The position numbers were made by a program, and so were the translations under genes. A DNA stretch of 47,686 nucleotides, taken from sequence record DRR723986_25809; one strand, given 5' to 3'. Shown one piece after another: positions 1-47,686 of this stretch (position 1 is its first letter; each line of letters opens with the position of its first letter). The notes under the pieces were generated by a model that saw only the letters and a list, made by a program, of their open reading frames with translations, ran no database searches and had not been told where the DNA came from.

Positions 1-29
1 GCATGGGGGTTCGAGTCCCTCTATCCGCA
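1..29 (+). tRNA. 3' part of a tRNA, most likely tRNA-Leu (5' part outside window)
   Basis: T-arm GGGGG-TTCGAGT-CCCTC (5-21), acceptor 3' strand TATCCGC and discriminator A (29); CCA not encoded. The pattern resembles tRNA-Leu, which commonly precedes tig. Anticodon not visible. Confidence 0.85.
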
Positions 30-39
30 CAAAATACCG

Positions 40-92
40 AACCCTCAATCACTCAACTGTCTTCAACTACAGGAAAGGGATTGGGGGTTTTT
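40..92 (+). terminator. Stem-loop with U-tract after the tRNA
   Basis: AACCCTCAATC pairs with GATTGGGGGTT (one G-U), inner CTGT/ACAG helix, followed by a T-run. Confidence 0.55.
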
Positions 93-121
93 AGTTAATC
101 TTCATTATTAAATTTTGAGCT

Positions 122-1444
122 TTGGAAATCACACAAGACAAGCATTCAGCAAATCAAGCTTTAATTAAAATTAAATTAAACGAAGCAGATTACCAACCTA
201 AGGTTGACGCAAAACTTAAGGACTTTGCCAAAAAATCTAACATCAAAGGATTCAGACCTGGAAAGGCTCCTATATCTATGGTGAAAAACATGTACGGCAC
301 TTCTGTACTGGTAGAAGAGATCAACTCCATCCTTAGTGAGTCCCTGAATACTTATTTGAAAGAACAAACTTTCAAAATCTTGGGCGATCCTCTTCCTCAG
401 GATCAAGGCACGATAGACTGGAAAACTCAAAAGGATTTTGAATTTGATTACAAAATCGGATTCGTGGAATCGGTAGAACTTACGCTTGATTCTAAAATCA
501 AAGCAACAAAATACTCCATCAAAGTAGACGATAAGTTGATCAATGAAACCCTTGACAACTTAAAGTCTCAATACGGCAATAGCACCAACCCAGAGGTAAG
601 CGAAGAAGGTGACCACATCTATGGTGACCTAAAAGCTACTGAAGGAACGTTTGAAAAAACTGTTTCTTTGGATTTGACTAAAATCACTAAAAAGCTTGCT
701 GGTAAATTCATCGGTGTAAGTAAAGAAGCTGTAGTTGAATTTGAAGCTAAAGATGTGAAAAAAGGTCAGTGGGAAGAAGCATTCGGATTAAGCGAAGAGG
801 AGTCAGCTGATCTAGAAGGATCATTCACATTGACTGTGAAAAACATCAATAGAAAAGAGACTGCAGAAATGAACCAAGAATTCTTCGATAAGATCTTCGG
901 TCCTGACCAGGTTTCTTCTGAAGAAGAATTTATCACAAAAGTTCGTGAGACACTTCAGGCTAATTATGACAAAGAGTCCAAAGTATTTACTGAAGAGGAA
1001 TTAAAGAAGGTATTGACTGATGCGGCGAAAGTAGATTTGCCAGAGACTTTCCTGAAAGAATGGCTTTTGATCGCAAATGATGGCAAAGTAACTGAGTCAG
1101 ATGTAGAGAAGGAATTCCCTATCTATGCAAAGCAACTAACATGGTCTTTGATCTCTAATGAACTTGCTACGAAAAACGAAATCAAAGCTGAGCACGAAGA
1201 AGTGATCGAGAAAACCAAGCAGATGGTTCGTGAGCAATTCGCAGCTTCAGGTCTTGGCGCTCAAATGGAAGACAGCATGGATATGTTTGTAGACAATTAC
1301 CTGAAAGGTGAAGAAGGTCAGAACTATATGAATATGCTTACTTCTATTCAGAATGAAAAAGTCCTTGCTTTTGCCCTTGATAAAATAAGTGTAAAAGAAA
1401 AGGATATCACTATTGACGAGTTTAAGGAACTTTTAGATAAGTAA
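122..1444 (+). CDS. tig: Trigger factor
   Basis: Ribosome-binding signature GFRPGKAP, 440 aa, TTG start, tig-clpP-clpX order. Confidence 0.96.
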   Translation: MEITQDKHSANQALIKIKLNEADYQPKVDAKLKDFAKKSNIKGFRPGKAPISMVKNMYGTSVLVEEINSILSESLNTYLKEQTFKILGDPLPQDQGTIDWKTQKDFEFDYKIGFVESVELTLDSKIKATKYSIKVDDKLINETLDNLKSQYGNSTNPEVSEEGDHIYGDLKATEGTFEKTVSLDLTKITKKLAGKFIGVSKEAVVEFEAKDVKKGQWEEAFGLSEEESADLEGSFTLTVKNINRKETAEMNQEFFDKIFGPDQVSSEEEFITKVRETLQANYDKESKVFTEEELKKVLTDAAKVDLPETFLKEWLLIANDGKVTESDVEKEFPIYAKQLTWSLISNELATKNEIKAEHEEVIEKTKQMVREQFAASGLGAQMEDSMDMFVDNYLKGEEGQNYMNMLTSIQNEKVLAFALDKISVKEKDITIDEFKELLDK

Positions 1445-1461
1445 TTCGCTTAAATCATCAT

Positions 1462-1490
1462 AAAAAAGCTCTTATTCAAGGGCTTTTTTT
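1462..1490 (+). terminator. Intrinsic terminator after tig
   Basis: AAAAAAGCTCTT-ATTC-AAGGGCTTTTTTT hairpin with U-tract. Confidence 0.75.
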
Positions 1491-1519
1491 ATTTTTGTTT
1501 ACCACAACAAACTCGAAAG

Positions 1520-2194
1520 ATGATCAACAAAGAAGAATTCCGTAAATACGCTATTCACAATCAAGGCGTAAGTGGTACTGCATTTGACCAGTACACTCAA
1601 CATATTGAAAACATGACCCGCTCTGTAATCGAAGAGCGTCCTCAGAATTTCAGAGAGATTGACGTTTTCTCTAGATTGATCATGGACCGTATCATTTTCC
1701 TTGGAACAGGAGTAGATGATCACATTGCGAATATTATTGTAGCTCAACTCCTTTTCCTAGAATCAGTGGATTCTAAGAAAGATGTGTTACTTTATGTAAA
1801 TAGTCCAGGAGGATCAGTGACTGCCGGTCTAGGCATCTATGACACAATGCAATTTATCAATCCTGACGTAGCTACTATCTGTACTGGCATAGCCGCTTCC
1901 ATGGGAGCTGTATTACTTGCAGGTGGGGCCGCAGGAAAAAGATCAGCACTGAAACATTCTAGAGTAATGATTCACCAGCCTTCCGGAGGAATGCAAGGCA
2001 AGTCTACAGATATGGAGATTTCTTTGAAACTTATTCTCTCCATGCGCGAAGAATTGTATGGAATTCTTTCAGAGCATACTGGTAAAACCCCAGAACAGAT
2101 CGAAAAAGATTCGGAAAGAGATTATTGGATGAAAGCTCCTGAAGCAAAAGCTTACGGTCTTATTGATGAAGTATTAGTTAAAAAACCAAAATAA
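1520..2194 (+). CDS. clpP: ATP-dependent Clp protease proteolytic subunit
   Basis: [22 protein letters not shown], catalytic Ser in AASMGA, His in MIHQP, Asp in ERDYWM. Confidence 0.97.
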
Positions 2195-3420
2195 TGGCTC
2201 AAGTTACCTGCTCATTTTGTGGTAGAAATAAGAAAGATGTAGATCTAATGGTGTCGGGTATATCTGCGCACATTTGTAATTTCTGTATTGATCAAGCTCA
2301 CATGATCCTTGGCGAAGAAGACAAAGCCAAGAAACCTGACGGAACAAAACCAAAAATCAAACTTAAAAAGCCGAAAGAGCTGACTAGTTATCTGGACCAA
2401 TATGTAATTGGGCAGGAAGATGCTAAGAAAGTACTGACAGTTGCTGTGTACAATCATTACAAGCGACTTTTCCAGAAGGATGAAAATGATGATGTAAAGA
2501 TTGAAAAATCAAACATTATCATGGTAGGTGATACGGGTACAGGTAAAACTTACCTCGCTAAAACACTTGCCAAAACTTTGGAGGTTCCTTTCTGTATTGC
2601 TGATGCGACGGTTTTGACTGAAGCAGGCTATGTAGGGGAAGATGTGGAAAGTATCTTAACGAGATTACTGCAAGCAGCAGACTACAATGTTGAAGCTGCT
2701 GAAAGAGGAATCGTTTACATAGATGAGTTGGATAAAATCGCTAGGAAATCCGACAACCCGTCAATCACAAGAGATGTGAGCGGGGAAGGCGTCCAGCAGG
2801 CCATGCTAAAGTTATTGGAAGGAACAATTGTAAACGTCCCACCACAAGGAGGTCGCAAGCATCCTGACCAGAAAATGATCGCAGTAAACACTGAAAACAT
2901 TCTCTTTATTTGTGGTGGAGCATTCGATGGTATTGCTAGACATATTGGGAAGAGGTTAAACACTCAGCCAATGGGTTTCAGCAAAGCTGCTGCAGATGCC
3001 GTTGCAGATCGTGAGAACCTTTTGCAATACGTAACTGCTCAGGATTTGAAAGCTTTTGGTTTGATTCCAGAACTAATAGGACGACTTCCTGTATTGACTC
3101 ATTTAGACCCACTACATGCGGACGCTTTGAAAAGAATTCTTACAGAGCCAAAGAATGCATTGGTAAAACAATATGCAAAGCTACTTAACTACGAGGGAGT
3201 TACGGTCACGTTTGAAGAAAGTGGGGTTGATTTTATTGTAGAAAAAGCCGTAGAATTCAATCTAGGCGCTAGAGGTTTGAGATCGATATGTGAAGCAATC
3301 ATTACAGATGCCATGTATGACATTCCTTCAGATGATTCGATCAAGGAATTGATTATTGATGCAAAATATGCACATGAAAAATTTGATAAATCGAAGTTTA
3401 AGCGACTTCAAGTAGCATAA
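2194..3420 (+). CDS. clpX: ATP-dependent Clp protease ATP-binding subunit ClpX
   Basis: N-terminal C4 zinc finger (CSFC...CNFC), Walker [40 protein letters not shown] overlap with clpP. Confidence 0.98.
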
Positions 3421-3427
3421 AAAAACG

Positions 3428-3459
3428 AACCCTGCTTCACTGAGGCAGGGTTTATTTTT
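3428..3459. terminator. Bidirectional terminator between convergent clpX and lpxB
   Basis: AACCCTGCTTC-ACT-GAGGCAGGGTT hairpin with T-rich flank on the right and A-rich flank on the left. Confidence 0.75.
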
Positions 3460-4573
3460 AATCCAAACTTTTTAGAATGAGCCTAGCTGTAGTATCAGAG
3501 GCGCTATTTACGCCTATCCTTTCTTTGATCAAGTCATATCCCTGAAGCATATAACCTTTGTAAACTTGATTTCCTAAAATCTGCCCCAGTTCTGCCTTAA
3601 GGTTAAGAACTGAAAAATCATTCTGGATAAGTTCCTTCACCACTAATTTATCGGCAATTAGGTTAACCAATGAAATATATGGGACACGAATCAGATTTTT
3701 GGCTATTGCATAAGATACAGCACTGGTACGGTAAACCACTATTTGAGGAACTCTAAACAAGGCTGTTTCCAACGTAGCTGTTCCGGATGTTACGACTGCG
3801 GCAATTGCGTGTGATAACAAATCATAGGTTTGATCAAAAATTACGTGAATACCAGCATCAATTCCCCGCTGGTATATACCCGAACCTAGGTCTCCCACTC
3901 CTGCTATTACAAATTGGGCATTTGGAAACTCTTGAACCAAAGCAACCATCCGATCTAGCATAGCATTGATCTCTTGAGCCCTGCTTCCAGGTAATAAAGC
4001 TATGATTGGCTGGTAGCTCAATTCATTCTTTTGGAAGAAGAATTCATGAGGAGTAAACTTAGAAATCTCATCTAAAAGAGGATTCCCTACATAGTGAACC
4101 TTCAAATCGAATTTTTCAAAGAATGTAGGCTCAAAAGGTAAGATAGAATAAATATGATCTGTATTTGCCTTTAGCTTTAATGCTCTCTTTTGGTTCCAAG
4201 CCCACACTTTTGGTGGAATATAATAATGCACAGGAATGCCGTGTTCTTTGGCAAATGAAGCGATCTTCATATTGAAACCTCCATAGTCAACCAAAATGAT
4301 AGCATCAGGTTTAAATGACAAAATATCACGTTTAACTAACTTGAGGTATTTCAAGACTTTGCGAAAACCTAAAACCACTTCCAAAAACCCCATCAACGCT
4401 ACTTGGGCGTAATCTACAGCCAAGTCTACACCAGCCTCCTTGGAATAACTCCCCCCCATCCCACGTACAGTTAAGTTTGGATTATACTCAAAAAGAGATC
4501 GAACCAAATTAGAGGCATGAAGATCTCCAGAGCGCTCGCCAGAGATGATGTAGATTTTTTTAGTTCTAGTCAA
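3458..4573 (-). CDS. lpxB: Lipid-A-disaccharide synthase
   Basis: SGERSGDLH, VDYGGFN, PPKVWAW, ILPFE, YVGNPL, LPGSR, SGTATLE motifs; TTG start. Confidence 0.95.
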   Translation of the reverse strand: MTRTKKIYIISGERSGDLHASNLVRSLFEYNPNLTVRGMGGSYSKEAGVDLAVDYAQVALMGFLEVVLGFRKVLKYLKLVKRDILSFKPDAIILVDYGGFNMKIASFAKEHGIPVHYYIPPKVWAWNQKRALKLKANTDHIYSILPFEPTFFEKFDLKVHYVGNPLLDEISKFTPHEFFFQKNELSYQPIIALLPGSRAQEINAMLDRMVALVQEFPNAQFVIAGVGDLGSGIYQRGIDAGIHVIFDQTYDLLSHAIAAVVTSGTATLETALFRVPQIVVYRTSAVSYAIAKNLIRVPYISLVNLIADKLVVKELIQNDFSVLNLKAELGQILGNQVYKGYMLQGYDLIKERIGVNSASDTTARLILKSLD

Positions 4574-4574
4574 A

Positions 4575-4617
4575 TGTGAAGTTTGTAAGTCGTGAGCAGT
4601 AAGTGGTTAGTAGTGTG
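4575..4617. repeat. Degenerate 7-bp tandem repeats, left flank of four-helix-bundle cassette
   Basis: TGTGAAG-t-TTGTAAG-TCGTGAG-CAGTAAG-TGGTTAG-TAGTGTG. Confidence 0.65.
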
Positions 4618-4664
4618 TTACAATTAATATTTTGTAAAGTATGTAGTTGGAGAAAAACAAAAGA

Positions 4665-5051
4665 TTACTTCCTCCCTATCGTGCAGAACAAAGACGCTTT
4701 AGACATCATCGCATTTAGCTTTTGGTTAATGACTTCACAGGATTTAACAATTAATTCTCTTTCCTGATCATTGACAAGTTCACAATCAAATGCAACTTCA
4801 ATCCAATGTTGAGTTTCGTACTGCTCTGCATCTGAATCGGTCAGCTTAGCTATAAAATGATTTATTTACCTCCATTTAGCCCAGCTTTCCGCAATTTGAG
4901 CACCTACCGATCTAGAAGATCTTCTTATCTGATCAGTCAAAGAAAACTTTTCCTCTACGGGAAAATGCTTGGATATCCTATAAACATCCTTCGCTAATTG
5001 CCTTGACAATTTGTAAACATCAAGTTCAAAATAAAAATTTACGTAAGCCAT
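4665..5051 (-). pseudogene. Four helix bundle protein (23S rRNA IVS-like family) with in-frame premature stop
   Basis: Family motifs FELDVY, FPVEEKFSLTDQIRRSSRSV..QIAESW. After the TAA at 4866-4868 the same frame continues INHFIAKLTDSDAEQYETQHWIEVAFDC...NQKLNAMMSKASLFCTIGRK to a stop at 4665 (129 codons in total). Confidence 0.85.
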
Positions 5052-5083
5052 AATTTATAAAGTTTAATGAAAACAATACAAAA

Positions 5084-5111
5084 ATTACAACTTACTACTT
5101 ACAATTCACAA
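5084..5111. repeat. Degenerate 7-bp tandem repeats, right flank, inverted relative to the left flank
   Basis: ATTACAA-CTTACTA-CTTACAA-TTCACAA; reverse complement TTGTGAA-TTGTAAG-TAGTAAG-TTGTAAT matches the units at 4575-4617. Confidence 0.65.
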
Positions 5112-5116
5112 AATTG

Positions 5117-5536
5117 TCACTCTCCAAAGTACTCCACAAAATTCCTTGGAGTCTCGTAAAGAGTAAGTTTATGTAGTCCCCCGTGCGAAGTAATTTCTTT
5201 CACGGCTGGCTCAAGTATCTTCCAAAACTCCATGATAAGATTTTCACAACTCGCCAATTTGCCTTGCATAAAATCGACGTCCACATTTAGGTTCTTGTGA
5301 TCTACCTTCTCAATCACCAAATTTCTGATTATGGTACTCAATTTTTTTAGATCCACCACAAACCCCGTATCTGGATCTGGCAAGCCCTTCACCATCACGA
5401 TCAACTCAAAATTATGACCATGCCAGTTAACATTGGCGCAAGGCCCAAATACCTCCACATTTCTTTCATCTGACCACTTCGGATTCCAAAGTTTGTGGGC
5501 GGCATTGAAATGTTCTTTTCTACAAACGTAAATCAT
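5117..5536 (-). CDS. 6-pyruvoyl-tetrahydropterin synthase / 6-carboxytetrahydropterin synthase (QueD) family protein, COG0720
   Basis: HFNAAHKL, C-x5-HGHN (CANVNWHGHN), DHKNLN, SCENL, ETPRNF motifs. Confidence 0.9.
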   Translation of the reverse strand: MIYVCRKEHFNAAHKLWNPKWSDERNVEVFGPCANVNWHGHNFELIVMVKGLPDPDTGFVVDLKKLSTIIRNLVIEKVDHKNLNVDVDFMQGKLASCENLIMEFWKILEPAVKEITSHGGLHKLTLYETPRNFVEYFGE

Positions 5537-5609
5537 AGCATTTTGAAATTCGGGGCGAAGTTAGCCAAAAAGTAGATATTATTCGAAAGACTAGCCCCTG
5601 AACACCAAA

Positions 5610-5639
5610 AGAAAAGCCCGTTTGGTAGCGGGCTTTTCT
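5610..5639 (-). terminator. Intrinsic terminator after the S8 protease and downstream hypothetical gene
   Basis: AGAAAAGCCCG...CGGGCTTTTCT inverted repeat, U-rich tail on the minus strand. Confidence 0.8.
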
Positions 5640-5651
5640 AGTGAATCTTGC

Positions 5652-6350
5652 TTATAATTCGTTGAGTTTTTGAAAGAATATGGTCAAATGATCTTCTCTA
5701 CTTAGGTTTAGATCATTTTTCTTCACTATTTCCTTTCCAATATCCTGATCTTTTTCATTTAAAGCTTTGAGAATATTTCTTGTGTTATCCCGAACACTCT
5801 GGACGTTCTCCTCAGAATCTATTAAGTAAAAACTCTCTTCAAACACAAACATTCTACCAGCTGTCACAGCATAGCTGTTTTTAGGTGGTGTCACTAAGTC
5901 CGAATAAAATCTCCTTATCAACGTATAGTTTTTCCCCTCAGCAATCACATTCACTAGATCTTTTGGCCCAAGGTTAGGGACAAAGTCAAAGCCTTTTTTC
6001 ACCAACAAACTGGTTAGCATTCCAGTGTTATTATTTGTCAATTGAATAGAAGGCCTAGTAAGTATTGCATATTCCACATAATCTTTATTCAGATAAATTT
6101 TATTACCAGCTTCGTTGATAACTTCTAATTCATTGTCATGAATGTTAAACCTATATGAAACCTTTTCTTTAAGCCCTGCATTGGTAAAGCCTATATCAGC
6201 CGTTGACCAATCGTCGAAAAGGTAAGGAGAACCATCTATATCGGTGTAAGAATTTAATCGAGCGGGAGCTCCATTCATATTAATATTGGATATTTGTGCT
6301 ACTGCAAAATGGGAACAAAAAAGGGTTGCAACCAGTAGGATATTTTTCAT
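5652..6350 (-). CDS. Secreted hypothetical protein
   Basis: Sec signal peptide MKNILLVATLFCSHFAVA-Q, GSPYL..DW motif common in Bacteroidota secreted proteins; start overlaps the protease stop. Confidence 0.8.
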   Translation of the reverse strand: MKNILLVATLFCSHFAVAQISNINMNGAPARLNSYTDIDGSPYLFDDWSTADIGFTNAGLKEKVSYRFNIHDNELEVINEAGNKIYLNKDYVEYAILTRPSIQLTNNNTGMLTSLLVKKGFDFVPNLGPKDLVNVIAEGKNYTLIRRFYSDLVTPPKNSYAVTAGRMFVFEESFYLIDSEENVQSVRDNTRNILKALNEKDQDIGKEIVKKNDLNLSREDHLTIFFQKLNEL

Positions 6351-9300
6351 TAGTTTTTAATTACTTTTTTATTTAGTGTCAAATTATTTGTGTTAATCTT
6401 CAGGATATATAATCCCGATGGACCAGTCATTAAGAGTTCAAAATTCAATTCATCGTCAGATTTAATGGCACTTTGCGAAAGGTAGATTCGGCCTGTAAGA
6501 TCAATAAGCTGGACTTCAACATTACCTCTATAGTTATTAGAAATGTTTATACTCAATTTATCCGATGTAGGGATTGGCCCAATAAACACTCCAAACCGAC
6601 TTAATTCTGACTCATTATCAGGAATTGCAGAAATGACAGTTGGTTCAGAGATCCTATTACAATCATCGTCAAAGATTGCAACCTGATAACGGCCATCTCC
6701 CGAAGCTTGAATGGATCTATTTGTAGCTCCTTCTAGTTTAACTTCATTGAGATACCATTGATAAGAGGACCCGGACTGCTGAGAGGTAAGAACATTGCCA
6801 TTTGCAACAATATTCGGCTTAAGCAAATCATTTTCGACTACAGTTACTAATTGATCAAATTCTGTTGATCCAGAATCATTTGTAATAGTCAATGTAACCA
6901 AATAATCTCCAGGCTGCTCAAAAACGAATATAGGATTAGCATTAGTAGAAGAGCCTAGTCCTCCGAAATCCCATAAATATTCTGAAATTAACCCTTCACT
7001 AAGATTCTCAAATTCAGATGCAGCGCCTACACACGTGTAGTTACTTATAAAGTTGGCAAACAAAACATCCTCGCAATTTTGTGCTAGCCATCCATCCGAA
7101 TTTGAAAGTGAGGCATTGCTACCAAGATTAATAATTGAAGCTCCCTCTAGGTCTACATTAGATATATTGAGGTTCTCAAAGCAATATTTTCTGTATTCAT
7201 CGTGAACAATCGTTCCTTTATCTGTGGCTGTTATTTCAGCATTAGCAGTAGAAGTTGCATCAACTGTTATCGTATTCAACACAGAAATTTCGCCAGACTG
7301 ATTCAAGTCCAACTGAGAACCTGCACCAAGTTTCAAATCTTCCAACTCAAGGGAAGCTGCAGTTTGAATCATTTTACCATTCTGAATTTCTAAATTCTGG
7401 AAGCCGTCTGAAGAAACATTCAAAACACCCGAACTTATTACTAGGTTAGCGAAATCCCTTGAAGAGGTATTTTCAAAGAGACCGCTTTCCCCGCTAAACT
7501 CCAAATCAACTCCTTCTTTAAGAATGGAATTATTAGCGATCAAGACGCTTGTTTTAAATTCTATTTGCTCGAAATCCCCCGAAAGTTCCGAAGAGGAAGT
7601 CAACGAAAGGGAGTTTAAACTCAATCGCGGTATTGATACTGTAAGATTCGCATTTGAAATTGATACCTTATCTAGATTTTCAGCCTGCAACAACTGCCAA
7701 TTACCAGATTCGAAATTTAATTCAACATTTTCAAATAGTGTTTTACCTAACTCAACTAGCTGCTCATTTATAGTAGGGTTAATAAAAACAATTTTACCGT
7801 TTCTAATTTCGGTAAGTTGATTACTAACTCTAAAACCATTAGAAACCACGATATCATTTCCATTCAAGTTCATTGATACTGATTGGCTACCAAATAGGTT
7901 TACACTAAACGCATTGGCATCAACAGGGAAATTGACCACAAGGGGACTGGCAGAAGCGCCTTCAAAAACCACTCTTGTTCCTAAAGAAGGAATCTTATTA
8001 GCTGTAGAACCATTAGCAGTGGATGACCAGTTAGATGGATTATTCCAATCTCCTCCGGAATTACCTATCCAATACAATGTCTCAGAAGCCCCATCCGAGG
8101 TACCTGCTTTCATTACCATAGAGAAATCCTGAATTCCGTTTATCAATTCTCCTTTATGGGTAACAATTACTTTATAGCGTTGTGGCTTTGGGTTGGGAAT
8201 ATAAATTTGCTCTACATTATCTCTAAAATTGTCCTTATCTGTTTCTGCAATAGCAGAAAGTCTCACAGCAGGGTTAAGTGTGTAAGGAAAAAAGGTTTTG
8301 CCCTCTTCATCTATGATTCTTAAATCCAAATCATTTACCAACATCAATTTTTGAGGATTTAATGACGGCGAAGCTGGGTTCCCTGCAGGATCTGTCCAAG
8401 CAATCGTGATCCGAATTGGTTGAATCCCATCTGACACAAATTCATTTTCGAAAACAGCTCCCTGAGTAAGATTTTCTTCACGAATCACATCTGAACTTCC
8501 ATTCTCATTTAGTATAATTTCCGCAGCCCCTTTTGTATTTAGCAGCCCCCATCCATATACGTAATCTGGACCAGGGTTATTACCAGCCTCTTTCGTAGTA
8601 TTTATCATGAGGGCTTTTAAGGTAGATGCCCACATATATCTTCCTGCGTTTCGTTGAGCAAATAATTGCTGGAGCAACAGGAGTGAACCTGTAACATTTG
8701 GTGATGCCATTGATGTACCGCTGAGGGAAGCATAAGAATCTGTCGCACCGCCATCAGCTATAGCCGAACTAAATACACTTACCCCCATGCCCACTACATC
8801 TGGTTTTATTCTGCCGTCATCTACTGGTCCAACGCTAGAAAAACTACTTATTGCAACATCCTGAGGTCCTGTGTATTCATTAATATTACTTACCGCACCT
8901 ACCGTTATTACGTTTTTAGCAACCCCTTCTGGTCCAATTGTGTCATCGGGTCCATCAGGATCTCTTGTTCCATCACCAGAGTCAGATCTATCATTACCAG
9001 CAGCCCAAACAATCGTATAATAGGGCTTAGCAAAAGCCAATTCGTCTATACCTCTACTTTTAGAAGAATAAAAACCAAATCGGTAATCCTCATCAGGATC
9101 GACTGCTGCGTTTCCTGACCAAACCCAAGCATTACTTGCATTTCGATACCACCCCACCACTATTCCATAGGAATGATTAGAAACTAAATGTCCGTCGGTT
9201 TGAGTAATCGGATCATAGGCATTCAAATTCATTTTAGAGAGATCACTTTCCCAGTTAAAAGCCCAACCAGTACTTTCATTAGCCATGCCCTTTGCATTTG

Positions 9301-9832
9301 CATTGATTCCAGCTGCCATTATTGTACCCGCAACGTGTGTTGCATGGTTACTAATTACCTCGGTAGAACCATCAACCTGTGTAAGTCGATCCTGGAATTC
9401 AACATGGTTAGCTTTTGGTCGTGTCTGATCATATATCCCAACAGTCATCCCTTTTCCCGTAAGATTCAGTGCCAGACTCCCTCCTTGCTGAAGAGCATTG
9501 GTAGAAGTAGTGATTGCAGCCCGAGTGTTAAACGTAGTGTAATATACGGGCGCATTGCTTTCGTCAAAATAATTAAGCTCAGCTACTTGGCCATCTTGTA
9601 ATTTAAGTAGATAGGGAATTCCTAATTGATTAGCTTTTTGTTTTATAGCTTCTTTATTGAGATAAAAAGAAGGGAAATTCAAATTGAAATCCTTTGATAT
9701 AACATCCCTTTCCTCCAAAAGAGAAGGAGAATTGACAAACTGTTGGGCTTTCACTAACGCAATGCTTAAACCCAATAGTAAAACTATAAGTATTGATCTC
9801 ATCAATCTATTATCCATAAACCAGTTTATCAA
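6350..9832 (-). CDS. S8 (subtilisin-like) serine peptidase with PKD domain and T9SS type A C-terminal sorting domain; start probably 9817 or 9802
   Basis: Triad Asp (GIYDQ), His (HATHVAGT), Ser (GTSMASP); oxyanion AAGND; PKD WDFG...PGDYLVTLT; CTD GPIPT...DLTGR...SGLYILKI...KKVIK. Confidence 0.92.
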   Translation of the reverse strand: MINWFMDNRLMRSILIVLLLGLSIALVKAQQFVNSPSLLEERDVISKDFNLNFPSFYLNKEAIKQKANQLGIPYLLKLQDGQVAELNYFDESNAPVYYTTFNTRAAITTSTNALQQGGSLALNLTGKGMTVGIYDQTRPKANHVEFQDRLTQVDGSTEVISNHATHVAGTIMAAGINANAKGMANESTGWAFNWESDLSKMNLNAYDPITQTDGHLVSNHSYGIVVGWYRNASNAWVWSGNAAVDPDEDYRFGFYSSKSRGIDELAFAKPYYTIVWAAGNDRSDSGDGTRDPDGPDDTIGPEGVAKNVITVGAVSNINEYTGPQDVAISSFSSVGPVDDGRIKPDVVGMGVSVFSSAIADGGATDSYASLSGTSMASPNVTGSLLLLQQLFAQRNAGRYMWASTLKALMINTTKEAGNNPGPDYVYGWGLLNTKGAAEIILNENGSSDVIREENLTQGAVFENEFVSDGIQPIRITIAWTDPAGNPASPSLNPQKLMLVNDLDLRIIDEEGKTFFPYTLNPAVRLSAIAETDKDNFRDNVEQIYIPNPKPQRYKVIVTHKGELINGIQDFSMVMKAGTSDGASETLYWIGNSGGDWNNPSNWSSTANGSTANKIPSLGTRVVFEGASASPLVVNFPVDANAFSVNLFGSQSVSMNLNGNDIVVSNGFRVSNQLTEIRNGKIVFINPTINEQLVELGKTLFENVELNFESGNWQLLQAENLDKVSISNANLTVSIPRLSLNSLSLTSSSELSGDFEQIEFKTSVLIANNSILKEGVDLEFSGESGLFENTSSRDFANLVISSGVLNVSSDGFQNLEIQNGKMIQTAASLELEDLKLGAGSQLDLNQSGEISVLNTITVDATSTANAEITATDKGTIVHDEYRKYCFENLNISNVDLEGASIINLGSNASLSNSDGWLAQNCEDVLFANFISNYTCVGAASEFENLSEGLISEYLWDFGGLGSSTNANPIFVFEQPGDYLVTLTITNDSGSTEFDQLVTVVENDLLKPNIVANGNVLTSQQSGSSYQWYLNEVKLEGATNRSIQASGDGRYQVAIFDDDCNRISEPTVISAIPDNESELSRFGVFIGPIPTSDKLSINISNNYRGNVEVQLIDLTGRIYLSQSAIKSDDELNFELLMTGPSGLYILKINTNNLTLNKKVIKN

Positions 9833-9855
9833 CGTTTTAGAACTAATTAAAGTTT

Positions 9856-9884
9856 AAAAAAAAGGGGGCTAAAAAGCCCCCTTT
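9856..9884 (-). terminator. Intrinsic terminator after susC-susD-lipoprotein
   Basis: AAAGGGGGCT-TTT-TAGCCCCCTTT followed by a U-run on the minus strand. Confidence 0.85.
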
Positions 9885-9904
9885 ATTATGAATTAAAAGA
9901 GATT

Positions 9905-10753
9905 CTAGACTTTGGTAAGGACTACTGTACCACCATCTCCCCAAGTATTTGACCAAATAATGGTAATAGTACCATCCTCATTTACTACACCAGAGATAGT
10001 GAAAGGATCACCAAATCTATCTGCATTAGATGCAGAACCTGTTAGGACATCGCAGTTATCTCGGATAGATCCAGTTGGCTTTGAATCATTATAAAGACCA
10101 GGGTACATTCCAAAAGACATATCGTCCATATTGTACAAACCGGTACCTGCAACTCCAAACGACATCGTGCTAGCGGAAGCTATAACAAAATCTGTAGTTG
10201 TTTGATCTGCACCACCAGCTCCATCTCCGAGTTGGAGTTGCTCCCAGAAAACAGAGTAAGTACCAGCTAAATCTGAAGGACAGATAACACGAATAGCTAC
10301 AGTCAAAGAACCATAATTGGAAGAAACTTCTGCACCAGTAGCGCTAGTGATGTTCAAAATCAAATCAGGTGTCTCAGATGGATCAATATTCCCTGTTAAC
10401 ACGGTGACTGGTAAGTTAGAAACAAACTCACCAGAACCAATTGTTATAGATTTGGAATCCAATCTATAATGAACACCTTCAACTGCTGTTGAAGTAGGAT
10501 CTGCCTCTATATTAACTGTAATTGCAGCACTTCCTGAAGTAGAAACTCTGTTGATTTGAACATTCAACACATCTGTTTGCGAAGAATTCAATCTCACAAA
10601 GGATTGAGTCAATCCATTAGGAAGATTTGCAGCGTTGAACTCAACCTGATTTCCATCAAAGAAGGTATCAACACCCTGATCATCAAAACAAGCAGTGGTC
10701 GTCAGCGTAGCGACGAGCATTGCTAGAAATATATATATTTTATTGCTTTTCAT
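9905..10753 (-). CDS. Sus-locus surface lipoprotein (DUF4843/Calx-beta-like, SusE-positioned)
   Basis: Lipoprotein signal ending TTAC followed by acidic residues; STAVEGVHY Ig-like motif; directly after susD. Confidence 0.8.
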   Translation of the reverse strand: MKSNKIYIFLAMLVATLTTTACFDDQGVDTFFDGNQVEFNAANLPNGLTQSFVRLNSSQTDVLNVQINRVSTSGSAAITVNIEADPTSTAVEGVHYRLDSKSITIGSGEFVSNLPVTVLTGNIDPSETPDLILNITSATGAEVSSNYGSLTVAIRVICPSDLAGTYSVFWEQLQLGDGAGGADQTTTDFVIASASTMSFGVAGTGLYNMDDMSFGMYPGLYNDSKPTGSIRDNCDVLTGSASNADRFGDPFTISGVVNEDGTITIIWSNTWGDGGTVVLTKV

Positions 10754-10767
10754 TATTTTTTCCGGTT

Positions 10768-12198
10768 TTAGTTATAACCTGGGTTATCTACCAACAGCTC
10801 ATTTAATTGTACCTGATCCTGAGGAAGTGGGGCAAGAAGTCTATAATCCGAATAAGGAACTGGCTCATTGTCACCATGCTTAGTAATGGTAAGGCCATTT
10901 CTTTTTAGATCGAACCATCTATGACCTTCTACTGCAAATTCAAGTCTTCTTTCAGTCATAATCTGATTAAACAATGCATCTCCAGACAATTCGCCATCGA
11001 CTGCAGGCAATCCTCTGTTAGTTCTAAGAGCATTCAAATCTGATCGCGATCCAGCAGCATCACTAGTTCTAAATCTAGCCTCAGCTCTGATTAGGTAAAG
11101 CTCTGCAGCTCTAATAATCGGTAGATTTTCAAGAAAATCACCCTTAGTACCTAACCATTTGTTTGACCTGTAAACTGTTCCTGTTGCACCAGAACGAGTA
11201 GTCTCAGTCCAAGTATTTCGTCTTACGTCTCCTGTCTCATAGGCTGCAAGCAATTCGTTTGATGCAGTTACAATAAATTGCGCACTACTGAAAACATTAG
11301 CTGTAAGCGTACACATGGAGTTATTCACACCATCTACTGTTGACCAATCCACAGATCTGATTTCCACTTCAAATAGAGATTCAGGATTAGGATAAGTAGA
11401 AAAGCTTGACACATAATTAGCAGGTGTTGCTAGCCCAGTGCCATCATTCCCAAGGCCAAACGTAGCCATCGCTTGTGTTGCCATTGAGGCAGCTTCAGAA
11501 AATTTAGAATCATACAAATAAACTCTCGCAAGAAGCGCTTCAGCAGCTCCTTTGGTCACTCTATAAATACCTGCTGTTCCTTTTGCAGCTGATGGAAGTA
11601 AACCAATTGCAGTACTCAAGTCAGACTCAATCTGATCATAAACTTGTCTATTGGTAGATCTAGCTCTAAAATCTGCATCAGAAAAGCCTAAGGTAGGCTC
11701 AGTTCTGATAATCACAGAATTATTCCAACCATCTACCTCTTTACCTGGCTCATAGCCATAAACTTTAGCCAAATCGAAATAATATAAAGCTCTCAAGAAA
11801 AGAGCTTCACCTTTAATTCTATTCTTTCTGGTAGCGTCCCCTTCAACATCATCAATACCTGCAAGGATAATATTTGTCTCATTAATTGAACTATAATTAC
11901 CCCAAAGCGACATATGCGCTCTGTCTGCATTTACTTCCTGACCAATGTATCGACCTGTATTTGCGATAATTCTTAAATTATCAGCCATTATTTCAGGTGC
12001 AATCATTAACGTCTGTCCGTAAGCGCCAAACGCTCTTGCACCACCGTAAGATGCCGCCAATAGTGATTCATAACCATCCACATCTGAAAGTGCAGACTCT
12101 GGTGTTAAACTTTGTCTTGGTTCGGTTTCCAATAAATCTGAACAAGATGCCAGAGATAGTACAGATCCAAGCGCAATGATTTTTATATAATTTTTCAT
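10768..12198 (-). CDS. RagB/SusD family nutrient-uptake lipoprotein
   Basis: Lipobox LASC, GEALFLRALYYF, KGAAEALLARVYL, IRAAELYLIRAEA, ERRLEFAVEGHRWFDLKR, terminal NPGY. Confidence 0.95.
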   Translation of the reverse strand: MKNYIKIIALGSVLSLASCSDLLETEPRQSLTPESALSDVDGYESLLAASYGGARAFGAYGQTLMIAPEIMADNLRIIANTGRYIGQEVNADRAHMSLWGNYSSINETNIILAGIDDVEGDATRKNRIKGEALFLRALYYFDLAKVYGYEPGKEVDGWNNSVIIRTEPTLGFSDADFRARSTNRQVYDQIESDLSTAIGLLPSAAKGTAGIYRVTKGAAEALLARVYLYDSKFSEAASMATQAMATFGLGNDGTGLATPANYVSSFSTYPNPESLFEVEIRSVDWSTVDGVNNSMCTLTANVFSSAQFIVTASNELLAAYETGDVRRNTWTETTRSGATGTVYRSNKWLGTKGDFLENLPIIRAAELYLIRAEARFRTSDAAGSRSDLNALRTNRGLPAVDGELSGDALFNQIMTERRLEFAVEGHRWFDLKRNGLTITKHGDNEPVPYSDYRLLAPLPQDQVQLNELLVDNPGYN

Positions 12199-12210
12199 TC
12201 CTATTTCTAA

Positions 12211-15189
12211 TTAGAAGTTAAGATTGATACCAGCAGAAATCTGACGTGCATTTGGATATGCTCCGTAAGTACTTCCGATAGAGTTCGCCTCTGGATCAAT
12301 TCCGTTATACTTAGTAAAAGTCGCCAAATTCAACCCTTGAACGAATATAGAAGCGCTTGCCATACCTATTTTACTTGCAGTTGCAGCACCTAAAGTATAG
12401 TTTAATGTCACTTGCTTCAATCTTATATATCCTCCATCACTTATTAATCGAGTAGAGAATGTGTTGATATTTGAAGTCCCTGGTTCTTGACCGCCTTCAT
12501 AAGGTCTTCCTACAGTTGTGATATCGCCTGGTTGTGTCCAATAGTCTAACTGATCTACTGTCATATTACCCGTGCCAGATCCCCAGTTGGAAAGATTATA
12601 CAAATCTGAGTTGGTGGCTAAATTCCCGAACTGGTATTGGAAGAACACTTCAAGTGATACTGGTCCATAAGTGAAAGTATTAGAAAGTCCTCCGTAGCTA
12701 GAAGGCAAAACGCTTCCTCTGTAGTCCAAGGTACTTTGACCCGTCACATAAGTAAAATTCCCAGTTCCAGTCCCATCATCATACATCGCTCTACCATTTG
12801 CAGGGTTAACTCCCAAATATTTATTTGTATAGAAAAACGATATAGGTTTTCCAACAATCAAATCGTTACCAATACGATCTAGACCATCATAAAGTGATAT
12901 TAATTCATTCTCAAGGAAAGTGATATTGAAACCAGTGCTCCACTGGAATTTCCCTGCTACAACGTTCACTGTTTGCACATCAAGATCAATACCTTGGTTT
13001 CTTACTTCTCCTGAGTTTCTAGTGATTGATCCGAAACCTGAATCAGTAGGAAGCGGGGTATTAAATAGAAGTGCTTGAGAATTCTTTCTCCAAAACTCAA
13101 CAGTTGTGATAATTCTTCCATTGAACAAAGTTGCATCTAAACCGAGGTTGATAGATTCTGCTTCTTCCCAAGTCAATAGGTCATTACCCAATTGAGTCAA
13201 TGTCAATCCTCCTTGACCTAAATATTGTCCCGAAGACCCTACTAAAGATCTTGAAGCAAAATTGGCAATATCAGAGTTACCAGTTACCCCGTAGGATGCT
13301 CTTACTCTTAAGTTGTCCAACCAAGTAACATCCTGAAGGAATGCTTCAGAAGAAAGTCTCCATCCTGCAGAAACTGCATAGAAAGTACCCCATCTGTTTT
13401 GCTCACCAAATCTAGAGTGACCATCTCTTCTCAATGTAACGTCTGCTGTGTATCGGTCATCATAATCATATTTTGCCTGACCGAAGAAACCAGCTCTCTT
13501 GTATTCAGTGTATGAACTACCTACTGAGAATGGAGTAGCAGCATTATTTAAATAAATCAATGTAGGATTTGGGAATCCTCTACCAGTTGCAGTTTGCAAA
13601 TCAGACTGAGACCCTTTGTACTCAAAACCTAAGATACCGGACACAGTATGAACGTCGTTAAATTTCTTATTGAAATTAAAATTGTGGTTGGTATTTAAGT
13701 TTGTATTTCTTCTAGCTGTAAAAGTTGAAGCTCCTCCATAAGAAGAAAACACCGGAATCGTAGATGGTCTGTTATTGATATCCGCATTGTCGGAGAAATC
13801 AAGTCCAAAGTAAGAAGTCCAGCTTAACCATGGAGCAAATTGATAGTTCAACTGCAGGTTAGATACTGTCTGTACTGTTTTACCACTTCTCAATTCTTCG
13901 TATACACCTTGTACAATATTGTATCCAAACAGGTGATTTGATGGATAAGGGGCAAAAGTCCCATCCTCATTATAAATTGGAACATTAGGACGAGCTGAAA
14001 AACCAGCTACGAATGGACCATTTACAAAATTTCCTCTATCGATTGATCCATTTGTGTTTTGGAAAGCCAAAGAGAGATTAGCTGATACAGTTAGATTTTT
14101 AGTAGGTCTGTGAGTAACATTCAATCTACCCGTAGCTCTATCATAATCCGACATTTGAATTTGACCTTCCTGCTTAGTATATGACCCTGAAAGGAAGAAC
14201 GTAGTTTTCTCATCTCCTCCAGAGACAGAAATATCATAAACACTCAGTCTACCCTCTCTATAAAGGGCATCTAGCCAATCATAAGACTCAAGATTAGGAT
14301 CTTCTGGATTACCATAAGTCGCATCTGATCCAGAAGTAGCCAAACCACGGTTTTGGTAAGCTACTCTTTTGATTCCAGCCAATTGGGAGGCGTCCATCAC
14401 ATCATAAAGATTGATTGGCTGAACAATTCCTTCTTGAACAGAAACTTTAACTTGTGATTTACCTTTCTTACCTCTTTTAGTATTGATCAAAACAACACCA
14501 TTTGCAGCCTGAGCTCCATAAATTGCAGCAGCGGCTGCGTCTTTAAGAACTTCAATCGACTCGATGTCATTAGGGTTGATTGATGCTAGTGCGTTCTGGG
14601 AACCTTGGCCGGAAAGACCACCATTGTTTACCTGGACACCATCCACTATGTAAAGTGGATCATTACCGGCGTTGATAGAACCAACACCTCGGATTCTAAC
14701 ATTCAAAGTACCACCTGGCTGACCAGAAGTAGAAGTCACTTGAACACCAGCAACTCGACCTTGCATAGCACGGTCAAACGATTGAACTGGAAGATTTTCG
14801 AAGATTTCACCTTTTACAGATGAAATAGCCCCCGTAATCTCTCTTTTTGATTGATCTCCATATGATGTTACCACTACTTCGCTCAGGCTCTGAAAATCAG
14901 GCTGCAAAGTTACATCGATAACAGATTTTTGACCAATGTTGATTTCTTGAGTGGTTGTTCCAATGAAACTAATCACCAAAACTGTTCCACCATCGGGAAT
15001 GTTTAACGAATACTTGCCATCAAGATCTGTGGCAGTACCAACAGTAGTACCTTTAACGAGGACGGTTGCACCTGGGATTGGTTGACCATCTTCTGCTGAA
15101 GTTACTATTCCGGTTACTCTACGCCCCTGTGCAAATGCCACAGCACCTACCAGGAATAGCGAAAGCCCTAGGAGTAAAATTTTCTTCAT
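12211..15189 (-). CDS. SusC/RagA family TonB-dependent outer membrane transporter
   Basis: N-terminal carboxypeptidase-regulatory-like domain, plug motifs IRGVGS, PLYIVDG, NPNDIESIEVLKDAAAAAIYG, LTWEE, C-terminal YPNAR...GINLNF. Confidence 0.96.
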   Translation of the reverse strand: MKKILLLGLSLFLVGAVAFAQGRRVTGIVTSAEDGQPIPGATVLVKGTTVGTATDLDGKYSLNIPDGGTVLVISFIGTTTQEINIGQKSVIDVTLQPDFQSLSEVVVTSYGDQSKREITGAISSVKGEIFENLPVQSFDRAMQGRVAGVQVTSTSGQPGGTLNVRIRGVGSINAGNDPLYIVDGVQVNNGGLSGQGSQNALASINPNDIESIEVLKDAAAAAIYGAQAANGVVLINTKRGKKGKSQVKVSVQEGIVQPINLYDVMDASQLAGIKRVAYQNRGLATSGSDATYGNPEDPNLESYDWLDALYREGRLSVYDISVSGGDEKTTFFLSGSYTKQEGQIQMSDYDRATGRLNVTHRPTKNLTVSANLSLAFQNTNGSIDRGNFVNGPFVAGFSARPNVPIYNEDGTFAPYPSNHLFGYNIVQGVYEELRSGKTVQTVSNLQLNYQFAPWLSWTSYFGLDFSDNADINNRPSTIPVFSSYGGASTFTARRNTNLNTNHNFNFNKKFNDVHTVSGILGFEYKGSQSDLQTATGRGFPNPTLIYLNNAATPFSVGSSYTEYKRAGFFGQAKYDYDDRYTADVTLRRDGHSRFGEQNRWGTFYAVSAGWRLSSEAFLQDVTWLDNLRVRASYGVTGNSDIANFASRSLVGSSGQYLGQGGLTLTQLGNDLLTWEEAESINLGLDATLFNGRIITTVEFWRKNSQALLFNTPLPTDSGFGSITRNSGEVRNQGIDLDVQTVNVVAGKFQWSTGFNITFLENELISLYDGLDRIGNDLIVGKPISFFYTNKYLGVNPANGRAMYDDGTGTGNFTYVTGQSTLDYRGSVLPSSYGGLSNTFTYGPVSLEVFFQYQFGNLATNSDLYNLSNWGSGTGNMTVDQLDYWTQPGDITTVGRPYEGGQEPGTSNINTFSTRLISDGGYIRLKQVTLNYTLGAATASKIGMASASIFVQGLNLATFTKYNGIDPEANSIGSTYGAYPNARQISAGINLNF

Positions 15190-15253
15190 AAGTGATATGA
15201 TTTGGTTTATATTTACCCAATGATATTCTTATTGATGCAATATCGCAAAGCAG

Positions 15254-15273
15254 CAGGTTACATATTTAACCTG
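15254..15273. promoter_or_regulatory. Palindromic operator candidate upstream of susC
   Basis: CAGGTTA-N6-TAACCTG perfect 7-bp inverted repeat about 65 bp upstream of the susC ATG. Confidence 0.4.
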
Positions 15274-15668
15274 TAAATAGAGTTAAGAATTTAATATAAA
15301 TCTATTTTTTAAAGATTTAACAGAATTAAAATTGGATTCAATCAAAAAACAGCCAATTAACCAACTTTTGTTCTGTCATTCAAACGTTAACAAAAGTTAA
15401 TTTTTTGTAAAAATTATTTAACAATTAGGAAATTTTCTTAGGTTATTATTAAAACAATTTAAATTCCAAAATTTTCCTTTTATGCAGAATATTAATAATC
15501 ATAACACCGAAAATCATCTCTATTATTGCTTAAAACAGCAATTAAAAGAAATTTAAATTTGAATTGGTCAAAAAAATAAGACCTATAATAGCTCTATTAG
15601 TTTTAGAATTTACTAAATAGTTGGATTTAAGAGGGATTTTAGTAACAGAATATTAACATTCCCCCTTC

Positions 15669-17591
15669 TTATAATACCTTAATGGTGATTCTACGATTTA
15701 AAGCTTTGTTTTCAGGACTATCGTTTTTGACCATTGGATCCTTATCCCCTTTCCCCTCTACTATGACTCTTCCATGATGAAAACCTTGACTAGTAAGGTA
15801 TTCCTGAACACTTTTTGCGCGCTGTAAACTAAGTGTTTGATTATAATTTGCGCTACCCACATTGTCCGTATGTCCAATTATCAAAATATTAACATTTGGA
15901 TTTTCAGATAAAAATTTTACTAGCCTCTTCAGTGATGATATTGATTCCGGTTTTAAGCTATAATCATCAAATTCAAAAAATACATTTTCAAAAACGAACT
16001 CCTCCCCAGCTGCTACTGGAACAAGCTCTACTTTTAAATCTTTGACATTTTTAATATTGTCCCGCTCTACATTATAAATTTTTGGTAAATAACCTTTTTT
16101 CTCAACATAAAGGCCTGATATAGCTTTTTCAGGATAAATCATAGTAAATGCACCGGTCTTCCCGTCTGAATTGAATCGATAAAGCGTGCTGTCATTGACC
16201 AAAGAAACTAGCGATAAAGTAGCATCAATTGGTTCACCAGTTTCCGAATTAAATACTTTGCCTTCTGTCACGGTAAGATTTTCACCCAGTGAAATCTCCT
16301 CAGGAAATTTGAATCTATATAACAGAGACCTGTCATGTTCATTTTCTGAAGAAGTTAATTCCGTAAAGTACGCATAGTCCTTTTGAGCAGTAATAAATAA
16401 AGCAACCTGATCTAATTGATCGTTTATTGGCCATCCTAAATTTTCAGGCTTGGTAAACTCTCCATCCACTACTTTAGACAGCTGGATATCCATTCCACCA
16501 AAACCAGGATGACCATTAGATGAGAAAAAAAGAATCTCGTTATTAAAGAACATGAAAGGGGAAATTTCATCTTTTGGTGTATTTACCACATCCCCAAGAT
16601 TTTTAGCTTCGGACCAGCTTGCGTCATTTTGCATCACGCTATACCAAATATCATTTCCTCCAAATCCCCCCTTCCTATTTGATGAGAAAAACAAAATCCT
16701 ACCATCTGCAGATAAGGATGGTTGAGAGTCCCACGATCTCGAATTCACATTTTTCCCCATATTTCTTGGTCTTTGCCACATCCCATTGATCTTATATGCG
16801 ATATATAGGTCACAGCTTCCTTCTGAATCTGGAGCATCACATGAAGTGTAGATCAGGATATTCCCGTCTGCAGTGACCGAGCAGGTCCCCTCGTTATATG
16901 GTGAATTAATCGTTTGTGCTATACTCTGAGGTTTGGACCAATCTCCATCTGGAGAAACAAATGCCATAAAAATATCCTCTTTATCATTATTCCCTGTTCC
17001 GTCCCGTTTCGTGAAAAGTATCTGTTCACCATCCGCTGTCAATACAGGAAAATACTGTAGTCGAAACTCATTGAGAGGTTCCGGCAATTTCTCCTTTTCG
17101 ATTTGCCGAAAGTTCTCCAACTGATCAGCAAGAAACTCCATTTGGCTTTTCATTTCCAGATAATTAGGCAAACGGCGAAATGATGCGTCAAATAATGGGT
17201 CAGTGGCTGCAAATTCCTGATAAGCCTCCTTGAATCTACCTTGCTTCAAGTATACATGGGTCAGAACCCATCCCAAATCTGCCTTATGCTGAGTTGTGGC
17301 ATTCTTACCGGATAGCCGTGATTTTCCAGCAACAACGGTCTTCTCCGCATTATCTAATTCCCCCACCGTAATTTGAAGCTGGGCCAATTTTACATAGGCT
17401 TCTAAAAATGAAGCTTCTCTATTGATCGCATCCTGATATTTTTCAATAGCCGAATCGTATTGCCGAGAAAGGGTAAACTCTTCTGCCTCCCGATACAGCT
17501 TAATAGCCTTCCCATCAATGATCGAATAGCTTTGCGCATTTGCGAAAGATATTGTCAAAAAAAGAAGAATTCCGGCTAAAATTGGGCGCAT
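15669..17591 (-). CDS. OmpA-family protein with TPR, PD40 beta-propeller and C-terminal peptidoglycan-binding domain (PorE-like architecture)
   Basis: Signal peptide from ATG 17591 (MRPILAGILLF...ANA-Q); PD40 repeats (QPSLSADG, FFSSNR.GGFGG.DI); OmpA motifs GHTDNVG, LSLQRA, NRRI. Confidence 0.9.
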   Translation of the reverse strand: MRPILAGILLFLTISFANAQSYSIIDGKAIKLYREAEEFTLSRQYDSAIEKYQDAINREASFLEAYVKLAQLQITVGELDNAEKTVVAGKSRLSGKNATTQHKADLGWVLTHVYLKQGRFKEAYQEFAATDPLFDASFRRLPNYLEMKSQMEFLADQLENFRQIEKEKLPEPLNEFRLQYFPVLTADGEQILFTKRDGTGNNDKEDIFMAFVSPDGDWSKPQSIAQTINSPYNEGTCSVTADGNILIYTSCDAPDSEGSCDLYIAYKINGMWQRPRNMGKNVNSRSWDSQPSLSADGRILFFSSNRKGGFGGNDIWYSVMQNDASWSEAKNLGDVVNTPKDEISPFMFFNNEILFFSSNGHPGFGGMDIQLSKVVDGEFTKPENLGWPINDQLDQVALFITAQKDYAYFTELTSSENEHDRSLLYRFKFPEEISLGENLTVTEGKVFNSETGEPIDATLSLVSLVNDSTLYRFNSDGKTGAFTMIYPEKAISGLYVEKKGYLPKIYNVERDNIKNVKDLKVELVPVAAGEEFVFENVFFEFDDYSLKPESISSLKRLVKFLSENPNVNILIIGHTDNVGSANYNQTLSLQRAKSVQEYLTSQGFHHGRVIVEGKGDKDPMVKNDSPENKALNRRITIKVL

Positions 17592-17595
17592 GGAC

Positions 17596-18228
17596 TTAGG
17601 GTATGTCCATAAATTTATGAGTTTGAAGCGAAATTTTCCATTTTGGATGATTTTTTGCAAAATCTATAATCACAGGAGTAAATTTTTCAGCCTTACTCCA
17701 CTCTGGTTGTAAGCGCAATTCACAGCTGGAATTCACCTGCACAGCATGCTCTTCCGCAAAGGCAAAATCACTTTGATGAAATACTACAACCTTTAATTCA
17801 TCTGCTTCTGCGTAGATCGAAGGATGTGGCTTTTTGAACTTTTTGGGTGAAAAACAAACCCAATCAAAATCACCCGAAAAAGGATGTGCTCCGGAAGTCT
17901 CAATATTAGTAGTAAATCCCTTTTCCTTCAAAAGTGATGTCAAAGGTCCAAGATCATACAGTAGAGGCTCACCTCCTGTTATGACTACCAACCTCCCTGG
18001 GTAAGCCAAGGCATCCTCCACAATCCTTTCTATCGAAAGAACCGGCCACTTACCAGAATCCCATGACTCTTTTACATCACACCAAACACATCCTACATCA
18101 CAGCCTCCAAGCCGGATAAAATAAGCAGGATGCCCGGTAAATCTACCTTCCCCTTGTATGGTATAAAATGCCTCCATTAAAGGAAGCTCCAATCCTTTCG
18201 CCACTAACTCCTTTGTGTTCATATTCAT
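17596..18228 (-). CDS. queE: 7-carboxy-7-deazaguanine synthase (radical SAM); start 18228 or 18222
   Basis: FYTIQGEG, CDVGCVWCD (CxxxCxxC), VITGGEP, IETSG, SPK, SLQTHK. The ORF-track start at 18279 falls inside the promoter. Confidence 0.94.
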   Translation of the reverse strand: MNMNTKELVAKGLELPLMEAFYTIQGEGRFTGHPAYFIRLGGCDVGCVWCDVKESWDSGKWPVLSIERIVEDALAYPGRLVVITGGEPLLYDLGPLTSLLKEKGFTTNIETSGAHPFSGDFDWVCFSPKKFKKPHPSIYAEADELKVVVFHQSDFAFAEEHAVQVNSSCELRLQPEWSKAEKFTPVIIDFAKNHPKWKISLQTHKFMDIP

Positions 18229-18230
18229 CT

Positions 18231-18262
18231 GAATTTTTGGTAAAGCGGGCAATTGAACCGCT
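18231..18262 (-). promoter_or_regulatory. Candidate preQ1 class I riboswitch aptamer
   Basis: Minus strand AGCGG-UUCAAUUGC-CCGCU-UUACCAAAAAUUC: 5-bp P1, loop starting UUC and ending C, A-rich tail, loop AAUU complementary to tail AAUU; lies in the queE 5' UTR. Confidence 0.65.
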
Positions 18263-18276
18263 GGTGAATTATGCCG

Positions 18277-18284
18277 CAAAGGTA
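18277..18284 (-). promoter_or_regulatory. Bacteroidota primary-sigma -7 promoter element for queE
   Basis: TACCTTTG matches TAnnTTTG. Confidence 0.65.
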
Positions 18285-18356
18285 AGGTTTATGATTGAAA
18301 AACTCGAAGATTACAAAATTGTAATATTCCAAACTCGATTTATCAGTCCTTTAATT

Positions 18357-18797
18357 CTAGAAGCTTTTCCGCATCACTATTCTATAATCATCCTCTGACC
18401 CTTTTTTGATCACCTCCACAATCTTAAAACCTCTTCTCATCCCAAAATTGATCATGGCAGGAAACCTATTCCGTGTTTTGAAAAAGATCCGTGTAAATCC
18501 ATTTTCCTTAGCCCATAGCTCTTGCTTGTCAGCCAAAGCACGTGCAACACCTGCTTTCCTGAATTGAGGTATCACTCCTCCCATCCAGGAATAAAACATT
18601 TCTGGCTTGTTACTTTCATAACCAACTTTAAATCCAGCCAATTGGCCTTCTACTTCAGCTACCAAGACCAAATGCATCTTGAGCTTGAGTCGCTCTTCAT
18701 AAAAGCCACTCCCAATCTCCCCTGGAAACTCCGGAATCAGCCTATGGATATAATAAACATCTTCAATACTTCCTTTCCGAATAATCACATTTCCCAT
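18357..18797 (-). CDS. GNAT family N-acetyltransferase
   Basis: LAGFKVGY, YSWMGGV.PQFRKAGVA acetyl-CoA motif, KTRNRF..MI; ATG at 18797 preferred over 18818. Confidence 0.88.
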   Translation of the reverse strand: MGNVIIRKGSIEDVYYIHRLIPEFPGEIGSGFYEERLKLKMHLVLVAEVEGQLAGFKVGYESNKPEMFYSWMGGVIPQFRKAGVARALADKQELWAKENGFTRIFFKTRNRFPAMINFGMRRGFKIVEVIKKGSEDDYRIVMRKSF

Positions 18798-18921
18798 ATC
18801 ACACTTTTCCGTAAACAAATAAATCTATTAAAAACCTTTCCGTTATGTAAAAATGATTCGTTAAATAAACAGCAAGTCTTTATGAATTACGAATTTGAAC
18901 CACAAAGCCCATCAATTTTTC

Positions 18922-18929
18922 TATTTTTG
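18922..18929 (+). promoter_or_regulatory. -7 promoter element for leuS
   Basis: TATTTTTG matches TAnnTTTG, 36 bp upstream of the ATG. Confidence 0.55.
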
Positions 18930-18965
18930 CAGGCGTTCAGCTAAAAAACTAGAAAAAACACAATC

Positions 18966-21740
18966 ATGGCGGAGTACACTTTTAAGGACATTGAGAAAAA
19001 ATGGCAAGCATACTGGGAAGAGAACCAAACTTTCCTGGCCAATGTAAACCCTGACAAACCAAAGTTTTATTCTCTAGACATGTTCCCATATCCATCTGGA
19101 GCGGGACTACATGTTGGTCATCCGCTGGGTTACATTGCTTCAGATATTGTCTCAAGATTCAAAAAGTTAAAAGGATTCAATGTTCTGCACCCAATGGGTT
19201 ATGACAGTTTTGGTCTACCTGCTGAGCAATATGCCATCCAAACTGGACAGCATCCTGCGATCACCACCGAGCAAAACATCGCAAGATACACAGAGCAGTT
19301 GAAGAACATCGGCTTTGCATTCGACTGGAGTAAAGAAGTCAGAACTTCCAATTCTGATTATTACAAGTGGACGCAATGGATCTTCATGCAGCTTTTCAAT
19401 AGCTACTATGATCTAGATGCGGACAAAGCACTTTCCATTGATTCATTGATCGAGCGATTTGAAAAAGAAGGAAATGCTTCCGTAAAAGCCGCCTGTGATG
19501 AGGATACGGAGAAGTTTACTGCAGCAGATTGGAATGCATATTCTGAAAAAGAGAAACAAGAAACACTCCTTAAATATAGACTGACTTTTCTAGCCGAAAC
19601 CACCGTGAACTGGTGCGCAGCTTTAGGCACTGTACTTTCCAACGATGAAGTGAAAGAAGGCTTCTCCGAGCGTGGTGGGCATCCTGTGGAACGAAAGAAA
19701 ATGATGCAGTGGTCAATGAGAATTACCGCTTATGCAGATCGTTTACTTCAGGGTTTGGAAAAATTAGATTGGTCAGAACCAATCAAAGAAATGCAGCGCA
19801 ACTGGATCGGTAAATCCATCGGAGCTGACGTGGTATTTCAGGTAAAAGATTCCGATCAGAAGATCAAAGTATTCACCACTCGAGTGGATACTATATACGG
19901 TGTGACTTATTTGGCTTTGGCCCCGGAATCTGAGCTGGCAGCAGCGCTGATCACAGAAGATCAACGCGAAAAAGCGGAAGCATACATAGAAGTAGCCAAA
20001 AACCGCTCAGAGCGTGAGCGAATGAGCGATGTAAAAACCATCTCCGGAGCATTCACTGGCTCTTATGCGATCAATCCATTTAATGGAGAAGAAATCCAAG
20101 TTTGGGTAGCTGACTACGTATTGGCCGGATATGGAACTGGTGCGGTGATGGCCGTTCCTGCGCATGATGAGCGGGATTATAACTTTGCGAAGCACTTCGG
20201 ACTTGAAATCAGACAAGTGATCGAAGGCTCTATGGAGGAAGGTTCTTTTCCTGGAAAAGGCGGCTTGATTATCAATTCCGGCTTCATTTCCAATTTGTAC
20301 ATGAAAGATGCCATGAACAAAGCCATTGAGTTTTTGGAAGAAAAAGGCATCGGAAAAGGCAAGATTCAATACAGAATGCGTGATGCGATTTTCACCCGTC
20401 AGCGTTATTGGGGTGAGCCACTTCCCGTATATTTCAAAGAAGGACTGCCCTATTTAATAGAAGAAAAAGACCTGCCTTTGGTTTTACCTGAGGTAGATAA
20501 ATACTTGCCAACAGAAGACGGCGAGCCTCCACTTGCCCGAGCGTCGGACTGGAACTACAAAACCGCGGACGGAGAATTCCCGCTGGAAAGAAGCACCATG
20601 CCAGGCTGGGCAGGATCAAGTTGGTATTTCTTCAGATACACCGATCCTAAGAACGAAACTGAGTTAGCCGACAAAGCAAAAACTGACTATTGGGGCTCTG
20701 TAGATCTGTACATTGGCGGTTCCGAGCATGCGACAGGACACCTGCTGTATTCCAGATTTTGGACAAAGTTCTTGTACGATCTTGGTATAGTAAGCGTGGA
20801 TGAGCCATTCCAGAAGATGATCAACCAAGGGATGATCCAAGGTAGATCGAATTTTGTATATAGAGTAAAGGGCACGAACCAATTTGTCAGCTATGGCTTG
20901 AGAGACCAGTACGATACGTTTGCCATGCATGTGGACGTCAATATTGTCTACAACGATCAGTTGAACTTAGATAAATTCAAAGCATGGAGACCTGATTTGG
21001 CGGATGCAGAATTCATCTTGGAAGACGGCAAATACATGTGCGGGTCTGAGGTGGAGAAAATGTCCAAGTCTAAATACAACGTGGTAAATCCGGACGATAT
21101 CATTGAGCGATACGGAGCTGACACTTTGAGATTGTACGAGATGTTCTTGGGTCCTTTGGAGCAATTCAAACCTTGGAATACAAACGGAATTGACGGAGTG
21201 TATAAATTTTTAAGAAAGCTTTGGAATCTATATCACAACAGCTCTGGGGAATTCCAAGTTTCTGATGCAGAACCTAGCAAAGAAGAATACAAAGCACTTC
21301 ATAAAGCCATCAAAAAGATGGAAGATGACATGGCCAATTTCTCTTTCAATACCTCCGTCTCCAGCTTTATGATCTGCGTGAATGAGCTTACCGCACTGAA
21401 ATCAAACAAACGTGGAATTCTGGAACCACTTGCGATTTTGGTTTCTCCTTATGCACCACATATTGCAGAGGAACTTTGGAATTTACTTGGACACGAAGGT
21501 TCTATAACTGATGCTACTTTCCCTATTTTCGACGAAAGTCATCTCGTTGAAAGTGCTTTCGAATATCCAGTAATGATCAATGGAAAAATGAGAACTAAAC
21601 TCAGCCTGGACCTTTCATTAAGCAAGGATCAGATTCAGGAAGCTGCTTTATCTGATGAAATCGTCATGAAATGGCTGGAAGGAAAGGCGCCGAAAAAGAT
21701 AATAATTGTTCCAGGAAAGATTGTGAATCTGGTGGTTTAA
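18966..21740 (+). CDS. leuS: Leucine--tRNA ligase
   Basis: [14 protein letters not shown] (HIGH), [10 protein letters not shown], editing domain VFTTRVDT and [28 protein letters not shown]. Confidence 0.98.
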
Positions 21741-21799
21741 TTAAGTCTCAGTCCAAGTTTGCTTTATTGGATATTGAGCCTTGTTTTCAAGGAAACTAA

Positions 21800-22870
21800 A
21801 TGAGCCGAAATAAAATCCTGTACATCACGCCATCCCTGCAGTCCTTTGTGAAAAGCGACATCAGGATTTTGTCAAAATATTTTAACGTTCGGGTAATCAA
21901 CCAACCTTGGGGTAATAAAAAGCTTGCGCCTCTAAATTTCATAGCGCAGTTTTTCTCCATGCTTTTCAGCATTTTCGGAGCTGAGTTTATCCTTGTCAAT
22001 TTTGGAGGATATTGGGCTTTTTGGGCTACAGTATTTGGGCAGGTCTTTGGCAAGAAAGTCTTCATAGTCACCCATGGTACTGATTGCGCTTCTATTCCTG
22101 AGATCAATTATGGCAGTTTAAGGATTGATCTTCTAAAGCAAATTTGCGACTTCAGTTACAGACGAGCCGATGGGATCTTCCCGGTGAGTGAATCTCTAAT
22201 CGAAACTGAATTGCTTTTCGATCCAGCCATCAAGTCTCGAAAGCAAGGTCTGCTTTTTCACTTTCATGAATTACAGGCACCCATAAAAACAATCTACAAT
22301 GGATTAGATGACACGCAATGGACACTTCCTACAAAGCCTAATAGAATCCCAAATAGCTTTTTGGCCGTCATGTCATCCAGTCAATTTGAGCTGAAAGGCG
22401 GAGATTTGATTTTAAAGATTGCTGAGAAATACCCAACCTGTAACTTCTATTTTGCAGGGATAAATGATTCAGAAATAAAGTTAGATATACCCGCTAACGT
22501 TTATTTCTTAGGATTTCTATCTCCAGAAGAGTTGCTCGAGCGTTATCAGAAAACTGAGTTCTACTTTCAACTCTCCAGTTTTGAAGGATTTGGCTGCGCT
22601 TTATGTGAAGCCATGCTTTGCGGAGCTATTCCTATCGGATCGTATACGAATCACATTCCTCAAATCGTAGGTGATTCAGGGTTTATCCTAGGTGAGAAAT
22701 CCCTAGAAGCCGCAATACTAGTGGTGGATAAAGCCCTTGGATCTATCAATAAAGATTTACTTTCCATAAATTCACGACTTCATATTCAAGCCAACTACTC
22801 TCTTGCACTCAGAGAACAAACGTTAATCGGGACTTTGGAGCAATTTACAGGCAAGTCATATACTCTCTAA
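21800..22870 (+). CDS. Glycosyltransferase family 4 protein
   Basis: HGTD, IYNGLD, and SSFEGFGCALCEAM (E-x7-E GT4 motif). Confidence 0.9.
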   Translation: MSRNKILYITPSLQSFVKSDIRILSKYFNVRVINQPWGNKKLAPLNFIAQFFSMLFSIFGAEFILVNFGGYWAFWATVFGQVFGKKVFIVTHGTDCASIPEINYGSLRIDLLKQICDFSYRRADGIFPVSESLIETELLFDPAIKSRKQGLLFHFHELQAPIKTIYNGLDDTQWTLPTKPNRIPNSFLAVMSSSQFELKGGDLILKIAEKYPTCNFYFAGINDSEIKLDIPANVYFLGFLSPEELLERYQKTEFYFQLSSFEGFGCALCEAMLCGAIPIGSYTNHIPQIVGDSGFILGEKSLEAAILVVDKALGSINKDLLSINSRLHIQANYSLALREQTLIGTLEQFTGKSYTL

Positions 22871-23709
22871 TGGAACAAGTATTAAGTAAAATATCTAGGA
22901 ATTTATATGTGATTCCAGGCGGTTTTTTTGTCACTAAATTGTTTCGAAAATTCTATGGTTCTTCTAAAAAAGAAGGGGATTGGAGGGTTTTTATCTTTCG
23001 AGGAGTAGCAATGAAAGTGGACATCGCAAAGCAAATGGGCAATGCAATCTACTGGCGTGGCGCGCATGATTGGGCACCGATTTTTGTATTGGAGAAATAT
23101 CTGAAAACAGGTGACACCTTCATAGATGTGGGGGCAAATCAAGGAGAGTATTCCCTCTGGGCGGCTAGAAAAGTAGGCACAAATGGAAAGGTTGTTTCAT
23201 TTGAACCAATGCCTCAGCTTTTTGATCAATTGACTGCAAACATCCGACTTAACGAATCCTTTCAAAAGACCATCTCTCCAGTGAAACTTGGCCTTTCGGA
23301 TAAAAAAGGTGAGGTAACACTCTACGCAAGCGAAGATTCTAATGAGGGTACAAACACCATTTACAATACTGATAAATTCAGCATAGAACTCGGGAAAATC
23401 CAGCTTGATACACTTGACGAACAAATAGAAGAGTTGAAAATCAACAAGGTTAACTTCTTAAAAATAGATGTAGAAGGAGCTGAGCTTCAGGTTCTCAAAG
23501 GAGCTCTCAATACACTAAAAAAGCACCTTCCAATTCTTCTTCTAGAAATCAATAAGGACGCATGCATCGCTGGCGGCTACCTACCAGAGGATATTTTAGA
23601 ATTGTTGAAGCCATTCAATTATACTTTTTCAAAAATAGGTCTGCGGGGATCTTTGAACAAGGTGGACACATTGCCTGATTTCTGCAATATCCTTGCAACT
23701 CCCCTATAA
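22870..23709 (+). CDS. FkbM family methyltransferase
   Basis: FIDVGANQGEY, SFEP, LKIDVEGAELQVLKG; TAATG overlap with the GT4 gene. Confidence 0.92.
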   Translation: MEQVLSKISRNLYVIPGGFFVTKLFRKFYGSSKKEGDWRVFIFRGVAMKVDIAKQMGNAIYWRGAHDWAPIFVLEKYLKTGDTFIDVGANQGEYSLWAARKVGTNGKVVSFEPMPQLFDQLTANIRLNESFQKTISPVKLGLSDKKGEVTLYASEDSNEGTNTIYNTDKFSIELGKIQLDTLDEQIEELKINKVNFLKIDVEGAELQVLKGALNTLKKHLPILLLEINKDACIAGGYLPEDILELLKPFNYTFSKIGLRGSLNKVDTLPDFCNILATPL

Positions 23710-23714
23710 ACACT

Positions 23715-26700
23715 CTATTTAATAAGTAAAAAGCTACCTGAAAGGGTTTTTAAAGTATTAACATCACTTTCATTCCTATACTGAACCTTATACACATACG
23801 TTCCCGTTGGCGCTTCTTTTCCTTTGAAATTACCATCCCAGCCCTGAGCTTCTAAACTTTTGGAATAGAATACCATTTCACCCCATCGATTGAAAATCCA
23901 GATTTCCAGAGTTTGCAATTGATTGAAAACAGGGTAATAATAGTCATTTCGCCCATCTCCATTTGGCGTGAAAGCATCAGGCATTCGGATATACTGGACC
24001 CCAGTTACTTTTAACGATTTAGAAATCTCCTTTACGCAGCCTAAAAGATCGCTCACTTCCATGCTCACACTATAGTTTCCAGGAATACTATACTGATGAG
24101 TTGGATCCTTCTCAGAACTTGTATTCCCATCACCAAAATCCCAGGAATAAGACAAGCTTGAATTGCCTTGAGAAAGATTCTCAAAGCTGATCGGATAGTT
24201 GAAATTCAAAAGCCCTTCGTTAACAAGCGACTCACTACTATAGTCAAAATCAGCCTTTAAAAAATTAAGATCTTCCTCTTCAATTTCGAAGGATTCAACT
24301 TGGCTACAGCCTTCCCGATTTTCAATCTCGACAGTATAAACCCCGGGTAAAAGCTCATCATACGCATACGTCCCTTCCGTCAATTCTAAGTCTATCAATT
24401 CAAAACTCTCACCCGACAACAATTCTCCAGAAATCATAACCTTATACTTACTAGGTGAATCAGAGTTGATGACCAGCTGGATGTTAAACTCAGATTGATC
24501 TGGACACGATTCGATTGCTGAGTTCTTGCTGACCTCCACAGTGAAAAGTTTTGCCTCAGGAACGATAAACTCCTTTCTAGCTGCACAACCAGTCTGATCT
24601 ATCACAGATATACGATGTAATCCAGGTAATATAGCTCTTTCAGTTTCTGTAGTAGGCGTGCCTCCCTCTTCCCAAATAATAGAATATGGCGGAACACCTT
24701 TACTGATTGATAAACTCACTTTTCTTTCTAAAGTAGATTGCGCACAGGCTCCTTCATCAATCTCTACTTCTACCTCCACCTCACTCACAGCAAAGCCAAA
24801 ACCGATTGGGCAACTTCTATCAGGCATCACGGCATAATAAATGGCTTCGTAATCAAGTGGGAAATTTATTCCACCACCGTATTCTTTTGTCGTACTAGTA
24901 AGTGGGAATTCATTGTAATACCTGGTGCCCGCTGGAAAAAAGTCTGGCAAATAAAAAGATGGAATGATCTCTGTATCTCCTTGACCTATGCAGATGATAA
25001 TCTTTGATTCACCAGATTCATAGCCACAGTTTTTATTTAGAAATTCATTGGCATCTACCTGTAAGTCTATAGGCCCGAAAATCGGAGAATTAAAGCATTG
25101 AGAATCCTCACTAAATCCTACTAGTAATGGGGTATTTGGAATTGGTTTTCCAGAATTCCCATTAATGCCTTGGAGTTGTCCGTCCAGAACAAAATTAGCA
25201 CTGCAGGTATCAATTAATATCTCACACGTTTCAGTCACACGAACGGTATAGGTAAGTTTTGCCATTAGTTCGTCAGGATTACTTGGCAAGGGAATTTCCC
25301 CTAATTCCCATACTACCTGATCCGATATTAGTGAAGGTTGCTTCCCTGAATTATTGGCAAAAAAATACTCCCCAACTGAAGACACATATTCTAATCCTTC
25401 AGGCAAATTTATTTCCAAAAGCAACTCTTCAAGATCAACCCCACCAGTATTTTTCACTTCCACTACTATCTCTAGTTCATCGCCAGGAACAATACTTTTT
25501 GATTCATCAAAAGCCTGGCTATTAATTGTATTTACATAATGGTATCCTTGAACTTCGGGCTCATTGGCATCCACAGCCATGATGATATTATAGATAACAT
25601 AGGCGTCTCCATCCGTCCCATATCGGAATCGTGTACTCGTCTGCCCATTGGCTATGATATTATTTCCGGCATTTGGGACATCAAATACAGAAATATCCAT
25701 TCCTGTATTATTCTTCAAATTCGGATTTCTCGGATTTCCTCCGGTATATATGCTGGAGTTAAAAAAATTATCAGGCGAATTTCCGGCATGAGAAAGCCTG
25801 ACGAAATCATTGGTATTCACCCCACGTTCTATTTCGAAATAATCTCCTAAAGCGGCCACATCTCCCTCTCCTGCAGCTATTCCCAGCTTCATATTAACTG
25901 GCCCGGCATCTACAGCGGAAAATCCTGATATTGGAATAGTGAAGTCAGCAACCACGCTGCCCCTCACAAATGCATAGCCATCAAAGACTGTAATACTCCT
26001 GTTCTCCATAACTGGATTTTCATAGACAACTACCATTGACCAACCCCCATAATGGTAGTTCGTCCCTTCAAGCGCCCCCAGGTCAGCTACGGTATATTCC
26101 CCCTCTCCATACTGCCTTACGTAATCTGTAACTTCCACAAAACCTACATATAAGCCCAAGTCATTATCTAAATCAAGACCGTAGGTATATCGGATATCAT
26201 TCTCTCCAGCCCTGAATTTACTACCTACGGGATCATTCGGACCAAACAACTTCACTTCCATCCGATCTAACTTTTTCGGAAATCCATTTTGATCGTTCAC
26301 GTAAAACTCATCTTCGGTAGGACCTCGACCCGACCAATACAATCCGGCAAATAAAACATTTGTGCAGCTTGCATCAGCGCCGTTTTCTTCGGGGAAATTA
26401 AGTACAGCTGAGGAAGAATTTATGGTATTTTCATCATCATCGACATCTTCGAACAACAATAAATTATCATTCATGAGGTCATCTGCGTAATTGGCAAGAC
26501 TCAAATTTGTATTCCCAATTAATTGAAAATCACCTTTAATATTAAAAGTTTTTCTGCTTGGATTAGAAGAAGATGCCCTTTCTTGAAACGGGACCCTTAC
26601 CTGTCCAGAAACTGTGAGCTGTGAGTAATTCCAAAAGATTACTGCAAGGCAGAAAATTGTTCTAACAAATTGTTTAGGCGCTGGCACTGTAAATAAGAGA

Positions 26701-26744
26701 TAAGGTAAAGCTGGACACAAGTAGTAAATTTCTATCCTTCTCAA
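23715..26744 (-). CDS. Secreted adhesin-like protein with DUF11-like and PKD domains and a T9SS type B (gliding-motility-associated) C-terminal domain; start uncertain
   Basis: CTD MPDAFTPNGDGRND...IFNRWGE...WDG...GTYVY; PKD WDFGDG...PTHQY..PGNY; DUF11-like PGDELEIVVEVKNTG; no catalytic motif recognised. Confidence 0.88.
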   Translation of the reverse strand: MRRIEIYYLCPALPYLLFTVPAPKQFVRTIFCLAVIFWNYSQLTVSGQVRVPFQERASSSNPSRKTFNIKGDFQLIGNTNLSLANYADDLMNDNLLLFEDVDDDENTINSSSAVLNFPEENGADASCTNVLFAGLYWSGRGPTEDEFYVNDQNGFPKKLDRMEVKLFGPNDPVGSKFRAGENDIRYTYGLDLDNDLGLYVGFVEVTDYVRQYGEGEYTVADLGALEGTNYHYGGWSMVVVYENPVMENRSITVFDGYAFVRGSVVADFTIPISGFSAVDAGPVNMKLGIAAGEGDVAALGDYFEIERGVNTNDFVRLSHAGNSPDNFFNSSIYTGGNPRNPNLKNNTGMDISVFDVPNAGNNIIANGQTSTRFRYGTDGDAYVIYNIIMAVDANEPEVQGYHYVNTINSQAFDESKSIVPGDELEIVVEVKNTGGVDLEELLLEINLPEGLEYVSSVGEYFFANNSGKQPSLISDQVVWELGEIPLPSNPDELMAKLTYTVRVTETCEILIDTCSANFVLDGQLQGINGNSGKPIPNTPLLVGFSEDSQCFNSPIFGPIDLQVDANEFLNKNCGYESGESKIIICIGQGDTEIIPSFYLPDFFPAGTRYYNEFPLTSTTKEYGGGINFPLDYEAIYYAVMPDRSCPIGFGFAVSEVEVEVEIDEGACAQSTLERKVSLSISKGVPPYSIIWEEGGTPTTETERAILPGLHRISVIDQTGCAARKEFIVPEAKLFTVEVSKNSAIESCPDQSEFNIQLVINSDSPSKYKVMISGELLSGESFELIDLELTEGTYAYDELLPGVYTVEIENREGCSQVESFEIEEEDLNFLKADFDYSSESLVNEGLLNFNYPISFENLSQGNSSLSYSWDFGDGNTSSEKDPTHQYSIPGNYSVSMEVSDLLGCVKEISKSLKVTGVQYIRMPDAFTPNGDGRNDYYYPVFNQLQTLEIWIFNRWGEMVFYSKSLEAQGWDGNFKGKEAPTGTYVYKVQYRNESDVNTLKTLSGSFLLIK

Positions 26745-27334
26745 TTAGTGCGCATAACTACATACTCCAATTGATTCGAGTCGCAATTTTCATCTTTTTA
26801 ACCTAATTCTAAAAACTTAATTATAAATAATTTTAATGCCACTGGAATTTTTCTAAATCACTAATAGAGCTCCATTAGAAATCATGACTAGCGAAACATA
26901 AAACTGATAATCCGCAGTCATACATTTTGCCAATCACTTACAGATGTATAGATAATAATGATTGCCATGTGTTAATAGATTCATGATTTATATTCCGTGC
27001 AAACATGGAACTCGAGTAAATCCCAACACCATTCGCAAAGAAGAACCCAACAACTTATTGAGCTAAAGGCCTTTAATCAAAACAACAAATTAAAACACCT
27101 CACAATTAATGATAAAAGTTTTTTGGCCGTTTCAGATTCCGATACTTAATAAAAAAATAACCTCCCTTTTTGGTCTAAATCCATAAAAAAACCATTTCAG
27201 TATTTTAATCCTCCAAATAACATATTTCGAAATTTTAGGAATGACTTTTTCAATTATGCCAAATTTTCAATTCGAAAGAACCAATTCAAAATTCCCCACT
27301 CAAATAAACCAGTTTTTTGAATTTGAACATAAAT

Positions 27335-27348
27335 TTGATCTAAATCAA
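27335..27348. promoter_or_regulatory. FNR/CRP-family box candidate
   Basis: TTGAT-CTAA-ATCAA, exact TTGAT-N4-ATCAA, arms extend to TTTGAT/ATCAAA. Confidence 0.5.
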
Positions 27349-27403
27349 AGATTTTTTAAACCACCTTTTCAACTTTAAACAAAATGTAAAAATATATAGA
27401 CAT

Positions 27404-27434
27404 AAAAAAAGGGAGCTTTTTAGAAAAAGCCCCC
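27404..27434 (-). terminator. Orphan intrinsic terminator
   Basis: GGGGGCUUUUU-CU-AAAAAGCUCCC-UUUUUUU; its G-U pair forms only on the minus strand. Confidence 0.75.
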
Positions 27435-27517
27435 GAGAGTGGGTCTATTGTCAATCATCTAAAACCAAATATACTTTTGTAATCCTTGCTGTGTATTTGT
27501 TTTTTTGATCTTTATAT
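27404..27517 (-). ncRNA. Candidate small RNA of about 110 nt (or attenuated leader)
   Basis: Minus-strand TTTG (27552-27555)-N21-TATGTTTA (27523-27530) promoter-like pair and an orphan terminator at 27404-27434, with no substantial ORF between them. Confidence 0.45.
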
Positions 27518-27712
27518 TTTGATAAACATAATGAAAATTTTTTAAAGCGCCCAAAAACAAATAATTATTTTTTCTCACATTAACCCTCCACACAGTCACC
27601 CTTCTTCCCTGAAAATAAAAAATGAAATGAAATCTATAGCCTATCTCTGTTCAAAAGCACTTGTCAGAGGATAGACCATTTTTCATTATCTTCAATGGTC
27701 TTATCATTTGCT

Positions 27713-28876
27713 ATGAAGAAATTAATAATCGCACTTGGGGTTTTAGTCCTTATCTATTTAGCTGCAACCCTTATAGTCCCACCCTATATAGAATCTCAAA
27801 GAAATCCCGTCAAGTCTACTCCACCCTATTCTGTTTCATCGGACGCACGGGCTTTGTATGACCGCTTGGACTTTATATCAGATTTACATTGCGACGCCTT
27901 GCTCTGGGGAAGAGATTTGACCCAGAGAGGAAGTCGTGGGCAAGTTGATTTCCCAAGAATGAGAGAAGCCAATGTCGCTTTGGAGATGTTTACCATTGTT
28001 TCAAAATCCCCAGCCGGTCAAAATATGCAGAGTAATAGTTCGGATGCATTCGACAACATCACCCCGCTGACCATAGCAAAAGGGGAATCTCCCTCAAACT
28101 GGTTTAGCTTAATAAACCGAACTCTTTCGCAGTCCCAAAACTTAGCAGATTTCATACAGGATGAAGATGGCAACGCGATCTTCGTTAAAAACAAAGCGGA
28201 TCTAAACAAACTCATTTCTGCTAGAAAAAATGATGAATCTGTTATCGGCGGCATGTTAGGAATCGAAGGTGCACATGCACTCGAAGGAGATATAGAAAAT
28301 CTAAATCGAGTTTATGAAGCTGGCGTTCGCATGATAGGGTTAACTCATTTTTTTGATAATGAACTTGGTGGATCAGCGCACGGACAAAGTCAAGCGGGCC
28401 TTACCGAATTTGGGAAATCAGTAGTTCAGAAAATGAATGAGCTCGGTATTTTTGTGGATTTGGCTCACTGCTCTCCTGCAATAGTAGATGATGTGCTAGA
28501 GATGACTACTATGCCCGTGATGGTATCACATACTGGGGTGAGGGCTGTTTTGGACTCACAGAGAAATCTGAGTGATCTCCAAATCCAGAAAATCGCTGAA
28601 AATGGAGGCATCATAGGCATTGCATTTTTTGATGAAGCAGTAGGAGTTCCTGAATTGCCCAATATCATTGCTTCGATTAAGCATGTGAGAGACTTAGTGG
28701 GTATAGAATATGTCGCACTTGGGTCAGATTACGATGGATCGGTCGCAGTTCCTTTTGATATCACAGGATTTCCTCTTTTGGTAGAGGGAATGATGAATGC
28801 CGGATTTAGTGAAGCGGAGATCAAAGCTGTAATGGGCGAAAATGTGAAAAGATTTTTCCTAACAAATCTGAGATAA
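27713..28876 (+). CDS. Membrane dipeptidase (peptidase M19)
   Basis: DLHCD, GIEGAH, GLTHF, DLAH, VSHTG, ALGSDYDG, GENVKRF motifs; N-terminal hydrophobic anchor from MKKLII. Confidence 0.92.
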   Translation: MKKLIIALGVLVLIYLAATLIVPPYIESQRNPVKSTPPYSVSSDARALYDRLDFISDLHCDALLWGRDLTQRGSRGQVDFPRMREANVALEMFTIVSKSPAGQNMQSNSSDAFDNITPLTIAKGESPSNWFSLINRTLSQSQNLADFIQDEDGNAIFVKNKADLNKLISARKNDESVIGGMLGIEGAHALEGDIENLNRVYEAGVRMIGLTHFFDNELGGSAHGQSQAGLTEFGKSVVQKMNELGIFVDLAHCSPAIVDDVLEMTTMPVMVSHTGVRAVLDSQRNLSDLQIQKIAENGGIIGIAFFDEAVGVPELPNIIASIKHVRDLVGIEYVALGSDYDGSVAVPFDITGFPLLVEGMMNAGFSEAEIKAVMGENVKRFFLTNLR

Positions 28877-29605
28877 ATGAACGAAGCTCACCTTCATCAA
28901 GAGAGTAAATACTTCCAGAAACTTCAGGAATATCTTCGAGAGTTTGTGTATGGAGGAATTGATGGTGCTGTCACGACATTTGCAGTAGTTGCCGGGGGAT
29001 TTGGCGCAGATCTGGATGCTGGGATCATTATAATTCTTGGTTTTGCAAATCTCTTTGCCGATGGATTTTCGATGTCTGTGGGTGCCTATTTGTCCTCAAA
29101 GAGTGATAAAGAAAACTACAATAAACACCAGGAAATTGAATATTGGGAAGTAGAAAATCTTCCGGAAGTAGAGCGTGAAGAAATCCGAGACATTTACAAA
29201 GCTAAAGGATTTGAGGGGGAACTCTTGGAGAAAGTTGTAGATCAAATCACTTCCAACAAAGACATCTGGGTTGCAGAAATGATGAAAGACGAGCTAAACT
29301 TAATGGAAGAAACTAAAAGTCCCTTTAAGATTGGGGTCGCCACATTTGCATCATTCCTAATTGTCGGATTCATTCCACTGCTAGTTTATCTCTGGACATT
29401 TTTCTATCCCTCAGACATTAATACTTTCTTTTGGACCAGCATACTTACAGGCCTGGCATTCGTATTAATCGGAGCTTTAAAATCCTTAGTAAATCAAACT
29501 TCACCAATTAAAAGTATAGCGGAAACCGTTGCCTTAGGCTTGTTGGCAGCCATTGTTGCATATTATGTAGGTGATATTCTAGAGAACTTTTTTATTAAAC
29601 AATGA
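28877..29605 (+). CDS. VIT1/CCC1 family Fe2+/Mn2+ transporter
   Basis: VYGGIDGAVTTFAVVAG, ANLFADGFSMSVGAYLS, Glu-rich cytosolic domain (EREEI...MMKDEL). Confidence 0.93.
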   Translation: MNEAHLHQESKYFQKLQEYLREFVYGGIDGAVTTFAVVAGGFGADLDAGIIIILGFANLFADGFSMSVGAYLSSKSDKENYNKHQEIEYWEVENLPEVEREEIRDIYKAKGFEGELLEKVVDQITSNKDIWVAEMMKDELNLMEETKSPFKIGVATFASFLIVGFIPLLVYLWTFFYPSDINTFFWTSILTGLAFVLIGALKSLVNQTSPIKSIAETVALGLLAAIVAYYVGDILENFFIKQ

Positions 29606-29606
29606 T

Positions 29607-30368
29607 ATGAAGACCATAGATGAAGTACTGGTGCGAATGGATCAAATCGTAGCTGAATGTAAAAATGATCAATCGCGGATTGGCTATTTTGCCATTCTCT
29701 ACAGGCAGGTGACTCGTAGAATTCGTGACGGAATCCTAGCTAGAGAATTTGAAGACAATCCAAGAATGGAAAAGTTAGATGTTCTCTTTGCGGGCAGATT
29801 TATCACTGCATATAACACATGGAAAATCGCTCAAGCCCCTACTAATAGCTGGATGCTTGCATTTGAAGCAAGCAAAGACAGCAAGCACCTAGTTCTTCAG
29901 CATTTGTTTCTAGGCATCAACGCACATATTAATCTTGACCTGGGCATCTCAGCTGCAGACACCATGGGCTCAGAACCTATTGCAGGCATTCAAAATGATT
30001 TCAATAAAATCAATGCTGTCCTGGCAGAATTGGTAGATGGAGTCAAGTCCAATATTAGCATGGTTTCTCCGATTTTTGGCTGGCTGATCCCATTAGCAAA
30101 AGGCCGCGATGAAATGCTGCTGAATTTCTCTATCCAACTTGCCCGAGATGGAGCTTGGAAATACGCCGGTGAATATTATGGTTGCGAAGACCGAAATGCA
30201 TCAATACTAGAGCGAGATAGAAACATTTCCAAGTTGGCAAACAAGCTAATCAACCCAGGTAAGTTTCTATCATTTATGGTGAAAATAGTTGGATTCGCTG
30301 AATGGAAATCAGTGAGTCGCACGATGGATCAGCTGGACGTAGTGGTCAAAAAAGCTCAAAAGGATTAG
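29607..30368 (+). CDS. Uncharacterised protein, DUF5995-like
   Basis: GYFA.LY.QVT, LGINAHINLDL, DFNKIN motifs. Confidence 0.8.
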   Translation: MKTIDEVLVRMDQIVAECKNDQSRIGYFAILYRQVTRRIRDGILAREFEDNPRMEKLDVLFAGRFITAYNTWKIAQAPTNSWMLAFEASKDSKHLVLQHLFLGINAHINLDLGISAADTMGSEPIAGIQNDFNKINAVLAELVDGVKSNISMVSPIFGWLIPLAKGRDEMLLNFSIQLARDGAWKYAGEYYGCEDRNASILERDRNISKLANKLINPGKFLSFMVKIVGFAEWKSVSRTMDQLDVVVKKAQKD

Positions 30369-30380
30369 GAGAATTGAGTT

Positions 30381-31502
30381 TCAGATATCCTGATTAAACC
30401 CTTTTTCAAACTCCATAATTTCTGCGTCAGTCTGGGCTTTATTTTTCTTGTTAGTCTTTTCCTTGTTAAGATCCATAGCATAGAAGTGAGTGTCTTGGAA
30501 GTAGCCAACCCTTGCCTCGGATTCGCCTTTGGCAAAAGTCCATTTCTCTCCTTTGAACAATCTGACTTTGTCCTCATGTAGCTCTAAATACTCATCGTAT
30601 GGTCCACGTGGAGAAATTAACTTCACGAAAATTGGTGCTGTTTCAATAGCAATAAAAAGCAACATGATAAAGGTGTTTGCTAAAGCCATTGCTGAACTTT
30701 CCTTGGTTAAAGCATCCAATGCTTCCATTCGAGCAGCCAACCCATCAAAGCCTTCGATTCCTGGCTGTTGCTTTTCAAATTCCAGTTGTCTCAAAGCAAC
30801 AAATTCACGAATCTGCGCTTCCAGCGTGTCAACACGAACCTGATTCCTATTTCTAAGCTCATTCAATGTGACTTGAGCCGCATCTAGCTGCTCCTCCTTC
30901 TTCTTAGCATTTGTTCCCAATCCAACAATTCCACTTGTGCTAGTTGTCTTCTCCCCAAATCGCTCTGCATCATATTCATCCTGCAGCTGATTTCTGTATT
31001 GTTCGAAATCTAAAACTTCTGCCTTCAACGTGTCAATTTTAGCTTCTAACTCTTGAATCTCAGGGAAACCCTTTGCTAGATTTAGCTTTGATTCTGCTAT
31101 AAACACAGTCCTCTTCTCATCTATTTTCCGATCAATTTCCCGCTCAAACATTTTCAATTCCAGCGGCTTTGATATCACCAAGGCAAGTAAGACAGCTAAT
31201 ACTAATCGCGGAATGGCCAACTTCCACTCACCCCAAGCATTTTCTTTTTTCCGCATACTGGAAACGATAAATCGATCCAGATTGAATATCATCAATCCCC
31301 AAAGCAGGCCAAAAAAGATCGCAGGCCAAATTGATTGGAACACGGTGAACAAAGCATATCCAGCTGCCAATGCTGCAAGTATTCCCGTGAAGAAAACGGT
31401 AGCACCGATCCCGAGGTATTTGTTTGACTCAGTTGGAGATCTTTTTAATAATGAGAAGTTTGCGCCGCTACAAAACCAGAAAAAACGAGTGATGCTATTC
31501 AT
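30381..31502 (-). CDS. DUF4407-like membrane protein with central coiled coil
   Basis: FWFCSGA, GATVFFTG, IFNLDRFIVSS, ISKPLELKMF, heptad-rich middle, IETAPIFVKL. Confidence 0.82.
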   Translation of the reverse strand: MNSITRFFWFCSGANFSLLKRSPTESNKYLGIGATVFFTGILAALAAGYALFTVFQSIWPAIFFGLLWGLMIFNLDRFIVSSMRKKENAWGEWKLAIPRLVLAVLLALVISKPLELKMFEREIDRKIDEKRTVFIAESKLNLAKGFPEIQELEAKIDTLKAEVLDFEQYRNQLQDEYDAERFGEKTTSTSGIVGLGTNAKKKEEQLDAAQVTLNELRNRNQVRVDTLEAQIREFVALRQLEFEKQQPGIEGFDGLAARMEALDALTKESSAMALANTFIMLLFIAIETAPIFVKLISPRGPYDEYLELHEDKVRLFKGEKWTFAKGESEARVGYFQDTHFYAMDLNKEKTNKKNKAQTDAEIMEFEKGFNQDI

Positions 31503-31797
31503 ATAAGGTAAATGGTTGACCTAAATACACAACGCTAAAACTTCACCAAAAAGGCAGAATTTGATTTTTCAAAATTGAATTGTGACGAATTCAAGGAAAA
31601 AGGTCTATTCTGATCAATCAAGGGGCAATTCAAGTGATAAAAATGTCATTTACTAAATCGAGGACATTCTTCATTTTTGTACGCAGTGTTCGAAAATGCT
31701 CGCCATATGATCGGTTTTGTTCAGGTTACTAAAATCAGAAAGCAATTTGAAAACACTTTGCATGGAATTTACTCAGTAGGTTAAGTATATTTAGGAT

Positions 31798-32445
31798 ATG
31801 AAGAAGTTACTCTCTGCACTCGCTTTACTATTTCTGGTACAATTCTCATTTGCGCAAGAACTCCCCTTTCAAGAGGAAGTAAATAAGCGCGCAAAAGAAA
31901 TCGATGATGCTGGCTGGAAAAAAGGCAGCGTAGTTTTTACAGGTAGTTCGAGTGTAAGGATGTGGAAAAACCTTCAGGAGCAATTTCCTAATGTAGCTAT
32001 CATCAATTCTGCTTTTGGTGGCTCTACGGCAGATCAGCTATTGATGCATTTGGACAAAACTGTACTTCGTTTTGAACCCTCAAAAGTATTCATCTATGAA
32101 GGTGACAACGACATCAATGCAGGCCAGGAGATATCAACTATAATGGGCAACCTAGATGAATTAGTTACGCAGATTCATACAAAATATCCAAATACCACAG
32201 TTAACCTGATCGCTGCAAAACCTAGCCCTTCGCGCTGGGATAAAAAAGTTTCCTACGTTGCATTAAATGATCTGATTAGGCAATATGCGACCACCCATGA
32301 AAACGTACATATAGTGAATGTATGGGACATCATGCTGGATGATACTGGCAAACCTAGAGCTGATATTTTCATAGAAGACAATCTTCATATGAATGAAAAA
32401 GGCTATGAGCTTTGGAAGGAGATTTTTACTCCTTTTTTGAAGTAA
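31798..32445 (+). CDS. GDSL/SGNH family esterase/lipase, secreted
   Basis: FTGSSS, FGGS, YEGDND, DNLHMN blocks; signal peptide. Confidence 0.9.
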   Translation: MKKLLSALALLFLVQFSFAQELPFQEEVNKRAKEIDDAGWKKGSVVFTGSSSVRMWKNLQEQFPNVAIINSAFGGSTADQLLMHLDKTVLRFEPSKVFIYEGDNDINAGQEISTIMGNLDELVTQIHTKYPNTTVNLIAAKPSPSRWDKKVSYVALNDLIRQYATTHENVHIVNVWDIMLDDTGKPRADIFIEDNLHMNEKGYELWKEIFTPFLK

Positions 32446-32456
32446 GGAAAGTCTGA

Positions 32457-33041
32457 TTAGAACTGATACGAAAGTCCCAAAATCACTTGCTCTGACCTGA
32501 AATCATCCTTCCTTTTAATTACCTGATCCAAATTTAATTTTTGGTCATTCAGTACGCGTTCGTATCGCAAGTCTAATCCCACCGGTCCAAAATTTAGCCC
32601 CAAGCCAAACTGGTATCCAAAAAGCAAGTCTTTTTCAGAGGGAGTTTCAAAAAATTCATTGTAGTTGTCATTCAATAGGTAGTGGAAAGAAGGCCCGCCT
32701 ACTACTGTGAATAGCTTAAATAGATGCATTCCTACCATCACTGGCGCATCCAATCGGTTGGCCTTGACTTCACCTAAGCCTGATTCAAACTGGGAATGTG
32801 TATAGAGCAATTCCGGTCGCAGGAAAATATCATAAGACGCCAATTTATAAAAAGCTCCAACTTGGTAACCCGCGGAACTACCTGGACTTTTCCAGATTGA
32901 CCCAGCATCTTTGAAATACTTTCCTGAAGTGCTATAGCTCAAGCCGCCCTTAACCCCAAAACCCGAACCTTTGTGCTGCGCTTTTGCTTGTATACAAACC
33001 AGCGAACACATAACTAAAAAGAATAGTAGTAGCTTTTTCAT
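32457..33041 (-). CDS. Outer membrane beta-barrel (porin family) protein
   Basis: Signal peptide, FGVKGGL, LRPELLY, GYQFGLG, LDLRYE, terminal GLSYQF. Confidence 0.82.
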   Translation of the reverse strand: MKKLLLFFLVMCSLVCIQAKAQHKGSGFGVKGGLSYSTSGKYFKDAGSIWKSPGSSAGYQVGAFYKLASYDIFLRPELLYTHSQFESGLGEVKANRLDAPVMVGMHLFKLFTVVGGPSFHYLLNDNYNEFFETPSEKDLLFGYQFGLGLNFGPVGLDLRYERVLNDQKLNLDQVIKRKDDFRSEQVILGLSYQF

Positions 33042-33223
33042 GAGATTCAGGCTTAGTGAATTTTGGTAAAATGTAAGCTGTAAGACAAACCGAGTTTGAT
33101 CTCAACTCGTATTTCAATGCATTGGAACCATAATAGTCCATAAACTCTCAAACAGAATCACGTAAATTGAGTTTAGATTAAAATGATTTCTATATCATCC
33201 AAAACAAAAAAAGAACCAAAAAC

Positions 33224-34324
33224 ATGTTTAGTTCAAATAAACTTACTACACCCATGCTATCTCTCATCCTAGCGCTGATGTTTGCCTGCGGTAACACTGC
33301 GGTGCAAAGTCAAGAATCAACTGCAGACACAGACAAACTTGCTAACTACAAAGGAAACACCGAGTTAGCCACATTTGCTGGCGGATGTTTCTGGTGTGTA
33401 GAAGCTCCATTTGAGGGAATAGACGGCGTAATTACGGTAATTTCGGGCTATGCCGGAGGCAAAGAAAAAAACCCTACATACGGTGAAGTATCCAGCGGAA
33501 AGACTTCTCACAGAGAGTCAGTTCAAATCACATTTGACCCAGAAGTAATCAGTTATTCTGAATTGGTAGATATATTCTGGCAGACTTTTGATCCGACAGA
33601 TGTAGGAGGTTCCTTCTATGACAGAGGATCTCAATATGAATCAGCCATTTTCTTTCATGACTCTGAGCAAAAGAAAGTAGCCGAAGAATCCAAAAAGCTA
33701 CTTGATAAATCCGGTAAATTCGACAAGCCTATTGCGACTCCTTTGATCAAGTATACCAACTTCTATCCTGCAGAAGAGTATCACCAAGATTATTATAAAA
33801 AAAGTCCTCAGGATTACTATTCGTATAGAAATGGATCTGGTCGTGATAAATTCATCAAGGCACATTGGCCGGAACTTAGTGAGAAAGAATATAAGGCTCC
33901 GCCAAAATCCGAGTTGAAAAAGACCTTGACTGATTTGCAGTATGAAGTAACTCAAGAAGATGCTACTGAAATGTCATTTCAGAATGAATACAACGGAAAT
34001 CACGACAAAGGAATTTATGTTGACATTGTATCAGGTGCTCCGCTTTTCAGCTCCAAAGACAAATACGAATCAGGATCAGGCTGGCCAAGCTTCACCAAGC
34101 CTATTGATGCTAGAGCATTAGAAAAACCAACTGACGACGATCTGGGCATGCTCCGAGTAGAAGTCCGAAGTAAGTTTGGAGATAGTCATTTAGGTCATGT
34201 TTTCTATGACGGTCCAGAACCAACTAGCCTTAGGTATTGCATGAATTCAGCTGCGATGAAATTTATACCAAAGGAAGAAATGGAAGCCAAAGGTTATGGT
34301 GATTATCTCTGGCTAGTGGATTAA
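33224..34324 (+). CDS. msrAB: Bifunctional peptide-methionine sulfoxide reductase MsrA/MsrB, predicted lipoprotein
   Basis: MsrA GCFWC and AEEYHQDY; MsrB GWPSF, HLGHVF.DGP, RYCMNS; lipobox MFAC. Confidence 0.93.
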
Positions 34325-34335
34325 CAACACAATTG

Positions 34336-34364
34336 AAAAGGCTGCTTATGTGCAGCCTTTTTTT
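34336..34364 (+). terminator. Intrinsic terminator after msrAB
   Basis: AAAAGGCTGC-TTATGT-GCAGCCTTTTTTT. Confidence 0.85.
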
Positions 34365-34455
34365 ATTTAAAAAAGGAAGTAAGTTGATTTTTTTACTAAG
34401 TTTTTCACTTAAAAATCATCCCGATATCTATCTTTAAGCCAAACTTATTCTTGTT

Positions 34456-34863
34456 ATGAAAAAATTTGCTTGGATTGCTGGTATCGTTATAATCGGACTT
34501 TTAGCTGGTATTTTTTGGTATAAATTCTATTTCGTATTCGGTGAGGGGGTAAAAGCCGGAAGTTTAAATTACTTCGTGAAAAAAGGAGTAGTATTCAAGA
34601 CCTACGAAGGCCGCGTTGTTCAGGAAGGGTTTCAGAGCCCAACTGCTGGCGGATTGCAAAGTAATGAGTTTCGGTTCAGTGTGGTAGATGGCGAGATCGC
34701 AGAGCAGCTAGAAAGAGCCTCAGGGAAGTTTGTAGAGCTTCGCTACAAAGAATATAATGGAATGCTCCCATGGAGAGGGACCAGCAACTTTGTAGTGACC
34801 GAAGTGCTCACAGTCAATAATGCGGGCAAAACTGACGGATCAGCTTTGCCCTTTGATCAATAA
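34456..34863 (+). CDS. Conserved membrane-anchored hypothetical protein (family often mislabelled 6-phosphogluconate dehydrogenase)
   Basis: N-terminal TM helix, EGVKAG.L, KKGVVFKTYEG, FRFSV, LPWRG; no Rossmann motif. Confidence 0.78.
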   Translation: MKKFAWIAGIVIIGLLAGIFWYKFYFVFGEGVKAGSLNYFVKKGVVFKTYEGRVVQEGFQSPTAGGLQSNEFRFSVVDGEIAEQLERASGKFVELRYKEYNGMLPWRGTSNFVVTEVLTVNNAGKTDGSALPFDQ

Positions 34864-35292
34864 TTAAGGACGAGTCCAGTAATCTACTACGGTTACTTTA
34901 TCCAAATGAGGACCTAGAATAGCGCCGAAAGCCGCATGAGCTGGATGTGGCAAATATGCATCTCTAGCTTCCTCAGAATAAAAAGTCAAGGTGAAAGCAT
35001 GTGTCAGGCCTTGATTCAATTCTTCCGGACTAGAGTTAACGCCCCATTCAAAATCTTCGATTCCGTCAATTTCATTTTTAAGATTTCGGAAAGCATCTAC
35101 TACTGTTTGAATATCCTCAGGAGTTGAAGTTTCTTTAAAACTGAAATAAACATTGTGTCGTAGGACGGAATCTGGTTTTGCTGGCATAACTACTTCTTGG
35201 ATTTCTTTAATTTCTGTTTCGACTTGTTTCTCTCCTTTTTCTGCGCAGGAAAGCGCTAAGACTAAAGGAAGAAAATAGAGTATTTTTTTCAT
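34864..35292 (-). CDS. Dabb (stress-responsive A/B barrel) family lipoprotein
   Basis: LRHNVYFSFK, FEWGVN.SPE, GLTHAF, YLPHPAH, VVDYW; lipobox ALSC. Confidence 0.88.
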   Translation of the reverse strand: MKKILYFLPLVLALSCAEKGEKQVETEIKEIQEVVMPAKPDSVLRHNVYFSFKETSTPEDIQTVVDAFRNLKNEIDGIEDFEWGVNSSPEELNQGLTHAFTLTFYSEEARDAYLPHPAHAAFGAILGPHLDKVTVVDYWTRP

Positions 35293-35440
35293 AGGTTATA
35301 GATTTTTGACCAATCTAAGGAGATTCACCAAAATATTCTAAACCTCAGACTCTTTGTAATCGCAACTCACCAATAATCGCAAGGCCCAGAATTTTTCATA
35401 TATTTAACGAAATCTTAGTAGATCTACGAAATAAACACAC

Positions 35441-36619
35441 ATGAAACTTCCGCATCACCCCTTATTAGTATTCAGCTTGATGATCCTTTCCATCACATCT
35501 GGATGCAATTCCAATTCAAGAGACACTTCCACAAGTGAATCTGATACTTATGAATTGGTCAAAATTGATTCATTCCAAGTTGATAATTTCACCCGGGTAA
35601 ATATTTTAGACTACAATCCAAGTGAGAAAAGATTCTTGGGATACTCTATCAATGAAGATGACATAGTGGAGATCTCCGAAAGTGGTGAGATTCTAAACCG
35701 CGCTCATAGAAAAGGTGATGGTCCTTCAAATTATGGAAACTGGAATCCAATTGGTTTAGGATTTGGACCTGAAGGACAGCGAATAGTCGAATTACCTTTC
35801 GAATTAATCAGCTATGATAAAGACTACGAGATTGTAAAAAGGCTTAGAATTCCTTCTCCTCTTCCAGTTCGGGCAAATACACCATTTGGAAGTCCCCCCT
35901 ATTTCCAAAGTAATGACACCACCTTTCTTCTGGTAGGGCCTAGCAATTACTTCACTGCCACCTACTTGATTCACAATCAAGAGGGAAAAGACACGCTTCA
36001 GAATTTTTACCAATTGAATTTACAAACTGGAGCCATTAAAACGGTGGTTCCTTATGAAGCCAATTCAATCTATAATGCTACAGAAAACATTTACCCGGAA
36101 TTGATGGGGAAATCATTTTTCATAGACCATAAAAACAATGAATTGGTGCTTGTTCAGAATCTTGACACCGAACTATTGGTTTATGATTTACCTGGCATGA
36201 CTTTAAAAAAATCAATCCAAATAACTCATTCCGAATTTCTAACTTACCCACCAGTCCCTGTTGAAACTGCCTTTTCGGATGAAAGAGCCATTGCTTTGGG
36301 AAGACTTTCTGCAAGAAATCAGAGGCTTTTCAACTTGGGAGATGACACCTTCCTACTCCAATATTTCACAGGAATATCCCAATCAGAATACGATAGTAGA
36401 ACTACAGAAGAGGTTCCATACCTAGGTCGATTTGATAAAAATGAACAGCGGATAGTGATTTTCAAAAATGGCGAACAAGTTCCAATGGAGCTTTTAGGAA
36501 TAAATGGCACTATAGTCCTTTCATTACCAGGCCAAAAATTACTAGTTCAAGAGCCAGAAAATTCGGAGATTGAAGAAGAGTTTACCCGCTTTTCTATTTA
36601 TCAACTTCAATCCAACTGA
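35441..36619 (+). CDS. Hypothetical lipoprotein, probable beta-propeller
   Basis: Lipobox TSGC, KIDSFQVD and KGDGP.NY motifs typical of Bacteroidota propeller lipoproteins. Confidence 0.72.
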   Translation: MKLPHHPLLVFSLMILSITSGCNSNSRDTSTSESDTYELVKIDSFQVDNFTRVNILDYNPSEKRFLGYSINEDDIVEISESGEILNRAHRKGDGPSNYGNWNPIGLGFGPEGQRIVELPFELISYDKDYEIVKRLRIPSPLPVRANTPFGSPPYFQSNDTTFLLVGPSNYFTATYLIHNQEGKDTLQNFYQLNLQTGAIKTVVPYEANSIYNATENIYPELMGKSFFIDHKNNELVLVQNLDTELLVYDLPGMTLKKSIQITHSEFLTYPPVPVETAFSDERAIALGRLSARNQRLFNLGDDTFLLQYFTGISQSEYDSRTTEEVPYLGRFDKNEQRIVIFKNGEQVPMELLGINGTIVLSLPGQKLLVQEPENSEIEEEFTRFSIYQLQSN

Positions 36620-36621
36620 CC

Positions 36622-37620
36622 ATGAGAGTGGCGTTTTTTAGCACCAAATCATACGACAAAGAAAGTTTCAATCATTATTTGCCCGATCATTCTCACGAAT
36701 TCACCTATTTCGAACCAAAACTAGACAGCAATACCATAGCATTAGCTGAAGGTTTTGATGCCATATGCTCGTTTGTTAATGATCATTTAGATGAAAAAAC
36801 TCTGATTAAACTAGATGAATTGGGCGTAAAGAACATAGTACTAAGATGCGCCGGATACAATCAGGTCAATTTAGAAAAAGCTGCTGAACTCGGATTCAAA
36901 CTGTGTAGAGTGCCAGCGTATAGCCCAGAAGCTGTGGCCGAACATGCACTTGCACTATTAATGACCCTGAGCCGTAAAACTCACAAAGCCTATAACCGCG
37001 TCAGAGAAAATAACTATTCCATCGAAGGTCTTACTGGGTTCAACATACACGGTAAAACTGTAGGAGTAATCGGTACAGGCGCTATTGGCAAAGCCTTTTG
37101 TGAAATCATGCTAGGAATAGGCTGTAAGCTGCTCGCACATGATATTTATGAAAATGAGGGGCTTAAAAAGCTTGGTGTTACTTACCTGACTTTAGACGAG
37201 CTATTTGCTCAAAGTGATATCATTTCACTTCATTGTCCTTTGACACCTGATACTTTTCATCTGATAAACTCTACCACGTTGAGCAAGATGAAAAACGGAG
37301 TTGTCATCATCAACACGAGCAGAGGAGCATTGATTGAAACCAAATCGGTCATCAAAGCATTAAAAAACCGTAAAGTGGGCAATTTAGGAATCGATGTATA
37401 TGAACAAGAGGAAAACCTGTTTTTTCAAAATTTATCAGAAACCATCGTATTGGATGAGCAAATCGCACGGCTGATGACTTTCCCAAACGTGCTAATCACC
37501 GGGCACCAAGCTTTTCTTACACATGAAGCTTTGGCACAGATCGCGAAAACCACCCTTCAAAACCTAGATGAACTAGCAGCTGGAGGAGATCTGAGCAATG
37601 AAATCAAGTGGAAAAGTTAG
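36622..37620 (+). CDS. ldhA: D-2-hydroxyacid dehydrogenase (D-lactate dehydrogenase LdhA-like)
   Basis: LRCAGYN, VPAYSPEAVAEH, GTGAIG, SLHCPL, INTSRG, DVYEQE, TGHQAFLT. Confidence 0.88.
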   Translation: MRVAFFSTKSYDKESFNHYLPDHSHEFTYFEPKLDSNTIALAEGFDAICSFVNDHLDEKTLIKLDELGVKNIVLRCAGYNQVNLEKAAELGFKLCRVPAYSPEAVAEHALALLMTLSRKTHKAYNRVRENNYSIEGLTGFNIHGKTVGVIGTGAIGKAFCEIMLGIGCKLLAHDIYENEGLKKLGVTYLTLDELFAQSDIISLHCPLTPDTFHLINSTTLSKMKNGVVIINTSRGALIETKSVIKALKNRKVGNLGIDVYEQEENLFFQNLSETIVLDEQIARLMTFPNVLITGHQAFLTHEALAQIAKTTLQNLDELAAGGDLSNEIKWKS

Positions 37621-37686
37621 TAATGTGCTGCGTTTGGAACTCAAGTTTCAATAAATCAGAAATCACAAATCAGTTCCAAAAATCGC

Positions 37687-37722
37687 AAAAAAAATGCCTG
37701 CAAATCAGAGATCTGCAGGCAT
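37687..37722 (-). terminator. Intrinsic terminator of the cold-shock operon
   Basis: ATGCCTGCA...TGCAGGCAT stem followed by a U-run on the minus strand. Confidence 0.82.
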
Positions 37723-37762
37723 CAAACTTTGTATTTCTTAATTGGGCAATGCCCGACAGGAA

Positions 37763-37957
37763 TTACTTAGCTACTTTAACGTTCACAGCGTTAACGCCTT
37801 TTTTACCTTGAACTACGTCATAAGTAACGTGATCGTTCTCACGGATTTCGTGTACTAGACCTGAGTGGTGTACGAATACATCTTCACTGTTGTCTGCTGG
37901 TGTAATAAAACCAAAACCTTTGGTTGTGTTAAAGAATTTTACTGTTCCTTCATTCAT
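37763..37957 (-). CDS. Cold-shock protein (CspA family)
   Basis: GTVKFFN, RNP1 KGFGFI, RNP2 VFVH, 64 aa. Confidence 0.96.
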   Translation of the reverse strand: MNEGTVKFFNTTKGFGFITPADNSEDVFVHHSGLVHEIRENDHVTYDVVQGKKGVNAVNVKVAK

Positions 37958-37962
37958 GATTA

Positions 37963-38244
37963 CTAACTTTTTAAATTGGTGTTTCTATTATTTTGTGCAT
38001 TGTTCGGATATTCTCTTCTAGGAGGATTCTCTTTCCTTTGCGGGTTTTCTTTTTTCGGTGGTTCTGGTTCTGGCGGCGTGTCTGAGATGTTACCAAACTC
38101 ATCCACGTACGCAATCATATCGTCCAGATCTCCGCTTTTCGGCTGATCTTTACGAGCAGCCATCTTTTCTTGCTTTTCTCTCTTTTTTCTTTTCTTAAGT
38201 TCTGCTTTTTGCTTTTTAATGAATGTGTTCTGGTTTTTTGACAT
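37963..38244 (-). CDS. Small Lys-rich cold-shock-associated protein
   Basis: MSK.QNTFIKKQK...KKR.EK and DMIAYVDEFGNISDTPP motif; sits between the helicase and csp. Confidence 0.8.
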   Translation of the reverse strand: MSKNQNTFIKKQKAELKKRKKREKQEKMAARKDQPKSGDLDDMIAYVDEFGNISDTPPEPEPPKKENPQRKENPPRREYPNNAQNNRNTNLKS

Positions 38245-38253
38245 ATCGCGATT

Positions 38254-39456
38254 TTAATTGACAAATGTTATGGCCTTACCGGTTTTTCCGGCCCGACCTG
38301 TCCGGCCTATCCTGTGGATATAGCTATCCATAGTCATGGGAAGCTGAAAGTTGATTACATGGGACACATCTGCTACGTCTATACCTCTAGCAGCTACATC
38401 TGTTGCTACCAGTACACGAGTCATTCCAGTTTTGAACTCATCGATGGTTCTATTTCTGAAATTCTGAGATTTGTTTCCATGAATCAACCCAGATTTTATT
38501 CCGGACTGATTTAATTGCTTGCTTAACTTATCCGCGAGTCTTTTGGTTTCTGTGAATATTATCACCTTATCCAACTCATTTCCCTTGAATAAATCAGCAA
38601 GTATATCAAACTTATTCTTGCCTTCCGGCACACGAATAATTTCTTGATCTACATTTTCACTGGTTGTTCCACCAGTATTTACTTTAATCTCAACTGGATT
38701 ATTAAGTAATCCATCGATGAGTGCTTTTTGGCTTGGCTCTAATGTCGCAGAGAAAAGCATAGTCTGACTTCTCTTAGTCATTAAATTAACCAGCTTTTTC
38801 ACATCGTGAACAAAACCCATATCTAACATCCTATCAAACTCATCTAATACGAGTGTATTTACTCGATTAAGATGTAATAGTTTACGATTCGATAAATCTA
38901 ACAGGCGACCGGGAGTACCCACGATCACATGTAGTTTTCTGCTCAGCGCTTTGAAGTCAGAATTGATATTCGTACCTCCGATAAACGTGTTCGAATACAA
39001 GTTCATTCCTTTACTTAGACTCTTAAACTCCTCTTCAATCTGTAAGGCCAACTCACGTGTTGGAGTCACTATCAGAGCAGTAAAATTCTGAGGATCTAGC
39101 TTAGCATGTTCAATAATTGGGATCAAAAAAGCCCCCGTTTTACCTGAACCTGTATTTGATATTCCAAGTATATCTCTTCTATCCATCAAAGCAGGAATTG
39201 CCTGCTCTTGAATATTGGTCATACTTTCATACCCCTTTGCCGCGAGATTTCTTAATAAGGAAGCGTTAAGCTCGACACTTGAAAAAGGTGTCTCTGATCG
39301 AAACCCTTGTTGTCCACTTGGCTGAGCCTTTTTGACAAACAGGTTAGGATCAAGTTTAGATTCCTTTTTCTTATTTTGACCTGGTCTACCTGTAGGACGA
39401 GAATTTCGTCTTTGGTTTGCCGGTGGTCTTGTATTACTATTTCTATTACTATTCAT
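38254..39456 (-). CDS. DEAD/DEAH box RNA helicase (RhlE-like)
   Basis: Q motif (TNIQ), TGSGKT, PTRELA, TPGRL, DEFD, SAT, ARGID, HRIGRTGR; ATG 39456 just after the desaturase stop. Confidence 0.93.
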   Translation of the reverse strand: MNSNRNSNTRPPANQRRNSRPTGRPGQNKKKESKLDPNLFVKKAQPSGQQGFRSETPFSSVELNASLLRNLAAKGYESMTNIQEQAIPALMDRRDILGISNTGSGKTGAFLIPIIEHAKLDPQNFTALIVTPTRELALQIEEEFKSLSKGMNLYSNTFIGGTNINSDFKALSRKLHVIVGTPGRLLDLSNRKLLHLNRVNTLVLDEFDRMLDMGFVHDVKKLVNLMTKRSQTMLFSATLEPSQKALIDGLLNNPVEIKVNTGGTTSENVDQEIIRVPEGKNKFDILADLFKGNELDKVIIFTETKRLADKLSKQLNQSGIKSGLIHGNKSQNFRNRTIDEFKTGMTRVLVATDVAARGIDVADVSHVINFQLPMTMDSYIHRIGRTGRAGKTGKAITFVN

Positions 39457-39460
39457 GTTA

Positions 39461-40567
39461 TTAGGCTTTAATTGGCTCCATTTCAGGTTCATTACCCAAA
39501 ACATAGAGCATTTTGAAATGGTCCAACACAGCCATTAAAAAATGTGGTTTAGAATAATAGGGCACGTTAAATTCCTCTGCGGTAGCCTTTACTATTGGTG
39601 CTATCTCCTTGTAATGCACATGGCATATATCAGGAAATAGATGATGCTCAACTTGATAGTTCAATCCTCCAACAAACCAGAATAAGATCTTATTATTTGG
39701 AGCAAAATTACAGGTGGTAGCCAGTTGATGTAAAATTCTTTCGCCTTCTACTACCCCGTTGATGTCCGCCTTAGGGAAATCCACATCCTCTACAATATGT
39801 GCAATTTGGAACACCATTGTAATCACAAATCCTGTCACAAAATGCATCATGATAAATGCAAGAATGATCATTCCTGCCGAGAATGGCGAAAATATAATAG
39901 GTAATCCTATAACAACTGAGAAGTATGCAATCTTGAGGAATATCAACTTAACGATTCCCTTTTTATATGCCTTCTCTCCGCCTTTCACCAGGCCTCTATT
40001 GTAATATCGTGTAAATCTAATGAAGTCTTTAGCAGTCACCCATGAAAGGGTAGATAGCGAATAGAAGAACCATGCATAGAGATGTTGATATTTATGCAGC
40101 CCATTTTTCTCAGCATTAGGCGAAAACCTTAGAAAGAAAGGTGCATTGATATCGTCGTCATGCTCGTCTATGTTAGTAAAGCTATGATGAAGCACATTGT
40201 GTTGAAGATGCCAAACCATTGAGCTAGCTCCTACCATGTCCAGGGTGTAGCCGATCCAACTATTTATTTTTTTGTTTTTAGAATACGAGCCATGAATTGC
40301 ATCATGCATCACCCCCATGCCAACACCAGCCATTCCAAAAGCAGATAACAAATAGCAAGCAAATAATTGAGGTGTAGTGGTGGCAACACCCGTGATTACA
40401 AGAAAAATAGGAACGACATACAGAGAAAGAAGAATGATGGATTTAATAACCATCTCCATATTCCCGTATTTCGATTTGTTAGTGGACGTAAAATGTCCAT
40501 AAACTCTTTTCCTTAGTGTTTGGGAGAATTCAGATAATTCTGATTCTGAGAACCTTACTGTCTTAAT
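39461..40567 (-). CDS. Fatty acid (acyl-CoA) desaturase; true start uncertain, first in-frame ATG at 40459
   Basis: His boxes HDAIH, HNVLHH, QVEHHLFP. The frame stays open upstream and encodes family-like IKTVRFSE...FSQTLRKRV..HF...KYGN. Confidence 0.88.
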   Translation of the reverse strand: MKTVRFSESELSEFSQTLRKRVYGHFTSTNKSKYGNMEMVIKSIILLSLYVVPIFLVITGVATTTPQLFACYLLSAFGMAGVGMGVMHDAIHGSYSKNKKINSWIGYTLDMVGASSMVWHLQHNVLHHSFTNIDEHDDDINAPFFLRFSPNAEKNGLHKYQHLYAWFFYSLSTLSWVTAKDFIRFTRYYNRGLVKGGEKAYKKGIVKLIFLKIAYFSVVIGLPIIFSPFSAGMIILAFIMMHFVTGFVITMVFQIAHIVEDVDFPKADINGVVEGERILHQLATTCNFAPNNKILFWFVGGLNYQVEHHLFPDICHVHYKEIAPIVKATAEEFNVPYYSKPHFLMAVLDHFKMLYVLGNEPEMEPIKA

Positions 40568-40969
40568 GGCACTGAAATTAAATTGTAAATACTATTGTTT
40601 CCCTGTGGGATTTACTCTGCAAGTTTTAATTCGAAAAATGAAATCAATCATTTTGGAATTAAAAAAGTAGAAAGATGAAGAATTAAAACCTTGCGAGGGG
40701 AAACTCCTGAATTTGCTACTTAAGCAGGTTGATAATCAACGCATACTTTATTTCAAGTAAAAAGGATATCCGTGGACAGCGCCTTTATGCGTACAAAGGT
40801 GAGTAGAAGATTTCGCATATCCTAATAACACACAAATCTACACTCAATACTTTGACTTAAAATAACACTTATGTCGTTAAAAATCCAAAAATTTAATGCC
40901 AAATCTACTATTTTACCCATCTGAACGATGAATGATCAAATTCAGCTTCGATAGAGAATATACTTAAAT

Positions 40970-42316
40970 TTATTTCCACCTCCAGTTCACTATGCCATTT
41001 ATGTGAACCATTTGCACCTTATTATATGTCTGTCTGGGAGTTAGCACTTGATTACCAAGCGCTGCTTTATTCATTACTAGCAATTGAAAATCTAAGTTTG
41101 AAATAAATTTAGGAGCATATTTAACGCCCACATTAAGTTGCCGATAGGATGGCATATTGTATTTATTTTCAGCGGGTGCAGACAGAGGAGGCAGCCAATG
41201 AAATCCAAAATGAACAAATGGCCTTATTGTAGTATTGGGCAAAGTATATTCTACAAATGCCGTAAGGGCATCCAGTGAACTAAACCCCTCATTTCTTTCT
41301 CTGGGAATAAAAGTGTACCAAGCATCTTTACCCCACTCTCTCGGACTAAGCCAAATTCCTTCACCTCCGGTCTTAGTATAATTCAAATTTAAATTCCAAG
41401 CAGATTTTTTTAAGCCAAATCGAGTGGACAACGCCCAGTTTCTGTCATTTGGACTTTTATATTGAATAATCGGATCTGAATTCCCTCCATCACCTAAACC
41501 CGATTGGAACCCAGCCTGCACCCCCCAAAGCCAAGTGATCCCAGTTTTTTCATGCTTCCATCTCTTTTCGCCTTGTAGCCAGGTAGTGTTTGAAATATTT
41601 TGGACTATGGTGTGGGAAGCATTCAAGCTAAATGATCCCCATTCCTTAGCTACTTCAGCAATCCCAATCCAATCACTTGATGTATTTTCTGCATAAAGCG
41701 ATGCTTGTCCATTTGCATTTCTACCCACCGGAAAAACTCCAATACTTTCGCCGACAGAAAGCCACTCACTTGTTCCACGTACACTCATCTTACTTATTCC
41801 CCAAGCAGAAAGCTTCCATTTATTTTCTGTCGAAAACCAAACATTCGCACCTTCAATCCCCGTAGGAGAAAGTCTGCCGTCTTGCCCATTTATCCAATCC
41901 GCTTCGATTGCCATCCTGCCTAAAGTTATTCCCCAATAGGCACTTGAGTAGCCAAAAGACAGCTTCTCTAGTTTACCGAAAAATCGATCATTTGGATTTA
42001 ACAAATCAAATAAGCCAACTTCATATCGATTCGATCCGCCACTGACTGGATCAGAAGCTGTAAGGTCGCTGCTCCATAGATTTGCAAAGACCCTGTAGCC
42101 GATCAGAAACTCCCAGTGATTAGAGTATTCAAGTTTTGTTCCAAGACTCAAACTTGAACCTAGCGCATAATCATCCTTAAACTCCCCCGAATTTGAAGTA
42201 TTCATCCAGAACAATCTAAAATGAACATCAGGATTCACAACTAGCTTTCTCTCAGGCTGCTGAGCTATAATTAGAAATGGGACAAAGAAGAGAAACCCAA
42301 ATAGGAATTTTCTCAT
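40970..42316 (-). CDS. Outer membrane beta-barrel protein (OprD-like porin candidate)
   Basis: Signal peptide, amphipathic Trp/Gly-rich strands, INGQDGR motif, terminal VNWRWK; ATGA overlap with the cytochrome gene. Confidence 0.7.
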   Translation of the reverse strand: MRKFLFGFLFFVPFLIIAQQPERKLVVNPDVHFRLFWMNTSNSGEFKDDYALGSSLSLGTKLEYSNHWEFLIGYRVFANLWSSDLTASDPVSGGSNRYEVGLFDLLNPNDRFFGKLEKLSFGYSSAYWGITLGRMAIEADWINGQDGRLSPTGIEGANVWFSTENKWKLSAWGISKMSVRGTSEWLSVGESIGVFPVGRNANGQASLYAENTSSDWIGIAEVAKEWGSFSLNASHTIVQNISNTTWLQGEKRWKHEKTGITWLWGVQAGFQSGLGDGGNSDPIIQYKSPNDRNWALSTRFGLKKSAWNLNLNYTKTGGEGIWLSPREWGKDAWYTFIPRERNEGFSSLDALTAFVEYTLPNTTIRPFVHFGFHWLPPLSAPAENKYNMPSYRQLNVGVKYAPKFISNLDFQLLVMNKAALGNQVLTPRQTYNKVQMVHINGIVNWRWK

Positions 42317-43359
42317 TGTTTCGCTTCAACTTTTATTGCTTGAAATGGACCAAACTTGTGTTGTTCTTCTGAGAATTCATCAGCATATGGACCAAAAGGA
42401 TGATCTATAGGTTTCTTGGAAATGTCAGGCCAATCATTCGGAAAATCCCTCTTTGGTCTATCTAAGCTATTTACATAGGCTGCAACATCCCACGCTTCCT
42501 CATCTGTAAGCATTGGGTTTTCATAGGTTGCGCCAAAAGGCATATTTGCTTTTACGTAGCCTGCAAATCTTGACATACGAAACAACCCTGCGCCTTGATT
42601 ATAACTATGCTCTCCCCAAAGAGGCGGGTAAATATAACCGCTACTATCAGGCTTAATCACACCCTGACCATCAGTCATATGACAGGTCACGCATTGTCTC
42701 TCGTAAATAGTTTTTCCTTTAACAGGATCAGCGGCTCTATCAAGAAAAGGTAATTCATAGATACCTGCTCCCTTAGGCTTTTCTCCTTTTGGGACATCTT
42801 TACCAAGCCAATCCATGTACGCTACGATAGCTATCATTTCTTTACTATCATTGGGTAAAGCTTCCCCATTCAAGCTTCGCTGAAAACACCCATTGATTCT
42901 CAACTGGATGTCCTCAGATTTCCCTGACCTGCCTCTCACTTTTGGATACGTGCTTTTGGCAGCTGAATAATTATTTCCCAATGGCACAGTGCCGGCCTGC
43001 AAATGGCAATTCTGGCAGTTTAATCCATTTGAAATCTTTCGAACCTTGCCATTTGGCCCTAGATATTCAGCCGTATTGGCTATCAATTCCCTTCCATACT
43101 TAATATCTTCAGCATTGGGCGCTGAATCTACTGTGCCCCAATCAGGAGCCACCCACATCCCCACCGGATCCATTAAGGCCGTAGGCTTGTGTTCTGCTAA
43201 AGCTGGTAAAGCCTCGGAAACTTGCATCTGAGTGGGTTGTAAACCAACATGATCAAAATACAAAAGTCCTGCAACTAGCCCAACGAGTAGCACTACAGTC
43301 ACTAATAGGCCTGCGATTAGGGGGAAGAGTTTTACTAAAGGTCTGGATGTCTGATTCAT
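42313..43359 (-). CDS. tsdA: Diheme c-type cytochrome, thiosulfate dehydrogenase TsdA-like
   Basis: CQNCH and CVTCH; RINGCFQRSLNG containing the Cys ligand; PPLWG..SYN.GAG; KANMP; N-terminal TM anchor. Confidence 0.82.
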   Translation of the reverse strand: MNQTSRPLVKLFPLIAGLLVTVVLLVGLVAGLLYFDHVGLQPTQMQVSEALPALAEHKPTALMDPVGMWVAPDWGTVDSAPNAEDIKYGRELIANTAEYLGPNGKVRKISNGLNCQNCHLQAGTVPLGNNYSAAKSTYPKVRGRSGKSEDIQLRINGCFQRSLNGEALPNDSKEMIAIVAYMDWLGKDVPKGEKPKGAGIYELPFLDRAADPVKGKTIYERQCVTCHMTDGQGVIKPDSSGYIYPPLWGEHSYNQGAGLFRMSRFAGYVKANMPFGATYENPMLTDEEAWDVAAYVNSLDRPKRDFPNDWPDISKKPIDHPFGPYADEFSEEQHKFGPFQAIKVEAKQ

Positions 43360-43406
43360 AGTTAAGTGATCAAGCTACAAAAATGCAGGTATTGATCCAC
43401 GAAGCA

Positions 43407-43422
43407 TGTGACGAAGATCACC
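43407..43422. promoter_or_regulatory. CRP/FNR-family box candidate upstream of tsdA
   Basis: TGTGA-CGAAGA-TCACC (9/10 to TGTGA-N6-TCACA), upstream of a -7-like CATTTTTG at 43378-43385 on the minus strand. Confidence 0.5.
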
Positions 43423-43466
43423 TTGGCCGTCAAAAAAACAATAATTCCATCTCAAAATCAGGATTC

Positions 43467-44183
43467 CTATTTGGCTTCAGCCAAAAATACCTGCTTATCC
43501 CCCACAGTCCCGAGTACCATAAAATGATTCAGGTATTTATACAAATGGATATCCAACTCGTCTCCCAACACACATTCCGCTAGGTAGTTGATCAAAAATG
43601 GAAGCGTTTGACACCCATTTTCCCTGAGGATATTTTCAACCCATTGCACATAGCTAGTGTTATTCACGTGATTGTTCAGGTCAAGATCAGAGTGCCTTAC
43701 CTTTAACTTCTCAGATTTAAGTAATTCTCCTTTTAATCTGATTTTTTCAGGCTGCCAAGCTGGCTTCTCTTTAGGGTCAAAAAGCTCCGCAGGCAATGCA
43801 TTTTCTGGTCTAAAAATCCGTTTTGTTACCACATTCATCAAAACCCAGGAACTCATCGCCTGGGCAAGGACTAGTCCATCAGGATTGGTGATTAAAAATT
43901 CACGAAAAGCAAAAAGTTTATCAACTCCCCTTCCAGCAGTATAAACCTTAATAGAATCCCCCCAAGAGGGTAAATTTTCACATTTTATCTCTATTCTGGA
44001 CAGAATCCAAGACAGATTCTGCTCCTGCAAATTCCTTCCAAAATCAGCTGAATCCGCATGCCGCCATGCTATTTCCTGAAACAAATTGGATAATGCAGTC
44101 AAGCTCAGCTTCCCATCTGGATCAACCTGATACGAACGGACTTCAAAATCTTTTTGAAACTGAAAGAGAGGGTTTAAACTCAT
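43467..44183 (-). CDS. Acyl-[acyl-carrier-protein] thioesterase
   Basis: VRSYQVD, FQEIA..HA, WILSR, DLDLNNHVNNTSY double hot-dog motifs. Confidence 0.9.
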   Translation of the reverse strand: MSLNPLFQFQKDFEVRSYQVDPDGKLSLTALSNLFQEIAWRHADSADFGRNLQEQNLSWILSRIEIKCENLPSWGDSIKVYTAGRGVDKLFAFREFLITNPDGLVLAQAMSSWVLMNVVTKRIFRPENALPAELFDPKEKPAWQPEKIRLKGELLKSEKLKVRHSDLDLNNHVNNTSYVQWVENILRENGCQTLPFLINYLAECVLGDELDIHLYKYLNHFMVLGTVGDKQVFLAEAK

Positions 44184-45355
44184 TTAGTTTGACTTGGGGA
44201 GGGTTTTACAGGAATAAGGAAAACAGCTTTTCTGATACTTGAAAGTACGGTAATCCCCAATCCTGCCACAGCAATTAATGCAAAAGAAACTTTCAAATTA
44301 AATAATTCAGCGATAAAACCAATCATCGGTGGCCCTAGCAAAAATCCAAAAAATGAAATTGTGGACACCAAAGCCAATGCGACGCTAGGAGTATACAATT
44401 TAGATCTTCCAGCGATACTATAGGATAACGGAATAATGGATGCTACACCCAGCCCAACCAGTAAAAAGCCGGCAGTAGCCATAATGACTGTTGGGAAAAT
44501 CACAGCTAAACTTAGACCTATGAATATTAAAACCCCACTTACTTGGATTACTTCAACCTTGGTATATCTAGCAGCGACCTTATCTGTAATAAACCTACCA
44601 GCCGCCATGGTGCCCATAAATGCGACGTAACCAAGTGCGATCAACGATGGATCAGATTGAATGACTTTTTTGAAGTAAACACCGGACCAGTCGAACATAC
44701 AACCCTCAGCCATCATTCCCAGAAAAGCAATCAAGCTGATTCTCATCAATAGCGCATCTGGTTTTTTTAGAACCAATCCTCCACCACCCTCGGAGACTTT
44801 TCTATCTTTAATGATATAGCGCTGGGCAGAAAGGATGATGGTAATAGAAATAACCATCACTACTCCATAATGCTGTGCGGGCGACAAGCCTAAAAATATC
44901 ATCAAAGCTCCTAAACCCGCTCCTGAGAACCCTGCCAAGCTCCATAAACCATGAAAGGATGCCAGAATACTTTTACCCATCTCATCCTCTAACCCTAAAG
45001 CCTGAGTATTCAACGAGATATTCATCACATTCCCAAGCATGCCATACAAAATAAGGACTGGAATTAGCAACCAAGTGGTCGGCGCCAAACCTATCAAAGG
45101 CAGGGTAAAAGCATACGCAAAAGCCCCAAACATAACCACAGCTCGACTTCCAAACTGATGAACGGCCCAACCAGCAATAGGTAATCCAATAACCGAACCC
45201 AGCGGTAAAAACAACAATAAGGTACCTAACTGTCCTTCTGAGAGATCAAACTTGGCTTGAATATCTGGAATCCTCGCTGCCCAAGAGGCAAAACAAAGAC
45301 CTACGAAAAAGAAAAATGCCCCTAGGGCAACTCGTCTTTTGGAAAGTGTGTTCAT
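44180..45355 (-). CDS. MFS transporter
   Basis: About 12 hydrophobic segments, ASWAARIP, SFHGLWSL, EGCMFDWS, GRFITD, GPPMIG. Confidence 0.92.
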   Translation of the reverse strand: MNTLSKRRVALGAFFFFVGLCFASWAARIPDIQAKFDLSEGQLGTLLLFLPLGSVIGLPIAGWAVHQFGSRAVVMFGAFAYAFTLPLIGLAPTTWLLIPVLILYGMLGNVMNISLNTQALGLEDEMGKSILASFHGLWSLAGFSGAGLGALMIFLGLSPAQHYGVVMVISITIILSAQRYIIKDRKVSEGGGGLVLKKPDALLMRISLIAFLGMMAEGCMFDWSGVYFKKVIQSDPSLIALGYVAFMGTMAAGRFITDKVAARYTKVEVIQVSGVLIFIGLSLAVIFPTVIMATAGFLLVGLGVASIIPLSYSIAGRSKLYTPSVALALVSTISFFGFLLGPPMIGFIAELFNLKVSFALIAVAGLGITVLSSIRKAVFLIPVKPSPSQTK

Positions 45356-45381
45356 CTAAATAGCTAGGTTTAAGAGGCTCA

Positions 45382-45389
45382 CAAAAGTA
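45382..45389 (-). promoter_or_regulatory. -7 promoter element for the MFS-thioesterase pair
   Basis: TACTTTTG matches TAnnTTTG, 26 bp upstream of the ATG. Confidence 0.6.
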
Positions 45390-45477
45390 CAGAACATTCT
45401 ACCAAAAACATGGTCCATTCAGAACATTGCCACTACAAACTAGTTATCAAAGCCGAACTCACCTAATCAGAAATCTC

Positions 45478-45558
45478 ATGGAATTGGTCATAGCAGGAGC
45501 CGTAATCGTTACCGCCATTTTTATTGTGCGTTTTATTATCAAAAAAGTTTTTGACTAA
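45478..45558 (+). CDS. Putative 26-aa single-pass membrane microprotein
   Basis: MELVIAGAVIVTAIFIVRFIIKKVFD: hydrophobic helix then basic residues; intergenic, stop abuts a terminator hairpin. Confidence 0.5.
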   Translation: MELVIAGAVIVTAIFIVRFIIKKVFD

Positions 45559-45586
45559 AAAAACCACTTCCTTTCCAGAAAGTGGT
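45557..45586 (-). terminator. Intrinsic terminator after the YeeE/YedE pair, possibly bidirectional
   Basis: ACCACTT...AAGTGGT stem with a U-run on the minus strand. Confidence 0.72.
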
Positions 45587-45618
45587 CTTCAAATCGCTTT
45601 TTTTTGATTGTGCAGTTG

Positions 45619-46104
45619 CTAGTTAGGGAGCTTATGGGAAAATTTACCATATACCCAAGTGCCCGCAATGGCGGAAAGTAAAGTCACCAAAACCACTGTA
45701 AAACCAGATCCAATCTGTGCGAAAAGCGGACCTGGACAAGCTCCAGTAATTGCCCAGCCTAATCCGAAAATAAATCCTCCGTAAATCTGCCCCTTGCGAA
45801 ATTCTTTAGTTGGAATCTTGATTTCCTCTCCGGAAATAGATTTGATTTTCAGGCGCTTAATCAACTGAATGGAAATAATCCCGGTGACTATCGCCGAGCC
45901 TATCACACCATACATGTGAAATGAATCCAATCGAAACATTTCCTGTATTCTAAACCAAGAGATGATCTCGGCCTTCACAAACACGATTCCGAACATCACT
46001 CCTAGAATCAAATATTTCAACAGTGCTAAACCTCTTTCTCCAGTCTCTTGTGAATTTGGTGCATCACAAGCCACTTCCTTTATATTTTTCTCTGCTAGTA
46101 ACAT
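45619..46104 (-). CDS. YeeE/YedE family sulfur-compound transporter subunit (DUF6691-like)
   Basis: SWFRIQEMF, HMYGVIGSA, GGFIFGLGWAITGACPGP; ATG 46104 avoids overlap with the upstream gene. Confidence 0.9.
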   Translation of the reverse strand: MLLAEKNIKEVACDAPNSQETGERGLALLKYLILGVMFGIVFVKAEIISWFRIQEMFRLDSFHMYGVIGSAIVTGIISIQLIKRLKIKSISGEEIKIPTKEFRKGQIYGGFIFGLGWAITGACPGPLFAQIGSGFTVVLVTLLSAIAGTWVYGKFSHKLPN

Positions 46105-46115
46105 GTCTTTTTTGA

Positions 46116-46697
46116 TTAAAATCCTGCCAATTTCATTAATGGCCCAATGAACACCTGAGTCATCAGAAAGCCTCCAGCCATAAAGAAAATGGTGGCTACC
46201 AGCGATGGCCATTGAAGTGAACTAATACCCATAATTGCATGGCCGGATGTACATCCACCTGCGTACCGGGTCCCAAACCCTACTAAAAACCCTCCTAACA
46301 CGAAGAATATCAACCCTTTTGCAGTAAATATATTTTCCCAAGTGAAAATATCAGAGGGCATTAAGCCAGAGAAATCAGTAATTCCTAGCGCAGTCAAATC
46401 TGCTTTTGTCTGAGTTGCAATTACAATTTCTTCGGGATTTGAAAAGAAAGTAGTGGCCACAAAGCCGCCTATCATGACGCCTAGGACAAAGACCAAATTC
46501 CATGTCTCTTTTTTCCAATTGTATTGAAAGAATGGAATCTTGGCAGGTACACAGATAGCACACACATGCCGTAGTGAGGAAGATATCCCAAAGCTTTTAT
46601 TTCCCAAAATGAGAAGCGCAGGTACGGTAAGGCCTATCAGCGGTCCAGCCACATACCATGGCCAAGGCTGAGAAACCCAGTCTATAAATTGATTCAT
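46116..46697 (-). CDS. YeeE/YedE family sulfur-compound transporter subunit
   Basis: [36 protein letters not shown]. Confidence 0.92.
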
Positions 46698-46751
46698 TAG
46701 AATATTAATTGGGTGATATAATTCCAAGCTGTTAGTCAGCTGGAAAAATCC

Positions 46752-46784
46752 ACCTAGTGATCTATGTCTCTCAGATCACTAGGT
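46752..46784. repeat. Perfect 12-bp inverted repeat inside the sulfur operon
   Basis: ACCTAGTGATCT-N9-AGATCACTAGGT. Confidence 0.7.
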
Positions 46785-46825
46785 CGATACTTTTGACTAT
46801 TTAATCGTGACTCTTTACTTACCGG

Positions 46826-47686
46826 TTACAGCAAAGTAGTTGGACATACATATTCAGTCACATCAATCTTTTCAGAATCTTTGATAGCCTTAAATCCACC
46901 ATCAACATCAATTAGGTTGTCATAGCCTCTTGCTCTTAAGATGGAATTGAAAACCATAGATCGATATCCTCCTGCGCAATGCACGTAGTACGTTTTATCT
47001 TTATTGATTTTCAGCATACTATCATTGATATAATCAAGAGGAGCATTTTCCGCATTTACAACATGCTCTGAAAGGAACTCGCTATTCTTTCTCACATCTA
47101 AAATATTGATTTCAGCATTTTCTGCCTTTCTTTTCGCAAGTTCTTCAGCACTTATTGACTCTATTCGATCGATTTCATGACCTGATTTTTCCCAAGCTTC
47201 AATGCCACCATTCAAATATCCGATCGCATAATCATATCCCACACGAGCCAATCTTGTAATCACCTCTTCTTCTCTTCCTTCATCAGCAACTACCAATATT
47301 TCTTGTTTCAAATCTGGTATCATCGCTCCTACCCAAACGGCAAAGCTTCCGTCAATTCCAATATTTACTGAATTAGGGACAAATCCCTTGGCAAATACCT
47401 GAGGAGCTCTAGTATCTAGTATTAATGCTCCAGTCTCATTTGCAGCAGCTTCAAATTCTGAAGGGGTCAAAGGTCTCACACCTCTTTCTAAAACTGCATC
47501 AATGCTGTCATAACCCTCAATATTCATCATTACGTTTTGCGGGAAGTAAGCAGGAGGAGGTGTTAGCCCAGTTATCAATTCTTTGATAAAGTCCTCTTTG
47601 CTCATATCCTGAAGCGCATAATTGGTTTTCTTCTGGTTACCTAAAGTATCTGAGGTTTCCTTGCTCATATTTTTACCACAAGCAGA
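46826..47686 (-). CDS. MBL-fold persulfide dioxygenase-rhodanese fusion protein (5' part outside window)
   Basis: Frame open to the window edge (SACGKNMSKET), PPPAYF, two rhodanese domains (LDTR...; LDVR...HCAGGYRS). Confidence 0.9.
   Translation of the reverse strand, partial: SACGKNMSKETSDTLGNQKKTNYALQDMSKEDFIKELITGLTPPPAYFPQNVMMNIEGYDSIDAVLERGVRPLTPSEFEAAANETGALILDTRAPQVFAKGFVPNSVNIGIDGSFAVWVGAMIPDLKQEILVVADEGREEEVITRLARVGYDYAIGYLNGGIEAWEKSGHEIDRIESISAEELAKRKAENAEINILDVRKNSEFLSEHVVNAENAPLDYINDSMLKINKDKTYYVHCAGGYRSMVFNSILRARGYDNLIDVDGGFKAIKDSEKIDVTEYVCPTTLL

Follow-up and report, generated by a model that had tools for sequence, protein, structure and literature searches.

The described RNAs closest to the element analysed here are the type III members of the class I preQ1 riboswitches, which occur in the yhhQ leaders of E. 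coli and Shigella (PMC10622847, PMC11625349). As these two papers present them, type III RNAs have UU after the 5' strand of P1, AC at the specificity base and three conserved G-C pairs in P1, and a variable linker leads from P1 to four or five conserved A's that directly precede a three-pair P2. Their loop is short, with nine bases between G5 and C15 in the numbering of the crystal structure, and in the E. coli RNA the P2 pairs U11-A28, C10-G29 and C9-G30 bury an AAGG Shine-Dalgarno sequence (PMC10622847). In the same account, the U7C mutation of the E. coli RNA (wild-type numbering) abolishes binding. As for the wider class, the phyla listed for type I include Bacteroidota, with reference to McCown 2014 (PMC11625349). 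A preliminary description of the present locus, according to which class I aptamers are known mainly from Bacillota and some Pseudomonadota, thus drew their range too narrowly, at least by that source.

The locus has to be seen in the light of the way in which Bacteroidia start translation. Their ribosomes do not read Shine-Dalgarno sequences (PMC6847099, PMC7797042, PMC13000457), and according to the first of these papers initiation is governed by low structure together with adenines located upstream, at -3, -6, -12 and -13. The window that we analysed, the whole stretch of DNA of 47,686 nucleotides, harbours a queE-family gene on its minus strand with a 31-base motif directly 5' of it (Table 1). 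This motif comprises a 5-bp stem, a 9-base loop and an A-rich tail that matches part of the loop. On the minus strand, TACCTTTG is followed after a 14-base gap by AGCGG, the loop UUCAAUUGC, CCGCU, the tail UUACCAAAAAUU, the bases CAG and the first ATG, with a second ATG farther on. The stem, loop, tail and start codons were reproduced from the sequence as the preliminary description had located them, and its promoter 5' of the motif stood up as well: the -7 element is a good match to the consensus, and the transcription start predicted from it gives a leader of about 44 bases that contains the whole motif. Its loop-tail pseudoknot of four pairs, between AAUU (18254-18251) and AAUU (18235-18232), exists as a complementarity in the window copy and is general for three pairs, whereas the fourth (U18251-A18235) needs a U that is found in 28 of the 65 distinct copies described below.

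Table 1. Positions of the genes and of the parts of the queE leader in the window; counts refer to distinct copies of the motif.
Feature	Positions	Strand	Remarks
queE-family radical SAM gene	17596..18228	-	210 aa from ATG 18228, 208 aa from ATG 18222
TPR/PD40/OmpA (PorE-like) gene	15669..17591	-	ATG 17591; 4 bases after queE stop
QueD gene	5117..5536		
Predicted -7 promoter element TACCTTTG	18277..18284	-	matches Bacteroidetes consensus TAHHTTTG, G at -5 (PMC6847099)
Predicted transcription start	about A18272	-	10 bases 5' of P1; from G of -7 element at -5 (PMC6847099)
Whole motif	18232..18262	-	3 bases to queE ATG
P1 5' strand AGCGG, positions 1-5	18258..18262	-	GCGG in 64/65; GCAG with compensating CUGC in 1
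Loop UUCAAUUGC	18249..18257	-	
Loop start UUC (U6, U7, C8)	18255..18257	-	U6 65/65, U7 63/65, C8 63/65
P2 5' strand AAU, positions 9-11	18252..18254	-	U18251 makes a fourth pair in the window copy
G13 and putative specificity cytosine C14	18249..18250	-	directly 5' of P1 3' strand; C in 65/65
P1 3' strand CCGCU, positions 15-19	18244..18248	-	fifth pair A1-U19 unpaired in 12/65
Tail UUACCAAAAAUU	18232..18243	-	
L3: variable linker UUAC, then C and four A's	18235..18243	-	linker is alignment columns 24-27, the most variable inside the motif; C 64/65, each A 65/65
P2 3' strand AUU	18232..18234	-	3 bases 5' of ATG
First ATG of queE	18226..18228	-	
Second ATG of queE	18220..18222	-	

The assignment of the gene to queE rests on several observations. 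Its best NCBIfam match is TIGR04322 QueE (3.7e-40; 137.7 bits, which is below the trusted cut-off of 200), Pfam finds Radical_SAM only in its product, and all named homologues of the product are called QueE or radical SAM protein, as against queuine lyase, the other identity considered for it. Close homologues named QueE are found in Algoriphagus, Echinicola and Anditalea; most of them have 208 residues, which corresponds to a start at the second ATG. The distance of four bases to the downstream OmpA/PD40 gene was given correctly in the preliminary description. The order queE then PorE-like gene recurs in 25 of the 31 queE loci that we read, including 8 of the 14 that lack the motif, and the two genes are possibly co-transcribed.

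The comparison was built around G001, the genome nearest to the window. QueE was found in all 61 genomes of the window's family, taken with one genome per genus, and the 31 queE loci that we read, that of the window and 30 others, all belong to different genera. The same 31 or 32 bases stand 5' of queE in 17 of these loci, between flanks that cannot be aligned. A covariance model made from the 17 copies, hereafter R1, gave 42 matches of 34 to 59 bits in 151 genomes of the family, one per genome and distributed over 36 genera. The scores are bimodal: beyond this strong group nothing exceeds 28.7 bits. The window's copy scores 55.6 bits, and the second-best place in the window 16.6 bits. All 44 strong copies that we read (the window, 41 from the family search and two from congeners, the copy of genome G112 being left out) adjoin the start of queE at a distance of 0 to 4 bases, and among the matches listed at 28.7 bits or less, none of 18 precedes queE. 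At the level of sequence, this comparison demonstrates a strictly conserved, single-copy element of queE leaders, placed at most four bases from the start codon and combining a P1 hairpin with loop-tail complementarity.

Metagenome contigs scanned with a sequence pattern yielded 79 stretches. Thirty-four of them are copies of the motif, 32 of which precede queE while the other two are cut by the contig end. We read the remaining 45 as chance or coding matches, the coding reading having been checked by eye in one recurring group. The pattern scan of viral contigs returned a single stretch, neither flanked by bases that could form P1 nor followed by an ATG, which we also read as chance. With a pattern one N longer, genome contigs showed a variant with a one-base insertion in two Anditalea records; the same pattern also matched an unrelated repeat (about 25 copies, in Microcoleus, Tychonema and Kamptonema), besides some scattered places that agree by chance.

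In the genomes sampled, the motif was seen in part of one family. In the sample of the order, R1 matched strongly only in the window's own genus (4/4), it did not find the motif in 142 genomes of 21 sister families, and an unfiltered R1 search of 40 queE leaders from 19 sister families gave nothing above 12.5 bits. In the sample of the phylum, R1 scores in G001 only. The QueE tree places 14 of 17 carriers in one clade with 100/100 support, the other three being scattered, and is compatible with a single origin of the motif. By these searches, the element is lineage-restricted and mostly vertically inherited. As the carriers fall mostly into one QueE clade, few independent events underlie the pattern. 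Nevertheless, judged from its conservation against diverged flanks, the recurrence of the motif is more than chance, a point on which folding energy alone says little. The comparison of queE leaders left the preliminary description unrefuted, since it brought out conservation together with a small number of compensatory changes, but instead of reaching across Cytophagales, where the description had suggested aligning the leaders, the conservation covers part of one family.

Where the motif stands is as telling as its sequence. In the 65 distinct copies, the spacer between the end of the motif and the first ATG measures 0 (13 copies), 1 (5), 2 (11), 3 (33) or 4 (3) bases. As these spacers do not keep to multiples of three, the stretch is not coding, and they leave no room for a terminator, in agreement with the preliminary description, which had seen none. 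P1, in contrast, lies at 14 to 27 bases from the -7 element, depending on the locus. A TAnnTTTG element is found at such a distance 5' of P1 in at least nine other loci, and in several genomes the motif simply comes after the upstream gene, the 110 bases read containing no -7 element. Flanks, promoter distance and reading frame are not conserved around it. Across the loci compared, the motif is fixed relative to the ATG rather than to the promoter.

As for the structure, the nested fold of the motif is the P1 hairpin, at -5.3 to -5.9 kcal/mol (z about -1.9), with the tail single-stranded, and the folding energy of the whole 61-nt leader is unremarkable (z = 0.04). We aligned 78 copies, 65 of them distinct, from 44 genome rows and 34 metagenome rows. 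The pseudoknot accounts for standard pairs in 97.7% of the cells, against at most 52% in controls with slid partners. Three pairs show changes on both sides, whereas the mean of the shuffles is 0.4 and none of 500 shuffles reaches three. In P1, the closing G-C pair, which in preQ1-I RNAs makes the floor of the pocket, is kept in all 65 distinct copies, one genome has GCAG/CUGC (G-C to A-U), and the fifth pair shows changes from A-U to G-C and from A-U to U-A. In P2, which in the consensus is no more than three A-U pairs, one genome (locus L097) combines loop AAC with tail GUU (U-A to C-G), and nine distinct copies with loop GAU have a G.U pair in place of A-U. The three P2 pairs are never broken, all of their cells (100%) in the 65 distinct copies being standard, although such invariance is partly there by construction, since a pattern with many fixed positions selected 34 of the 78 rows and a consensus-trained model the others. 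Four of the eight pairs are invariant, the covariation of each helix comes from one or two sequences, and RNAalifold returns the four-pair P1 only, with a covariation term of -0.03. On the alignment, the structure is well supported by conservation and complementarity and only thinly by covariation.

How does this element relate to the known preQ1 riboswitches? No Rfam family scores it. RF00522, a model of 45 positions with a gathering score of 39 bits, has no match at that score in the whole window. Applied to the motif itself, a check that the preliminary description had named, it returned nothing at E<=10, neither within 251 bases of the window (18150-18400) nor within 201 bases around a consensus-like copy (locus L005, 2100-2300). 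In five carrier genomes, the queE leaders are absent among the RF00522 matches of at least about 13.4 bits, 150 of some 860 to 2400 first-look candidates per genome having been scored. None of 151 genomes sampled over the phylum exceeds the cut-off, with a positive B. subtilis control. We rejected the best match of that survey, at 25.1 bits, as noise; it falls, on the opposite strand, within a long membrane-protein ORF (FeoB-like by our reading). The models for preQ1-II (RF01054) and preQ1-III (RF02680) have no match at E<=10 either in the window region or in the L005 copy.

The likeness to class I is nevertheless extensive. With types I and II, that is, RF00522 and RNAs such as the B. subtilis queC leader, the motif shares, as far as these are described in the sources used here, the fold class, the specificity C, the A-rich tail and the association with queuosine genes. 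Its loop is shorter, as published for type III, and where type I has UC before the 3' strand of P1 the motif has AC or GC. With type III RNAs as characterised in PMC10622847 and PMC11625349, it has in common an H-type pseudoknot, a 5-bp P1 with a G-C-rich top, nine loop bases from G5 to its partner, UU after the 5' strand of P1 (63 of 65 distinct copies), the specificity C, conserved A's directly before a 3-bp P2, a variable linker and translational control without a terminator, which is presumed here. The A before the specificity C is also shared, in 57 of 65 copies, so that AC is the usual dinucleotide. The other eight, the window's and seven from close relatives, have GC, and the window copy thus carries G where A or U is usual. 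All copies with this G precede a QueE at least 83% identical to that of the window, and all copies with such a QueE have the G. Two congeners of the window read UCG or UGG where others have UUC. None of the pocket residues known from structures, namely G5, U6, C14 and the A's, has been lost. By our own alignment of the two numberings, the U7C site of E. coli would map to U6 of the crystal structure and hence to the invariant U6 of the motif.

The differences from type III, again as it is presented in those papers, are concentrated in P2 and in the surroundings. P2 is AAU/AUU (U-A, A-U, A-U) instead of CCU/AGG and has no G's, so no AAGG Shine-Dalgarno sequence is buried; AAGG occurs in none of the 65 distinct copies. 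The loop, UUCAAUNAC, is not pyrimidine-rich, and the tail reads AAAAAUU. The pseudoknot ends 0 to 4 bases from the AUG rather than a spacer away, the length of the linker is fixed, and the gene and phylum are queE and Bacteroidota as against yhhQ and Pseudomonadota. The window's lineage further departs by its G at position 13, and RF00522 gives the motif no score. Of the riboswitch proposed in the preliminary description, a conserved class I-like element thus stands as an RNA-level feature of the queE leader. The RF00522 check came out negative, the reach across Cytophagales falls away, the phylum range was too narrow, and ligand binding and switching are what we infer.

On the strength of these comparisons, we consider it rather probable, though far from assured, that the 31 bases are a class I preQ1-type aptamer closest to type III, which acts as a translational OFF switch on queE and senses preQ1 or preQ0. 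Without ligand, P1 alone would form, leaving the tail CAAAAAUU and the start codon single-stranded, and a ribosome blind to Shine-Dalgarno sequences could then load. The ligand would be a 7-deazaguanine, most likely preQ1 and possibly preQ0, which would pair with C18249 on top of the pair G18258-C18248. The four A's would dock in the groove of P1, and AUU (18234-18232) would pair with AAU (18254-18252). This would give a compact H-type pseudoknot ending 0 to 4 bases from the AUG, which would bury the upstream adenines, and translation of queE would fall. On its own, a P2 of three A-U pairs would be unstable, as might be expected of a fold that depends strongly on its ligand. The adenines used for initiation in Bacteroidia, at the positions given in PMC6847099, are here the motif's own; its invariant A's fall at about -3 to -10 when the spacer has one of the common lengths. 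The stretch that the preliminary description had taken for the A-rich initiation region is indeed the one that the pseudoknot would fold.

The metabolic context both supports the switch and complicates it. QueE belongs to 7-deazaguanine synthesis. Each of five carrier genomes has Tgt, two QueA paralogues and two PTPS/QueD genes, and one QueD gene lies inside the window. YhhQ, which belongs to the preQ0/preQ1 importer family, is present in G001, the only genome searched for it. The presence of Tgt, QueA and YhhQ, together with the role of QueE, supports the interpretation of the motif as a preQ1/preQ0-sensing switch. However, no recognisable copy of QueF was found in the five carrier genomes, and canonical QueC (TIGR00364) exceeded its cut-off in none of 151 genomes of the family, where there were four weak matches of 58 to 70 bits. 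In 151 genomes of the order, QueC was over the cut-off in seven and QueE in 129; the controls of the QueC search, Bacteroides thetaiotaomicron among them, were positive. The known steps from the product of QueE to preQ1 thus appear to be missing order-wide, and the genomes show no evident de novo source of preQ1. Either analogues as yet unknown carry out these steps, or the cells import preQ1 and use QueE for a different purpose. Simple feedback logic is thereby complicated, and we are less confident of which ligand is sensed, though not of the element itself.

It is worth asking whether a pseudoknot of the same fold might be tuned to another compound, be it preQ0, 7-carboxy-7-deazaguanine or another guanine-like base. 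This would suit a lineage with a non-canonical pathway after QueE, in which searches turned up QueD, QueE, Tgt and QueA but neither QueC nor QueF. The failure of RF00522 points the same way, as do positions 9, 10 and 13, at which the loop differs from all three subtypes as they are published; moreover, riboswitch variants with altered pocket bases are reported to bind other ligands (PMC11625349). G5, U6, C14 and the A's, by which the guanine-like face and the minor-groove edge are read in known structures, are nonetheless kept, the changes sit in P2 rather than in the pocket, and YhhQ is present, all of which makes a switch for another ligand unlikely in our eyes.

We find it quite unlikely that the leader is constitutive or bound by a protein, that is, a 5' hairpin that stabilises the mRNA and is joined to an A-rich initiation enhancer, or a T-arm-like hairpin recognised by an RNA-binding protein. 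A near-invariant stem and loop would suit recognition by a protein equally well, the covariation is thin, and GGUUCRAUY..CC does resemble a T-arm; a loose version of the pattern also matched tRNA-like and repeat sequences. The loop has nine bases, not the seven of a T-arm, however, and ARAGORN found no tRNA or tmRNA between 17900 and 18700. A stabiliser would have no need of an invariant 9-base loop complementary to the tail, whereas loop-tail pairing is favoured by the compensatory exchange of U-A for C-G seen in P2, as well as by nine changes to G.U. Under this explanation, the match to the preQ1-I pocket 5' of a queuosine-pathway gene would also be a coincidence. A DNA operator, in which a dimeric factor would bind the inverted repeat AGCGG-N9-CCGCT and repress queE, has in its favour a perfect 5-bp repeat 10 bases 3' of the predicted transcription start, but is highly improbable given that the distance to the -7 element varies or the element is missing from the bases read in several genomes, that the conserved part is asymmetric (loop and A-tail) with the outer repeat position least conserved, and that the motif is fixed to the ATG.

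To return to the preQ1-type switch, it is tempting to go one step further. With slightly less than even confidence, we propose that the motif represents a fourth, Bacteroidota-specific subtype of class I preQ1 riboswitches, in which P2 is rewritten from CCU/AGG to AAU/AUU and the bound knot would cover the start-proximal adenines, an expression platform independent of Shine-Dalgarno sequences. It would operate in an order without a known route from the product of QueE to preQ1, and would point to undiscovered analogues of QueC and QueF or to a different ligand. To our knowledge, almost all translational riboswitch platforms have been described as hiding a Shine-Dalgarno sequence. We did not find the motif described in the literature on preQ1 in Bacteroidetes, Bacteroidota or Bacteroidia, although the lists of McCown 2014 may include such leaders.

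An entire lineage-specific variant escapes the catalogued PreQ1 model, and the order as a whole presents a pathway puzzle, with QueE but neither QueC nor QueF in most of its members. If our interpretation is true, this natural switch of 31 bases abutting the AUG would be a simple and mutable test of how start sites are chosen and blocked in Bacteroidota, and might also provide a compact regulatory part for these bacteria.

Many genomes of the order have queE directly after a gene whose end, in translated DNA, reads like ...PGGVGPMT...LL.NT..., and which we take to be FolD-like; the same gene end precedes queE in many loci of other families. In the window, queE has a predicted promoter of its own, and a gene for a GNAT acetyltransferase is found upstream instead of the ...PGGVGPMT... 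gene. As for the other side, the SusC/SusD pair and the T9SS-sorted subtilisin-like protease downstream, as well as ClpX and LpxB farther along, are ordinary Bacteroidota genes.

Features of the window, and loci of other genomes (L numbers)
Feature	Window position	Strand	Loci
Two in-frame queE ATGs	18220-18228	-	
T-arm-like part of the element	18249-18258	-	
Example of the stretch 5' of P1	18263-18270		
GNAT acetyltransferase gene	18357-18818	-	
PTPS/QueD-family gene	5117-5536	-	
SusC/SusD pair and protease	within 6350-15189	-	
...PGGVGPMT... gene end before queE			L002, L003, L006, L010, L016, L018, L022, L024, L025, L027, L030
Same gene end before queE, other families			L108, L113, L115, L119, L120, L127, L130, L131, L134, L140
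~60-base repeat (Microcoleus, Tychonema, Kamptonema)			L146, L148-L150, L152-L154, L156, L159-L161, L166, L168, L170, L172, L175, L177-L181, L184, L186, L187

The two possible start codons of queE are 6 bases apart. Named close homologues are mostly 208 aa long, which corresponds to annotation from the second ATG. Positions -3, -6, -12 and -13 relative to this codon are all A; relative to the first ATG, -6 and -13 are A but -3 and -12 are C. Within 15 bases 5' of P1, the 5-bp stem of the preQ1-I-like element before queE, an AUUCAC/UUUAC-like stretch is loosely kept in many copies. In the nested MFE fold, the window's stretch can form pairs with UGAAU, which lies over the start codons; this partner is not kept in other copies.

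The closing G and first seven loop bases of the element (G-UUCAAUU) resemble the tRNA T-arm (GGTTCRANNCC), but its loop is nine bases long, and a tRNA is not predicted at this site. The pattern search also matched a ~60-base repeated sequence that is unrelated to queE; it occurs in genomes of Microcoleus, Tychonema and Kamptonema, several of which hold two stretches.

QueE is near-universal, being present in 61/61 genomes of the family and 129/151 of the order. Tgt and two genes each for QueA and QueD were found in all five genomes checked, namely G001, the nearest to the window, and relatives, and YhhQ was found in G001, the sole genome searched for this importer family. Canonical QueC scored above the cut-off in none of 151 genomes of the family and in 7 of 151 of the order. 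A search of the same five genomes for QueF found it in none. In G001 and its relatives, no known enzyme covers the steps between 7-carboxy-7-deazaguanine and preQ1.
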